Assembly (NCBI GenBank): GCA_011049195.1
Contig: DSCG01000004.1
Location: forward strand, 1-47,943
DNA length: 47,943 nucleotides
Direction of reading: 5' to 3'
From: an archaeon
Lineage (GTDB): Archaea; SpSt-1190
Positions 1 to 47,943 of this stretch are shown here, in pieces (positions within the stretch are counted from its first letter, which is position 1; each line of letters starts with the position of its first letter). The notes beneath the pieces are model-generated. The model was given only the letters and a program-made list of their open reading frames with translations, had not been told where the DNA came from and ran no database searches. Both the position numbers and the translations under genes were made by a program.

Positions 1-201
1 ATCCATTATTTTTTTGACATTATCAAACTTGTTTTTTCGTTCCTCGTCTTGTTCAATCAGTTTCCGTTGACGTATGAATTCAAGAGTTTTCCCAACCGGT
101 TTCAACTCAAACCTCAAGGTTTTTGACAAATTATACAAATTTGTAAATCCGTCCCATACCGACCGTGGTGGTGTTATTTGGCTTTCTTGCATTTTTATCA
201 T
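1..201 (-). CDS. cas12a: Cas12a (Cpf1) type V-A CRISPR effector, first 67 codons only; the gene runs off the left edge
   Basis: Edge-truncated and absent from the supplied ORF track. Reverse-strand translation from the ATG at 201-199 is open to position 1: MIKMQESQITPPRSVWDGFTNLYNLSKTLRFELKPVGKTLEFIRQRKLIEQDEERKNKFDNVKKIMD. The block FTNLY-x-LSKTLRFEL-x-P-x-GKTL is the hallmark Cas12a N-terminus (compare AsCas12a FTNLYQVSKTLRFELIPQGKTL). A second ATG at 192-190 has GGAG 9 nt upstream and may be the true start. Confidence 0.85.
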   Translation of the reverse strand, partial: MIKMQESQITPPRSVWDGFTNLYNLSKTLRFELKPVGKTLEFIRQRKLIEQDEERKNKFDNVKKIMD

Positions 202-387
202 CTCCGAAGACCTTGCTCGTAAGCTTTCAAACCCAAAAACATCTGATTTTCTCTTTTAACTACAACAAAATTCCGCTTGCCTATAAGCGTCATGACTGTA
301 AAGTAAGAGGATATTTATAAGTCTCTCGACAACTATGCCAATAAGGTATCCTAACCTTTTCATACTCCCGGGAAACCCAGCTAAACG

Positions 388-430
388 CCCCAAAATCAAA
401 CCCCACACCACCCGGCCCCCACAAAACCCC
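388..430 (-). other. Run of C-tracts on the plus strand (G-tracts on the cas12a strand); G-quadruplex-prone spacer
   Basis: C3-5 tracts at 388-391, 401-404, 411-413, 416-420 and 427-430, with almost no G or T between them. More C-tracts follow to about 485. Confidence 0.4.
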
Positions 431-510
431 TTATCAACACCCAGAAAGCTAGATATCTTGAAATCCCCGAAAAACCCAAAACCCCTGACTTCATACCCGG
501 GGAAAAACAG

Positions 511-517
511 TTAAATA
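511..517 (+). promoter_or_regulatory. TATA-like box for the PRC-barrel gene (leaderless spacing)
   Basis: TTAAATA is centred about 24 nt upstream of the ATG at 538. Confidence 0.45.
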
Positions 518-537
518 GGCCCATATGTGAGGCAGCC

Positions 538-825
538 ATGGAAGAAAAGAGCATCACTCAGACTTACGGTAAGGCAGTTTACACTGACAACGGCGAGCTT
601 TTCGGCAGGGTGCAGGATGTGGTCATCGGCAAGTATTCCATCCACGGATGGGTGGTCTCCATCCCCCCCGAAAGCGCCCTCAAGAAAACCGTGCCCACCG
701 TGCGGGCGGTGATAGTGCCCCACAAGGCCATCAAGGCGGTTGGAGACATCATTATCACCAACTCCAAACTGGATGTGCCCGTCCCCCGGAGTAAGGACGA
801 CGAGATTGAGACCGAGGCCAAATAG
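538..825 (+). CDS. PRC-barrel domain protein
   Basis: 95-aa ORF. GKAVYTDNGELFGRVQDVVIGKYSIHGWVV fits the small PRC-barrel pattern (G..V....G..lG.v.D). Confidence 0.55.
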   Translation: MEEKSITQTYGKAVYTDNGELFGRVQDVVIGKYSIHGWVVSIPPESALKKTVPTVRAVIVPHKAIKAVGDIIITNSKLDVPVPRSKDDEIETEAK

Positions 826-869
826 CCCCGGGCCAAGTAAGGTTTTAAATCCGGCCGGCGGGTAGAGGC

Positions 870-3467
870 ATGGAAAAGGCTGAGCTCCGGAGAATGTTTT
901 CGGCCCAGCCTGATCAGTTTTACAATGTCCAGGTCCTGCGGAACATGGGCTTTGAACGGCGCCAGTGCCCCAAGTGCAAGGGCTGGTTCTGGTCCATGGG
1001 CAAGGAGACCTGCGGCGACACCAACTGCGAAGGGGCATACAGGTTCATCGGGGGCCGTGACTTGGGATGGGATTTCCTCCAGGCCGTTGAGAAATGGGAG
1101 AAATTTTTTGAAAAGCACAAACACAAGGTCGTGGAGCCCTACCCCATCGTGGCCAAATGGCGGCCTGACCTGTTCTTCGTGATTGCCAGCATTGCTGATT
1201 TTCAACCATGGGTTTTGAAAGGGATAGCTGAGCCCCCGGCCAACCCTCTGGTGGTGAGCCAGCCCTGTCTCAGATTCAATGATTTGGATAATGTGGGGAG
1301 AACCGGCAGGCACCTCACCCAGTTCTTCATGGGCGGCCAGCACGCCTTCAATCTCCGCGATTACTGGATGAATGAAACCCTCGGCTTCGGGGCCAGGTTC
1401 CTGATGGAGGAGCTGAAAATCCCCCAGGAGGAGCTGACCTACAAGGAGGACGTGTGGGCGGGTGGCGGCAACTTCGGGCCGTGTATTGAGGCCTTCGCCC
1501 ACGGCCTGGAAATAGTGAACCACGTTTTCATGCAGTTTGAGGACACCCCCGACGGCAACTACAAGCCCATGGACATGCGGGTGGTGGACACGGGCTGGGG
1601 CCTGGAAAGGGTGGCCTGGTATGCCTCGGCCAAGCCAAACACCTACGAGGCCATCTTCCCGAACGTGGCCAAACTTAGGCGGGACCTGAAGCTGGAAGTG
1701 GATTGGGAGGGACAGGCCAAATTCTGGAGGGAAATCGGGCTTTATGATGTTTCGGAAGGTGCTCACATGCCGGAATGGGTGAGGAAAGAGTTGGACCGGA
1801 TGCAACCCCTCATGGGTCTCTACACCATCCTGGACCACACCCGGGCCCTGGCTTTCGCCCTGGCTGACGGGGCCATCCCGAGTAATGTCGGGGGCGGGTA
1901 TAACCTGAGAAATTTACTGAGGCGTTCATTCACTATCAACCGCAAACACAAATTCGGCCTGAGCGTGGCGGATTTGATTAAGGAACATGCCAAATACATG
2001 GGCAAGAGATTCAAGAACCTCCGCGAGCTGCCTGATGTTGATGACATCGTGAAACTGGAAGAACAAAGATATGATGAGACCAGAACCAACGGCAGAAAGC
2101 TGGTGCTGAATCTGCTGGAAACCGGCAAACTCAAAAGCAAACTGGTTGAACTCTATGAGAGTCACGGCATGGACCCGGAGACAGTGGCCCAGCTGGCTAC
2201 CGAGAAGGGCCAGAAAGTGGAAGTGCCGGAGGACTTTTACATCAAACTCAAGGAGAAAGGTAAGGGAGGAGACAAGGAGACGGTGGAGGTGGACAGACAC
2301 CTGCCCGAAACCGAGCCCTTGTTCCATAAAATCCCTGTTTCCGAGGAGTTTGAGGCGTTAGTGACCTGGAGCCAGGGCAAGGAGCTGGTGCTGGACCAGA
2401 GCAACTTTTACCCGACCTCAGGTGGTCAGGACCATGATACCGGTATGCTGACCTGGGGCAAGGAGGGCAAGGCCAAGGTTGTGAAAGTCAGTAAAGAGGG
2501 CAAGGCCATCCTTCACAGATTGGACAAAGAGGCCCCAGCCGTAGGCACCAGAGTCAAAGGCAGGGTGGACGTGGTCAGGAGAATGGACCTGGCTCGGCAC
2601 CACACAGCAGTTCATGTTGTGAACGGAGCCGCCGTAAAGGTGTTGGGCAGTCACATCTGGCAGGCCGGAGCCAACAAGACCACGGAAAGGGCCCGGCTGG
2701 ATATCACTCATTACAAAGCAGTCACCCCCGCGGAGATGAGGGAGATTGAAAAGGTGGCCAACCAGGTGGTGCTGGAAAACCACAAGGTCCGCAAGATGGA
2801 GATGAACCGGACGGCGGCTGAGCAGAAGTTCGGCTTTCGGATTTATCAGGGCGGGGCTGTGCCCGGCGCCAAACTGAATATCATTCACATCCCCGGCCAT
2901 GATGCCGAGGCCTGTGGCGGGACCCACGTGGATTATACGGGGGAGATTGGGCTCATAAAATTAGCGGGGGCCAGCCGTATCCAGGACGGAGTGGTCCGGC
3001 TGGAGCTCATCGCCGGCATGAGGAGTCTTGAGAAAATGTGGAAACTCGAGGACACTCTGAATGATGCCGCTGTGGAAGCCAAGACAGAGCCCCAGGACCT
3101 GGCCAAGGCTGTCAGAAAACTGACCATCCGGGTCAAGAGCCTCACTAAAGGCGGGGGGGCGGGGACGGAAGGGATAAAGTTACAGGGCAAGGTCGGCGAC
3201 GTCCAGTGGGGCGTGGTGGATATGCCCTTCAAACTCATGGAAAACTCCGCCCAGCGGATACTCAAGGACACCGGCAACAAGGCCGTGGTGCTGGTCAACC
3301 GGGAGGGAGGGGTGGTAGCCGTCTCCACAGGGGAAATCAGTGCCCTGAAATTAGCACAGCAGATTTGTGCCAAGCTGGGCGGGGACGCCGGGGGAAATGA
3401 GAAGCTGGCCAGAGGCGGGGGCAGGGAGCCCGATAAGGCCGAGCAGGTGCTGGGGAAGTTGTTTTAA
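870..3467 (+). CDS. alaS: Alanine--tRNA ligase, archaeal type
   Basis: 865 aa. Archaeal AlaRS N-terminus (RRQCPKCKGWFWS...CGDTNCEG). Editing-site motifs HHTAVH (HxxxH) and EACGGTH (CxxxH). Length is typical. Confidence 0.95.
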   Translation: MEKAELRRMFSAQPDQFYNVQVLRNMGFERRQCPKCKGWFWSMGKETCGDTNCEGAYRFIGGRDLGWDFLQAVEKWEKFFEKHKHKVVEPYPIVAKWRPDLFFVIASIADFQPWVLKGIAEPPANPLVVSQPCLRFNDLDNVGRTGRHLTQFFMGGQHAFNLRDYWMNETLGFGARFLMEELKIPQEELTYKEDVWAGGGNFGPCIEAFAHGLEIVNHVFMQFEDTPDGNYKPMDMRVVDTGWGLERVAWYASAKPNTYEAIFPNVAKLRRDLKLEVDWEGQAKFWREIGLYDVSEGAHMPEWVRKELDRMQPLMGLYTILDHTRALAFALADGAIPSNVGGGYNLRNLLRRSFTINRKHKFGLSVADLIKEHAKYMGKRFKNLRELPDVDDIVKLEEQRYDETRTNGRKLVLNLLETGKLKSKLVELYESHGMDPETVAQLATEKGQKVEVPEDFYIKLKEKGKGGDKETVEVDRHLPETEPLFHKIPVSEEFEALVTWSQGKELVLDQSNFYPTSGGQDHDTGMLTWGKEGKAKVVKVSKEGKAILHRLDKEAPAVGTRVKGRVDVVRRMDLARHHTAVHVVNGAAVKVLGSHIWQAGANKTTERARLDITHYKAVTPAEMREIEKVANQVVLENHKVRKMEMNRTAAEQKFGFRIYQGGAVPGAKLNIIHIPGHDAEACGGTHVDYTGEIGLIKLAGASRIQDGVVRLELIAGMRSLEKMWKLEDTLNDAAVEAKTEPQDLAKAVRKLTIRVKSLTKGGGAGTEGIKLQGKVGDVQWGVVDMPFKLMENSAQRILKDTGNKAVVLVNREGGVVAVSTGEISALKLAQQICAKLGGDAGGNEKLARGGGREPDKAEQVLGKLF

Positions 3468-3471
3468 AGTT

Positions 3472-3480
3472 TTTTAAATT
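3472..3480 (+). promoter_or_regulatory. TATA-like box for ORF 3499 (leaderless spacing)
   Basis: TTTTAAATT is centred about 23 nt upstream of the ATG at 3499. It lies in the T-rich stretch just after the alaS stop, which could also act as the alaS terminator. Confidence 0.4.
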
Positions 3481-3498
3481 CCCGAATGATAAGACTTA

Positions 3499-3891
3499 AT
3501 GTCTTTTAAAAAATTGAAATCTATCGGGGAAGAACTCGCCCAACTAAAGAGAGTTGTAAATGGAAAAACCCTTCCTTCAAGGGAGAGTATTGAATGTCGC
3601 TTAGAGATGATTAATAAATATATGAAAGACTATTTTGAAGAAACGGGAGAAACCATAGTTGACTACACTCAAATTAAAAATTACGACCCTTTGGTAGATA
3701 TACCTGAAGGCCTGTCCGGTCTAAAACATGCCTTGTTTAATTGCTGGAAAGTTTATCGAGATTTTGAAAAAACTTGGGAAGAAAATTACATAAAATGGGT
3801 ACGTAATCAAAATTGGGAAAGCTCACCTGAACGCGCCGGGCTGATTAAACACATTGAAGTTTTTGAGAGCACTTATCAAAAAGTTACTTGA
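3499..3891 (+). CDS. Hypothetical protein (A/T-rich ORFan)
   Basis: 130-aa ORF with ATG start and no motif I recognise. Visibly A/T-richer than both flanking genes. Its last 8 nt overlap the convergent DHH gene. Confidence 0.5.
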   Translation: MSFKKLKSIGEELAQLKRVVNGKTLPSRESIECRLEMINKYMKDYFEETGETIVDYTQIKNYDPLVDIPEGLSGLKHALFNCWKVYRDFEKTWEENYIKWVRNQNWESSPERAGLIKHIEVFESTYQKVT

Positions 3892-4816
3892 CAACCAGCT
3901 GATTGAGCCTTTTCTGGAACTCGTCCCACTTCCAGTGGTGGACCCAGCCGCCGGAGGCCTCGGGATGGCCACCCCCGCCGCCGATGCCCTCGGTCAGCTC
4001 CTTGGCCAGCCTGTCCAGGCCGGTGGCACCCCTGAGACTGAAGCGGACTTTGTCCCTTTCATTCTGGGCAATCACGATGAGCTTGTTGGGGTAGCGGTCC
4101 TTGGCCATGCCAGCCACCAGGCTTTTAACATTGAACTGTGAATGGAACCGCAGGAGGATGTAGTGTTCATTCACAATTTCGTCACCAAAAATTTTCTCAA
4201 CCTCTGTTTTCACTCTTTCACGGAAATCCATCAGCTTGCCTGCCTTACCTTCACCTTTCAGAAAGGCCTGGGGACTTTCAGTCTCTTTGAGAGCCTGAAG
4301 GGCATAAATGGCCCCTCTTTGTTTATTCACTGAAACCGCGGCATCCACCATAAGAGCCATCTGGTGCAGGGGGCTGTTGATGAGCTCCTGCTGGTCAATG
4401 GCGGGCACGATGTCGGGCCAGGTGTCCATCACATAACTCCAGAAGGAGTGGGGCACCTTCTCAACACACCAGTCGGCCATTACTCCAATTGCGGCCACCC
4501 AGGCTTTGTCAGGTGTGCCGAAAAGAAGGTAGGATGAAAAACAGACGGGCCATTCAAACCCCACCCTGCGGGGGTTGGCGTGAAAGAGGGGGAAAACCGG
4601 AGTAGCATGGTGGTCAAGGGACAGGTTGAAGGGGCTGTTGGTGGCAACTTCGGAAATATCCAGGCTGATGTTGTGGGTGCCCTTCAGCTCCACAGTGGCC
4701 CCAAGACTGGGATAAAGGTCGTAAGACAGGTTGAGGCGGTCCAGCTCCCGGGACACAAAGTAAGCAGACGTTATGCCGTCACAATCCGCGTGAAAATGTA
4801 ATTTGAACCGTGTCAT
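3884..4816 (-). CDS. DHH/DHHA1 family phosphoesterase (RecJ/NrnA-like)
   Basis: Motifs HFHADCDGITSA, SLDHH and GGGGGHPEASGG (DHHA1). I start it at MTRFKL (ATG 4816-4814) rather than at 5026. The longer form has a low-complexity extension overlapping the divergent gene. Confidence 0.8.
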   Translation of the reverse strand: MTRFKLHFHADCDGITSAYFVSRELDRLNLSYDLYPSLGATVELKGTHNISLDISEVATNSPFNLSLDHHATPVFPLFHANPRRVGFEWPVCFSSYLLFGTPDKAWVAAIGVMADWCVEKVPHSFWSYVMDTWPDIVPAIDQQELINSPLHQMALMVDAAVSVNKQRGAIYALQALKETESPQAFLKGEGKAGKLMDFRERVKTEVEKIFGDEIVNEHYILLRFHSQFNVKSLVAGMAKDRYPNKLIVIAQNERDKVRFSLRGATGLDRLAKELTEGIGGGGGHPEASGGWVHHWKWDEFQKRLNQLVVK

Positions 4817-4868
4817 GGCCAAAAACCTAACTGCAAAAGTATATAAGTTTTTGAGATGGAGAGAAAAG

Positions 4869-5366
4869 ATGGTTATTGACGAAAATCCGCCCGTTGCTTC
4901 CCTAAAGAGGTTAAAAAAGGAGATTGACAACCTGAAGAAAGCTTCCATGCCTGTGGACGCCAAACTGGTGCTCCGGCTACTGGAACACGTTGAATCGCGG
5001 GAGAGACTCCTGAAAGAGTTGCTCATTCACATGAATGCCACGGAGAACCACATTGTGCGGGTGACCGAGGTGCTACAGAAACTGCCCCAGGTTAATATGG
5101 GTCTGCTGGCCGAGAGCCTGCAGGCCATGGTGCCCAAAATGGATGAAATCGCATACAACACACGCAAGATGGTGGATTATCTGGAAATGGCCGCCGACGA
5201 AGCCGGAGGGACGGAAGGCGAGTCCAAAGATGAACCCACGACCCCGGAGGATGCCAAACTCCGGACATCATCCGAAAAACTCAAAAACATAGAAGAACAG
5301 AACAAAGCTCTGATAGGGGCGCTGGACAGTCTTTCCAAACAGCTTGACAAAACGGGGAGTAAATGA
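4869..5366 (+). CDS. Coiled-coil hypothetical protein, first gene of the pilin-like operon
   Basis: ORF 4803..5366. MVIDENPP at 4869 avoids overlap with the DHH start. Heptad-like, charged sequence. Its stop overlaps the next ATG (ATGA at 5363-5366). Confidence 0.55.
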   Translation: MVIDENPPVASLKRLKKEIDNLKKASMPVDAKLVLRLLEHVESRERLLKELLIHMNATENHIVRVTEVLQKLPQVNMGLLAESLQAMVPKMDEIAYNTRKMVDYLEMAADEAGGTEGESKDEPTTPEDAKLRTSSEKLKNIEEQNKALIGALDSLSKQLDKTGSK

Positions 5367-5833
5367 AGGGAGCCACACCAATTATTGCGGTGATTTTGCT
5401 TCTACTGATAACCATCGCGGCAGGGGGGGCCACCTACCTCTGGTTGAGTCGCATACAGGACACCCTTTTCACCCAGACCGGTGAAGGACTCACTGCAAGT
5501 TCAAAACAGATTTACGGCAAGATAGACATAATCTCAGCCTGGAACGAAACCACTCAGATATGTCTGCTACTGAGAAACCTGTCGGAACAGCAGATAACCT
5601 ACACCGAAAAGGACCTGGAAAGTCTGGCAACCCTGATAAACAACAGGCCTTATGATTTTGACGACTCCTCTCTGGCAGATGTGGGACAGGGAGAGACGTT
5701 TGTGATTTGTATATGCAACGCCTCCAACTGCGGTTCATCCTATTACGCCTATAGTGGCTCAGCGGGAACGGTAACTGTTAAAGTGGAGCCTCCGTTTGGT
5801 GATGGTGATACATATGACTTCTCTTATCCCTAA
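5363..5833 (+). CDS. Archaeal type IV pilin-like protein (class III signal peptide)
   Basis: The N-terminus MKGATPIIAVILLLLITIAAGG matches the archaeal pilin/archaellin N-terminal pattern: a basic residue, Gly, then about 20 hydrophobic residues. Confidence 0.65.
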   Translation: MKGATPIIAVILLLLITIAAGGATYLWLSRIQDTLFTQTGEGLTASSKQIYGKIDIISAWNETTQICLLLRNLSEQQITYTEKDLESLATLINNRPYDFDDSSLADVGQGETFVICICNASNCGSSYYAYSGSAGTVTVKVEPPFGDGDTYDFSYP

Positions 5834-6536
5834 ACACACCCGCAGAGGGGCTGCAGAGTTGGTGGGTAGCATCCTCATGGTGCTGGTCATTGTGGCCCTC
5901 ATAGCTGAGGCCTTTCTGATAGGTATGCCCATCCTGAACAAAAGGATGGACCAGGCATCAGTATCATACATAGAAAGGGCTCTGGGGGAGCTGTCAGACG
6001 CCATTGAGATAACCGCCCGCCAGGGCGGGGAAACCCAGGTCAATCTTGAAACCAAAAGCCGTTTCACTTCACCACCTTCCATTAAACTGGAGCAGGACGC
6101 AGGAGGGGAATACAAAATAGTGCTCAGAGGTCAGAGCCACGCTCTGCATTATGCTTCGGTGGGCATCCCCCTTAATGATTTTATAGGACCTTACAACACC
6201 ACCGGTCTGTATGTGCAGTCAACCTCAGTTGAAAAGGTGGTGGGCACCCTCGGAGTGAATAAGGGCGTAGTGGTGACTGCCAGCTCAACCAAAATCAGCG
6301 GGGGTATCCGCCTGATAATGGAGGTAGTTCCACGACCCATCCGAGACCCGTCGCAGAATGTGATTACACGTATAAGGTTCCAACCCATATCCGGCAAGAG
6401 CACCAGTGCAACCCTGCCCACCCGGATTATTGTAAAAGCGGTGGGTCAGACCACTGATATTGTGAATGAAGGCACCTCAAGTAGTCCTGTGATGGTAACC
6501 TACCGGACCATAACAGTTGGGGTGGGTTTTGAATGA
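5814..6536 (+). CDS. Archaeal type IV pilin-like protein
   Basis: MTSLIPKHTRRGAAELVGSILMVLVIVALIAEAF is a class III signal-like N-terminus. The start among the Met codons at 5796-5814 is uncertain. Confidence 0.55.
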   Translation: MTSLIPKHTRRGAAELVGSILMVLVIVALIAEAFLIGMPILNKRMDQASVSYIERALGELSDAIEITARQGGETQVNLETKSRFTSPPSIKLEQDAGGEYKIVLRGQSHALHYASVGIPLNDFIGPYNTTGLYVQSTSVEKVVGTLGVNKGVVVTASSTKISGGIRLIMEVVPRPIRDPSQNVITRIRFQPISGKSTSATLPTRIIVKAVGQTTDIVNEGTSSSPVMVTYRTITVGVGFE

Positions 6537-6940
6537 AAGGGGTCAGTCCGGTTCTGGAAAGTGTGCTTTTGGCGGGGGCTGTCATCACTTTCCTCATGTT
6601 TATTGCGGGGGCCTTCAACGACCTGGTGGACATAATCACAGATGACAAAATACGCAATTCCCTTGAAATTGATGCCAACAAAGTGGCTTACGCCATTATT
6701 TTTGCATACACCCACGGAACTCAGGAGGGCACCACCAACCTCAAACTGGGCCTGGCAGACCTTCCCGAGGAAATCTGGGTGGATGGAGGGGTGAGAGCCA
6801 AATCAGGCAACCGGCGGGTGCTGGTAAGTCTGCACGGCCTTGAAAATGAAATGAATGTAAGCGGGAGAATTGTGAATACGCGGGGCTTCACACCTTACGT
6901 CAAATATCAGGACGGAGTAATTTACCTCGGAGTTGAGTGA
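6533..6940 (+). CDS. Archaeal type IV pilin-like protein
   Basis: The N-terminus MKGVSPVLESVLLAGAVITFLMF fits the KGVSPV-type archaeal pilin motif. Its ATG overlaps the upstream stop. Confidence 0.65.
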   Translation: MKGVSPVLESVLLAGAVITFLMFIAGAFNDLVDIITDDKIRNSLEIDANKVAYAIIFAYTHGTQEGTTNLKLGLADLPEEIWVDGGVRAKSGNRRVLVSLHGLENEMNVSGRIVNTRGFTPYVKYQDGVIYLGVE

Positions 6941-7621
6941 ATGGAAATCGGCAGAGGAGCGGAGGCACTGGTGGAATTCCGGGAGGGAAAGGTTTTCAAG
7001 ACCCGTATAAAAAAAGGTTACCGGGAAACCGGGCTGGACGAAAAAATCAGGAAAGAGCGAACCCGCAAAGAAGCCCGGATAATGGAAAAAGCCGGCAGGG
7101 TCATAAAGGTTCCAAAAGTAATTGTAACGGAAGGCCCATTCACTTTAGTGATGGAGTATCTGAAGGGAACCAAAGTCAGGGACATGAACAGAATTGACGA
7201 CAGTCCGGGAGGGGTGGCGGAAAAAATCGGGGTGGCGGTGGGAAGGCTTCATGCCGGAGGCATCGCCCATCAGGACCTGACCACTTCCAACATGATAATC
7301 CGGGATGGCGAAGTTTATCTCATTGACTTCGGGCTGGCCGACAGAGGACGGCTTGAGGATTTTGCGGTTGACCTGCGGGTGCTCCGGGAAGCCCTGACGG
7401 CAACCCACGGGGAGGAGGCCTGGACAGGCGTAGCCCGGGGCTACCGGAAAGGCAATCCCGGATGGCAGGCTGTAATGGACCGGCTCGTGGGAGTTGATCG
7501 CAGGGGCCGTTACAAAATCAGACAGACTCCAGCACTCTCTGGCATGCCAAAACGGGCGAATGACGCTCCAGATAGTCCTGAACTGTCTTCAGTCGGGTGT
7601 CGTCTCCGGCATAAACAGTAA
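6941..7621 (+). CDS. bud32: Bud32 (Kae1-associated) protein kinase, KEOPS subunit
   Basis: GRGAEA glycine loop, HQDLTTSNMII catalytic loop, IDFGL, and an RGRY near the C-terminus. The ATG directly follows the stop of the third pilin gene. Confidence 0.85.
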   Translation: MEIGRGAEALVEFREGKVFKTRIKKGYRETGLDEKIRKERTRKEARIMEKAGRVIKVPKVIVTEGPFTLVMEYLKGTKVRDMNRIDDSPGGVAEKIGVAVGRLHAGGIAHQDLTTSNMIIRDGEVYLIDFGLADRGRLEDFAVDLRVLREALTATHGEEAWTGVARGYRKGNPGWQAVMDRLVGVDRRGRYKIRQTPALSGMPKRANDAPDSPELSSVGCRLRHKQ

Positions 7622-8999
7622 TCAGTTTCTGGCCCTTTTTGACAGCCCCCCCGGGCAGGACATGCAGATAAATCCCGGCACCTTTTATGGCGGGGGCACC
7701 GGCCATGCGGGTCAGTTGTATGAGAACTTCAGAATCATACTGGACACTGGTCATGTCTTCAGTGGCGGAGAGGTCATGGATTTGTGTGCAGAGCACCAGG
7801 TCCTCCAGAGTGACCTCGGGGTTGCCACCCTGGGCCTTGATGATTGCCTTGAATTTCTGGTAGGCCTGGCCGGAATCCAGCAGTTGCTGGGCCAGTTGTT
7901 GGCTGTCGGGCCTGCCACCCATCTCAAGTAGTTTGGCCGCGAGCAGGAGACTCTTCTCACGAAGGTCAGAGGGGCCCCTGCCCTGAAGAACCTCCAACAC
8001 ATCGCGAGCCTCAAGGACAGGGCCTATGCCATGGCCGATAGGTTGTTTGCCATCCGTAATCAAAACCTCCACTTGCATGCCCAGCCGGGAACCCAGGTTC
8101 TTGAATCGGCCGGCAAGTTCACGGGCAGATGCCATGTCCTTCACTTTTTTACCCATTGGGATGTCTATCATGAGTTTTTCCGTCCCGACTGCAAACTTCT
8201 TGGCAAGAATGGAAGCCAGAAGGAAAGACGGCGGGTCCAGACGGAGAGGGTAACGGAGTTTGAGGAGAATGTCATCCACAGGGGCCAGCCAGAGTGAACC
8301 ACCCCATGCCAGGGATGCCCCCGCCTCATTCACAATTTTCACCAGGTCCTCGTTGCTGAACTTGATGTTGGAAAAGACCTCCATCACATCGGCGGTTCCG
8401 GCGGGACTGGTTATGGCCCGGCTGGAAGTCTTGGGAACGGTGAAACCCGCCGCAGCCACTATGGAAACCACTATAGGTGTGGTGCGGTTGCCGGGAACGC
8501 CCCCTATGCAGTGCTTGTCCAGTACAGGTTTTTTGGGGAATGACAGGGTTTCACCGGCCTCCACGATGGCCCGGGTGAGGGCCTCCTCTTCCCCAAAACT
8601 GAGGCGCTGGACGTAGGCACTGGCCACAAAATATGCCGCCTCAACAGAACTGAGTTTGTTGTGCATGATGTCAAAAACAATCTCCCGTATTTTTTCAGGA
8701 GTGATGGGCTGACCCATCAGACGCTCCCGGATGTAGCCCACTGAAGCCGGTTTGGGCATGGAACGGACATGGACTTCGTCAGGAATGTTCCGGTTTTCCC
8801 ACACCTCCTTCACCAGACCAACGGTACCGGGGGGAACGGTGCGCTCACAAAGCTCCACTACGGCGATAAGACTGCCGGAATTCCAGAAAATTTCAACCCG
8901 GTCGGCAACATTCACATTCATGCCGTAGGCATTCTGCTTGCTCATAATCACAGACTGGGTCCCGCCACTTTCCAAATTAAGTTTTTTCACCTTGAACAT
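7518..8999 (-). CDS. deoA: AMP phosphorylase (thymidine phosphorylase family)
   Basis: N-terminal MFKVKKLNL...IMSKQNA domain plus a pyrimidine-nucleoside phosphorylase core (DKHCIGGVPGNRTT, TSSRAITSPAGTAD). Started at MFKV (8999), one base after the pelota stop. Confidence 0.85.
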   Translation of the reverse strand: MFKVKKLNLESGGTQSVIMSKQNAYGMNVNVADRVEIFWNSGSLIAVVELCERTVPPGTVGLVKEVWENRNIPDEVHVRSMPKPASVGYIRERLMGQPITPEKIREIVFDIMHNKLSSVEAAYFVASAYVQRLSFGEEEALTRAIVEAGETLSFPKKPVLDKHCIGGVPGNRTTPIVVSIVAAAGFTVPKTSSRAITSPAGTADVMEVFSNIKFSNEDLVKIVNEAGASLAWGGSLWLAPVDDILLKLRYPLRLDPPSFLLASILAKKFAVGTEKLMIDIPMGKKVKDMASARELAGRFKNLGSRLGMQVEVLITDGKQPIGHGIGPVLEARDVLEVLQGRGPSDLREKSLLLAAKLLEMGGRPDSQQLAQQLLDSGQAYQKFKAIIKAQGGNPEVTLEDLVLCTQIHDLSATEDMTSVQYDSEVLIQLTRMAGAPAIKGAGIYLHVLPGGAVKKGQKLITVYAGDDTRLKTVQDYLERHSPVLACQRVLESV

Positions 9000-9000
9000 A

Positions 9001-10014
9001 TTACCATCTCTTGAAACCTGCAATTCCGCCCATCCCTTCCAGGCGTTTCTCGGCATCCTGATTGACGCCGATAATGTGAACTTCCCCTGCAACATATTTT
9101 ACCTTTTGCATCCATTCACGCAGTTGGGCATACCTGCCCTCGGACGCCCGGGTGGCTATGAAAGATGCAGCCACCAGCAGAGACTCCACGTTACCCTCCT
9201 GCAGACATGCCTCAGTTTCAACAGGGCCGTAGAAAGCTCCGCGACCACGGGACACCCGGGCATAAAGGTCATTCACCAGTTTTTCCTCTTCAACCTCTCT
9301 CATATGACCCGCTACCTGCTCCACGGTTTTTTTGCCGAAGACTTCGCGCAGACCTGATTCACTAACAGACGACACAGATTCCACCACCACCTTAAGGCCG
9401 TCCTGCTTCAGGAAGGTTGCCAGCCGGTCCTTGACGAAGCCGGGGCCGGCCACCACCACAAACTCCGGCTCAAAGGCCATCACCGCCTGACGGAGCTGGC
9501 CGAAGAACTGGCGGAAAGCCTGTTCCTCGTTGGCCCCTTCATCCCTTTTGCCCGGCAGTTTGGCAGAAAAAGGTATTTTTTGCTGGCGGAAAGCCACCAG
9601 GGCCCCCTCCCGATCCACCAGAATGACTGCAACCTGAGGTTTTCGGGTCTGGTGCTCTTTGATGAGCTCCAGGTCCTCAGGGCCGATAAGCTTCCACAAA
9701 TCCAGACGGGAACTCCTTCGGAGGTTGAAAGTGTGGCCACCTTTGATGTCCTCGGGACCTTCAATGATGTCACCGGACAGCCTTAAATCGGCAGTAAAGC
9801 CGTGAAATTCAACCTTCTTGACCCTGATTTTGAGGTACATGGGCTTTTTGTCGGCCTCAACGGCCTCCCCTGTGCTTATCTTGACCTTGCGGAGGGTTTT
9901 CATGCCCGCCACGTCCCCGGGCTTGATTATGATGCTCAGGGCCCACAGGTCATCAGGATTTTCAACCTGTAGCACCAGGTGGCCGTCCTTGGCATTGATT
10001 TTAAGGGCTTTCAC
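9001..10014 (-). CDS. pelA: Pelota (mRNA surveillance / ribosome rescue factor)
   Basis: 337 aa with a GTG start. The N-terminus MKALKINAKDGHLVLQVENPDDLWAL and an eRF1-like central and C-terminal region are typical of archaeal Pelota. Confidence 0.85.
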   Translation of the reverse strand: MKALKINAKDGHLVLQVENPDDLWALSIIIKPGDVAGMKTLRKVKISTGEAVEADKKPMYLKIRVKKVEFHGFTADLRLSGDIIEGPEDIKGGHTFNLRRSSRLDLWKLIGPEDLELIKEHQTRKPQVAVILVDREGALVAFRQQKIPFSAKLPGKRDEGANEEQAFRQFFGQLRQAVMAFEPEFVVVAGPGFVKDRLATFLKQDGLKVVVESVSSVSESGLREVFGKKTVEQVAGHMREVEEEKLVNDLYARVSRGRGAFYGPVETEACLQEGNVESLLVAASFIATRASEGRYAQLREWMQKVKYVAGEVHIIGVNQDAEKRLEGMGGIAGFKRW

Positions 10015-10034
10015 GCCAGTAAGAGGCTCGCTAC

Positions 10035-10043
10035 TTTTAAATA
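10035..10043 (+). promoter_or_regulatory. TATA-like box for ORF 10065 (leaderless spacing)
   Basis: TTTTAAATA is centred about 26 nt upstream of the GTG at 10065. Confidence 0.4.
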
Positions 10044-10064
10044 CTACACTGGCCCAACCCTGAT

Positions 10065-11204
10065 GTGAAAGGCATAGGCGTTCCCGAAATTGTCATTTCC
10101 GTAGGGTTGTTGCTGGTGTTGCTGGCAGGTTTTCTGCCCGGAGGCACCCGTTCACAGAGTAAGGAAGTGTTACTGCTCTCCCAGGAAGTGGGCCGTATTG
10201 GAGCCGGCAATTACGACTACAAACACATCCCCTTGGTTTCCAGTATGATGCTGGCCCGTGGGGTGGATGGAACCCCTCTAATCACTCAGAAGGAAAGCAG
10301 GGAGGTGGCCAAAGGTATAATCACCACTCAGGAACACACTGTCAGATTTTCAATCCCGGCTTCCACCATGGGGGACCTTGATACCGCCACTTTACTTCTG
10401 GAGATTGACGAAACCAACAACTATGGCCCCCTTATACTGACACTGAACGGCAACGAAATCTGGAAAGACTTTCCGGGGGAGGGCCGGCTGGAGGTTGAAC
10501 TGCCCATCGCCTATTTGCAAAGTGAAAACTCCCTCAAACTTTCGGCGGGTTCCTCGGGCTGGAGAATTTGGGCACCCACCATTTACAAGATTGAAGAACT
10601 CAAAGTCATGGAAACCCTGTCGCGTGATGAGGAACAGACTTTCACATTCACTTTGAGCAAAGATGAACTGAAGAACTACTACATGGGCAGGGTTTATGTG
10701 GGGTATATGAATCCCCAGATTTCCGGAGAACTCGCCATCACCCTCAACAATGAGAATGTGATTTTCCGGGGTGAACCGGGGACGGGTGCCTTCAACACCG
10801 CCTTCTCTTCAGGTATCAGGGAAACCAACACCATCAGCTTCAAGTTGCTGAAGGACGGTTATTATGAGATGAGAAATGTGGAAGTGGTTATTTTCACCAG
10901 AACCAATGCCAGCTCTATCTTCGTCACTAACTTTGAAGTTGAACCCGTCAATCTGGCCCAACTCCGCGACGGTAGCTGGACGGGGGTGATTGAAATCAGG
11001 GTCAATGTGGCCGCTGACGATATTCTGAGAGTCACCCTGTCCTCTGAAACCGACCGCCAGCTTTATGAGGCCAAGGCCCCGGAAGGTTTGCTGGAACTGG
11101 CCTTCACCGGAGACGAGGTGTCATCCACCAACCGGCTTATGATTGAAAGCCCCAATGTGTATGAAATCACTGATGTAAAAATCAAACTGGTCAAGAATTC
11201 ATGA
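10065..11204 (+). CDS. Secreted or pilin-like hypothetical protein
   Basis: 379 aa. The N-terminus MKGIGVPEIVISVGLLLVLLAGF resembles a class III signal with Glu at +5 after the Gly. The rest has no recognisable motifs. Confidence 0.55.
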   Translation: MKGIGVPEIVISVGLLLVLLAGFLPGGTRSQSKEVLLLSQEVGRIGAGNYDYKHIPLVSSMMLARGVDGTPLITQKESREVAKGIITTQEHTVRFSIPASTMGDLDTATLLLEIDETNNYGPLILTLNGNEIWKDFPGEGRLEVELPIAYLQSENSLKLSAGSSGWRIWAPTIYKIEELKVMETLSRDEEQTFTFTLSKDELKNYYMGRVYVGYMNPQISGELAITLNNENVIFRGEPGTGAFNTAFSSGIRETNTISFKLLKDGYYEMRNVEVVIFTRTNASSIFVTNFEVEPVNLAQLRDGSWTGVIEIRVNVAADDILRVTLSSETDRQLYEAKAPEGLLELAFTGDEVSSTNRLMIESPNVYEITDVKIKLVKNS

Positions 11205-11774
11205 ACCGGGCCCGGCCAGTCGGGCAAACAGTTGCCGGTATGCCAGGGTCCTGTGGGAGATTTTCTGCTTGGTGGCTACATCCTCAGCAAAAGTCTTCAA
11301 ATGACCGGTAGGGACAAAAATAGGGTCAAAACCAAACCCGTCAGTGCCCCTCCCCCGCGGGGCGTCCAGGATGGTGCCCTCACAGCGGGCAGTCACCTGC
11401 TCCAACCGGACCCCGTCATAATAAACGGCACAACATCGGAACTCGGCTCGTCTGTCTGTAACGCCCTGCATGAGTTTCAGGAGGCCTTCGTTACCGATGG
11501 TCTGAAGGATAAATGCGGAGAACTGACCTGGAAAGGTCCTGAGAGCTTTTACAAAAAGTCCGGAGTCATCCACAATTACGGGGCGACCGGTGGCCACTTG
11601 GGCCTTACGGACTTTGTCCTCCGCTATCTCCTCAAGGGTGCCACGGATTTCAGGGAGGTCAAGTTTGACCTGAAGAACATCCAGGCCAACAGCTCTGCCG
11701 AGTTTCTGAACCTCACGGAACTTGCCTTGGTTGGAAGTCACAAACCAGATTTGTTTCGGCGCGTCTTCACTCAT
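11199..11774 (-). CDS. Non-canonical purine NTP pyrophosphatase (HAM1/RdgB family)
   Basis: FVTSNQGKFREV, DDSGLFV and FGFDPIF motifs; 191 aa. Confidence 0.85.
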   Translation of the reverse strand: MSEDAPKQIWFVTSNQGKFREVQKLGRAVGLDVLQVKLDLPEIRGTLEEIAEDKVRKAQVATGRPVIVDDSGLFVKALRTFPGQFSAFILQTIGNEGLLKLMQGVTDRRAEFRCCAVYYDGVRLEQVTARCEGTILDAPRGRGTDGFGFDPIFVPTGHLKTFAEDVATKQKISHRTLAYRQLFARLAGPGS

Positions 11775-11801
11775 TCACTTTTCCCCCGGAAGTTCCTTTG
11801 T

Positions 11802-13334
11802 TTATAGGAAGGCATCATTCACTGCTTCCAGTTTTTTTGACTCACGGGCCATACTATTTTCATATGCCACAGCATCCGTTTCCATGTCAGTGGCTTTTTT
11901 CTCCCAACTGGTTCTCAGACGCACCCTCATGAAGATGGGACATCTGACGGCCTCACCAGTGATGAGGGCTTCCCCCACCTGAAGGGTGGTCAGTGAGTTG
12001 AGGGTTCGGACGGTGATGCCCTCGCTACCCTTGCCGATGTGGTCCTTGTCATATGGGTTGGTAATTCTCATGATGATATGAGTGTTGCACTGGCTGAGCA
12101 CAGTGGTATCCAGTTTGATGGGCCTTTGGGAGATAACCACCAGGGAGCACAGAAACTTGCGACCCTCACGGGCAATGGTGCGGAAGATACTCTTCGCGGG
12201 GGCCAGCTCCCGGCTCACCCCCTCCGGGATGAAGTTGTGGGCCTCCTCCACAAACATAATCACCGGGGGGATTTCGGCCTGACGACGGAGCCTGAAAATC
12301 TGCTTGGCGGCCCAGAGAGCAATAATCTGCTTACGCTTGGTGTCTATGTGGCCGGAGAGGTCAAAGATGAGAGCCTGGCCCGGCACCAAAAGGTCGCGAA
12401 GACGGTAGGTCTCGGCCTTTTCCCCCTCTCTTTTGGCAGTCAGTTGCTCTTCAGACCCGAAAAGCCCCGTCATGTGGAGGTTCATCAGCCCACGGGAAAG
12501 GGCGGCCTTGGTCTGGGGTTTTATTTTGCTTCCCTGCACCACCTCAGCCAGCTCCTTGAAAGTGTAGCGACTGCCCTCCATACTCCTGACAACCTCATTG
12601 AGTTCCATTTGCTGAACGGGAGTCATGCCCGGCAGGAAGAGAGCTATCTCTCCCGCGGACAAGGATGCGGCGGGGATGCGTATCTGTCGGACGGCCACTG
12701 CCCGGTTAGAGAAATCCTGACAATCTGCAGGGGGTTTCTCAGCAAAGGCGGCATACTCCCCATGAACATCAAAAACAACGGTGGCCACTCTGCCATCCTT
12801 CTGTTGGCGGGAGAGCAGTTCCTCAAGCAGGACGGCGGTGAGGTAGGACTTGCCCGCCCCCGACATGGCAAGGATGGCCACATGCTTCTGGAACATTCTG
12901 GTAAGTGAAAGGCGAACGGGCACCTCATGGTGTATTACCTGGCCCAGGTTTATGCCGTTGGGCTTGAACCCCAGAAAGCGGGCCAGCAGGCCGGGCTCCA
13001 TTTCCTCCACCCCCTCACCGGGGCTGGGGGGCAGGGTTGGGCGTCTCACCAGGTTGTCTGCCAGAACTCCGATAGGCGTTGCCTGACCAATAAGAAATTC
13101 CCAATCCTCCACAGGGAAGAGGCCCTCCAGGTTCTCCGCATCAACCACAGTCTCGGCTCGGGCATAGTAGCGGTTGGTCTTGATGATGTTATCCACCATG
13201 GCCAGCATGGTGCCCTCTTCAGTTTTCACTTTGATGAACTGGTCCTTATGAACTTTGCCACCTTTGGCAATGGCGAAGGCAAAGAAAGTGGGACTGGGAC
13301 TGTCCTGAGTTGAGATTACTTTTCCGACTGGCAT
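11802..13334 (-). CDS. herA: HerA-type hexameric DNA helicase/ATPase
   Basis: N-terminal HAS-barrel-like region, Walker A ILAMSGAGKSY, Walker B IMFVEEAHNFIP. Adjacent to nurA. Confidence 0.85.
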   Translation of the reverse strand: MPVGKVISTQDSPSPTFFAFAIAKGGKVHKDQFIKVKTEEGTMLAMVDNIIKTNRYYARAETVVDAENLEGLFPVEDWEFLIGQATPIGVLADNLVRRPTLPPSPGEGVEEMEPGLLARFLGFKPNGINLGQVIHHEVPVRLSLTRMFQKHVAILAMSGAGKSYLTAVLLEELLSRQQKDGRVATVVFDVHGEYAAFAEKPPADCQDFSNRAVAVRQIRIPAASLSAGEIALFLPGMTPVQQMELNEVVRSMEGSRYTFKELAEVVQGSKIKPQTKAALSRGLMNLHMTGLFGSEEQLTAKREGEKAETYRLRDLLVPGQALIFDLSGHIDTKRKQIIALWAAKQIFRLRRQAEIPPVIMFVEEAHNFIPEGVSRELAPAKSIFRTIAREGRKFLCSLVVISQRPIKLDTTVLSQCNTHIIMRITNPYDKDHIGKGSEGITVRTLNSLTTLQVGEALITGEAVRCPIFMRVRLRTSWEKKATDMETDAVAYENSMARESKKLEAVNDAFL

Positions 13335-13355
13335 GTTCAGGTCATCTCCCGGACT

Positions 13356-14396
13356 TTATATTGGCCTGCCCTCCCGGCGCAGTCTCATGAGCAGGGGGGT
13401 GGTTCGGCCCATCATACGTTCAATATAATCCATGTAGGGCTCGCTCAGCTTGGCCCTGGCATCCGCCTCTATAATCACAGAAGGAATGCCATAAGTTGAA
13501 AAGGTTGAGAGGCCGAGGATGGCGGATGCTGTGGTCTCGCCGTCCTCCTGTGGATGGTCGGTCACCAGCTCCACCCGGATGGGGCGGTCGTGAGGGGCCG
13601 TCTTAATGTAAAAGGCATAGATGTCCTTGCCATAAGCCACATCAGGCACTTCCTTGAGTTTGAAGATGAAGGTTCTTTGGCGGTGGGCCAGAGTATCATA
13701 AAGCAGTACTGTATCGCGGAAGGTCTGGACTTCGGGGAAGCTGGCCCGGACTTCAGGGGGGAGGTTGGGGATTATGACCTCACACAACAGGTTGGAGAAG
13801 TAACGGCTCCGGCTGTCCTCCACCACACCCACCAGCCGGCAACCTGTGGCCCGGCTCCGCCTCACCAGGAGGTCATACTTGCGGATGATGGTCCGGTAAG
13901 TTTTGGCATGAGAGGCCTTGGCCACCCGGGTGCTGGGGTGTGGGTAAAGGGGGCCGTCCATCAGAAGGTAGTCCGGTTGGTGCTCCAGAGTTTGGAGGGC
14001 TATATCCAGTTCGGCCTCCATGCGGGAAAGGCCGGCCAGCAACACCAACTCGCCGGGGCCCCCGCTCTCAACATCTATTACCTTAAGGTCAGCATGGAGG
14101 TTGCTGGAGCCGGCAAGCGTGCCTTCTTTGTAATCAAATATGACTCCCACCGCCCGGGTGACTATGAGGTCAATCCCGTGGAAGCTACGGGAGAGCAGGC
14201 CCCCATCCACCCCTGCGAACCTGCCGGTCACGGGCACCCGGGCCACCTCATTAATCAGACGGTCTTGAGTCTTGCCTCCTATGCGGAAGTTCTGGTTGCC
14301 GATGCGACGCACAGCCGAGGAAAGCCGTTGTCTTTTGGACTCCCGTGCGGCCAGCCTCTTGGAGACCTTGTTGACTGCCTCTTTAAGGTCGGTCAT
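13356..14396 (-). CDS. nurA: NurA 5'-3' nuclease
   Basis: FAGVDGGLL, LLMDGPLYPHP and VGVVEDSRSR motifs. Its position directly upstream of herA is typical. Confidence 0.75.
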   Translation of the reverse strand: MTDLKEAVNKVSKRLAARESKRQRLSSAVRRIGNQNFRIGGKTQDRLINEVARVPVTGRFAGVDGGLLSRSFHGIDLIVTRAVGVIFDYKEGTLAGSSNLHADLKVIDVESGGPGELVLLAGLSRMEAELDIALQTLEHQPDYLLMDGPLYPHPSTRVAKASHAKTYRTIIRKYDLLVRRSRATGCRLVGVVEDSRSRYFSNLLCEVIIPNLPPEVRASFPEVQTFRDTVLLYDTLAHRQRTFIFKLKEVPDVAYGKDIYAFYIKTAPHDRPIRVELVTDHPQEDGETTASAILGLSTFSTYGIPSVIIEADARAKLSEPYMDYIERMMGRTTPLLMRLRREGRPI

Positions 14397-17062
14397 ATCA
14401 CTTCTTCTCCGTCAGGGGCTTTGACCTTGGGTTTGGGCTTGACCAGAACATATTTGTAAAGCACAAAGCCCAGGGCACCCACCAGCACCACCAGTAGAAG
14501 TATGAGCAGGGGGGACTTGCCCTGACCTTCTCCAGCGTTGGTGCTGGAAAGCAGGTTGTTGATTCTCCGCAAAGTGAGGGTGGCACCCGTGTATTCACCG
14601 TTGTTGATTTCCCGGCGGGCCTGACTGAAATAGGTCTCAAGCTGTATCTGAGTGGAGCGGTCAAATTTGTTTATGACCTCATCATACCAGCTCTGATATT
14701 GAGCCATGGTCTGTACCAGCTGAAGGGCCTCCCGGCTCACGGAGAAGTATAGGTTTTCCCGGGTAACGAACTCCGGAAAACTGCGGGGCACCAAAATGAG
14801 TTCGCAACTGTAAGACCCTTCCCTTACATCAGAACCGGGAGCTGCCAGCACGGTGAACGGGCCTTCACTGTTGTTGGTGGCGATGGATGCAGGAAGGCTC
14901 ACCCAGCTGGGGCAGTCAGAGGTCAGGTCAAAAATATCATCCAGTCCTCCGGTTGTAATAGTGAAAGTCTCGGCAGCCTCCTGACCGGGTATGACTGCCA
15001 GGTCAGTCACCCTCAGGTCGGGGTCAAACGGGCCGGCATAAACCGTAAGCGGGAAGTTAATGGTGTAACTCCGGGTGACGACTTCAACATAAACTTTTTC
15101 CCCGTTGGCCGTATAAGTTCTGGAGGGTCTGAAACGGAAATCCAATTTTCTGGAAGCCCCCGACTCCAAAAAGAAGAAAGAGGGCACGGACAGATAATCA
15201 ACACTGGCCTCCATTTCAACTTCAAAGTCCTCCCCTGCAGAGTTCTTGATAGTGTATTGGAGGGTGGTGGAACCTCCGGAAACCACCTTGACCTCCTGGG
15301 GTCCGATGAGCTCAACAACTGTGGGGCCGATTACCTCAACCTCCCTGCTCTTGAGCCAGTCCTGCATGGTGTCCTCTGAAAACAGGAAGACATTGAAGAC
15401 CACATCCTCAACGGCGGTGCAGGTTTTCGCCATGCGTTCACCAACATCACGTATTTCCGTTCCGAAATCAATAGTGAATAGATAGAGATTTTCCTTTAGG
15501 GAACGTTTCCTTGAAAGGCTGGCATTCACCTCATACGCATCACGTACGTTATCAAGGAGGGTGACCAGTCTTTCAGTCCGGGAGAACAGATTGGTTGCAC
15601 CCGGGTCCGTCATTTTGAGTTTCTCCGCATTCACTCTTGAAAGAATGGCAGACAGATGGTCACTCTCAAGCTGACTTAGGTCAGACATCATATCGTAGGC
15701 AACACGTGAGTAAAGTAGCACACGGCGGGCGGCATTGAGAGCCTCTGAACTCCCTGCAGAAAGTGCACATGCTCCGCTTAAGTCAAACTGTGAAACAAAA
15801 CGGTTAATTTTGCCAATTTCCACCAGCCCTGACCCTTCCCCCCCATACATGAGCAGGGCAGGGTTAGTATAGACCGTCCAATAAATCAGGGGTTCTATAG
15901 TCCCGGCTCCGGCCAGAGTCAGGTTGAGAAGGTTGGTGCTGTAAGCAGAAATATCCAGCAGAGTGGGCAATGAAATCTCCAGGTAGGTTTCAGTTTCGGG
16001 CCGGAGCTGAAGTTCATACGACCGGGTGAAGGTGCTACCTGTTATGTTGAAGTTTATCACTGCCGGACCTATATGCAGTTCAGGCACTGTGAAAGACAGC
16101 TGGAAATCCCGGCTCTCACCTGCATCAAGGGTTGCCACACTGCCCACTGAATAAACCCAGTTTTCCGGGGCCTTCAGGTTAAAGGTGTAGGAATCCGGCA
16201 GGGTGCCCACGTTGGTCAGGGTCAGAGTGGTGGTGTAGGTCCTGCCGGGCATAATACCCGGTAAGAGAGAATAGTCCAGGTCAAAATCCTTGAAGTAAAA
16301 GATGGAGGAAAAAGGGGTCATCTCCCCACGGATGGGCACTCCCAGACTTTCGGTGAATACGTAAACGGCATAGGTGCCTTTAGCCACATCAGGGCTGGCA
16401 TACTCCTGCCGGCTGGTTATTGGATGAACCTCCCCCTCCACCAACTCATAAACCTGCACCTCGGCAACCTCATTCAGAACGGTGTCATAGACCACCAGGT
16501 AAAACTTCAGGTGGTCGGCCTCCATATAGTTAGCCAAATCAAAATTGAATTTCTGGATGACCGGCATAAAAGTCACATTAACCGAAAAAAGATTATCTCC
16601 GGAAAGTTTAGGGCGGGTGGTGTCTTCAATACCATCCGGGGCCTCCCATGCCCTCTCCGAACAAAGCAAGGTGCCTGCCGAGGAGTTAGCCACCAGACGC
16701 AGGTCAAAGCTGACTCCCGCGGAAATATCCGTGCCCGGGACCAGAAAGGACCGGTTCTGGAGATATGAAAAGGTTGAATATGCACTGGGATAATCAAAGG
16801 CGGGGATAAGGGGGACCGGATTGGATGCCACCATCAGCTGTGAATACTCCGAAACGAAGAGGGACCCGCTGACCCGGGGATTCACTATCAGCTCGTAATA
16901 ATTGCCCTGGGTGTAAAATCGGGAGACGTTACCATAAACTATGAAGTTAGTGGGTTCCCGGAAATCATCGCAGAAAACCTGGTATCCTATATCTTCCCAG
17001 TCCACGGCCAGCACAGGGCTTAAAAAAAGGGCCATCACAAGCAGACTCGCTATGGTTCTCAT
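14393..17062 (-). CDS. Large surface protein: signal peptide, Ig-like (CARDB/NEW3-like) repeats, C-terminal TM anchor
   Basis: MRTIASLLVMALFLSPVLA signal. Segments such as TYTTTLTLTNVGTLPDSYTFNLKAP...DFQLSFTVPE resemble archaeal COG1470-type adhesion domains. C-terminal LLILLLVVLVGALGFVLY anchor plus a basic tail. ATGA overlaps occur at both ends (17059-17062 with rfcS, 14393-14396 with nurA). Confidence 0.65.
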   Translation of the reverse strand: MRTIASLLVMALFLSPVLAVDWEDIGYQVFCDDFREPTNFIVYGNVSRFYTQGNYYELIVNPRVSGSLFVSEYSQLMVASNPVPLIPAFDYPSAYSTFSYLQNRSFLVPGTDISAGVSFDLRLVANSSAGTLLCSERAWEAPDGIEDTTRPKLSGDNLFSVNVTFMPVIQKFNFDLANYMEADHLKFYLVVYDTVLNEVAEVQVYELVEGEVHPITSRQEYASPDVAKGTYAVYVFTESLGVPIRGEMTPFSSIFYFKDFDLDYSLLPGIMPGRTYTTTLTLTNVGTLPDSYTFNLKAPENWVYSVGSVATLDAGESRDFQLSFTVPELHIGPAVINFNITGSTFTRSYELQLRPETETYLEISLPTLLDISAYSTNLLNLTLAGAGTIEPLIYWTVYTNPALLMYGGEGSGLVEIGKINRFVSQFDLSGACALSAGSSEALNAARRVLLYSRVAYDMMSDLSQLESDHLSAILSRVNAEKLKMTDPGATNLFSRTERLVTLLDNVRDAYEVNASLSRKRSLKENLYLFTIDFGTEIRDVGERMAKTCTAVEDVVFNVFLFSEDTMQDWLKSREVEVIGPTVVELIGPQEVKVVSGGSTTLQYTIKNSAGEDFEVEMEASVDYLSVPSFFFLESGASRKLDFRFRPSRTYTANGEKVYVEVVTRSYTINFPLTVYAGPFDPDLRVTDLAVIPGQEAAETFTITTGGLDDIFDLTSDCPSWVSLPASIATNNSEGPFTVLAAPGSDVREGSYSCELILVPRSFPEFVTRENLYFSVSREALQLVQTMAQYQSWYDEVINKFDRSTQIQLETYFSQARREINNGEYTGATLTLRRINNLLSSTNAGEGQGKSPLLILLLVVLVGALGFVLYKYVLVKPKPKVKAPDGEEVI

Positions 17063-18018
17063 TTCATCACCGCACATATTTTGGCCAGCAGAGCATCCAG
17101 CTGGATGATTTCGTTGGCACCCTCCAACATACGGAACTCAAATTCACCCACGGAGTTGAGGAGCTCTACCTTTTTGAGGTCAGGGAGATTTTCAGCTTCC
17201 ACTATCTGTTTGTGAATTTCCCGGATAATGAGGTCGCCACTAATACCTTTGTTGGCCGTCAGATCTATGAGCACATCCCTCGCCTTGGAGAAATCCCCTG
17301 CGAAAGTGAATTTGAGCAGGTTCTTCACTTCCTCTGGGCGGGCACGAGCCGCAGCTTCAAAGACGGTGGCACGGGTGAGCTTGTCCCCTATTGAGGATGC
17401 TGCCTGAAAGAGGTTGGTGGAATACCGGGCGTCCCCTGACGCAATCTCGGCAATGGCCTCAAGAGCCCCCTCGTCAAACTTCACACCTTCGCCTGTGGCA
17501 ACTTTGACCAGCATCTTCTGCATGTCAGCTTTGGTGAAGGGTCTAAACCGAAAAACCACGGTCCGGCTCTGGATGGGTTCAATGACCTTGCTGGGATAGT
17601 TGCAACTGAGAACAAAACGGCAGATTTTGCTGTAAATTTCCATAGTGCGACGGAGGGCCTGCTGGGCATCCTTGGTCAGGGCATCGGCCTCGTCCAGAAA
17701 AATGATTTTAAAATCACCGCCGAGGGGTTTGGTGCGGGCGAAGTTCTTGATTTTGTGACGGATAACATCTATGCCCCGCTCATCACTAGCGTTGGTCTCC
17801 ATGTAGTTCTCCTGCCAGTGCTCACCGAAGAGCTCACGGGCGATACAGAGGGCCGCCGTGGTTTTGCCCACTCCGGGCGGGCCGGCAAAAAGCATGTGGG
17901 GGATAGAACCACTGTCAACAAAAGCCTGCAGACGGGAGACAATATGCTCCTGATTAATCATGTCCTTGAGTCTGACCGGCCGGTATTTTTCAGTCCAGAT
18001 TTGGCCAAAATCCGCCAT
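17059..18018 (-). CDS. rfcS: Replication factor C small subunit
   Basis: WTEKYRP, GPPGVGKTT, IIFLDEAD and SCNYPSKVIEPIQSR (SRC motif); 319 aa, no intein. Confidence 0.95.
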   Translation of the reverse strand: MADFGQIWTEKYRPVRLKDMINQEHIVSRLQAFVDSGSIPHMLFAGPPGVGKTTAALCIARELFGEHWQENYMETNASDERGIDVIRHKIKNFARTKPLGGDFKIIFLDEADALTKDAQQALRRTMEIYSKICRFVLSCNYPSKVIEPIQSRTVVFRFRPFTKADMQKMLVKVATGEGVKFDEGALEAIAEIASGDARYSTNLFQAASSIGDKLTRATVFEAAARARPEEVKNLLKFTFAGDFSKARDVLIDLTANKGISGDLIIREIHKQIVEAENLPDLKKVELLNSVGEFEFRMLEGANEIIQLDALLAKICAVMK

Positions 18019-18038
18019 GGGAATACCTGGAAGGGCAG

Positions 18039-18045
18039 TATAAAA
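18039..18045 (-). promoter_or_regulatory. TATA-like box for rfcS (leaderless spacing)
   Basis: Minus-strand TTTTATA is centred about 24 nt upstream of the ATG at 18018. Confidence 0.45.
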
Positions 18046-18080
18046 GCTTAATACATAAGATGCCGAATTCGGGCTCCCGG

Positions 18081-18310
18081 AGGGTTGGAAGGCACCAGAC
18101 CAGTCCTTTGCCCGGGAGAGGAGAAATGAGTTGGTCTGTGGTAAGGGTTGGAAGGCACCAGACCAGTCCTTTGCCCGGGAGAGGAGAAATGAGTTGGTCT
18201 GTGGTAAGGGTTGGAAGGCACCAGACCAGTCCTTTGCCCGGGAGTGGAGAAATGAGTTGGTCTGTGGTAAGGGTTGGAAGGCACCAGACCAGTCCTTTGC
18301 CCGGGAGAGG
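18081..18310. repeat. 63-bp tandem repeat, about 3.65 copies
   Basis: Unit: AGGGTTGGAAGGCACCAGACCAGTCCTTTGCCCGGGAGAGGAGAAATGAGTTGGTCTGTGGTA. Copies start at 18081, 18144, 18207 and 18270, and the last is cut off after CCCGGGAGAGG. I saw a single substitution (A to T at 18245). Each unit holds an inverted repeat, CAGACCA ... TGGTCTG. Confidence 0.95.
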
Positions 18311-18330
18311 GGGCGCTTGGTGGGCCGCGT

Positions 18331-18340
18331 TTTATTTAAA
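18331..18340 (+). promoter_or_regulatory. TATA-like box for the Lon-like protease gene (leaderless spacing)
   Basis: TTTATTTAAA is centred about 25 nt upstream of the ATG at 18361. Confidence 0.45.
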
Positions 18341-18360
18341 GTCCTGAATTTGGCAGTCCC

Positions 18361-20127
18361 ATGGGCAAAGGGCAGTCGGGGGTTCTCCGTTTCCGGCAGG
18401 TGAGCCTGTTGGCCCTGCTCATGTTGATACCCGTTGCCGCCGCCACCCTGACTGTGCCCGCGGTTGATAGCAACATGAAAGGGGTGTTGGTGGAACTAAC
18501 CTGCGAACTGGTGCCCGGTCAGGGGCGCGTTCTGGTGACCACCGAGCCCTACATAGGAGTGAGTACCCAGGAAAGTGAAAGAACCGCCCTTGCCGTGGTC
18601 AAGGCAAGTGAAGGTTCTGAAGATTTTGAAGGCAAAGATGTGTTATTCATTTTCAGCGCGGAGGGAACCGCCTCCATAGATGGCGGAAGTGCGGGTGCAG
18701 CCATGGCAGTGTGTCTGCTGGCCGAGCTCCGCAACCAGAGTCTGAGCCCGGGGGTCAGCATGACGGGGGGCGTTGATATGCTGGGCAGGGTGGTCCAGGT
18801 CGGGGGTGTGCTACCCAAAGCCGGGGCCGTCGCGGACTTTGCCAGAGTTTTCCTGATTCCGGCAGGCCAGCAGAGGAGCTTGACATACACCAAAACATTC
18901 ACCACTCCGCGTGAAGGCATTTACATAGAAGAAGTCACCCCTCTTGAAATCAATATTCCCGAATACGCTGCCGCCACCTGGAACCTGACAGTGGTTGAGG
19001 TGGCAAGTGTGGATGAGGCCTACTTGTGGTTCACGGGAGCGTGGGTGGATGCACGGGAAGTCCTGCAATTTGAACTGCCGGAGTTCACCCGTGAGCTGAC
19101 GGGAGTGGAGGCCCTGGCGGAGAAGGCCCTCAAGAGAGCTGAGAGTCTGGTGGGGAGTGCCAACGATACCCTGTCATCCAGTTATCTGGAACAGGCTAAA
19201 AATATACCCGCGGGCTATCCTTACACCCAGGCCAACCTGGCTTTTCTGGCAGCCGTCACCTCCCAGACCTCCTGGGATGATGTGGAGCCCGTGGCCCGGG
19301 AGTTACTCAAACAGATGAAAAGTCTGGAGCCAGGTGATCCTTACTGGCGGGCCGAGGCCGAACTGCGCCTCAGCTGGGCTCTGTTTAAGGAACAGAACCT
19401 CATGGCTCAGAAGGACTGGCTGATTATAGCCGCCAACATGCTAACTCTGGAAACCTTCACCAACGAGAGTGTGGATATGGCTAAGGTGGCCAGACTGGCC
19501 AACCAGCAGATAGTGGAGGCCAAACAGGTGGTGGAGGAAAGCCGGATGGTGGCGGGGCAGGAGCCCAGCGCCGATGCCGCTTTGGACCTGGCCCTTGAAA
19601 GTCTGGAAGATGAGCTTTATTTTGCAGCCCTTTACAATGCTCTGGATGCCATGGCCTGGGCGGAGGCCTCCAAGGGAGCAAGCCAGGACTACCTGAAGAG
19701 TATGTTTGAACAGGAGAAACAGACAGACTTTGCGGAAGCTTACAGGCGTCACGCCATTTATCTGCTCAACCAAGCTGGGGGCGACAGGGAGGTCATCAAG
19801 GGGGCTCTGTTTTCAGCCTACCGGGCCGACCTGAGGGATGAGATTTTTGAAGAGCTGGACAGGCTACCCTGGTCCCCGGAGTGGGGGGCCCTTGACTGGA
19901 AGTGGCTGGCCATATTGGGGTTGGGGGTTTATGTGGCAAGGGATCTAGTGACCAAAAACAGGAAGGGGGCCACCGCCAGAAAGACATCCGCCACTGCAGA
20001 ACAGGACATGGTGCTACTGGCCGAAGCCAAAGGAAAGGCAGTCGCCTTCCTGCAGGAAAAATTAAGAAACGGGGAAATCACCCGCGAGGCCTACATCCGG
20101 CTTGTCAGGAAGCTGGAAGGTCTGTAG
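18361..20127 (+). CDS. Secreted or membrane-tethered Lon-type (S16) serine peptidase domain protein with a C-terminal SHOCT-like tail
   Basis: Signal-like LLALLMLIPVAAA. The Lon proteolytic-domain dyad context is present: IDGGSAGAAMAVCLLAEL (Ser) and GRVVQVGGVLPKAGAVA (Lys). A long helical region follows, then TM WKWLAILGLGVYV, then EKLRNGEITREAYIRLVRKL (SHOCT-like). No AAA+ module. Confidence 0.7.
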   Translation: MGKGQSGVLRFRQVSLLALLMLIPVAAATLTVPAVDSNMKGVLVELTCELVPGQGRVLVTTEPYIGVSTQESERTALAVVKASEGSEDFEGKDVLFIFSAEGTASIDGGSAGAAMAVCLLAELRNQSLSPGVSMTGGVDMLGRVVQVGGVLPKAGAVADFARVFLIPAGQQRSLTYTKTFTTPREGIYIEEVTPLEINIPEYAAATWNLTVVEVASVDEAYLWFTGAWVDAREVLQFELPEFTRELTGVEALAEKALKRAESLVGSANDTLSSSYLEQAKNIPAGYPYTQANLAFLAAVTSQTSWDDVEPVARELLKQMKSLEPGDPYWRAEAELRLSWALFKEQNLMAQKDWLIIAANMLTLETFTNESVDMAKVARLANQQIVEAKQVVEESRMVAGQEPSADAALDLALESLEDELYFAALYNALDAMAWAEASKGASQDYLKSMFEQEKQTDFAEAYRRHAIYLLNQAGGDREVIKGALFSAYRADLRDEIFEELDRLPWSPEWGALDWKWLAILGLGVYVARDLVTKNRKGATARKTSATAEQDMVLLAEAKGKAVAFLQEKLRNGEITREAYIRLVRKLEGL

Positions 20128-20183
20128 AAAGGTTATAAATCAAGGAGTGGAAGTTTTCCGCGTGCCTGAGGGGGTTGACAGAC

Positions 20184-20729
20184 ATGAAAGTGATTATTAT
20201 TGGAGTGCCGGGAGTTGGAAAAACCTCAGTGGCCAATGGCATGGCCACTGCGGGGTGGAAATTGGTGGTCTTCGGGGACCTGATGCTGGCCGAAGCCAAA
20301 AGGAAATTCGGGGTTGCCGACAGGGACGAAATGAGGTCCCGCATTAATGTAACGGGTTACAAGCGCCTTCAGATGGCTGCCGCCAGGCGGATTGCTCTCA
20401 TGAGGGGGAAGGTGCTGGTAGATACCCACGGTACCATTCTCAAAGAGGGGTGGTATTATCCCGGCCTTCCCATGAAGCAGTTGCTGGCCATGAAGGTGGA
20501 TGGTCTGGTGGTAATTGAAGCCGATGAAAAGGACATCAAAGCCCGCCGGGACAGGGACAAAGGCAAGCGCAAAAGAGAGGGCGACATTCTTCAACACCAG
20601 CAAACCAACAAGGAGTTTGCCGCCGCCTACGCGGCACTGGCGGGTATTCCTGTGATATACGTGGCCAACCATGAGGGCAAACTGGCTGAAACCATAGAGG
20701 CCGTTAAAAAGGCCTGCGAGCATTTATGA
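20184..20729 (+). CDS. adkA: Adenylate kinase, archaeal type
   Basis: MKVIIIGVPGVGKTSV P-loop; the length and overall pattern match archaeal AdkA. The ATG at 20184 is preferred over the TTG at 20175, with GAGGGGG about 10 nt upstream. Confidence 0.8.
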   Translation: MKVIIIGVPGVGKTSVANGMATAGWKLVVFGDLMLAEAKRKFGVADRDEMRSRINVTGYKRLQMAAARRIALMRGKVLVDTHGTILKEGWYYPGLPMKQLLAMKVDGLVVIEADEKDIKARRDRDKGKRKREGDILQHQQTNKEFAAAYAALAGIPVIYVANHEGKLAETIEAVKKACEHL

Positions 20730-21469
20730 ATATGGGAAAGGCAGACAGGATTTCGGCCTGGCGCAGGGTTGAAAGGACAGTAAGCCAGAGCCATGTGGTG
20801 CTTGAGCTTGTGGATGCCCGCTTCCCCTTTCGGAGTGACAGGCTCAGAAAACTTGTCAATATGAAAAGACGCAGTCTGGTGCTCATCATCAACAAAGCGG
20901 ATTTGCTTTCCCCTGATGAGGCCGGCAAACTGGCGGAAAAAACGGGAGGTCTGCTGGTGTCGGCCAGCCGTCGCAGAGGTAAAGCCAAACTCATCCGTTT
21001 GCTGAAATCCCGGGTTCGGGGCGATCAGGAACTGAGAGTGGGTATAGTCGGCAGACCTAATGTGGGCAAAAGCAGTCTGATAAATTATCTGTCCGGACGG
21101 AAGAGCGCCGGGGTCGGGGCCGAAGCAGGCTTCACCAAAGGTGAACAGTGGGTGAAGCTGAGTGAAAACCCCGATATTCTGCTGATTGATTCCCCCGGCA
21201 TCATATACGAAAGTGATGATGAGAGTGAATTGGTACTCCAGAATGCTCTGGAGATTGACAAGCATGAAGACCCGGTGGAAGTTGCCCTGTTGTTGATAAA
21301 AAAACATCCCGGGGTTCTGAAGGATTTCGGGGTTCGTGAAGAGGGTGATGTCGCGTTGGAACAGTTGGCCGTGAAGATGGGAAAGCTCAAAAAAGGCGGT
21401 GAGCCCAACCTGGTTGAAACCGCCAAAATACTAGTCCGCAGATGGCAGAGAGGTCAGGGCCCGAAATAA
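20726..21469 (+). CDS. Circularly permuted ribosome-biogenesis GTPase (YlqF/RbgA family)
   Basis: G4 NKADLL precedes G1 GRPNVGKSS and G3 DSPG, the permuted order typical of YlqF/YawG GTPases. ATGA overlap with adkA. Confidence 0.75.
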   Translation: MNMGKADRISAWRRVERTVSQSHVVLELVDARFPFRSDRLRKLVNMKRRSLVLIINKADLLSPDEAGKLAEKTGGLLVSASRRRGKAKLIRLLKSRVRGDQELRVGIVGRPNVGKSSLINYLSGRKSAGVGAEAGFTKGEQWVKLSENPDILLIDSPGIIYESDDESELVLQNALEIDKHEDPVEVALLLIKKHPGVLKDFGVREEGDVALEQLAVKMGKLKKGGEPNLVETAKILVRRWQRGQGPK

Positions 21470-22446
21470 GTGATTTCAACAGGTTTTCGGTCAAAAGTGG
21501 GCCAGTATTCCACAAGCCGGCCACCTTTGGTCTTCCGGGCTTTGGCGGGGCTGGTGGGAAGCCATTTTCCTGATGCGTCCTTCACTTCCCCCACCAGCAG
21601 GGTGCCTTCCTCAGTAACCTGTTCAAATGGGCGGGCGATGTGGGTCGCGGTCCGCTTGTAGCGTTCCACCAGCTGGGTGAATAATTTGGTGCGGGCGGAA
21701 CAATAGTGAAGAGTCAGGTTGATGTCGAGAGAGGTTTTAGCCCAATCCAGAAGGTCAAGGGCCAGAGTTTCACTGCCTTCCACTTCAAGACTGCCCGGCT
21801 CCCCGTCTTTGTGAAGAAACCCCCGGCGGATGAGGGCGGGGAAATTGCTGTCGCTGAATTCAAACTCGTTGAGGTTAATGAAAGTCACTCCCGCGACATC
21901 CATTTTGTGAATGTATGTTTTGAGTTTTTCGGCCTGCCCGGGAATAACGGGCACTTCGGCCCCCACCTCCCAGGCATCACCGAGAGCCAGAGCATTCCGC
22001 GGGTCAGCCCAGTGAAAGCGGATTTCATCCACCCCGGCATCATAGGCCCGGGCCAGAAGCCGGGGGTCTGTGGTGCGGGTGTAGAGGTGGATGTGAAATT
22101 TCGGACTGAAGTTTTCCTTCAAGGCCTGAATGAAACTGAAGGTTTTTTGGGATTTCAGGGGGTCGCCCCCAGTCACGCCAGCACCCAGGGCCTTCATGTC
22201 GCGGGCTTCATCCAACAGGTCGTCAATCCCCCGAACGGGTCGCTCGTTGGCAAATGCCCGGTCAACCCCTTTTTTCTCCGGGGAGATGGGGCAGTAAAAA
22301 CAGGAGTGGTCACACCTGCCCGTAGCGAAGAGCACCAGCTTGGCCCCGCGACCGCACAACCGGCAACCTTTGGGTGGCTGGGGGCTGGCCTTTGGGCCCA
22401 AAACGGGACCCACCTTGGTGCATCTGACAACGCCGGAGCCGGCCAT
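21454..22446 (-). CDS. Radical SAM protein (PFL-activase-related, COG2108-like)
   Basis: CDHSCFYC is a CxxxCxxC cluster. There is also an N-terminal CRLCGRG motif. 330 aa. Confidence 0.7.
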   Translation of the reverse strand: MAGSGVVRCTKVGPVLGPKASPQPPKGCRLCGRGAKLVLFATGRCDHSCFYCPISPEKKGVDRAFANERPVRGIDDLLDEARDMKALGAGVTGGDPLKSQKTFSFIQALKENFSPKFHIHLYTRTTDPRLLARAYDAGVDEIRFHWADPRNALALGDAWEVGAEVPVIPGQAEKLKTYIHKMDVAGVTFINLNEFEFSDSNFPALIRRGFLHKDGEPGSLEVEGSETLALDLLDWAKTSLDINLTLHYCSARTKLFTQLVERYKRTATHIARPFEQVTEEGTLLVGEVKDASGKWLPTSPAKARKTKGGRLVEYWPTFDRKPVEITYFGP

Positions 22447-22484
22447 AAGGTTTCCTTCTGAGGGAATTTAAGAGCTTACTCCCT

Positions 22485-22760
22485 TCATTTGGAAAGGGTT
22501 ATTTCAATAGAGGACACGTTGATGTCCTCGCCCTTTTCACCTTTGATGGTTTCGGTTCCGGTCTTGATTTCAGATATTTTAACATCTGCCATAAACCGGT
22601 TTCTAACAATTTCGGCGACATCCACTGCACGGCTGATGGCCTTGCCACGAGCCTTTATCTGCACCTGTTTGAGGCCTCCATGGAACTGGGTCACCACTGC
22701 GAGTACATAGCTCATGGGGGATTTGGTTCCAATGAATACCACTCCGTCCTGACCTGCCAT
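22485..22760 (-). CDS. albA: Alba DNA/RNA-binding chromatin protein
   Basis: 91 aa. [22 protein letters not shown] is the canonical Alba core. Confidence 0.9.
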
Positions 22761-22831
22761 AGTTCATCACCTGAAAAAGATTTCAAGGGGGGTTTAAAAA
22801 AGGTTATTAACCTCCAATTCCTGAACATACC

Positions 22832-23458
22832 GTGGCCTACTCCGTCTGCAGGTGTGTTTATGGCTCGGCAGTCAGGAACTCCAAACAAGCCCTGGTGGCT
22901 GCCATCGCCCGTTATTTGGAAATACTGAAGACTTCAGCCAAGGTCTCCCTGAATATTGAGTATCAGGGGCCCGTTGAGCTTACCATCGTCCAGCCGTCAG
23001 GCATAAGTGTGACCAGTAAAGAGGAGAACATCACGGAAGCGGTCTACAAAGAGTTGGCTTCCGCCCAGCAATTCCGGCTGGAGTTTAAGGTGGCAGGTCG
23101 CGCCAAAAATGCAAAAAAACTGCTTCGAGAAGGTAGCAAGGTTTTTTTCTGGTATGATGAGGACAAACATCAGGGCAACTCCATGAATGTGGAATTTGTG
23201 ACCCAATATAGCGACCGGGTGCTGAATGAACGGATGTTGGTGTTGTTCATGCCCCTGAATCTTATCAAGGCCGCCAACTTCAGGAAGCTGGCGGAAAATA
23301 TGAATTCCCGGCTGAGGGATTTGTGGGAAAATGTGCTGGTCAATTATACAGGAGCCAGCATGACCAAAAGCGAGGAAACATACACTCTGCAGAAGTATGA
23401 GCCGGACAGCATAGTGATGAATATTTTCGGCAAGCTGATAAAAGTCAGGAAGACCTGA
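22832..23458 (+). CDS. Hypothetical protein
   Basis: 208-aa ORF (GTG start, uncertain) divergent from albA. No motif recognised. Confidence 0.45.
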   Translation: MAYSVCRCVYGSAVRNSKQALVAAIARYLEILKTSAKVSLNIEYQGPVELTIVQPSGISVTSKEENITEAVYKELASAQQFRLEFKVAGRAKNAKKLLREGSKVFFWYDEDKHQGNSMNVEFVTQYSDRVLNERMLVLFMPLNLIKAANFRKLAENMNSRLRDLWENVLVNYTGASMTKSEETYTLQKYEPDSIVMNIFGKLIKVRKT

Positions 23459-23511
23459 GTCACTTTTTGGTCCCGGTTTTGTCACGAGCTACGACGAGTG
23501 ATAAAAGCGGG

Positions 23512-23898
23512 TTATTGGTCTTCCCGCTTCAGGAGTTTTCTGCCCATAACTGTCCAATAGACAATTTCCTGACCGGCCTGGAACTCCATGCCCTCGGGGA
23601 TTTCCTCATCAAAGGTCTCATAACTCTGGGCGTCCATGAGCTGGACGGTGCTTCCGCCCACATTCAGCACCTGGGCCTGGCGCCGCTCAATAATAGGAAC
23701 CTCAACTTTGGTGCCACTGGGTTTGATGACTGACCGCTTGCTCTTGTCAAACAGGCTCACGGCGTCTATGCGGGACTTGGCGTGGCCGTGTTTACCGGGG
23801 GCCGAAGTCTGTATGCCTGTAATTTTGGAGGGATGACCGTCCAGTATGATAAAGCGTCCTTTGCGGAGCTTGACGACATCTTCAAAGGTGGTTTCCAT
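23512..23898 (-). CDS. eif5a: Translation initiation factor 5A
   Basis: The hypusination loop TSAPGKHGHAKSRI is present; 128 aa. Confidence 0.92.
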   Translation of the reverse strand: METTFEDVVKLRKGRFIILDGHPSKITGIQTSAPGKHGHAKSRIDAVSLFDKSKRSVIKPSGTKVEVPIIERRQAQVLNVGGSTVQLMDAQSYETFDEEIPEGMEFQAGQEIVYWTVMGRKLLKREDQ

Positions 23899-23991
23899 AA
23901 CAAAGCCAGAGGGCCGGGGTATAAAAGACTTGACATCAAAAGGATAGCAACTATTGAGTAATTAATTTAAACTCAAATTTTACAGCATGTC

Positions 23992-24540
23992 ATGATCACA
24001 GAATGGTCCATGAAGTTTGATGAATACATATCAGAAACCACCGGACAATGGGTTGAGACAACCATTTCTTTGGTTAATAAGTTCCAGAATTATCTTCATT
24101 TTCACAAAATCAAAGACAAACAGATTTATGTGGTTGACTTCTCACCGGACCTGAATAATCTCTTCCGGCCCGTAGAAACTCCCATGGAAGACGTTTTCTC
24201 AGTCATCGGGGCTACCCGAAAAGGCGAATATCATGACTTGTCGGATTTCAACGGAAGCATAGTGGCGGAGTTTGTGGTTTTTGAAACGGCACCCGAAAAA
24301 ATTGATGGGTTTCGGAAACAGATTTCAGAAAAATTTCCTGCTTTGAAGTATGACTTCAGAAAAATCGGGGGTGCCGGCTATGTATGTATCGAAACGGAAC
24401 CTTTGAAAAAGAATATCGTTGAACTGGATAAATTTGAATTCGAGAGCATTCTGGACGTTTATGGAGAACATCTGAAAAAGGTGTTGGAAGTTGCTCTGGA
24501 ACACACCCGGCAGGAAACTTTCTATGAGATAGAGATGTGA
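23992..24540 (+). CDS. Hypothetical protein (A/T-rich ORFan)
   Basis: 182-aa ORF, acidic, with no motif recognised. A/T-richer than its neighbours. Its stop abuts the convergent SAM synthetase stop. Confidence 0.5.
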   Translation: MITEWSMKFDEYISETTGQWVETTISLVNKFQNYLHFHKIKDKQIYVVDFSPDLNNLFRPVETPMEDVFSVIGATRKGEYHDLSDFNGSIVAEFVVFETAPEKIDGFRKQISEKFPALKYDFRKIGGAGYVCIETEPLKKNIVELDKFEFESILDVYGEHLKKVLEVALEHTRQETFYEIEM

Positions 24541-24541
24541 T

Positions 24542-25663
24542 TCAGAATACCGGAAACCTGCCCTTCACGAAGCCCTCAGTTATTTCAGGTAATCTGGCCA
24601 GTTCGTCCCTGACCAACTGGTCCAGCCCGGTTGCGTCGGTGCGTAGCAGGACTATGGCCGGCTCTGTTACCGGGTGGCCGATACGGCTCTGTAGTATAAC
24701 TTCCGCGGGTTTCCCGGTTTCCTGATAAATCCTGTCGGCGATAAGCTGGGCCATAGTGTTGTAGAGTTTGCCTACATGGCTGACGGGGTTCTTGCCGGCC
24801 GCGGCTTCAAGGGACATGGGCCGGGCGGGGGTGATGAGACCGTTGACGCGGTTGCCACGACCGACCTCGCCATCGTCCCCCTGTTCGGCGCTGGTGCCGA
24901 GAGTGGTCAGATAAACCTGGTCTATGTTTTCATACCGGTCAAGGGTGTTGATGACCAGATTGTTTTTGCCTTTCATGTTGAACTTCTCCCTGAGGATGTC
25001 GGTGATGGCCTCCTTGCTACGACGGTAGGCGGTCATGTCGGCCAGATGCCGGTCTATGAAGGCCATGGCGATGGTAGCATCCAGACAACCATCATTCCAG
25101 TGAGTCATTATCTTTATGTCCATGCCAACCTCCGGCCATTCACTCCTGAACTGCCGGCCGGTGAGGAAGGCCCCGATGTCCTTGGTCAGTTGTTCGGCCT
25201 CTGTGAATGGAGCGAAGGCCACACCCACACTGGTGTCGTTGGCCTTGACCTCAGAAACGGTGTCGCACAGTTCGCCGGCACCTTTACCGATGGCACATTC
25301 CAGCTGGAAGTGTTCGGGGCGGGCGTCGGGTAGAATACTGAGCAGATAGTTCAGAGCGGCCTCAGTTGTGATTTCTTTTACGGGAACGCAGGGGGTGGCA
25401 CGCCCCGCCAGAATGATGCGGATGGGGGTGGTGATGCGACCCCCGCCCCATTGAGTCTCAGACTGGCCGGCCACCAACAGCACCTTGTCCACATTGTGGT
25501 GCTGGATAACTCCGGTCTCCCTGAGGTAGGCTTTGGAAAGTTCGCGGGACATGGCCTCAGCCACGCCGTCACAAAGTGAATCGGGATGTCCAATCTCTTT
25601 CCGTTCCACCACCTCACTGGTCATGTATATCGGGTGGGGCACAGTCACTATTTTAACAGACAT
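24542..25663 (-). CDS. mat: S-adenosylmethionine synthetase, archaeal type
   Basis: VERKEIGHPDSLCDGVAEAMSREL matches the archaeal MAT N-terminal signature (compare M. jannaschii ERKGLGHPDSICDGIAE). Confidence 0.88.
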   Translation of the reverse strand: MSVKIVTVPHPIYMTSEVVERKEIGHPDSLCDGVAEAMSRELSKAYLRETGVIQHHNVDKVLLVAGQSETQWGGGRITTPIRIILAGRATPCVPVKEITTEAALNYLLSILPDARPEHFQLECAIGKGAGELCDTVSEVKANDTSVGVAFAPFTEAEQLTKDIGAFLTGRQFRSEWPEVGMDIKIMTHWNDGCLDATIAMAFIDRHLADMTAYRRSKEAITDILREKFNMKGKNNLVINTLDRYENIDQVYLTTLGTSAEQGDDGEVGRGNRVNGLITPARPMSLEAAAGKNPVSHVGKLYNTMAQLIADRIYQETGKPAEVILQSRIGHPVTEPAIVLLRTDATGLDQLVRDELARLPEITEGFVKGRFPVF

Positions 25664-25740
25664 GGGAAGGGGGGGAGAATGCGGTTATAAAGTTAGTCAT
25701 TCCGAAACTAATTAAAATAGTAAAGTTGGAATAATACGGG

Positions 25741-26280
25741 ATGCATGTGGTGATGCCCAAATTAAGTGAGCTGGTGGCCAAGAGAAGGGTGTTGGGGCTG
25801 ACCCAGGCCCAGCTCGCGGAGCAGGTGGATATCAGCCAGTCAGCGGTTGCCAAAATTGAGAAAGGCAGGATGGTGCCCAATTACAACATGGCCAAAAGGC
25901 TGTTTGAGGCCTTGGAACATCTGGAAAGGGGGGCCGAAAAAACGGCAGGAGATATTATGAAGAAAAAGGTGTGTTGGGTGGGGCCCGACGACCCGCTGGG
26001 CAGGGCCGCAGAAATGATGACCCGACATGGCATTTCCAATCTGCCGGTGCTGGAAGCCGGAGTCTCCGTGGGCAGAATAACTGATGGAGTGGTAATTGCA
26101 GGGGGACGGGAAAATTATGACAAGGCATGCCGGAAAGTCATGGGCCCCTCTCTGCCCGCAGTACCGGAGAGCACCCCTGCAGGCGTGGTGAGGGAACTGC
26201 TGAAGAGGGAAAGTCTGGTGGTGGTAACCGGGGAGGCCGGCAAGGTGCGGGGTGTGGTGTCCCGGAGCGACATACTTTAG
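25741..26280 (+). CDS. XRE-type HTH plus CBS-domain transcriptional regulator
   Basis: LGLTQAQLAEQVDISQSAVAKIEKG is the HTH. It is followed by a CBS pair (HGISNLPVLE ... VRGVVSRSDIL). The true start may be MPKL at 25753. Confidence 0.75.
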   Translation: MHVVMPKLSELVAKRRVLGLTQAQLAEQVDISQSAVAKIEKGRMVPNYNMAKRLFEALEHLERGAEKTAGDIMKKKVCWVGPDDPLGRAAEMMTRHGISNLPVLEAGVSVGRITDGVVIAGGRENYDKACRKVMGPSLPAVPESTPAGVVRELLKRESLVVVTGEAGKVRGVVSRSDIL

Positions 26281-26424
26281 GTGACCGCTTGAAAATCGGA
26301 AACCAAAGCGGGGAGGTCGCAGTCAAATGGACAGTCAGAGGGAGAAGCTGGTGGCTGTGACGGGAAAGTGGAGCAGAGTGCGGAGCGTGGTTTCACGCAG
26401 GGATACACTGTAGGAAGTGAAAAG

Positions 26425-27543
26425 ATGATGATTGGTGAATGGGAGCTGAAATTGAATCGGGAGTTTGGCAGGAAGGTGGCCAAGTGGTCGGCCTGGGTTG
26501 CAGGTCTGATGCTTTTTCTGGCGATGACCTGGCAGGTGGGAGTCATTCACTTTGAAAAAGTCCAGCGAACCCCTGCGACCTCTTGTGGCAATCTGGTCTG
26601 TGAAGGGGGGGAGGAACTGGTTTGTCCTGATTGCGTCCCTGGGACGGTGCTGGTAAATCAGGAGCCTATCCTGAACCTGAAAGTTGACAAGGGTTATATT
26701 TACTATTCTTACTGCACCACCGTCAGGTCAGGCAAACAGGTCCTGCGGATTTACCGGATGACCACGGAGGGTCTGGGCAGGAAGCTGTTTTATGAAGGAG
26801 AGCTGGCGGAATGCACCAACGACCTGCTTGTGGATGACCGTCTGGTTTATGTGGCGGGCAGGGAAACCAACAGCTCCCCTTTCCGTATTTTTGGTATCTC
26901 CCTAACAAACGGGGAAAGGGTGACTCTGGCCGAAATCAGGCCGGGCAAATTCAACGAAACCTTTCACCATATGATGAAGGATGACTACATGCTCTACTGG
27001 ACCACTCTCACGGCAGAGGGACAGGGTCAGACCCGGGTCTACCGCCTCGGGGATGAAGGACAGGAGCTTTACATGGTCCTGTCGGAAGGCGGGGTTTCCA
27101 GGGACATTATCTACCATCTCAAAGACGGGGTGCTTTACTATGCCTATTCAGGGTGGAATTCCTCAGAGGAAAATCTGAACAAGGGAATCGCCCTGGCTTT
27201 CGGCAATAACAGGCTGGTGCAGACCGACCGGACCCCTGACCAGCTCAGATGGGTGGCCTCAGGCAGAACCCTGGACCAGCTGGCGACTCTGACCAACACC
27301 ACCAACCTGCCAAACATCTACAGGTGGTCGGAGCTGTTTTATTTTATGCCGGAAAGGGAGAGGAGTGTATATGACAGGGTCTTCAGACTCAACCTGCAGA
27401 CTGACCAGGCCGAGCTTTTCATATCCCCGCCATTCCAGAACCCTGACCAGTGGACGGACCTGAAAGTGGATTTTGATGATAGGTATGTGTATTACCTTTA
27501 CCGCGGGCCCTACACTTTCATAGCGAAAAAGCTCATGGGTTAA
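26425..27543 (+). CDS. Membrane-anchored hypothetical protein with repeated YY-type (beta-propeller-like) motifs
   Basis: TM WSAWVAGLMLFLAMTW, then a Cys-rich stretch CGNLVCEGGEELVCPDC. Recurring motifs: YIYYSY, LVYVAG, MLYWTT, VLYYAY, YVYYLY. Start placed at MMIGEW. Confidence 0.5.
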   Translation: MMIGEWELKLNREFGRKVAKWSAWVAGLMLFLAMTWQVGVIHFEKVQRTPATSCGNLVCEGGEELVCPDCVPGTVLVNQEPILNLKVDKGYIYYSYCTTVRSGKQVLRIYRMTTEGLGRKLFYEGELAECTNDLLVDDRLVYVAGRETNSSPFRIFGISLTNGERVTLAEIRPGKFNETFHHMMKDDYMLYWTTLTAEGQGQTRVYRLGDEGQELYMVLSEGGVSRDIIYHLKDGVLYYAYSGWNSSEENLNKGIALAFGNNRLVQTDRTPDQLRWVASGRTLDQLATLTNTTNLPNIYRWSELFYFMPERERSVYDRVFRLNLQTDQAELFISPPFQNPDQWTDLKVDFDDRYVYYLYRGPYTFIAKKLMG

Positions 27544-27558
27544 TTTCCGACCTCAAAA

Positions 27559-27567
27559 GTTAAAAAC
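27559..27567 (+). promoter_or_regulatory. TATA-like box for tRNA-His
   Basis: GTTAAAAAC is centred about 27 nt upstream of the tRNA 5' end. Confidence 0.4.
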
Positions 27568-27590
27568 CATAAAGCCGGAAGGGTTGTGAT

Positions 27591-27665
27591 GGCTTGGGTG
27601 GTGTAGTCTGGTTAGCACGGGGGACTGTGGATCCCCCAGCCCGGGTCCGAATCCCGGCCCAGGCC
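27591..27665 (+). tRNA. tRNA-His (anticodon GTG) with genome-encoded G-1
   Basis: Hand-folded cloverleaf. G-1 (27591) pairs with C73 (27665). Acceptor stem gcttggg/cccaggc. D stem gtgt/gcac with loop agtctggtta. Anticodon stem gggga/tcccc with loop ctGTGga. 4-nt variable loop. T stem ccggg/cccgg with loop tccgaat. No encoded CCA and no intron. Confidence 0.9.
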
Positions 27666-27685
27666 CAACGGAAATCCGTTGACAC
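27642..27685 (+). repeat. Direct repeat copy 1: tRNA-His T-arm, 3' acceptor strand and 20 nt of 3' flank
   Basis: CGGGTCCGAATCCCGGCCCAGGCCCAACGGAAATCCGTTGACAC. The 3' flank contains the small hairpin AACGG-aaat-CCGTT. Confidence 0.95.
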
Positions 27686-27757
27686 TTTTGACCGCCTTCG
27701 CTCACGCCACGCGCTCGGCGGTCAGTGGGGGTCTTAAAGGGATGAAGCCCCTTACTT

Positions 27758-27801
27758 CGGGTCTGAATCCCGGCCCAGGCCCAACGGAAATCCGTTGACA
27801 C
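27758..27801 (+). repeat. Direct repeat copy 2 (43 of 44 identical), 116 bp downstream of copy 1
   Basis: CGGGTCTGAATCCCGGCCCAGGCCCAACGGAAATCCGTTGACAC, with a single C-to-T difference. No matching 5' acceptor strand lies upstream, so this is not a complete tRNA. Confidence 0.95.
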
Positions 27802-27820
27802 GGTCGTAAGGGGGTAAATC

Positions 27821-27849
27821 CTCTTACCTCGGGTCCGACCTGTCCCGAG
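27821..27849 (+). repeat. Degenerate third copy of the tRNA-3'-like element
   Basis: CTCTTACCTCGGGTCCGACCTGTCCCGAG aligns with CCCTTACTTCGGGTCTGAATCCCGG of copy 2. It forms the hairpin CTCGGG...CCCGAG. Confidence 0.6.
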
Positions 27850-27896
27850 TCGCAGGAGCATGCAAAAACCCATAAAGACCTAAAAGGTTGCATGAC

Positions 27897-28373
27897 ATGG
27901 AGGAACAACTGCTCCGCAGTATGGGTTTTGGAGTGACTTCAGGAGTCATCACCACCCTCGGCCTGATAGTGGGTTTGGATGCCTCCACCGGCTCCCGCAT
28001 GGTGGTGCTGGGGGGTATATTGTCTATCGCCATCGCCGACGCCCTGTCAGATGCCACAGGCATGCACATCTCGGAGGAGGCGGTTTCGGGGGAAGGTGAA
28101 AAAATCTGGGGGGCTATGGGACTGACCTTCCTTTTCAAATTGCTGATGGCCCTTACATTCACCGTCCCCGTGGTCTTCCTGACGTTGCAGACGGCGGTGG
28201 TAGTCAATATAGTATGGGGCCTGTCGGTTCTGGCCGTGCTCAGTTGGAGGCTGGCCCGTCACAAGGGAGAAAATCCTTGGTTTTCCGTAGGCGAACACCT
28301 GGCAATTGCTCTTGGAGTGGTGGTTATCACCCGGTTGGTCGGCCTTTGGATAAAGGGTATTTTCGGTGGCTGA
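27897..28373 (+). CDS. VIT1/CCC1-family (DUF125) membrane protein, putative Fe/Mn transporter
   Basis: GFGVTSGVITTLGLIVGL and SIAIADALSDATG motifs plus C-terminal TM helices. The ATG at 27897 is preferred over the TTG at 27888. Confidence 0.65.
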   Translation: MEEQLLRSMGFGVTSGVITTLGLIVGLDASTGSRMVVLGGILSIAIADALSDATGMHISEEAVSGEGEKIWGAMGLTFLFKLLMALTFTVPVVFLTLQTAVVVNIVWGLSVLAVLSWRLARHKGENPWFSVGEHLAIALGVVVITRLVGLWIKGIFGG

Positions 28374-28384
28374 TTTTAAGAAGA

Positions 28385-28590
28385 GTGGCTCCCCGGCAGT
28401 TGAAGCCGGGAGAGCTCAATAATCTGTACCGGGCACCATTCCGGTAATTCTCGGACCTTCAACGGGCCCATCCCCAAACCGCTTGATGAACCCTCCACCC
28501 AAGTCCGCAGGTTCCGGTTTCCACCCCATGCGGGTGGCCCGAAGACCATGACAGTCCATAGACTAACCGGCTTTATAACTTTTTAGTTAT
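28385..28590. ncRNA. Candidate structured RNA, identity and strand unresolved
   Basis: A 230-bp non-coding gap with several GC-rich hairpins: GCTCCCCGG-9nt-CCGGGaGAGC at about 28388-28416, TACCGG-8nt-CCGGTA at about 28427-28446, and CCACCC-catgc-GGGTGG at about 28522-28538. TATA-like and T-rich elements lie at both ends. Confidence 0.25.
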
Positions 28591-28605
28591 GCTTCACCAA
28601 AAGGC

Positions 28606-28998
28606 TCAAATCAGGAGCCGGACAGTCTGGAAGGTTTTGCCCGTAGCTATACCTTCAATAATGCTTTTCAGGGTGGTAGGGTCTATTTCCGGCACGTTGG
28701 CACCTATCAGATGGCAATTTTCCCCTTCCATTATCTCAAAAAGCAGTTCAAAGCGTTTCTGACCTGAACTGGCCACCAGAACAAAATAGTTTTTACCCCG
28801 GGCATCCTCCCCACCTTCCTTGCGTATCTTCTGGATGCCCGCGACAACGGTGGAATATGTTTTGCCCTCCTTAATTTTACTACCAATGACCTCCAAAAAC
28901 CGGGACTGGGCTATCACCCGGGCCTGACTGACATCGGGAAAAATCTTGCTCACACCCACGGGCTCTTTGTGATATTCAACAGTCCAGCTACCGACCAT
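28606..28998 (-). CDS. Hypothetical protein downstream of lemA and the DUF2207 gene
   Basis: 130-aa ORF with an ATG start, 30 nt after the DUF2207 stop on the same strand. No motif recognised. Confidence 0.5.
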   Translation of the reverse strand: MVGSWTVEYHKEPVGVSKIFPDVSQARVIAQSRFLEVIGSKIKEGKTYSTVVAGIQKIRKEGGEDARGKNYFVLVASSGQKRFELLFEIMEGENCHLIGANVPEIDPTTLKSIIEGIATGKTFQTVRLLI

Positions 28999-29028
28999 TA
29001 AAGAAAGGGGACAAGGTGTCTAAAATAA

Positions 29029-30717
29029 CTAACGGGCCCCACCACCACCGCCTCCAAAACCGCCACCAACTCCCCCTGAAAAACCCCTGGCTCCGCTACT
29101 GGCGGTCTTGGTGGCCAGCTGGGCCCTGGCGTGGGAACGGAGGGCGGAATAGTAGAACCAGGACATGTCCCCGCGGGTGGCGGGTGGCAGGTAGGGCAGG
29201 CTGACCCGAAGGGTCGCCATTCTTTTCAGAACCTTGTCAGCCGTGCCGAAGAGGGTGGCGAAAACCAGCCACTCACCCCACATGGACAGGTCTTCAGGCT
29301 GGTACTTCTCCATCATGGAGTAATCGGACAGGAGTTTGCGGAAGGCCTCCCATTCACGCCGTTCCTTGATGGCCTCCCGGGTGTATTTGCCGAAGACATA
29401 AGTGTCCAGCATGAACTTGAAGGCCATGAGCATGGCCTGTGAAATCAGGAGGAAAATCAGGTAGGGGGCGGCGGAGGCGAAAAGTGAAGCCAGCACTAAG
29501 CTCAGCACCAGGAAGCCAGCCATCAGGCCGGTCACCCACCATGACGCCCGGGGGTCGTAGATTTTTGTGAATTCACTTTTCATCCCAGGAAGGGGGCGAT
29601 TGAGCTGGTCAATCTGATGGGAGAGGTCCATAATCCGGGTGCTGGACAGTTTTGAGATTTCCTTTTTGAAAGCTGTCATGTCCGGGTGGGCCCGGTAGAA
29701 ATCCAGCAGGCGGGCCTCAAAGGGGGTGAGCGGGTGCTTGGCAGAGTCCAAGTCAGTGACCTGAACCGGCTGTCCGGGCTGACCCAGCTTCAGGTGGCCC
29801 CGCCTGACCAGGTCAAGGAGGGTGGCGTCAACGGCCTTGGGGTCTATGACCTTGCCGGGGCGGTCCCCGAACAGGTAACTAACCTCGTAGGGCCGGCGTT
29901 TGGCGGGGGCGTAGTGGAGCACTTCAGGAAGGCCGGAAACCTCCTCCTCGCGGGAGAAGCGGAAGAAAAGGTAGATAATGACTGCAAATTCAACGGCTGT
30001 TAGGCCGAAAATTACCAACTTGCCGTGGCGGGCCATCCAGGTGTATGGGATGGCCTGGCAGAGATAACGGGTGGTTTCAGCGTCAAGGCCAGTCAGAGTG
30101 CCGAACTGGCCTGAAAGGGGTTTGGCAGGAGTTGTAAGAAAGACCTCCATGAGGCCTCCCTTATAGATACTTCCCAGGTCGTGGGAAGAGCCAGAGGAGG
30201 CTCGGGGCATGGGGGTTGAAAGGAAAGTAAGGGTTTCCCCACCCACATTCACATTTATGTTTTCAATCCGGGTGCCGAAGTCGTCAAGAACTTTCCAGTG
30301 AAGGACGCATCGACCGGAGGCGGATTCACAATAGTAAGGACGCGGGATGGTGTAAGTGAATGAAAGAGTGTAGGTGCCGGGGGAGTAGCCAGAATCAGAA
30401 CGGCATATAAGCTCCAGATAATTACCAGCTCTTTGTGAATAGTAACGGGTGCCGGGGGGGCATGTCTGGGTCAGGGGTTGCAGGCTGGCTTGTGGGCCGT
30501 CAAGAAGATAGGAACGATAGAGTTCATGAAAGCCGGTTTCGGTTATGACGTAAGTCAGAGTTTCGGTGGAGGTGATGAAAGTGTCGTTCAGATTGAGGTT
30601 AAGATTGAAGTCGGTGACGTAATACTCTGATGGGCCGTGGCCGTAGGGCACGACGGTGATGAGCAGAAAAACTAAAGGAATAAAAAGAATAAAGAAAAGT
30701 CGGGTCCGTTCTTCCAT
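29029..30717 (-). CDS. DUF2207-family membrane protein
   Basis: N-terminal TM, an extracytoplasmic domain, a central TM cluster and a Gly-rich C-terminal tail (SGGVGGGFGGGGGGAR) typical of DUF2207. Lies next to lemA. Start placed at MEERTR (ATG 30717). Confidence 0.7.
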   Translation of the reverse strand: MEERTRLFFILFIPLVFLLITVVPYGHGPSEYYVTDFNLNLNLNDTFITSTETLTYVITETGFHELYRSYLLDGPQASLQPLTQTCPPGTRYYSQRAGNYLELICRSDSGYSPGTYTLSFTYTIPRPYYCESASGRCVLHWKVLDDFGTRIENINVNVGGETLTFLSTPMPRASSGSSHDLGSIYKGGLMEVFLTTPAKPLSGQFGTLTGLDAETTRYLCQAIPYTWMARHGKLVIFGLTAVEFAVIIYLFFRFSREEEVSGLPEVLHYAPAKRRPYEVSYLFGDRPGKVIDPKAVDATLLDLVRRGHLKLGQPGQPVQVTDLDSAKHPLTPFEARLLDFYRAHPDMTAFKKEISKLSSTRIMDLSHQIDQLNRPLPGMKSEFTKIYDPRASWWVTGLMAGFLVLSLVLASLFASAAPYLIFLLISQAMLMAFKFMLDTYVFGKYTREAIKERREWEAFRKLLSDYSMMEKYQPEDLSMWGEWLVFATLFGTADKVLKRMATLRVSLPYLPPATRGDMSWFYYSALRSHARAQLATKTASSGARGFSGGVGGGFGGGGGGAR

Positions 30718-30737
30718 GGCGTGTGCCTCCACAGACC

Positions 30738-31286
30738 TCAGAAAACTTTGGTGTCCGGCCTTTTCTCAATGCCTTCCTCAAACTGGAGGTAGTCCTTCTT
30801 GGTGAAGCGGAAAATGCCCGCCACGATGTTGGTGGGTATTCTTTCAGTCATCACGTTGAAGGTCTGCACCTGGTCGTTGTAGAGATAGCGCATGCGGGAA
30901 ATTTCGTCCTCCAGGCTCTGGATGCTGTCCTGAAGGGGCTTGACAGTCTCCATGGCTTTCAACTTGGGGTAGTTCTCGGCCACGGCCACAATCTTGCCAA
31001 AGACCGTACGGGCCAGCCCGTCGGCCTCCTGCAACCCCTGAGGCGTATCCAGGTTCATGTTCCTCATGCGGGTCACCCCTTCCAGGGTTGACTTCTCGAA
31101 TTTGAGGTAGCTGGAGGTCGTGTCCACCAGCTGGCCAATCATGTCGGCCCTTTTTTTCATGGCCACCTTTATCTGGTTGAAGGTGTTCTCAATGCCGTTG
31201 CGGAGGCCCACAAAACGGTTGTAGCTTCCGAAAACCAACAGCATCAGGACCACCGCAACCACGGCGGCAATTATCCATCCTATCAT
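30738..31286 (-). CDS. lemA: LemA family protein
   Basis: N-terminal TM plus YNRFVGLRNGIENTFNQIKVAMKKRADMI, the LemA signature region. Confidence 0.85.
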   Translation of the reverse strand: MIGWIIAAVVAVVLMLLVFGSYNRFVGLRNGIENTFNQIKVAMKKRADMIGQLVDTTSSYLKFEKSTLEGVTRMRNMNLDTPQGLQEADGLARTVFGKIVAVAENYPKLKAMETVKPLQDSIQSLEDEISRMRYLYNDQVQTFNVMTERIPTNIVAGIFRFTKKDYLQFEEGIEKRPDTKVF

Positions 31287-31383
31287 GGAAAGGGGATGAG
31301 GAGGAGGCTATTAAAGCTTGCCTTTGCCGGGAACCGCCCGGTGGAAAAAATTTCCAAAACCGTTATTTAGATCGGCAAATAAA

Positions 31384-31845
31384 ATGAGTATGGACGCTCA
31401 AAACAAAAAAATAGTCGGCCTTTTGTGGAAGGATGGCCGGATGAAGCTCAAAGACATCTCCAAAAAGGTTAACCTGCCCGTGACTACCGTCTTCAATCGC
31501 CTGAAGAAAATGCAGGACACCGGTCTGGTCCGGGTGCGGGCCGAGGTGGACTGGAAACAGCTGGGCTACGGGCTGGAAGCCTTTGTGTTCCTGAATGTAG
31601 ATACCTCCTCGCGGAGGGTGAACCAGGAGAAGCTGGCCCAGGACTTGGCTCGGGCTCCCGGTGTGCTGGAAGCCTCAGTGGTGACCGGCAGTAAGGACCT
31701 CATCCTGCGGGTGGTCAGCAAGGACATGGACGAGCTGAGCGACCTGGTGCTCAAGAAACTGCGGGACTTTGACGGGGTGGCTTCCACGGAAACCTTAGTA
31801 ATCATGAAAAAGGCCGAAGCTGACCGTTCACTTTTCATGCGGTAG
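31384..31845 (+). CDS. Lrp/AsnC family transcriptional regulator
   Basis: An HTH (KLKDISKKVNLPVTTVFNRLKKMQDTGLV) followed by a RAM/ACT-like domain. Start placed at MSMDAQ rather than the TTG at 31318. Confidence 0.8.
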   Translation: MSMDAQNKKIVGLLWKDGRMKLKDISKKVNLPVTTVFNRLKKMQDTGLVRVRAEVDWKQLGYGLEAFVFLNVDTSSRRVNQEKLAQDLARAPGVLEASVVTGSKDLILRVVSKDMDELSDLVLKKLRDFDGVASTETLVIMKKAEADRSLFMR

Positions 31846-32103
31846 GTTGGCTGTCTTCGGCTTTGGGTTGGTTGTGTCAGGGATTAACACCACTTTTTTG
31901 CGGGAGGTTTGGCCGGACACCAGCCTGATGCAGGAAACGGGCAGGCCGAGGTGGCGGGCTAATAATTTCAGGACGGCCAGATTGGCTTGGTTGTTTTCAG
32001 GGCGGGCCCTCGTCCAGACTTCGGCATGGCCGGCCTCTTTGTCCAGAACGACCCGGTCCTCCCCTGCTCCGGGATGGACCCTGACTTCAAGTTTCACGTC
32101 CAC
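31828..32103 (-). CDS. DUF167 (YggU/UPF0235) family protein
   Basis: 91 aa, GTG start. VRVHPGAGEDRV ... GQTSRKKVVLI matches the DUF167 pattern. Confidence 0.7.
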   Translation of the reverse strand: MDVKLEVRVHPGAGEDRVVLDKEAGHAEVWTRARPENNQANLAVLKLLARHLGLPVSCIRLVSGQTSRKKVVLIPDTTNPKPKTANLPHEK

Positions 32104-32810
32104 ACCCGGAACATCCTGAAGTCCGCGGTCTCCACATCGGCTATAAGCAACTCCCCGTCCTCCATCTCCACCCAGTCCCGGGTCTTCAGGGGAGAAGAAG
32201 AAACCTGAAGGGTGGAGAAGCCGTTGTCGTGGTGCCTGTAAAAGAGGCGGTTGTCCTTGCCGTATTTCATTTTGAAGGCAAAAAGTTTGGCTCCGTCTGT
32301 GAGCAGGAAGTTGAGAGTGGAGGCCCGGAGCTCTCCCGACGCCACCTGACGGTCCAGCTTGCGGAAGGCCGTCCGGATGCCAAAGAGGGGCCGCTTGTGG
32401 TCGTCTATGTGCTGGATGATGAAATGCATGAGGGCCTCGGAGTCGGTGTCCCCCTCCAACCTGTCGTAGCCGCCCCTCAGCTGGTACTTGAGGGCGCGGG
32501 AGATTGAGCCGTTGTGGGCAAAAATATAGTCACGGAAGTGGAAAGGATGGGCGTTCACTTCCCGGATATTACCCTTGGTCATCTTGCGCAGGTGGGCCAC
32601 CACCACGGGGGAAACGGCCTGGCGGGCCACCCTCAGATAAGACGAATCGTAGAGAGCCTGTCGGGGGCTTTTCTGAATGATGGGCCCGTCTCGACCGAAC
32701 CAGCCTATGCCCCAACCATCAGAGTGGACGGTAGATAGGTGGCGGAAATAGAGCAGGTCCTCTTCAGGGGGTTGAGCGGGCGACGTAACCGTAGCAAATA
32801 ACCGACACAC
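32094..32810 (-). CDS. Class II (Ntn-type) glutamine amidotransferase, YafJ-like
   Basis: CRLFA...HSDGWGIGWF...AHLRKMTKG...NAHPF...FAHNGSI. I place the start at the GTG at 32810-32808, so that the catalytic Cys is residue 2. An ATG two codons upstream (32816) is the alternative. Confidence 0.7.
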   Translation of the reverse strand: MCRLFATVTSPAQPPEEDLLYFRHLSTVHSDGWGIGWFGRDGPIIQKSPRQALYDSSYLRVARQAVSPVVVAHLRKMTKGNIREVNAHPFHFRDYIFAHNGSISRALKYQLRGGYDRLEGDTDSEALMHFIIQHIDDHKRPLFGIRTAFRKLDRQVASGELRASTLNFLLTDGAKLFAFKMKYGKDNRLFYRHHDNGFSTLQVSSSPLKTRDWVEMEDGELLIADVETADFRMFRVWT

Positions 32811-32832
32811 AACCATAATAACGGACGAGGAA

Positions 32833-33366
32833 CTATTTTTGCTTTTGCGAAAAGAGGTCAGGCTTGAGAAAAGGGGCCAGAGCCAGATGGAGACTGTGTT
32901 TGCAGAAATCCAGACGGGTGATACGGTTGTCAGTGAAGACTCCCACAGCACCTTCCTTGTGCTTGATGTTGTGGGTGTTCATAAGACCGTCCATCACGGG
33001 GCCAAGCTCTCCGCCGTCCTTGATGCCCTTGGCCACGGGGGGTGGCAGTTCGTGCATGCCAGAGGTTCCCAGACCGACCCGGTCGTCAGGGTGGAGCACG
33101 GCGGTAGCGTTGAAAGACATAAGTCTGTCGCCCAGCCAGGTGAGGCCCCCTTCAAGGCCCACCCAGAAGTCGGCATCGGGAACCAGTTCACGGGCTGACT
33201 TGGCCCGGGCCAGTGCTCCCAAAAAGGTCTCGTTGCTGAAGGGCTGGTCTGAGACTCCGGATTCCGCGGGGACCCCCTTCACCTCCACATCACCGAAGTG
33301 GTCTGAGAACACTTCACGGACGGCCTGGAGCTTAACGGGGTTCTGGGAGCCCACTACGACTTTCAT
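32833..33366 (-). CDS. Inosine/xanthosine triphosphatase (YjjX/DUF84 family)
   Basis: MKVVVGSQNPVKLQAV, SGVSDQPF and VGLEGG motifs. Confidence 0.75.
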   Translation of the reverse strand: MKVVVGSQNPVKLQAVREVFSDHFGDVEVKGVPAESGVSDQPFSNETFLGALARAKSARELVPDADFWVGLEGGLTWLGDRLMSFNATAVLHPDDRVGLGTSGMHELPPPVAKGIKDGGELGPVMDGLMNTHNIKHKEGAVGVFTDNRITRLDFCKHSLHLALAPFLKPDLFSQKQK

Positions 33367-33423
33367 AGAAACCGTGAAGAGGATACCTTAAAAGAGTATA
33401 AGGCTTAGGTTGGAGTGGACCGT

Positions 33424-34248
33424 ATGAACTTCGCCACGGCGGGCATACCTTTGGAGTGCTCCGGCATGGGCTCCGAGGAGGGGGTGCGATGCGTCCGGAA
33501 ACTGGGTCTGGACGGCATGGAGCTGGAATTTGTCCGCGGAGTCAATATGGGGCTGGAACTGGCCGGCCGGGTGGGGCGGGTGGCCCGGGAACTGGACGTG
33601 GTGCTGACTGCACACGGGCCCTATTACATCAATTTACTGTCCAAGGAAAGGGCCAAACGGGAGGCCAGTGTGAAACGGGTGCTGGACACCGCCAGGGTTG
33701 CGGTGGCCGCCGGGGCCTGGTCCATCACCTACCACGCGGCATATTATCAGGGCCTGGGTAAAGAGAAAGCCTATCAACAGGTCAGGAAGCTTACGAAAGA
33801 GATAGTGGAAACTCTTCAGAGGGAGGGGGTGAAAATCTGGGTCCGGCCGGAGACCACGGGCAAGGCCACCCAGTGGGGGGACCTTGAGGAAATAGTGAAG
33901 CTGAGTCGGGATGTGGAGGGGGTCCTGCCCTGTGTGGATTTTTCACACCTGCACGCCCGGACGGCGGGCAAGTTCAACTCAAAAAGTGAATGGGAGGGGG
34001 TCATGAAAAAACTGGAGGATGGTTTGGGTAAAGAGGCTTTGAAAAACATGCACATCCATCTGTCCGGTATCAACTACGGCCAGAAGGGGGAGCTCAACCA
34101 CCTGGTGCTGGCGGACAGCGACCTGAAGTGGCAGGATTTGCTGGAAGTTCTGCGGGATTTTGGTTGTTGTGGCGTAGTGGTGTGCGAGAGTCCCAATATT
34201 GAAGGTGACGCCCTGCTTATGAAGGGGTTTTGGGAAAGTATGAGTTAG
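33424..34248 (+). CDS. nfo: Endonuclease IV-like AP endonuclease (xylose isomerase-like TIM barrel)
   Basis: The order of metal-ligand contexts resembles Nfo: HGPYYINL, ITYHAA, RPETTG, VDFSHLH, HIHLSG, NHL, VVCESP. Confidence 0.65.
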   Translation: MNFATAGIPLECSGMGSEEGVRCVRKLGLDGMELEFVRGVNMGLELAGRVGRVARELDVVLTAHGPYYINLLSKERAKREASVKRVLDTARVAVAAGAWSITYHAAYYQGLGKEKAYQQVRKLTKEIVETLQREGVKIWVRPETTGKATQWGDLEEIVKLSRDVEGVLPCVDFSHLHARTAGKFNSKSEWEGVMKKLEDGLGKEALKNMHIHLSGINYGQKGELNHLVLADSDLKWQDLLEVLRDFGCCGVVVCESPNIEGDALLMKGFWESMS

Positions 34249-34313
34249 GAAGGAGGCGCCTGCTGATGCAGAAGTTCTGGAAAGCCATTTAAGGCGGGAG
34301 GCTTAGTTCCAAC

Positions 34314-34748
34314 ATGACAGCCAATGTGCCCTTCTTCTTCGGCCTGGTCGCGGGAATCCTCGCAGGCGTGGTCAGTTTTATACGCAAACACAGCTGGCTC
34401 CGGGCTCTGGGAATGGCCCTGTTGTTTTTTGCAGGCTTCGCGATGCTCCCTCTGAACGGAATTTTTACAGGGGTTGTGCTGGCTTTAGCCCTGACTGAAC
34501 TGGCCTATCGGCTGACACGCAGGAAGTGGCTGTCCCTTCTGGTTGCCCTGCCGGGGGTGGTTCCGGCCGCCTGGGCATCTGCAGGTCTGTTCCAGCTTTA
34601 TTTTCTCCAGAATCTCTCGGCAACCAGTTTAGGGTCCGCTCTGGCCAAAGGTGTGGGGTTGGGCCTGCTACTATTATACTATGTGGGCAGTTCAATCGTG
34701 GGCTATCTGGCCACCGTAGTGGGGGTCACCCTGCTCAGAAAGGCTTAG
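34314..34748 (+). CDS. Integral membrane protein, hypothetical
   Basis: 144 aa with four or five hydrophobic helices. No motif recognised. Confidence 0.55.
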   Translation: MTANVPFFFGLVAGILAGVVSFIRKHSWLRALGMALLFFAGFAMLPLNGIFTGVVLALALTELAYRLTRRKWLSLLVALPGVVPAAWASAGLFQLYFLQNLSATSLGSALAKGVGLGLLLLYYVGSSIVGYLATVVGVTLLRKA

Positions 34749-34778
34749 GGGTTATAAACCCGGAAGGGTTTGGGAAAC

Positions 34779-35906
34779 ATGCTTGCAGAACGGAATTCTA
34801 CGCTGACCTACGCCATACGGGAAATTGCATCCAAGGCCGCCGAGGCAGAGGCCCGCGGAAAACAAGTGCTCAAACTCAATATAGGGGACCCGTTGAAATA
34901 TCCCGAGGACTTTCCTGTTCCGGAGGCTTTTGTGAATGGAATAAAAAACAATCTTCACAGAGGTTTCTATTCACCCAGTGAAGGAGTGCGGGAGCTACGC
35001 CAGGCCATAAGTGAATGGGAAACCCGAAAGGGGGCGGGTATTGACCCCAAACATGTGTTCGTGGCCAACGGGGTTTCAGAGGCCGTGTTCGGTCTGTTCG
35101 GGGTGATGCTCAATCCGGGGGATGAAGTGGTGATCCCTCGCCCGGTATATCCGATTTATGAGGCTTACGCCCGTTTCTTCGGGGCCAGGCCGGTCTTCTA
35201 TGACGCCCGTAACCCGGATGTTGAGGAAGTTCAAAAATTAGTGAACGCCCGGACCAAAGCCATCGTGGTTATCAACCCCAACAATCCTCTGGGGGTGGTC
35301 CACCCTGCGGGTTTTGTGAAGGGCCTGACTGAACTGGGCCCGTTGGTAATTTCCGACGAGATATACGACCTGATGACCTTCGGTGTGAAGCCTGTGAATG
35401 CAGGGAGGCTGGCGGACAGCAACCTGGTGGTACTGAATGGATTCTCCAAAGTTTTTCTGGCTCCGGGCTACCGCCTGGGCTACGCCTGTTTCAAAGATGC
35501 CGGAGAGCTAGAAGAGGGTTTCGTCAGATATCTCCGGTCGCGGTTGTGTTCCAACACTCCCATGCAGTATGGAGCTGTAGAAGCCATCCGGGAGGGGGGG
35601 AGCTGGATAAAAGAGACCAACCGAAAACTGGAAACCCGGCGGGACGCGGCCTACGAGGGCCTGCGGGGTTTGGGGCTGGAAGTCCCCAAGCCGGAGGGGG
35701 CTTTTTACATTTTCCCGGGGATTGGCGGGGACGACCTGGAATTCGCCCTCGGCCTGATAGAGGAGGAAGGGGTAGCCGTGGTCCACGGCTCCGGCTTCGC
35801 CGACCCCGGCCACTTCAGGATGGTCTTTTTGCCTCCTGAAGAGCAGATAAGAGAAGCTGTAGAACGGATTGGGCGGTTTCTGGAGAGGCATCCCGAACAC
35901 AGATAG
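34779..35906 (+). CDS. Class I/II pyridoxal-phosphate aminotransferase (aspartate/alanine type)
   Basis: LNIGDP, NPNNPLG, FSKVFLAPGYRLGY (PLP lysine) and an R near the C-terminus. The ATG at 34779 is preferred over the TTG at 34770. Confidence 0.85.
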   Translation: MLAERNSTLTYAIREIASKAAEAEARGKQVLKLNIGDPLKYPEDFPVPEAFVNGIKNNLHRGFYSPSEGVRELRQAISEWETRKGAGIDPKHVFVANGVSEAVFGLFGVMLNPGDEVVIPRPVYPIYEAYARFFGARPVFYDARNPDVEEVQKLVNARTKAIVVINPNNPLGVVHPAGFVKGLTELGPLVISDEIYDLMTFGVKPVNAGRLADSNLVVLNGFSKVFLAPGYRLGYACFKDAGELEEGFVRYLRSRLCSNTPMQYGAVEAIREGGSWIKETNRKLETRRDAAYEGLRGLGLEVPKPEGAFYIFPGIGGDDLEFALGLIEEEGVAVVHGSGFADPGHFRMVFLPPEEQIREAVERIGRFLERHPEHR

Positions 35907-35944
35907 GTGAAGCTTTTAAGGGGCGGGGCGTACGGTTAATCCAG

Positions 35945-36859
35945 ATGGGAAGCTGGACAAACCGGGATGTAATATCCCTTCGGGATTTTTCAAAATCAGA
36001 CCTCCTTCATTTGTTTGAGAAAACAAAGGAGGTCAAAGAAGGTAGGTATGGACAGCTTGACAAAACAGTGGCCCTCTTGTTTTTTGAGCCTTCCACCCGG
36101 ACTTATGGGTCTTTTGATAGTGCAGCCAAGCGTATGGGTTGTAAAGTCATAGGCATTCAGGACCCCGATACCGCCTCCCTGAAAAAGGGGGAGAGCACAT
36201 ATGACACCGTCAGAATGTTTGTGGGCTATGGGGCGGATGCCCTGGTCATCAGACACCCGCGGGCGGGAGCCCCCAAATATGTGGCTGAAGCTTTTGATGT
36301 GCCCGTGATTAACGGCGGGGACGACGGCCACGAACACCCCACCCAGGCCATGCTGGACCTTTTCACCATTTGGGAAAAGTTCGGGGGGTTTGAGGGCCTG
36401 AAAGTGGGCATTATGGGAGACCTCAGGTACGGCCGGACGGCATCCTCTCTGGCCTACGGCCTAGCCAAGTGGGGGGTCCGGATGAGGTTCATCGCTCCGG
36501 ACCTGTTACAAATTCACTGGAGAAACGACAGGCTGGAGGAGCAGTTACGGGAGATGGGGGCGGATTTTGAAAAAACGGACCAGGTGAAACTGGATGACCT
36601 GGATGTGCTTTATGTGACCCGCATACAAAAAGAGCGGTTTGTGGATGAAACGGAATATAAAAAAGTGAAAGGCTCCTTTCATCTGGGACAGAACAGTTTG
36701 AAGGGTGTAAAAAACAAAATGATAATTCTGCACCCTCTGCCCCGGGTGGATGAACTATCGCCGGATATTGACAGGATGGACCATGCCTGGTATTTCAGGC
36801 AGGCCGAGAACGGGCTTTATGTCAGAATGGCCCTGCTGGAGCTGATACTTGGTGATTGA
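35945..36859 (+). CDS. pyrB: Aspartate carbamoyltransferase catalytic subunit
   Basis: FFEPSTRTYGSF, HPTQA and HPLPRVDEL motifs. Confidence 0.95.
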   Translation: MGSWTNRDVISLRDFSKSDLLHLFEKTKEVKEGRYGQLDKTVALLFFEPSTRTYGSFDSAAKRMGCKVIGIQDPDTASLKKGESTYDTVRMFVGYGADALVIRHPRAGAPKYVAEAFDVPVINGGDDGHEHPTQAMLDLFTIWEKFGGFEGLKVGIMGDLRYGRTASSLAYGLAKWGVRMRFIAPDLLQIHWRNDRLEEQLREMGADFEKTDQVKLDDLDVLYVTRIQKERFVDETEYKKVKGSFHLGQNSLKGVKNKMIILHPLPRVDELSPDIDRMDHAWYFRQAENGLYVRMALLELILGD

Positions 36860-37336
36860 ATGGGAGACTTATTGGTAAACCGACTGAAGAACGGCATAGT
36901 GATTGACCATGTGGTTTCAGGAAAAGGTATTCACATAATCACTCTGCTGGCGGAAAAAACTGCAGGCCATCGGGTAATTCTGCTTCAGCATGCAGAAAGC
37001 CGGAAGATGGGGACCAAGGACCTTATCAAACTTGAAGATGTTAAACTGGAAGACACAGACCTGCAGTTCATCTCCCTCTTCGCCCCGAATGCAACTGTAA
37101 ATTTTATTGAAAATGAGGAAGTGGTCCGCAAACACTCGGTCAAAGCTCCGGAGATGGTAAGTGGTCTGATAAGATGTCCCAACGCGAGGTGCATCACCAA
37201 CGACCCCGGCGAGGCGGAGTTTCTGGTGAGCCGGCTAAAACGCGTCAAAACCGGCTATATTTGTGATTACTGCGAGCAGGTCTGGACAACGAAAACCTAT
37301 CCGGATGGCTGGTCCGCAAATAAAGTCGGTGTTTGA
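36860..37336 (+). CDS. pyrI: Aspartate carbamoyltransferase regulatory subunit
   Basis: Directly follows pyrB. Zinc domain CPNARCITN ... CDYCEQ. Confidence 0.92.
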   Translation: MGDLLVNRLKNGIVIDHVVSGKGIHIITLLAEKTAGHRVILLQHAESRKMGTKDLIKLEDVKLEDTDLQFISLFAPNATVNFIENEEVVRKHSVKAPEMVSGLIRCPNARCITNDPGEAEFLVSRLKRVKTGYICDYCEQVWTTKTYPDGWSANKVGV

Positions 37337-37350
37337 AGACGGGGGAATAA

Positions 37351-37359
37351 ATATTTAAA
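37351..37359 (+). promoter_or_regulatory. TATA-like box for ORF 37376
   Basis: ATATTTAAA is centred about 21 nt upstream of the ATG at 37376. Confidence 0.4.
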
Positions 37360-37375
37360 CCACTACAGGGTAGTA

Positions 37376-38212
37376 ATGGGTATGGCATCTAACGCAGGCA
37401 TGGCATCTAACGCAACCATGCGACCCGTAAAGGGGGGCTGGGAGATTTATTTAGATACGGGCTTGAGCTTCAGTTTGAATGGAAAGGGGTTCAACTCCAT
37501 AGGAGAAGGGAAACATCCTGTTTTTGAGGTGGCAGAGGCATTCCAATACAAAAAGGGGGTGGAGGGAGCCGAGATGCCTGAAGGTTGGGAGTTCCGCTGG
37601 AACAAACTGGTTCCAACCAACCCTGAAAAAGAGGTGCCTGCCAACGCCGCAGTCAGATATGCTGGGATGGACCGCTATCAATTTCAAAAAAGGACTTTCA
37701 TTAACAAAGAGACCCCTAAAAATTTGGGTGAAATAGGGGAGGAACCCAAGAAGGAGTTGATAAAAACTCTCAATTCTTATGTTGATGCCAGAGCCACTGG
37801 AAAATCTTTCAAGAAAGCCTTTGAAAATAAAGAGACCAGTTATGTCAAATTGGCCCAAAAAATGGAAGGTATACTGGTTAAGTTCGGGGACCAGATTGTT
37901 GATGTTCTGCCTCTTGAGTCTCTGGTTAAGTATTCGGATGTTAAAGGTTTGAAAGGTACCTTTGAAAAGAAAGACCTTGAAAAAATTCACAAAGAGCATT
38001 ATGCAGAAGAAGCAAGTAAACAAGGGGGTATAGTCACCTACGTTTTCCCCCAGTTGGTTCAACTGAACGGAAAAATCCAATTACTGTCAGTAGATGAGCG
38101 GAAGTTCAGGAAAATTTATGGGGAAAAGGCTACCGAACTCCTGGATTACACGGCGGGTGGTGGAACGCTTTCTCACAACATCACCCTGGACACCAACGGC
38201 TCCATACGCTGA
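37376..38212 (+). CDS. Hypothetical protein (A/T-richer ORFan)
   Basis: 278-aa Lys/Glu-rich ORF with no motif recognised. The N-terminus carries an in-frame duplication (MASNAG MASNAT). Confidence 0.5.
   Translation: MGMASNAGMASNATMRPVKGGWEIYLDTGLSFSLNGKGFNSIGEGKHPVFEVAEAFQYKKGVEGAEMPEGWEFRWNKLVPTNPEKEVPANAAVRYAGMDRYQFQKRTFINKETPKNLGEIGEEPKKELIKTLNSYVDARATGKSFKKAFENKETSYVKLAQKMEGILVKFGDQIVDVLPLESLVKYSDVKGLKGTFEKKDLEKIHKEHYAEEASKQGGIVTYVFPQLVQLNGKIQLLSVDERKFRKIYGEKATELLDYTAGGGTLSHNITLDTNGSIR
37382..37414 (+). repeat. 18-bp in-frame tandem duplication at the 5' end of ORF 37376
   Basis: ATGGCATCTAACGCA occurs at 37382-37396 and again at 37400-37414. Confidence 0.9.
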
Positions 38213-38241
38213 AGTTTTAAAGTCACAGTCGGAAACCAAAG

Positions 38242-38856
38242 GTGCTTGAGTCGCGGATAAAGCAATTGTTGGAGAATAAAGAGCTGGTTCCGCAGATTGA
38301 AGCCCGCATGGCCGAGTTCTCCCGCGGGAGGGACTGGCAGGAGCTTTTCAGTGAATTATGTTTCTGCATCCTGACGGCCAATTACACGGCTGAAGGGGGT
38401 ATGCGGATACAGCAGAAGCTGGGGTTTAATGGTTTTTACAAAGGGGGCTACGATGAGCTGGCACAAAAGTTAGCGGCCAACGGCCACAGGTTCCCGAATG
38501 CCCGGGCGGACTACATTATTGACGCCCGGAAAGTGGCCAAGGACCTACCGAGAGTTTATGATTTCAAAGGCAAGGACGCAAGAATATGGTTACAGGGGGT
38601 CAAGGGTCTGGGTATGAAGGAGGCCAGCCACTTCCTGAGAAACATAGGCTTTACAGATGTTGCCATATTGGACAGGCACATTCTGGGCCTGCTGGCGGAG
38701 CACGACCTCATTCTGAAGATGCCCAAAAATATGAGCAGACCGCAGTATCTAGAAACCGAGAAGGTGATGGAGGGCCTGTCAGACAGGACGGGACTGGACC
38801 TAGCCCGATTGGATCTGTATATGTGGTATCTGAAAACTGGCAAGCTACTTAAATGA
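38242..38856 (+). CDS. ogg: 8-oxoguanine DNA glycosylase / AP lyase, archaeal Ogg2 type
   Basis: ELCFCILTANYTAEGGMRIQ, GLGMKEASHFLRNIGFTDVAILDRHIL (HhH-GPD with Lys and Asp) and LDLYMWYLKTGKLLK closely parallel M. jannaschii Ogg. GTG start. Confidence 0.88.
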   Translation: MLESRIKQLLENKELVPQIEARMAEFSRGRDWQELFSELCFCILTANYTAEGGMRIQQKLGFNGFYKGGYDELAQKLAANGHRFPNARADYIIDARKVAKDLPRVYDFKGKDARIWLQGVKGLGMKEASHFLRNIGFTDVAILDRHILGLLAEHDLILKMPKNMSRPQYLETEKVMEGLSDRTGLDLARLDLYMWYLKTGKLLK

Positions 38857-39458
38857 AGTTTGGTGGAATTGACATGGTCAATGACAAGCCAACGCTCAAC
38901 TTCTTTTTTGAGATGGCCATGCTCAAAAGAATTAAACATGAAGGTTGGAGAGTTGTGGGGGTTGAAACCCCGGACAGTGTTGCAGAACACGCCCTGCGCG
39001 CCGCTCAGATAGCTTATTTTCTGGCTTGCGAGGAGGGGCACCCGGAACCGGAAAAGGCCAGTCTGATGCTGGTCTTCCACGATATGGCCGAGGCCAGAGT
39101 GGGGGATATGCATAAGATTGCCAAACGGTATGTCATGGCTGATGAACTGGCCGCTGTGCGGGACCAGACCGACCCGTTGGGGGAACCCGGACGGCGAATC
39201 CGCAAGTTGTGGGAGGAGTTTGAGGCCCGGGAGACTTCTCTGGCCAAAATAGCCAAGGACGCCGATTTGCTGGAACAGGCCCTGGCCGCCAAGGAATATA
39301 TGGAAAGAGGCTACAAATTCGCAGATGATTTTATCAACAATATCAAGAAGATACTTAACACCAAGACTGCCCTGCGGTGGATGAAGCAAATCACCAGGAT
39401 GAACTCCAACGACTGGTGGCAGGGGCTCAAGAAACTGGAACCCCAAAAAAGAAAGTGA
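38853..39458 (+). CDS. HD-domain phosphohydrolase (YfbR-like 5'-deoxynucleotidase family)
   Basis: SVAEHALRAAQIAYFLA and VFHDMAEARVGD (H...HD...D metal ligands). ATGA overlap with ogg. Confidence 0.75.
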   Translation: MKFGGIDMVNDKPTLNFFFEMAMLKRIKHEGWRVVGVETPDSVAEHALRAAQIAYFLACEEGHPEPEKASLMLVFHDMAEARVGDMHKIAKRYVMADELAAVRDQTDPLGEPGRRIRKLWEEFEARETSLAKIAKDADLLEQALAAKEYMERGYKFADDFINNIKKILNTKTALRWMKQITRMNSNDWWQGLKKLEPQKRK

Positions 39459-39703
39459 AATTGCATTCACTTTGTTTTGTGTTTGTGGCCAGAGAATTTG
39501 ATGGCATCCCAAATGAAACCGAAGAGGCCAGACCTTTCTGGGTTCATAAGGACGCGGTGCCGTTGGACAGGATGTGGCCTGATGATGAGTTCTGGCTCCA
39601 TCATGTGCTGAATGGCAAGAAGATATACGGACGGTTTGATTTCAGGGAGTGGAAGCTGGTAAAACACAAGGTCCGGCTGTTGGAGGACCTTGACGGGGTT
39701 TAA
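39455..39703 (+). pseudogene. MTH1-like Nudix hydrolase, C-terminal half only (Nudix box absent)
   Basis: LHSLCFVFVAREFDGIPNETEEARPFWVHKDAVPLDRMWPDDEFWLHHVLNGKKIYGRFDF aligns with the human MTH1 C-terminal half (VESDEMRPCWF...[29 protein letters not shown]). Similarity begins exactly at the HD stop. The only plausible start is the GTG at 39455, overlapping that stop (GTGA). No GX5EX7REUXEEXGU box occurs upstream in any frame that I could see. Confidence 0.6.
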
Positions 39704-41442
39704 GCCTCGTAAAACTGGTTTTTGGCCCGGAGCTCCTTGTCTTTATTGGAGTCCTGCTTGTTGATGCGGGGCCGGCGACTCTCAGGATCGCGACGGAGGG
39801 TGATGTCCACCTCCTTCAGGAATAGGTTCATGGCTTTGGAGGAGGGCAGAGGTGAGGATGCATGACCTTCTTTGCCGGGCTGACCTGTGAACACCATGAT
39901 ACGGTCACTGAGGTAGTCCATAAGCATGAGGTCGTGCTCCACTACCAGAGCAACCTTCTCGCGGGCCTGGGTGAGGCGACGGATGAGCTTGGCCGTATTC
40001 ACTCTTTGTTCACTGTCCAAATAGGCCGACGGCTCATCCAACAGATAGAGGTCGGCCTCCTGGGCCAGACACAAACCGATGGCCACCCGTTGTAGCTCGC
40101 CCCCGCTGAGGGCTGAGGCCGAGCGGGTAAGCAGGTGTGAAAGACTCAGGGGGGTGTATATGTCGCGGTTGAGGTTAATGGCAGGGTCCACCGGGATAGA
40201 CTTGAAGAGCACAGCCACAGGAGCCCCTGACGGTTCCACGTATTGAGGTTTGTAGCTGACTTTCAGGTTGGCGGTGGCTCCGTCAAACTGGCCGGTGGTT
40301 GGTTTGAGCTGGCCTGCCAGCACTTTGACCAGAGTGGTCTTGCCCAGAGCGTTACGACCCAGAATACCCACCACTTCACTTTGCTTCAGGTCGCCGGCGG
40401 GGGAATGGAGGACGAAATCCCCCAAATCCACTGTGAAGTCCGGGAAGCTGACTATGCTCCGGGAACCGGTCTCGCTGGAAGGTTTTGACAGGAATTTCAG
40501 GGGGCTGTCCCGCACCCTCATATTCTCAGCCTTTAGGAAGCCGTCCAGAAATTCGTTGATGCCGACCCGGGTGTTTTTTCTGAGGGAGACCACGCCAAAA
40601 ACCCCCGGCCGGCCGTAGAGCACATTCACTGTTTCGGCCAAATAGTCCAGCATGATGAGGTCGTGTTCAATCACGAAGACCCGCGGGGCGTATTTGTGAA
40701 TGATGTCGGCAACGCGGATGCGTTCATAAACATCCAGGAAGGAGCCGGGTTCGTCAATGATGACCAGGTCGGCCTTCCGCAGGAGGGCGGCGGCGATTGC
40801 CACCTTCTGCAGTTCGCCCCCGCTCAAGTCCTTGAGTGAACGGGAAAGGATGTGGGAGATGCCCAGGTCATGGGCCACCTCGTCGGCCTTACCCCGCTCA
40901 TCAACCTTGGCCAGCATGTCCCTGACGGTGCCGGTGAAAAGCTTGGGAATGACAGTGACCTCCTGAGGCTTAAAGGCCACCCGGAGTTTGCCGTCGTAGA
41001 GGTCCTTGAAGTGGGTGCCCAGCTCGGTACCGGCATAGACCTCAAGGACTTTTTTGCGGGCCCCCTCGGGAGTATCCGCCCCAAAGTTGGGGACGAGCTG
41101 GCCGGCAAAGATGCGGGCCAGAGTGGATTTGCCCGTGCCGTTGGGACCGAGGAGCCCAACCGACCCTGAAGGGGAGGGAAGGCCGAAGAGAGAGAAACCG
41201 TTGTGACCGTAGCGGTGGGTCATGGCCCCCGTCTCTTCAGGCAGGTTGACCACGCTGATGGCTCCGAAGGGACACTTATGGACGCAAATGCCGCAGCCGA
41301 TGCAGAGGTCCTCCTGGATGGAGGCCTTCTCCCCGATGGTGATGATGGTCTGGCCACCGCGGGCCACCGGGCAGAACTTGAGGCACTCCGAGGCACATTT
41401 TTTGGGAACGCACTTGCTCTTGTCAATCACCACTATTCTCAT
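39700..41442 (-). CDS. abce1: ABCE1 (RNase L inhibitor) ribosome-recycling ATPase
   Basis: N-terminal 4Fe-4S motifs CVPKKCASECLKFCP and CIGCGICVHKCP. Two ABC modules (GPNGTGKST with LSGGELQ, and GRNALGKTT with LSGGELQ). Start placed at MRIVVIDKSKC (41442). Confidence 0.93.
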   Translation of the reverse strand: MRIVVIDKSKCVPKKCASECLKFCPVARGGQTIITIGEKASIQEDLCIGCGICVHKCPFGAISVVNLPEETGAMTHRYGHNGFSLFGLPSPSGSVGLLGPNGTGKSTLARIFAGQLVPNFGADTPEGARKKVLEVYAGTELGTHFKDLYDGKLRVAFKPQEVTVIPKLFTGTVRDMLAKVDERGKADEVAHDLGISHILSRSLKDLSGGELQKVAIAAALLRKADLVIIDEPGSFLDVYERIRVADIIHKYAPRVFVIEHDLIMLDYLAETVNVLYGRPGVFGVVSLRKNTRVGINEFLDGFLKAENMRVRDSPLKFLSKPSSETGSRSIVSFPDFTVDLGDFVLHSPAGDLKQSEVVGILGRNALGKTTLVKVLAGQLKPTTGQFDGATANLKVSYKPQYVEPSGAPVAVLFKSIPVDPAINLNRDIYTPLSLSHLLTRSASALSGGELQRVAIGLCLAQEADLYLLDEPSAYLDSEQRVNTAKLIRRLTQAREKVALVVEHDLMLMDYLSDRIMVFTGQPGKEGHASSPLPSSKAMNLFLKEVDITLRRDPESRRPRINKQDSNKDKELRAKNQFYEA

Positions 41443-41462
41443 GGAAAGGGATGGCTTTTCTG

Positions 41463-41471
41463 GTTTAAAAC
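41463..41471 (-). promoter_or_regulatory. TATA-like box for ABCE1 (leaderless spacing)
   Basis: Minus-strand GTTTTAAAC is centred about 25 nt upstream of the ATG at 41442. Confidence 0.45.
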
Positions 41472-41482
41472 AGCTGAGGGTC

Positions 41483-41505
41483 AAGCCGACCTCGCGGGTC
41501 GGCTT
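41483..41505. other. Perfect 9-bp-stem hairpin
   Basis: AAGCCGACC-tcgcg-GGTCGGCTT. Confidence 0.9.
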
Positions 41506-41528
41506 CGGGGGGTCAAGGGGGGCGACTC

Positions 41529-41587
41529 GTCCCGAGTGCGAAGCACGAGGCTAGCTTGAGGGCCAGTCCCGAGTGCGAAGCACGAGG
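41529..41587. repeat. Two identical 22-nt direct repeats, 37-bp period
   Basis: GTCCCGAGTGCGAAGCACGAGG occurs at 41529-41550 and 41566-41587. Each can fold as a GTGC-gaa-GCAC hairpin flanked by tandem G-A/A-G positions and C-G pairs. Both are followed by CTTGAG. The flanking GGGGGC (41517-41522) and GCCCCC (41592-41597) could close a larger structure. Confidence 0.9.
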
Positions 41588-41606
41588 GATAAGCCCCCTT
41601 GAGAGG

Positions 41607-41614
41607 TTAAATAT
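41607..41614 (+). promoter_or_regulatory. TATA-like box for the CYTH gene
   Basis: TTAAATAT lies about 16 nt upstream of the ATG at 41626. Confidence 0.35.
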
Positions 41615-41625
41615 GCCCCCGGCCT

Positions 41626-42459
41626 ATGTCTGGGGTGGCCCTCACCGAATGTGAAATTTACTTCAAAATCTCCGACTTCGGCAGGTTCCAGGAAAAACTG
41701 CAAAAGCTGGGCGGGGTGCTGAAGGGGCCCTATAAGGCTACGGATTTTTACTATCAGCCTGTCCGGGATTTCTGGAACCCCGAGGCCCGCACCATCCGCA
41801 TCCGGGAATGGGAAAAACCTCCCCTCCCGGCCACCATCTACATCACCCGCAACAAGGTGGTGGAATTCGGGAAACGCAAATACTGGGAGTTGACGCCACC
41901 TTACAGCAGGCTCAAACTTTTTGAGGGGGAATTGGAAACGGGAAAGGAGGTGCTCAAGGACCTGGGCTTTGAACCCTGGATAGTTGTGGAAATTCTGGAC
42001 GGTCGCCTGTGGCATTTTCCCCAAGAGGGCTGGCAGTTTTATCTGGCTCTGGAAAAATACCGCACCCTGGGCTGGGTGAGTCGTATGGGCTTCGTGGGAA
42101 CCTCCCCCAAAGGTGCCATCTCCAACATGAAAGAGGCTCTGAAAAAATTGAAAATACCTTCAGGTAATGCTCATATCAAAAGCCTGCCCGTGCTCATGGC
42201 CGAGAAGCAGGGGGGCATGAAACGGGCCAGTGAGAAAGTGGTGCTTCAGGCCAAAAAGGACCGGGCCACCGTTAATGCCAAAGTAAAGGCGGAGTTTGAA
42301 GTCCGGCTCAAAAGGTTCAAGAAGAAAGTGGAGAAGGAGTGGTTGAAACAGGAAAAGGAGCACCAGAAAGAGGAGAAGGCCCGCAAGAAAGCCCAAAGCA
42401 AACCCGCCAGAAAAGGCGGACGGACGCCTGCGAAGAAACCCAAACGGAAAAAGAAGTAG
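41626..42459 (+). CDS. CYTH-like (CyaB/triphosphate tunnel) domain protein with a Lys-rich C-terminal tail
   Basis: N-terminal ECEIYFKI, TDFYYQP, TIRIRE, VLKDLGFEP and LGW blocks follow the CYTH order. The last roughly 90 residues are highly basic (KRFKKKVEKEWLKQEKEHQKEEKARKKAQSKPARKGGRTPAKKPKRKKK). Confidence 0.5.
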   Translation: MSGVALTECEIYFKISDFGRFQEKLQKLGGVLKGPYKATDFYYQPVRDFWNPEARTIRIREWEKPPLPATIYITRNKVVEFGKRKYWELTPPYSRLKLFEGELETGKEVLKDLGFEPWIVVEILDGRLWHFPQEGWQFYLALEKYRTLGWVSRMGFVGTSPKGAISNMKEALKKLKIPSGNAHIKSLPVLMAEKQGGMKRASEKVVLQAKKDRATVNAKVKAEFEVRLKRFKKKVEKEWLKQEKEHQKEEKARKKAQSKPARKGGRTPAKKPKRKKK

Positions 42460-42503
42460 GGGGAACCGGAGAGCCGGCCCCTGATGGAGTTGGCGACATA
42501 AAC

Positions 42504-42512
42504 CATTTAAAG
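42504..42512 (+). promoter_or_regulatory. TATA-like box for ORF 42531 (leaderless spacing)
   Basis: CATTTAAAG is centred about 23 nt upstream of the ATG at 42531. Confidence 0.4.
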
Positions 42513-42530
42513 TGTGGGGCCAGAGCCCGT

Positions 42531-43409
42531 ATGCAGTATGAGTTTTTGACATACGCGCTGGAAGTGAACAAGGGCAATTTTGCAGTTAAGGCCCAAGGCA
42601 TAAACCTCCATCGGAAGATTATCAACCTTAATAACAAAACCCAGGGTGAAAAAATCAAACAAGCCTGTGAAAAATGGCACATGCCCGCATCCAAGAAAAA
42701 ACCACCCGAAGAAAGACTGTTGGCGGATGTCTGGGAAAATAATGGCAAGGCCATCCTTCATGGCGAGCTGAAGACAGGTTACGAATGTCTGCAGAGAAGA
42801 AGTTCAGAAGTCCGCTCACCCAAATGGCGCAAGCTGGAACAAAAATACCAGAAAGGCTGGGTTATCCGGACGGGTCACGATTTTGAGCTCCAGGTCGTTG
42901 GCATTATACCGGGCACAGCCATCGGCAACTTACGGGATTTGGCGAGTGTGCAAAAAGCTGACATGAAAGTTTACCCCGACAAATGTCTGGACATTATTGA
43001 GGGGTGCTATGAAAACTTTGAATGCCCCTCCCTGCCTGCGGAGGCCTATTACACGAGGGCTCATAAAATCTGTCATATCCTGGACTTGTTAGGCATGGAG
43101 GACGCCATGGAAGAAACGGCGCTGGGCTTTGTAAGAAGGTTTGAACCCAAAATCTACAAACTGGATTATAAGCGTATATCAGAAGTTACAGGGTGCGTGC
43201 TGGTGGGGAAATATAGTGAGAAAGGCCAGGGCACACGCAGGTTCAATGTGGCAACTGCCATCCGACAAAAGGGCGACGGCAAGCCGGAAGCTTGGTTTGA
43301 AACCTATTTGAGGAAGCAGATACGCATCAGATTCATGCCGGACGACACCTGCTGGACTTACTTCAAAGATGACGGAGAAAAGGAACTGGATGCCCTCATC
43401 ACTCAATAA
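42531..43409 (+). CDS. Hypothetical protein (Cys-containing ORFan)
   Basis: Start placed at MQYEFL, consistent with the TATA spacing. The track ORF begins at 42339 inside the CYTH tail. 292 aa, no motif recognised. The 3' end overlaps the convergent rps10 by 11 nt. Confidence 0.5.
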   Translation: MQYEFLTYALEVNKGNFAVKAQGINLHRKIINLNNKTQGEKIKQACEKWHMPASKKKPPEERLLADVWENNGKAILHGELKTGYECLQRRSSEVRSPKWRKLEQKYQKGWVIRTGHDFELQVVGIIPGTAIGNLRDLASVQKADMKVYPDKCLDIIEGCYENFECPSLPAEAYYTRAHKICHILDLLGMEDAMEETALGFVRRFEPKIYKLDYKRISEVTGCVLVGKYSEKGQGTRRFNVATAIRQKGDGKPEAWFETYLRKQIRIRFMPDDTCWTYFKDDGEKELDALITQ

Positions 43410-43707
43410 TCTCAATCTCAATGTGGACGTTCTCGGGAACCTGAAGCCTCATAATCTGCCTCATGACCCTGTCGTCTAGACCGACATCCACCACACGCTT
43501 GTGGATGCGCTTCTCCCATCTTTCCCAGCGGTTGGTGCCCTCGCCGTCCGGGGACGTTAGGGTGGTGACCTTCAGTTTCTTGGTGGGCAGGGGGATGGGG
43601 CCTCCGACCTTGACGCCAGCCTTCTGGCCCAGTTTGCGGATTTCCCAGGCAATGCCCTCCACGACTTCGGGCTTGATGCCGCTGAGTTTGATGCGTGCTT
43701 TTCTCAT
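43399..43707 (-). CDS. rps10: 30S ribosomal protein S10 (uS10)
   Basis: 102 aa. RIKLSG...GPIPLPTKKLKVTTLTSPDGEGTNRWERWEKRIHKR is canonical archaeal S10. Confidence 0.93.
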   Translation of the reverse strand: MRKARIKLSGIKPEVVEGIAWEIRKLGQKAGVKVGGPIPLPTKKLKVTTLTSPDGEGTNRWERWEKRIHKRVVDVGLDDRVMRQIMRLQVPENVHIEIEIIE

Positions 43708-43749
43708 GGACTCACTTCATGGAGGGTGTTCCGGGGTTTTAAAAGCTTG

Positions 43750-44223
43750 TTATTCCACATGAGGGTGCGTATGGGCTTCCGCATTCTCCGTGTCCTTCCT
43801 TATGCGTTGGGCCTCTTTTTCCAGCTTTTCCGGAATAGGGCGGCCCTGTTTTTTCAGGTAGTCGTAGATGGCCATCTTAAGGGCGTCAACGGCCAGCACG
43901 GAGCAATGGACTTTGACGGGGGGCAGGCCTCCCAGCTCCCGGACCACGTCCTGGTTGGTCATGGCCATGGCCTGCTCCAGGGTCTTGCCCTTGGCCAGCT
44001 CGGTGGCTATGGAGCTGGTAGCTATGGCCGCCACGCAGCCCAGAGTTTTGAATTTGACGTCGGCGATGACTTCCTTCCCGGCGGGGTTTTTGCCGACCCG
44101 GATAAAGAGGTGCATGACGTCGCCGCACACCACGTTGCCCACCTCGCCCACGCCGTCGGCATCGGGCATGTCCCCCATGTTGATGGGTTTCAGGAAATAG
44201 TCCATGACTTTCTGGTTATACAT
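43750..44223 (-). CDS. iscU: IscU/NifU-like Fe-S cluster scaffold
   Basis: Three conserved Cys contexts: GNVVCGDVM, LGCVAAIATSS and VHCSVLA. Confidence 0.88.
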   Translation of the reverse strand: MYNQKVMDYFLKPINMGDMPDADGVGEVGNVVCGDVMHLFIRVGKNPAGKEVIADVKFKTLGCVAAIATSSIATELAKGKTLEQAMAMTNQDVVRELGGLPPVKVHCSVLAVDALKMAIYDYLKKQGRPIPEKLEKEAQRIRKDTENAEAHTHPHVE

Positions 44224-45387
44224 TCACTCCCTCCTCCAAGTTGCACTCATGCTTCTTAACTGTTTCACTTCGTCCTTGAGGACCTCCACCACATAGTCCA
44301 TCTGCTCCAGGGTGTTCTCCCAGCCAAGACTCATGCGGATGCTGGCGTGGGCCAGCTCGGGTTTCCGGCCTATGGCCATCATGGTGTGGCTGGCCTCCAG
44401 GGTGTTGGAGGAACAGGCCGAGCCCGTGGAGGCCGCGATGCCGTGGGCATCCAGACGGAGGAGGAGAGCTTCACCTTCCACTCCCGGAAAAGAAAAGTTG
44501 GTGTTGTTGACCAGCCGTTGGGTGGGGTGGCCGTTGAGGAGGGCTCCGGGGATTTCCGCCAGAACGCGTTTGATAAGATGGTCGCGGAGGGTCTGCATGT
44601 GTCTGTTCTTCTCCGGGGAGGCAAGGCTGACGGCCTTGCCGAAGCCCATAATTCCATGGACGTTGATGGTTCCGCTCCGGTGGCCGAATTCGTGACCCCC
44701 GCCGTGGAGGAGTGGGACCAGCTTGGTGCCTTGTTTGACTACCAGAGCCCCCACACCTTTGGGGCCATAGATTTTGTGGGAGTTGATGGTTATGAGGTCC
44801 AGGTTCAAATCCTTGAGGTTCAGGGGCTCTTTGGTGAAGCTCTGGCAGGCGTCGGTGTGGAAGAGGATGGCAGGGTTGGCGGTTTTTATGACCTGACCAA
44901 TTTCCTTGAGGGGTTGGACGGTGCCAATCTCGTTGTTGGCGTGCATGATGGTCACCAGAAAAGTTTCGGGGCGGATGGCAGATTTCAAGTCTTCGGGGTT
45001 CACCATGCCAAATTCATCAACATCCAGATAAGTTACAGCAAAACCGCGAGACTCCAGCCACTTGCAGGCGTTGAGGACGCAGTCGTGCTCAGTTTTCTGG
45101 GTGATTATGTGGCCCTTCAAGCCAGAAGCTTCTCTGGTGAAGGCGACGCCTTTGATGGCCCAGTTGTTGGCCTCGGTGCCACCGGAGGTAAAAATCACTT
45201 CCCGGCACATTATGTTTAGCTTGTCAGCTATCTGCTCCCGGGCCAGGTCGACAGCCTTCCTGGCCTCGCGGCCCCATTTGTGGAGGCTGGAGGCGTTGCC
45301 GAATTGCTCCGTGAAGTAGGGCTGCATGGCCACCAGAACCTCGGGATGGATGGGAGTGGTCGCGGCGTGGTCCAGATAAACTTCCAT
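44224..45387 (-). CDS. nifS: Cysteine desulfurase (NifS/IscS type)
   Basis: INSHKIYGPKGVGAL (PLP Lys) and STGSACSS (catalytic Cys loop). Abuts iscU. Confidence 0.92.
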   Translation of the reverse strand: MEVYLDHAATTPIHPEVLVAMQPYFTEQFGNASSLHKWGREARKAVDLAREQIADKLNIMCREVIFTSGGTEANNWAIKGVAFTREASGLKGHIITQKTEHDCVLNACKWLESRGFAVTYLDVDEFGMVNPEDLKSAIRPETFLVTIMHANNEIGTVQPLKEIGQVIKTANPAILFHTDACQSFTKEPLNLKDLNLDLITINSHKIYGPKGVGALVVKQGTKLVPLLHGGGHEFGHRSGTINVHGIMGFGKAVSLASPEKNRHMQTLRDHLIKRVLAEIPGALLNGHPTQRLVNNTNFSFPGVEGEALLLRLDAHGIAASTGSACSSNTLEASHTMMAIGRKPELAHASIRMSLGWENTLEQMDYVVEVLKDEVKQLRSMSATWRRE

Positions 45388-45484
45388 AAACCCGAAGGGG
45401 GACGGAGTTTATAAAATTAACAGTGTTAAAGTTCAGTGGCACGCCCCCGGTAAAAACTTTAAGTCCCGAGCGAGGGAGCCCGGC

Positions 45485-45895
45485 GTGGAGCTGTATCTTG
45501 ACACTAATATTTACATGGCCTTTTCCAACATGGATGAAGAGTGGTACTGCCAAGCCCAGCAACTTTTGACCGACATAGTTTCCTGCAAACACTCCATACT
45601 CTTCTCTGATTTGGTTGAAAGAGAACTGGAGAAAAAATCCAGGGAGAAAAAAGTCAATTACCGTAAGCATCTGGACCAGTTGTCCAAAATCCCTAACAAA
45701 ACCAGAAAGCTGGAGATTAGAGAGAATACAAGGAAAATCGCGAAGGATATTCATATACATCACCCCGACTGTGTTCATTTGGCTATCTGCAAAGAAAACG
45801 GTGTGGTATTGGTGTGTTTTGATTATGATGCAGTTGAAGAGGCCAAAGAAAACGGCATCACCGCCCTGCATTTCACAGAGCTCTGGACCATTTAG
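45485..45895 (+). CDS. PIN-domain protein (VapC-like ribonuclease)
   Basis: GTG start. LYLDTNIY N-terminal acidic motif, with later acidic positions (VERELE, HHPDCVHLAI, CFDYDAVEE) in PIN-like order. A/T-richer than the flanks. Confidence 0.5.
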   Translation: MELYLDTNIYMAFSNMDEEWYCQAQQLLTDIVSCKHSILFSDLVERELEKKSREKKVNYRKHLDQLSKIPNKTRKLEIRENTRKIAKDIHIHHPDCVHLAICKENGVVLVCFDYDAVEEAKENGITALHFTELWTI

Positions 45896-46278
45896 GATGA
45901 GGCAGCCTTAAGCTTGTCCCTGACCGCATAGGCTTGGGAGACCAGGAGAGGGTCATCAAGTTTGAAGATTGAGTTGGGATAATCAAAATCAACTGCACTC
46001 TTTTCCAGAGCCGTGCCGGAGTCAGTGAGTTGAATAACGTCACATTTGCCTTTTCTCTGCCGGGTGATGAGCCCTCTCCGAACCATTGAGTCGACAAAGG
46101 CTTTCAGCTCGCGGGAATACGGACCATATTTATAATCCCTGAAGGGGAAGGGGAGGGGGACGCCATGCTCATGTTTCAGGAGAAAGACCAGCTTCTGGAA
46201 ACGCTTGACTCCAAACACGGCCCCACCCTGGAGTCTAATAATCCTTAGAAGGGTGGTTGTGACTATGTCCTCAACCAT
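45892..46278 (-). CDS. Winged-helix-like small protein (YwgA/Panacea-like?), possible antitoxin or regulator
   Basis: 128 aa. KRFQKLVFLLKHEHG...FRDYKYGPYSRELKAFVDSMVRRGLI resembles the K-L-Q-K-L...Y-G-P-Y-S pattern of small archaeal wHTH proteins. The assignment is tentative. Converges on the PIN gene with a 4-nt overlap. Confidence 0.3.
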   Translation of the reverse strand: MVEDIVTTTLLRIIRLQGGAVFGVKRFQKLVFLLKHEHGVPLPFPFRDYKYGPYSRELKAFVDSMVRRGLITRQRKGKCDVIQLTDSGTALEKSAVDFDYPNSIFKLDDPLLVSQAYAVRDKLKAASS

Positions 46279-46357
46279 TGATAGATTTAGGCTTTGGAAT
46301 TATAAAAGCTCACCTAATACGACCAATAATACCGCTAAGCTACTGAGCCAATGCAAG

Positions 46358-46402
46358 AAACCAAAAATAAAAGAAAGAAAGGGTGAGGTCGTTAGACCTC
46401 AC
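46358..46402 (-). terminator. Hairpin plus oligo-T tract after tuf
   Basis: GTGAGGTC-gtta-GACCTCAC (46383-46402) includes the tuf stop. On the minus strand it is followed by CCCTTTCTTTCTTTTATTTTTGG. Confidence 0.5.
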
Positions 46403-47676
46403 ATAACTTTCTCCTTCAAGTCAATTATCATACCGACTCCCACAGTCATACCCATGTCACGCATGGAGAAGCGTCCCAGAGGCGGGATGTCTTTGTACTT
46501 CTCGGCACACATGGGCTGGTTGGGGGTCAGCTCGACAATGGCGGCGTCACCGGTCTTGATGAAGTCCGGATTTTCAGCAGCCACCTGACCGCTCTTGGGA
46601 TCCAGCTTCTTCAGAAGTTTGGTAATCCTGCATGCCACCTGAGAGGTGTGCATGTGGAAGACCGGAGCATAGCCGACCGCAATCACAGTCGGGTGGTTCA
46701 GAACCACCAGCTGGGCGGTAAAACTCTCCACTACGGTGGGCGGGTTGTCAGCGGGACCTGCAACGTCACCCCTCCGGATGTCGCCTTTGCCGACGCCACG
46801 CACGTTGAAGCCGACGTTGTCGCCGGGGCGGGCCTCCTGCAACTGCTGGTGGTGCATCTCAATAGACTTTACTTCACCACCCACGTTGGAGGGCATGAAG
46901 CTAACCTTGGAGTTGACCTTCAGCACACCGGTTTCCACTCTCCCAACAGGCACGAGGCCTATACCCGAGATTGAGTACGAGTCCTGGATGGGTAACCTCA
47001 GGGGTAGAGCCGCCAGAGTATCGGTGTTGGGAGGTTCAAAGTTGTCAATAGCATCCAGCAGAGTCGGGCCCTTGTACCAGGCCATGTTCTCGGACTTCTT
47101 GCAAATGTTGTCGCCCTTGTAACCGGAAGTCGGGATGAAGGCTATCTTGGTGAGGTCAAAGCCCATCATCTTGAGGTCCTTCTCCAGGTCGGCCTTCACC
47201 TCGTTGAATCTCTTCTCGTCATAGTTGATCTCGTCCATCTTGTTGACGCAAACTGCCAGTTGGTTGATGCCGGCGGTCTTGACCAGAGTTATGTGTTCCT
47301 TGGTCTGGGCCTGGGGGCCCTCCTTGCCGGAAACCATGAGCACTGCGGCGTCGGCCTGACTGGCCCCGGTAATCATGTTTTTAACAAAGTCTTTGTGACC
47401 GGGGGCGTCAATAACCGTGATGTAGTGCTTGTTGGTCTTGAACTCATGGTGGGCGATGTCGATGGTCAAACCACGTTCGCGCTCCTCCTTGAGTCGGTCC
47501 ATAACGAAAGCGAATTCCCAGGTAGCCTTACCACCTTTGTCCGCCTCCTCCTTGAGTTTCCTCATCACATTCTCAGGCACGTGCCCTGTATCATAGAGCA
47601 AACGGCCTACGGTAGTGCTTTTACCGTGGTCCACGTGTCCCACGAACACAACATTTAAGTGGGGTTTTTCTGCCAT
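46399..47676 (-). CDS. tuf: Translation elongation factor 1-alpha
   Basis: [17 protein letters not shown] and NKMD motifs; 425 aa. Confidence 0.97.
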
Positions 47677-47825
47677 ATCTTCTCACCTCATTTTAGCGTA
47701 TTTTACAGCTGACCAACCACTCAGACGTGGTTTTTTAAATATATGCCTCCCGCACCCCCCCCTGGGAGAGCTTTTAAACGGAGAAAATCAAGTTAAGGGT
47801 GGCGGGAACCACCACCCCCGGGATT

Positions 47826-47943
47826 ATGGAGTCCTCCGAATGCGGAATGGCTTCCTACCTGAAAAAAATAGAGGCTTTCAGGCAGGTTCTGGAAAAAGAG
47901 GCGGTCTATTTTGCAAAAGAGCTTGAAAAAAGAGGTCTTCAGG
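47826..47943 (+). CDS. Hypothetical protein, 5' fragment running off the right edge
   Basis: Absent from the track. The ATG at 47826 opens MESSECGMASYLKKIEAFRQVLEKEAVYFAKELEKRGLQ... with no stop to the window end. TTTTAAA lies about 50 nt upstream. No motif recognised. Confidence 0.3.
   Translation, partial: MESSECGMASYLKKIEAFRQVLEKEAVYFAKELEKRGLQ

Follow-up and report, generated by a model that had tools for sequence, protein, structure and literature searches.

A cas12a gene start, probably acquired laterally, at a contig end of a DPANN archaeon related to Undinarchaeota-labelled genomes

Cas12a is the single-protein, crRNA-guided, RuvC-type DNA endonuclease of type V-A CRISPR-Cas systems. 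In the 47,943-nt stretch of archaeal DNA analysed here (the window), sequence comparison places the first 201 nt, read on the minus strand, at the start of a cas12a gene that runs off the left end. We consider it quite probable that this gene start belongs to a DPANN host related to Undinarchaeota, that it was laterally acquired, and that it was placed in a variable slot left of the PRC-barrel and alaS genes. The features at this end of the window are as follows.

Positions 1 to 201, minus strand: 5' end of cas12a, 67 codons from the ATG at 201-199 or 64 codons from the ATG at 192-190.
Positions 202 to 350, minus strand: AT-rich region upstream of cas12a, with a GC of 0.33 to 0.40 in 60-nt steps to about position 330.
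Positions about 340 to 360, no strand: compositional boundary between foreign AT-rich and host-type GC-rich DNA, taken from the GC profile.
Positions 538 to 825, plus strand: PRC-barrel gene (Pfam PRC, E = 2e-07), a host anchor outside the CRISPR system.
Positions 870 to 3467, plus strand: archaeal alaS (TIGR03683, E = 7.7e-258), likewise a host anchor outside the CRISPR system.

Reverse-complement translation of positions 201 to 1 gave 67 stop-free codons, identical to the translation in the earlier note, and the frame is open at the contig end. Residues 18 to 67 align to positions 3 to 52 of the 1288-position TIGR04330 cas_Cpf1 profile (E = 1.1e-18). TIGR04330 is the NCBIfam equivalog model for Cas12a with a curated whole-protein cut-off of 300 bits; the fragment scores 66.4 bits from 50 aligned residues, and the cut-off is unreachable for a protein of 67 residues. 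A phmmer search against all PDB chains matched 26 distinct sequences, all of them Cas12a/Cpf1 (E from 8.5e-15 to 3e-07), of which 24 align at their own residues 2 to 60 or thereabouts and two are slightly offset by N-terminal extensions. Solved Cas12a structures score 45 to 57 bits against the single-sequence fragment, and the best PDB match is ReChb, a reconstructed ancestral Cas12a. Searched exhaustively with HMMER, 1.84 billion cluster representatives contain 612 matches at E<=1e-3. The nominal top match, P0018 (2038 aa, E = 2e-20), was set aside as the translation of a satellite repeat; among the best 150, the genuine matches lie at the N-termini of their proteins. The seven closest full-length representatives among the HMMER matches listed score 1110 to 1308 bits on TIGR04330, against the cut-off of 300. 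When the fragment was aligned with twelve of its nearest N-termini, all 12 invariant and all 8 near-invariant positions were kept without gaps. The FTNxYxLSKTLRFELxPxGKT block, on which the N-terminus had been recognised as that of Cas12a, is among the kept sequence. The sole Pfam match of the fragment, Phage_rep_org_N (E = 0.028), is below cut-off and was regarded as noise. In terms of the AsCas12a and FnCas12a structures, the fragment covers the WED-I strands (FTNLYNLSKTLRFELKP) and runs into the first part of the REC1 helix. Given the TIGR04330, PDB and exhaustive HMMER matches, it was concluded that the fragment is the start of a Cas12a beyond chance, and the profile HMM check that the earlier note had proposed assigns it to that family. 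The fragment amounts to about 5% of a Cas12a. RuvC, Nuc and PI would fall beyond the contig end, and the RuvC/Nuc region is expected about 2.5 to 3.7 kb past it.

The region upstream of the gene (202 to 350) was presumably acquired together with cas12a. From position 331 onward the GC rises to 0.47 to 0.62 in 60-nt steps. A GGAG can be read at 205-202, 9 nt before the second ATG (192-190), and a TATA-like ATATTTATAAG is found at 311-321. The minus strand carries a hairpin with a T-run at 289-265. The segment may act as a promoter or leader. The terminator-like site at 289-274 is one of a number of such sites that does not exceed shuffle expectation. A sigma-70 promoter scan found nothing; that model is not applicable to archaea. 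The string AATTT....TGTTGTAG (278-265, minus strand) looks somewhat like a degenerate CRISPR repeat or a regulatory mini-array, but 73% of shuffled sequences and 40% of the other windows reach an equally high score, so that reading was rejected.

The window is a whole contig, deposited in JGI/IMG and in GenBank (TPA MAG with locus-tag prefix ENN60, AlaRS = HDR53094.1). A 48,523-nt contig from ENA ERZ27245514 matches it with 99.94% identity over 13.5 kb and breaks off at the identical base, and a Logan contig from SRR7787558 (99.97% identical) ends at window position 303. Because the window is a whole contig and the ENA contig stops at the same base, cas12a is cut by a true contig end. The three assemblies were possibly built from the same reads, and their common breakpoint is not counted as independent evidence. 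The search for a leftward extension gave none. The contigs found by looking up the exact PRC-barrel and AlaRS proteins all end at window position 1 or 303, a metagenome scan with the fragment gave a single match of 52% identity, a word-indexed search gave fragments only (69% identity at most), the exhaustive HMMER search had nothing above 68% identity, and viral-contig scans were empty at both the protein and the DNA level. The breakpoint could be explained by a fork of the assembly graph inside cas12a, with allelic variants, or with an insertion or deletion in part of the population.

No assembly of this population goes past one particular base in cas12a, as would be seen with a polymorphic insertion or deletion, and the gene may be broken: it could be a pseudogene, carry a mobile element, or be a solo remnant that outlasted deletion of the CRISPR locus, with no functional effector. 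Some other cas12a genes are interrupted by a stop or frameshift near codons 70 to 110. Three short Cas12a ORFs with the N-terminus only, located within long contigs, are interrupted genes of this kind: P0004 (72 aa) has an in-frame stop and then a 1211-aa remainder, P0012 (112 aa) is followed by a 1210-aa ORF, and P0009 is likewise split. A Diapherotrites cluster (cluster 4) contains Cas12a pieces of 201, 272 and 392 aa on 11,667-nt contigs, which are probably one contig. The fragment itself, however, runs through 67 codons with no stop or gap, keeps every invariant and near-invariant residue of its clade, and has a start codon with GGAG 9 nt upstream. The last 140 nt of the contig are in-register cas12a coding sequence with no end of a repeat element, and Cas12a N-termini in the databases come mostly from full-length genes. 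We regard a broken gene as unlikely and retain the start of an acquired cas12a as the preferred reading.

The best N-terminal matches of the fragment, at 63 to 67% identity and with the (I/V/L)WD-x-FTN start in common, are relatives of P0024, the closest full-length representative among the matches listed; this clade placement rests on about 55 aligned residues, and most of the top matches have no taxon label. Among the top matches is a Ca. Woesearchaeota protein (MCF7860954.1, P0183). P0188 is another of them, and the proteins in its cluster bear the labels Ca. Diapherotrites and "archaeon". P0177 is encoded on a 939-kb contig that is taken as archaeal because an Orc1/Cdc6-type replication gene adjoins cas12a there. 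A Ca. ainarchaeum protein (MDD3976473.1, P0173) is more distant (54% identical). The gene order cas12a-cas4-cas1-cas2 is found in all three loci examined (L084 to L086). Two of the three have arrays, with 39 and 32 repeats ending in AATTTCTACTATTGTAGAT, and the third has a single repeat. The arrays stand downstream of cas2 and carry the Cas12a 5'-handle. The GC contents of the three loci are 24%, 32% and 37%, and cas12a resembles its flanks in each.

Cas12a2 is an RNA-triggered abortive-infection nuclease, and the fragment could in principle derive from Cas12a2 (V-A2) or from another Cas12a-like variant with a common N-terminus. Cas12a2 and Cas12a have conserved N-termini and RuvC in common and differ only at the bridge-helix position and in Nuc (PMC9811890). 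As the N-terminus is common to both, it cannot by itself formally separate the two, and both distinguishing features lie outside the window. The N-terminal fold and the crRNA repeat of SuCas12a2 are also reported to be common with Cas12a. The N-terminal profile built from the clade nevertheless scores 75 to 117 bits on solved Cas12a and only 14.9 bits (E = 0.17, 17 residues) on 8d49, which we take to be the SuCas12a2 structure, a difference of at least 60 bits. A single-sequence search of the PDB did not retrieve 8d49 at E<=10. PF18510 (NUC) is present in all 120 best relatives of the closest full-length representative, the top matches of the fragment included, and the seven closest representatives exceed the Cas12a equivalog cut-off over their full length. 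A Cas12a2 origin is thus very unlikely, and Cas12a proper remains the preferred assignment.

The rest of the window carries archaeal housekeeping genes, as the earlier note had described: profile matches identify archaeal-type AlaRS, RLI/ABCE1, EF-1alpha, RFC small subunit, AMP phosphorylase, archaeal methionine adenosyltransferase and HerA-NurA. On the same contig, positions 3499-3891 form another AT-rich insert (GC 0.356), with host genes on both sides. No TCTAC-N(3-6)-GTAGA stem and no spaced repeat array were found in the 47.9-kb window, and Rfam detected no CRISPR RNA family in it. No cas family, cas1, cas2 and cas4 included, is among the 25 of 80 matched PADLOC families listed for the 59 window ORFs. 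That array and adaptation genes are missing from the window had been remarked on before. The missing array does not count against a locus, because in the relatives it follows cas2, a position that equates to DNA left of the contig end; cas4, cas1 and cas2 are likewise expected there. The PADLOC matches to HerA, DndA/SspA, mad3/mad8 and, weakly, to CARF come from housekeeping genes that resemble defence genes (HerA-NurA and an IscS/NifS cysteine desulfurase), and they are not a defence locus.

Scanning one genome per GTDB r232 species with AlaRS yielded eight archaeal loci with 58 to 71% identity, all from DPANN-labelled MAGs. The remaining matches are all bacterial, with 33% identity at most (about 28% for the best-ranked). 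The submitters labelled three of the eight Candidatus Undinarchaeota and five Candidatus Altiarchaeota (DPANN bins), and these labels are mutually inconsistent. In the NCBI taxonomy Undinarchaeota belong to the DPANN kingdom Nanobdellati. The PRC-barrel/alaS pair is syntenic in all eight relatives (L003 to L010), each of which keeps the PRC-barrel protein at 63 to 83% identity; the DHH phosphoesterase is kept in six of the eight (51 to 64% identity), and the gene order is maintained wherever the contigs reach. The three Undinarchaeota-labelled loci have a GC of 52 to 54%, compared to about 53.6% for the window. Based on the AlaRS, PRC-barrel and DHH identities, the gene order and the GC content, the host is a DPANN archaeon in the neighbourhood of Undinarchaeota/"Altiarchaeota", the Undinarchaeota assignment resting on the submitter labels of the nearest MAGs. 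The top AlaRS identity among the GTDB r232 species representatives is 71%, and with no representative above this value the host species is unrepresented in that collection.

The earlier note had pointed to the A/T-richness of the cas12a segment relative to the alaS side as a sign of lateral acquisition, and the observation holds and its interpretation is supported. Positions 1 to 201 have a GC of 0.353, compared with an average of 0.537 for the window (z = -3.4); only 0.4% of 200-nt windows reach a value this low. GC3 is 0.37 in the cas12a fragment and 0.59 to 0.76 in ten host genes. Synteny with the DPANN relatives is broken at the same place. Five of the eight relatives have proteasome-alpha (239 aa, minus strand) first, then SAM methyltransferase (186 aa), followed by PRC-barrel, alaS and DHH. 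Here cas12a sits in the methyltransferase position, and neither the SAM methyltransferase nor the proteasome-alpha gene is present anywhere in the 48-kb window. The other three relatives carry different genes at this position (an FkbM methyltransferase; an amidohydrolase with a lectin-domain protein; an SMC-type ATPase), so the content of the slot left of PRC-barrel/alaS varies within this lineage. In all eight, the surroundings of alaS are free of a Cas12a N-terminus and the slot is free of cas genes. No integrase was found in the DNA adjoining the single visible edge of the AT-rich segment, and a 17-nt direct repeat at 359/490 is imperfect and, with two copies, weak. With its deviating composition and broken synteny, the AT-rich cas12a segment was most probably laterally acquired.

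An abrupt GC shift at about 340 to 360, a cas12a piece at the extreme contig end, closest Cas12a relatives in genomes of 24 to 37% GC and assemblies that may share reads would also fit a chimera of assembly or binning, in which a piece from another AT-rich organism in the sample was wrongly joined, but this is highly improbable: the ENA and JGI/NCBI contigs span the AT-rich/GC-rich junction identically, the Logan contig (k=31) enters the AT-rich part by about 50 nt without mismatch, a de Bruijn join requires a long common k-mer that is not expected between unrelated genomes, and the equally AT-rich insert at 3499-3891 between host genes indicates that this genome does carry foreign segments.

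Lateral acquisition being the preferred reading, the most likely source of cas12a would be an AT-rich donor with a Cas12a of the same clade, several members of which themselves come from DPANN archaea. The fragment resembles this DPANN-associated clade in that its highest N-terminal identities include members of it, in the archaeal, DPANN-labelled hosts and in an AT-rich coding composition. It differs in that cas12a matches the GC of its flanks in those genomes and is 18 points below the host here, and in that the present host is another, GC-richer lineage with Undinarchaeota-labelled relatives. The 35% GC of the fragment in a 54% GC host is the trace expected of a recent transfer from an AT-rich donor of this clade. 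Compared with FnCas12a, AsCas12a and LbCas12a, the N-terminal WED-I/REC1 segment is in register, but the fragment has an N-terminal extension of 5 to 8 residues (MIKMQESQ...), its host is archaeal and not bacterial, and the window is without array or adaptation genes. The earlier note had drawn a comparison with the Cas12a of Ca. Methanoplasma termitum. The comparison stands insofar as the Methanomassiliicoccales enzymes (CMtCas12a and that of Ca. Methanomethylophilus alvus) are also found in archaeal hosts of a mostly bacterial class 2 effector. It fails for the host phylum, which is Thermoplasmatota there and DPANN here, and none of the eight closest genomes is from Methanomassiliicoccales. 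Of the 120 proteins that best match the closest full-length one, most are unnamed, and the named ones include no Methanomassiliicoccales.

By this route the cas12a gene would have been inserted into, or have replaced, the variable slot left of PRC-barrel/alaS. If the three closest relatives with complete sequences are a guide, the DNA beyond the left end would contain about 3.6 kb more of cas12a (REC, PI, RuvC I-III and Nuc), beyond it probably cas4-cas1-cas2, and possibly an array of repeats of about 36 nt ending in AATTTCTACT-N-TTGTAGAT. If it behaves like other members of the Cas12a family, the full-length enzyme would mature its pre-crRNA by itself, recognise a T-rich PAM, open an R-loop and cleave both strands of the DNA with a single RuvC site, and adaptation would proceed via Cas4-Cas1-Cas2. 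An intact gene, the existence of adaptation genes and an array, and an active system are all inferred. Taken together, the further proposal that a complete, active type V-A system lies past the contig end, that it is the first in the Undinarchaeota-like branch of DPANN and that it came by recent transfer from an AT-rich lineage resembling Woesearchaeota or Diapherotrites is tentative, and we put it slightly below an even chance.

It had been stated earlier that few archaeal Cas12a loci are known. This is true, although the scarcity is less stark than it had appeared, since GenBank holds PGAP-annotated Cas12a proteins from Woesearchaeota, Diapherotrites, 'Ca. ainarchaeum' and unclassified archaeal MAGs. 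Cas12a in DPANN is rare but already recorded, and on the strength of these automatic annotations it is known in kind. Archaea rarely have class 2 effectors. The 2025 update of the CRISPR classification describes class 2 systems as scattered among archaea, with II-D common in DPANN (PMC12669027). A 2025 preprint counted class 2 systems in only 25 archaeal genomes from four phyla, with no Undinarchaeota among them; it reports V-A in Thermoplasmatota and V-A or V-F1 in seven Nanobdellota (DPANN) genomes (10.1101/2025.11.27.691053). A literature search that combined Cas12a or type V-A with the names of DPANN taxa found no paper on V-A in DPANN besides this survey. The present cas12a, judged from a 5% fragment, is possibly the first for its host lineage.

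At 67 codons the present value of the fragment is mainly that of a pointer, flagging the MAG and its reads for targeted reassembly. The gene could supply another Cas12a orthologue from a compact host for tool development. If a complete, active system does lie past the contig end, the common assembly break inside cas12a would mark its strain-level gain, loss or allelic turnover in the population. DPANN archaea have tiny genomes and usually shed immune systems of this type. A Cas12a in an Undinarchaeota-like lineage would add a phylum to the class 2 list and would document the transfer of a single-effector immune system among DPANN archaea. A complete transferred system, if true, would mean that class 2 effectors circulate among ultra-small symbiotic archaea.

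In GTDB r232, taken as one representative genome per species, the best AlaRS identity was 71%, and the host species is without a close representative in that set. Its nearest relatives, eight DPANN genomes compared at their alaS loci (L003 to L010), have a common gene order and inconsistent phylum labels (Undinarchaeota vs Altiarchaeota). Besides the cas12a end, the window has further AT-rich segments:

3499-3891, plus strand, orphan ORF of 130 aa between alaS and the DHH gene
23851-24350, AT-rich patch (GC 0.34-0.40) overlapping the ORF at 23992-24540
37651-37950, AT-rich patch (GC 0.34-0.40) overlapping the ORF at 37376-38212

The orphan ORF has a GC content of 0.356 and a GC3 of 0.31, which equals the AT-richness of the cas12a fragment. 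It separates alaS from the DHH gene in the window, whereas in the relatives that were compared, as shown for L003, the two genes are contiguous. A homologue was found in none of the eight relatives, and searches of Pfam and PHROGs gave no match; the ORF was included in the set scanned with PADLOC. ORF 3499-3891 looks like another foreign insert bordering the pair of PRC-barrel gene and alaS. The two patches lie in a contig that is otherwise 54% GC and may be additional foreign segments.

On the other side of the PRC-alaS pair, an intergenic stretch at 357-522 (plus strand), strongly C-rich and G-poor, separates the AT-rich region upstream of cas12a from the PRC-barrel gene. Two imperfect copies of a direct repeat (TTCATACTCCCGGGAAA at 359 and TTCATACCCGGGGAAAA at 490) bracket this stretch. 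L003, the one relative compared here, has approximately 20 nt in its place. An Rfam search of 357-522 gave no match. The stretch may be a scar left by an insertion, or a small RNA that has escaped annotation.

Repeats were also found elsewhere in the window:

18081-18332, plus strand, tandem repeat of a 63-nt unit in four copies (identities 100/100/98/79%)
27592-27801, plus strand, tRNA-His(GTG) at 27592-27666 with a duplication of its end
41529-41550 and 41566-41587, exact direct repeat of 22 nt (GTCCCGAGTGCGAAGCACGAGG), spacing 37 nt

The tandem array lies directly upstream of a 588-aa ORF (18361-20127). An inverted repeat (CACCAGACCA...TGGTCTGTGG) lies inside every unit, which also carries GGAGAGGAGAAATG, a Shine-Dalgarno-like motif plus ATG. 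The 63-nt period preserves the reading frame and ORF 18060-18344 runs through the array. The last 25 nt of tRNA-His(GTG) plus 19 nt downstream recur at 27758-27801 (44 nt, 98% identity, offset 116 nt). This resembles a duplication of the att type, e.g., a scar of integration or excision at the tRNA. The 22-nt repeat pair is flanked by two ORFs, convergent or adjacent.

The JGI/NCBI contig (window position 1) and the ENA contig (L002 position 1) stop at the same base within cas12a, and the Logan contig (L001 position 1) ends 302 nt earlier, at window position 303. The positions of these ends are compatible with a fork in the assembly graph, due to strain heterogeneity or to a community with a second copy of the gene, or with assemblies made from shared reads. 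Cas12a genes with a short N-terminal ORF were found in two loci from other genomes:

L087 6001-9858, split cas12a in the Sphingobacteriales MAG JADJGB010000001.1
L088 6001-9934, split cas12a

Each consists of an N-terminal ORF (72 or 112 aa) and a remainder of ~1210 aa. The break in L087 is one in-frame stop after codon 72, beyond which Cas12a homology continues without a change of frame. A nonsense mutation or an error in sequencing could account for it, and so could a stop codon that is read through.

Among the cas12a-cas4-cas1-cas2 loci of close relatives of the fragment, the Woesearchaeota contig (L085 2812-9014) encodes a CARF/Card1-like protein, a UvrD-PD-(D/E)XK helicase-nuclease and a STAND-type ATPase upstream of the cas12a operon, and L086 has a UvrD-PDDEXK gene after the array. 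DPANN type V-A loci may be recurrently associated with other defence genes.

Follow-up and report, generated by a model that had tools for sequence, protein, structure and literature searches.

Direct repeats of tRNA gene ends are usually taken as marks of integrated viruses or genomic islands. A repeat of this kind lies behind the tRNA-His gene in the archaeal sequence analysed here, a stretch of 47,943 nt that we refer to as the window, and the first-pass annotation had interpreted it as a scar of integrase-mediated insertion or, alternatively, as the relic of a split tRNA gene. The question is which process has duplicated the end of this tRNA gene. The features of the locus, all numbered from the first position of the window, are the following.

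27562–27574, forward strand: BRE/TATA-like promoter string of tRNA-His, AAAAACCATAAAG, recognized from sequence about 18–30 nt before the tRNA start
27592–27666, forward strand: intact tRNA-His(GTG), predicted by ARAGORN and matched by Rfam RF00005 at 27592–27665 (54.5 bits)
27642–27685, forward strand: repeat copy 1, comprising T-arm, 3' acceptor strand, discriminator and trailer, from sequence comparison
27667–27728, forward strand: 'GACAC module', the best match of the covariance model R1 (67.8 bits)
27727–27757, forward strand: hairpin GGGGG...GCCCC and linker TTACTT directly 5' of copy 2, from sequence and unit alignment
27758–27801, forward strand: repeat copy 2, with a C to T mismatch in the T-loop, from sequence comparison
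27802–27849, forward strand: unit 3, a shortened spacer GGTCGTAAGGGGGTAAATCCTCTTACCT followed by a degenerate T-arm-like piece CGGGTCCGACCTGTCCCGAG, from unit alignment
27864–27877, forward strand: second promoter string, AAAAACCCATAAAG, promoter of a leaderless VIT-family gene with its ATG at 27897

The gene is the sole tRNA-His found by ARAGORN in the assembly. Its earlier placement at 27591–27665 differs from the ARAGORN gene in that G-1, located at 27591, had been counted. The T-loop reads TCCGAAT, with a C at the expected U55 position. The 44-nt repeat was described correctly at the outset: 27642–27685 and 27758–27801 are spaced by 116 nt and differ at one position, and none of 100 shuffles produced a match. 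Of the repeat, 25 nt belong to the tRNA and 19 nt to the trailer, which here comprises the hairpin ACGGAAATCCGT and TGACAC; between the two copies of the repeat there are 72 nt of non-coding hairpins. The GACAC module begins with the short hairpin abutting the tRNA end and continues through TGACAC to the stem-loop GACCGCC...GGCGGTC (27690–27723). The stem of the latter (GACCGCC at 27690–27696 paired with GGCGGTC at 27717–27723), already noticed in the initial reading, is a member of a module family that exists in multiple copies and shows compensatory changes, and contig C42 holds a homologue of the module in which the stem is compensated. The hairpin and linker at 27727–27757, a region that includes the TATA-like CTTAAAG, might be compared to the anticodon arm and variable loop of tRNA-His, which they appear to resemble. 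As had been stated, no 5' acceptor strand precedes copy 2. Searches with Rfam 15 returned RF00005 at the tRNA itself as the only match, and copy 2 was not recognized as tRNA-like even at E ≤ 1.

The proposed third copy at 27821–27849 was borne out only for its first part: CTCTTACCT-CGGGTCCGA gives a good alignment to the beginning of copy 2, whereas the remainder aligns weakly, and the tail GTCCCGAG also resembles a different repeat module. The spacer of unit 3, GGTCGTAAGGGGGTAAATCCTCTTACCT, is homologous to the end of spacer 1, and a weak match of the R1 covariance model at 27783–27815 overlaps this unit. Tandem Repeats Finder made no call at the tRNA-His block. Judged from these alignments, the block reads as a short, decaying head-to-tail array with a period of 116 nt, in which one repeat is near-perfect and one is degenerate and shortened. 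The two bracketing promoter strings are exactly as reported, AAAAACCATAAAG starting at 27562 and AAAAACCCATAAAG at 27864, and the 695-kb genome contains no further site of this kind; the likeness between the two promoter regions extends over ∼37 nt. The VIT-family assignment of the gene starting at 27897 refers to a weak VIT1 match, and the open reading frame on the other side of the block, 5' of tRNA-His (26368–27543), matched no Pfam or NCBIfam family.

In order to see the block in its context, all 44 tRNA genes of the source genome (G000; a MAG of 0.7 Mb in 59 contigs, 87.5% complete) were considered. A tRNA was scored as having a copy of its own end when its last 12 nt recurred with at most one mismatch within 400 nt downstream. 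Such copies were found behind 15 of the 44 tRNAs, compared with 8 of 1856 (0.4%) non-cognate pairs. The 5' end (first 12 nt) is repeated upstream of seven of the 44 tRNAs and downstream of none, and 5' fragments with duplicated leaders are also present. Neither inverted cognate copies nor upstream copies of the 3' end occur among the 44 tRNAs. Altogether, at least 20 different tRNAs are affected in this 0.7-Mb genome. The fragments thus match the tRNA beside which they lie, and do so with a strict polarity. An isolated, one-off footprint, as the locus had originally been understood, is not what the genome contains: the same architecture is found at about one third of the tRNAs of G000 and throughout the phylum.

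The edges of the repeats are similarly regular. Of the 22 cognate repeat pairs, 19 have their right edge at the discriminator (+0 to 3 nt); the left edges lie in or near the T-loop, and the duplicated tRNA segment measures 13–25 nt. In the majority of fragments at tRNAs other than tRNA-His, the 5' strand of the T-stem is missing. The fragments lack CCA, indicating that they were copied from the gene and not from mature tRNA, and an origin by tRNA-primed reverse transcription was rejected for this reason. The trailer is duplicated as well at tRNA-His (19 nt) and tRNA-Leu-GAG (42 nt), as expected of a tandem duplication. However, at most loci the flank following the fragment differs from that following the tRNA, so that simple tandem duplication is insufficient without further insertion or replacement. 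Duplication of whole tRNA genes followed by random decay was also rejected, since 5' fragments are never found downstream nor 3' fragments upstream. In most multi-copy arrays (His, Pro-TGG, Leu-GAG, Val-CAC and Met) the best-preserved copy is the one nearest to the tRNA, the Glu-TTC array being an exception.

The spacers that separate the fragments are 45–130 nt long, rarely 232 nt, and consist of non-coding hairpin modules with no credible open reading frame or integrase fragment. Those behind unrelated tRNAs are 75–95% identical over 40–100 nt. The GACAC module (R1) is present in G000 in 13 copies at E ≤ 1e-4, each beside a tRNA or tRNA fragment; at E ≤ 1 there are 23 matches, the weakest of which were not all checked for a tRNA neighbour. 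These modules adjoin tRNA ends in both orientations relative to transcription. Compensatory changes were found in six of the nine pairs of the R1 alignment and preserve the hairpins, which are thus under some constraint. Another component, a T-run palindrome followed by ACCAAAA, exists in 39 copies: many spacers open with this palindromic TATA-like cassette and ACCAAAA, and the same TATA-like cassette, which includes a T4–T6 run, is located ∼25–30 nt upstream of the starts of tRNAs or 5' fragments. The tRNA-His unit does not contain it. Introns made of repeat cassettes interrupt tRNA-Thr(CGT) (contig C13, 11981–12094) and tRNA-Arg(CCT) (contig C22, 95–219), with an exon–intron helix in both. 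An inverted 'anti-T-arm' covarying with the local tRNA was considered and dismissed, as the sequence concerned (GGGGTT...) is a constant part of a module and inverted cognate copies do not exist. Of 167 repeat islands, 65 have a tRNA no more than 500 nt away, and a further 52 are at contig ends. Many contigs of the MAG end inside these repeats.

To find out how far the phenomenon extends, the best 30 tRNA loci per genome were surveyed in relatives. Copies of the tRNA's own end were found at 5 of 31 surveyed tRNAs in G003, 9 of 34 in G006, 8 of 36 in G008 and 11 of 34 in G015, and at none of 34 tRNAs in the control archaeon G022, which belongs to another class. Across the phylum, the Undinarchaeota, tiny DPANN archaea with genomes of 0.6–1.1 Mb, between one sixth and one third of the surveyed tRNAs thus have end copies. 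Several arrays of G015 are perfect (spacer + fragment) repeats of 53–75 nt. The first-pass annotation had envisaged a single duplicated structure conserved among relatives as the observation that would speak against a scar. No such shared structure emerged: the tRNA-His genes of G003, G001 and G015 are each followed by a repeat of their own 3' end, but the spacer is not the same in any two of them, and in G006 the gene has no copy. Even the congeneric genomes G006 and G008 differ: at Leu-GAG and Val-GAC only one of the two has copies, and at Gly-CCC the spacers are not the same in content. By these comparisons the spacers turn over fast.

The reading that we favour, with about even confidence, is that a phylum-wide process acting at the DNA level repeatedly adds cargo-less units at tRNA gene ends and that the tRNA-His block is one instance of it. 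Each unit would consist of a hairpin-module spacer and a copy of the terminal segment of the local tRNA: at the 3' end of the gene this segment would span the T-loop through the discriminator, at the 5' end position 1 through the D-loop. Apparently, new units arise beside the tRNA, while older ones would be displaced outward and decay. Survivors would be only those events that leave one intact tRNA, which would account for the polarity being so strict. Mechanistically, partial tandem duplication or ectopic recombination (template switching) seems most likely, with breakpoints probably at the bases of hairpins and at the T-loop and D-loop segments, which are universally conserved; the small palindromic modules would also move between loci. 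A trans-acting recombinase is a possible alternative driver. The tRNA-end fragments themselves probably have no function.

The strongest competitor of this process is the classical att scar, in which viruses or plasmids with tyrosine integrases targeting the T-loop have integrated repeatedly (tandem accretion) and been deleted down to their attP arms, so that CIME-like remnants without cargo lie between attL and attR. In elements of this type the att repeats at tRNAs have T-loop and anticodon-loop sublocations, and the direct repeats observed here, which extend from the T-loop as far as the 3' end of the tRNA, match the classical T-loop footprint exactly. The arrays are stacked, with mostly older units farther out, and the upstream 5' fragments would fit elements inserted in the opposite orientation. 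In archaea, tRNA fragments left by integration have been documented (bioRxiv 10.1101/2022.07.05.498093). The part of the original scar interpretation that holds is accordingly the duplication of a tRNA 3' segment in direct orientation, as at att sites, together with the decaying distal unit; what does not hold is its being an isolated single event. With at least 20 tRNAs affected in a 0.7-Mb genome, an own matching attP would be needed for each. Unrelated tRNAs also share the same spacer modules. Nor is there any recognizable remnant of an inserted element between the copies; every spacer is a 45–130-nt non-coding hairpin region containing neither genes nor an integrase fragment. The perfect tandem arrays of G015 resemble slippage and not serial integration.

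Six recombinase families went undetected in G000. The tyrosine integrase domain PF00589 had no match in this genome, nor in eight of its nine family relatives; PF01797 (Y1 transposase), PF01867 (Cas1), PF00239 (resolvase) and PF01541 (GIY-YIG) likewise had no match in G000, and for PF07282 (TnpB) there was only a sub-threshold zinc-ribbon match. Small GIY-YIG open reading frames exist in four relatives, where no tRNA lies within 1.5 kb of them. Of the multi-copy protein families three were inspected, two of which form toxin–antitoxin-like pairs and one of which consists of radical-SAM proteins; the rest are other paralogue groups. Given the 87.5% completeness and the contig breaks in repeats, a recombinase gene could be unassembled or reside on a virus or plasmid, and the att reading can likewise place its integrase on a mobile element outside the MAG. 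However, no viral contig carries the tRNA-His end that an attP would require, and no metagenome contig contains the 37-mer that was searched for. The only other 14-nt match in the genome, on contig C51, lies within a coding frame, contrary to the idea of a distant attR. Metagenome scans by DNA pattern and by protein found no strain variants or empty sites. Taken together, we regard serial integration followed by deletion as unlikely, if the most serious of the alternatives.

Rather unlikely, too, is a functional role of the units as small RNA genes or cis elements, such as external-guide-like RNAs, decoys for tRNA-processing enzymes, or terminator/insulator modules for highly transcribed tRNA genes. 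The candidate RNA would resemble a tRNA 3' end (hairpin, T-arm and free 3' acceptor strand), and the trailer of tRNA-His folds somewhat better than shuffled sequence (z = −2.7). The placement of the TATA-like palindrome and T-runs in some spacers, with the palindrome and ACCAAAA opening many of them and the same cassette preceding tRNA and 5'-fragment starts, could make each unit a transcription unit, which would be an argument for function. The architecture moreover persists throughout the phylum, and hairpin pairing is kept by compensatory changes, although palindromic DNA repeats show such changes even without an RNA function. Against function stand the decay of the outer copies, the presence/absence differences between congeneric genomes, the different spacers at the same tRNA and the lack of an Rfam match. 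The modules occur in both orientations and hence provide no conserved strand-specific RNA motif, and the tRNA-His unit is devoid of the TATA palindrome cassette. Two related ideas were rejected: a processing stem between leader and trailer, because a gene's leader module is not complementary to its trailer module, and loss of RNase P as the cause of structured leaders, because RNase P RNA is present.

A bolder reading, which we consider improbable, is that an undescribed process of Undinarchaeota, either recombinase-free or using a new enzyme, stacks palindromic terminator–promoter cassettes at tRNA ends and in tRNA introns. It would thereby continually create separately transcribed 5' and 3' tRNA pieces beside intact genes, and such pieces would represent living intermediate stages in the emergence of intron-containing and split tRNA genes; the fragments might be guide or decoy RNAs of RNase P or RNase Z.

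It is very improbable that copy 2 serves as the 3' exon of the tRNA, be it an alternative or the true one, with the stretch from T-loop to T-loop being an intron or copy 2 a trans-spliced 3' piece. DPANN archaea tolerate non-canonical introns, the T-arm and 3' acceptor strand are complete in copy 2, and two other tRNAs of the genome have repeat-cassette introns. However, copy 1 already completes a normal tRNA, bulge–helix–bulge pairing around the splice sites was not seen by (non-exhaustive) inspection, most other fragments lack the 5' strand of the T-stem, and no 5' half is encoded elsewhere in the genome. The split-tRNA relic suggested in the beginning is not supported either, tRNA-His being intact and single; elsewhere in the genome there is no fragment of it and no 5' half, which the first-pass annotation would have counted against a scar. 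That the repeats are an artefact of assembly, with strain variants in a metagenome bin joined into chimeras, is hardly credible: the MAG consists of 59 contigs, many with ends inside repeats, but over 20 contig-internal loci, and four other genomes assembled independently, show the same architecture with different sequences.

The repeated addition of cargo-less units that we favour shares traits with several known systems. As with attL/attR of tyrosine integrases (including tandem accretion, CIMEs and tycheposon satellites), a tRNA 3' segment ending at the tRNA 3' end is directly repeated, the intact tRNA is kept and repeats are stacked, mostly with older ones farther out. In contrast to those systems, neither an integrase gene nor a remnant of one was found here, the arrays have no cargo, and their spacers are hairpins of 45–130 nt; genomes of only 0.6–1.1 Mb have such copies at one sixth to one third of the tRNAs surveyed; spacer modules are shared behind unrelated tRNAs; 5' fragments have duplicated leaders; and some arrays are perfect short tandem repeats. 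The modules are also similar to REP/BIME, RPE and MITE-like repeats, which are likewise short, multi-copy, GC-rich intergenic hairpins with compensatory changes, fast turnover, mosaic combinations and both orientations. Unlike the latter, they cluster at tRNA gene ends with the adjacent tRNA terminus duplicated, no RAYT/Y1 or other transposase was detected, and the duplicated tRNA segment has no fixed length (13–25 nt), as a target-site duplication would.

Split and tri-split tRNA genes are known from Nanoarchaeum equitans and Caldivirga maquilingensis. Common to them and the present arrays are pieces of tRNA that are each flanked by hairpins and may have separate promoters, as well as occurrence in a DPANN archaeon. 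Here, however, the intact gene is present and no partner half exists elsewhere, and the pieces adjoin the parent gene, decay and are only ∼15–25 nt long. As an analogy only, CRISPR arrays likewise grow in a polar manner at a fixed end, duplicate a repeat of ∼20–40 nt with each addition and have a degenerate distal repeat. In the tRNA arrays, by contrast, the 'spacers' are members of repeat families and not uniquely captured DNA, the repeat is the local tRNA end, and no Cas1 was found.

Thus, a phylum of ultra-small archaea has tRNA-end repeats that are cargo-less and of fast turnover, in sampled genomes that mostly lack a detectable integrase gene. In practical terms, the repeats break assemblies. 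Fragments of tRNA genes are known to confuse annotation (10.1101/2022.07.05.498093), and the arrays described here are of a similar kind. If the process is integrase-free, tRNA gene ends would be an intrinsic hot spot for duplication and module exchange, which would bear on the location of tRNA genes at synteny breaks and on the annotation of tRNA fragments in MAGs. If the cassette found at tRNA ends and in two tRNA introns terminates and restarts transcription, these genomes would provide intermediates on which the origin of split and intron-bearing tRNA genes can be tested.

The region contains a single tRNA gene, the intact tRNA-His(GTG) claimed in the first-pass annotation, which is borne out by ARAGORN and by a match to Rfam family RF00005 (27592-27665, 54.5 bits); the coordinates in that annotation differ because G-1 sits at 27591. 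The duplication of its 3′ end was likewise confirmed (0 matches in 100 shuffles). Of each 44-nt repeat, 25 nt belong to the tRNA (T-arm, 3′ acceptor strand and discriminator) and 19 nt to the trailer, which consists of the hairpin ACGGAAATCCGT and TGACAC. Alignment of the successive units revealed the layout A-B-A-B′-A′, in which the third copy proposed earlier is present solely as a degenerate T-arm-like piece behind a shortened spacer.

Features of the tRNA-His block (window positions)
27592-27666: tRNA-His(GTG), the sole tRNA gene of the region (ARAGORN)
27642-27685 and 27758-27801: 44-nt direct repeat, 1 mismatch, spacing 116 nt
27802-27829: spacer B′, homologous to the end of spacer B but shorter (unit alignment)
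27830-27849: A′, degenerate T-arm-like piece (unit alignment)

Ahead of the T-arm, each of the two later units has CCCCTTACTT or CCTCTTACCT together with a GGGGG...CCCC hairpin, which, judged by sequence, may loosely resemble the tRNA-His anticodon arm. The stem GACCGCC/GGCGGTC reported in the spacer is real, and the two promoter-like strings said to bracket the block are exact, and no further site of this kind exists in the 695-kb genome. Their similarity spans ∼37 nt (score 34 versus a maximum of 28 in 500 shuffles), and they are positioned at promoter distance from tRNA-His and from the downstream leaderless VIT-family gene (ATG at 27897). Therefore, a duplicated promoter segment brackets the tRNA-His block. 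The promoter segments of the tRNA (27562-27600) and of the VIT-family gene (27864-27905) are paralogous over those ∼37 nt and the whole block thus lies between direct repeats, as if a tRNA cassette had been inserted or a promoter copied.

Several other features of this locus were recorded. The tail of the array (27841-27860) contains GTCCCGAG, the start of a 37-nt hairpin repeat (GTCCCGAGTGCGAAGCACGAGG...) that is found in ∼4 tandem copies behind tRNA-Leu(CAA) (contig C16:17075-17286), immediately before a tRNA 3′ fragment, and twice more in the window (41506-41589). Immediately 5′ of tRNA-His lies a 391-aa ORF (26368-27543, +) that matched neither a Pfam nor an NCBIfam family and had no relative in the metagenome scan; a CBS-domain gene adjoins tRNA-His directly in genus g7 of the same family, so the ORF may be an insertion. 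Four tRNAs of the genome have a C (GTCCGAA or GTCCAAA) in place of the otherwise universal U55 of the T-loop: tRNA-His (window 27649-27655), tRNA-Gly(GCC) on C26, tRNA-Ala(TGC) on C7 and tRNA-Thr(GGT) on C34. The tRNA-His genes of two relatives, G006 and G003, have the canonical GTTCAAA T-loop.

The duplication could not be upheld as an isolated case. The window's genome (G000; 694,928 bases, 59 contigs, 87.5% complete) encodes RNase P RNA and, according to ARAGORN, 44-45 tRNAs. In 15 of 44 the last 12 nt recur downstream (≤1 mismatch, within 400 nt), against 8 of 1856 non-cognate tRNA pairs in the identical test. The first 12 nt recur upstream in 7 of the 44 tRNAs; the same set yielded no inverted downstream copies of the last 12 nt, no upstream copies of them and no downstream copies of the first 12 nt. 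Looser matching retrieved 22 cognate 3′ repeat pairs. Their start lies 13-25 nt from the 3′ end, within or close to the T-loop, which is often shortened by one base (TTCAATCC); 19 of the pairs end at the discriminator (+0 to 3 nt). CCA is missing from the fragments. In most multi-copy arrays (His, Pro-TGG, Leu-GAG, Val-CAC, Met) the best-preserved copy is the one nearest the tRNA, the Glu-TTC array being an exception. Behind tRNA-Pro(TGG) there are probably three or four fragments, provided that the ends of contigs C4 and C42 are joined, as we infer.

The spacers (45-130 nt) are non-coding mosaics of a few hairpin modules, for which Rfam holds no matching family, and those of unrelated tRNAs share 75-95% identity across 40-100 nt.

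Modules of the spacers
GACAC module: short hairpin directly at the tRNA or fragment end, followed by TGACAC and a GC stem-loop
T-run palindrome module: 30-nt palindrome with T-runs, then ACCAAAA; 39 copies
Other hairpins, immediately before fragments and, as the same types, before full tRNA 5′ ends: GGT-CCCGCTTCGTTAAGCGGG; GGTGTC-GGAAC...GTTCC; GAAGGGGCGAAGCCCCTTC

An alignment of 14 GACAC copies displayed compensatory changes in six of nine pairs. At E ≤ 1e-4 the covariance model derived from this alignment recovered 13 copies in G000, each adjoining a tRNA or tRNA fragment, and at E ≤ 1 it gave 23 matches, a tRNA neighbour being confirmed for part of the weak ones; the spacer behind tRNA-His is the top match (67.8 bits). 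The module has a single orientation downstream of tRNAs and occurs as the reverse complement upstream, in 5′ leaders, with its hairpin end facing the tRNA in all cases. Outside G000 it was found only in genus g7. Dispersed repeats total 18.4 kb and form 167 islands, of which 65 are <500 nt from a tRNA and 52 at contig ends; the assembly is fragmented at exactly these repeats, with many contigs terminating within them.

Many tRNAs of this genome also possess structured leaders of 50-70 nt between an AACTAC-like start region and +1 (for example, C7:3838-3897 and C26:2922-2985), each with a hairpin abutting +1 and a stem-loop with tandem G-A pairs (C-GAGC-loop-GAGC-GAA-G) that looks like a K-turn. 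In Undinarchaeota, the palindrome GGGGTTTGGAAAGGGGCGGAGCCCCTTCC is found ahead of 3′ fragments. In other DPANN MAGs (uncultured archaeon SRP141559_co1_39 and a Micrarchaeia MAG; loci L053, L057, L059, L062, L063, L065 and L068) it occurs immediately behind the anticodon of tRNA-like 5′ halves, where it seems to belong to the long introns of heavily interrupted tRNA genes.

The phylum is represented by 17 species genomes in the collection; the survey of each relative covered its 30 best tRNA loci.

tRNAs whose last 12 nt recur downstream
G000, the window's genome: 15/44
G003, same family: 5/31
G006, same family, genus g7: 9/34
G008, same family, genus g7: 8/36
G015, different family within the phylum: 11/34
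G022, complete genome from a different class, used as control: 0/34

In G015, several of the arrays consist of identical 53-75-nt units repeated in tandem, in up to 4 copies. At tRNA-His, a cognate fragment ends 97 nt downstream in G003 and another lies ∼60 nt downstream in G001, a tandem duplication of period 54 nt is present in G015, and G006 has no cognate fragment; the spacer differs from genome to genome. The relatives thus do not have one conserved structure in common, which the first-pass annotation had named as an outcome that would speak against a scar. The congeneric G006 and G008, with tRNAs 97-98% identical, differ in whether a copy is present at Leu-GAG and Val-GAC and in spacer content at Gly-CCC, and the entire module content of the syntenic tRNA-Val(GAC) intergenic region has been replaced. 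Taken together with the phylum-wide occurrence, these differences indicate that the trait is old in the phylum, whereas single units are young and turn over fast. A module that G000 shares with family relatives was found in MAGs whose titles read Candidatus Undinarchaeota, as well as in some labelled Micrarchaeia or Altiarchaeota DPANNHV, two of these records being the same loci as in G003 and G001. We found no published description of such tRNA-end arrays in Undinarchaeota or other DPANN.

The data fit a scheme in which units would be added at the tRNA gene boundary at the DNA level, and only products keeping one intact tRNA would survive. In the His, Leu-GAG and G015 arrays the trailer is duplicated together with the tRNA end, as predicted by partial tandem duplication. 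At most other loci the flank changes right behind the fragment; therefore, insertion or ectopic exchange of spacer modules must also occur. Inner breakpoints fall in the T-loop and D-loop, the sole sequence stretches common to all tRNAs, and outer ones at hairpin bases. This distribution is suggestive of template switching or short-homology recombination, although a structure-specific enzyme would leave breakpoints at the same places.

The units may instead have a functional RNA role. The T-run palindrome with ACCAAAA lies ∼25-30 nt upstream of tRNA or 5′-fragment starts, like a TATA box with a proximal element, and its T-run is an archaeal terminator signal, so that many units could be self-contained transcription units. 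However, the decay of outer copies, the occurrence of modules in both orientations and the presence/absence differences between species speak against such a role.

The integrase scar proposed in the first-pass annotation is possible if the enzymes were encoded by elements absent from the MAGs, but it is hard to reconcile with how many tRNAs are targeted, with the lack of cargo and with spacers shared between tRNAs. Assembled G000 contains no match for tyrosine recombinase, Y1 transposase, Cas1, serine recombinase or GIY-YIG, and only a sub-threshold zinc-ribbon match for TnpB; PF00589 is also absent from eight of nine family relatives, and the small GIY-YIG ORFs of some relatives are not near tRNAs. 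The tRNA-His end was not found on viral contigs, nor were strain variants in two metagenome scans. Three multi-copy protein families of G000 were inspected, two of toxin-antitoxin-like pairs and one of radical-SAM proteins. Among the largest multi-copy families of this small genome is a two-gene pair with four copies (C2:337-1195; C3:73-955; C3:18908-19796; C32:6628-7555), in which a small helical, HEPN-like protein precedes a nucleotidyltransferase-like one and which looks like a toxin-antitoxin family. The split tRNA-His reading is ruled out by a gene that is intact and for which no partner half was found, copying of mature tRNA by the lack of CCA, and whole-gene duplication with random decay by the strict polarity (3′ pieces only downstream, 5′ pieces only upstream).

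The cassette of 30-nt T-run palindrome and ACCAAAA, elsewhere at promoter distance from tRNA starts, also makes up almost the whole intron at position 37/38 in each of two genes miscalled by ARAGORN, both outside the window.

C13:11981-12094, +: tRNA-Thr(CGT)
C22:95-219, -: tRNA-Arg(CCT)

Both could be transcribed as two adjacent halves; if so, they would represent nascent split tRNAs.
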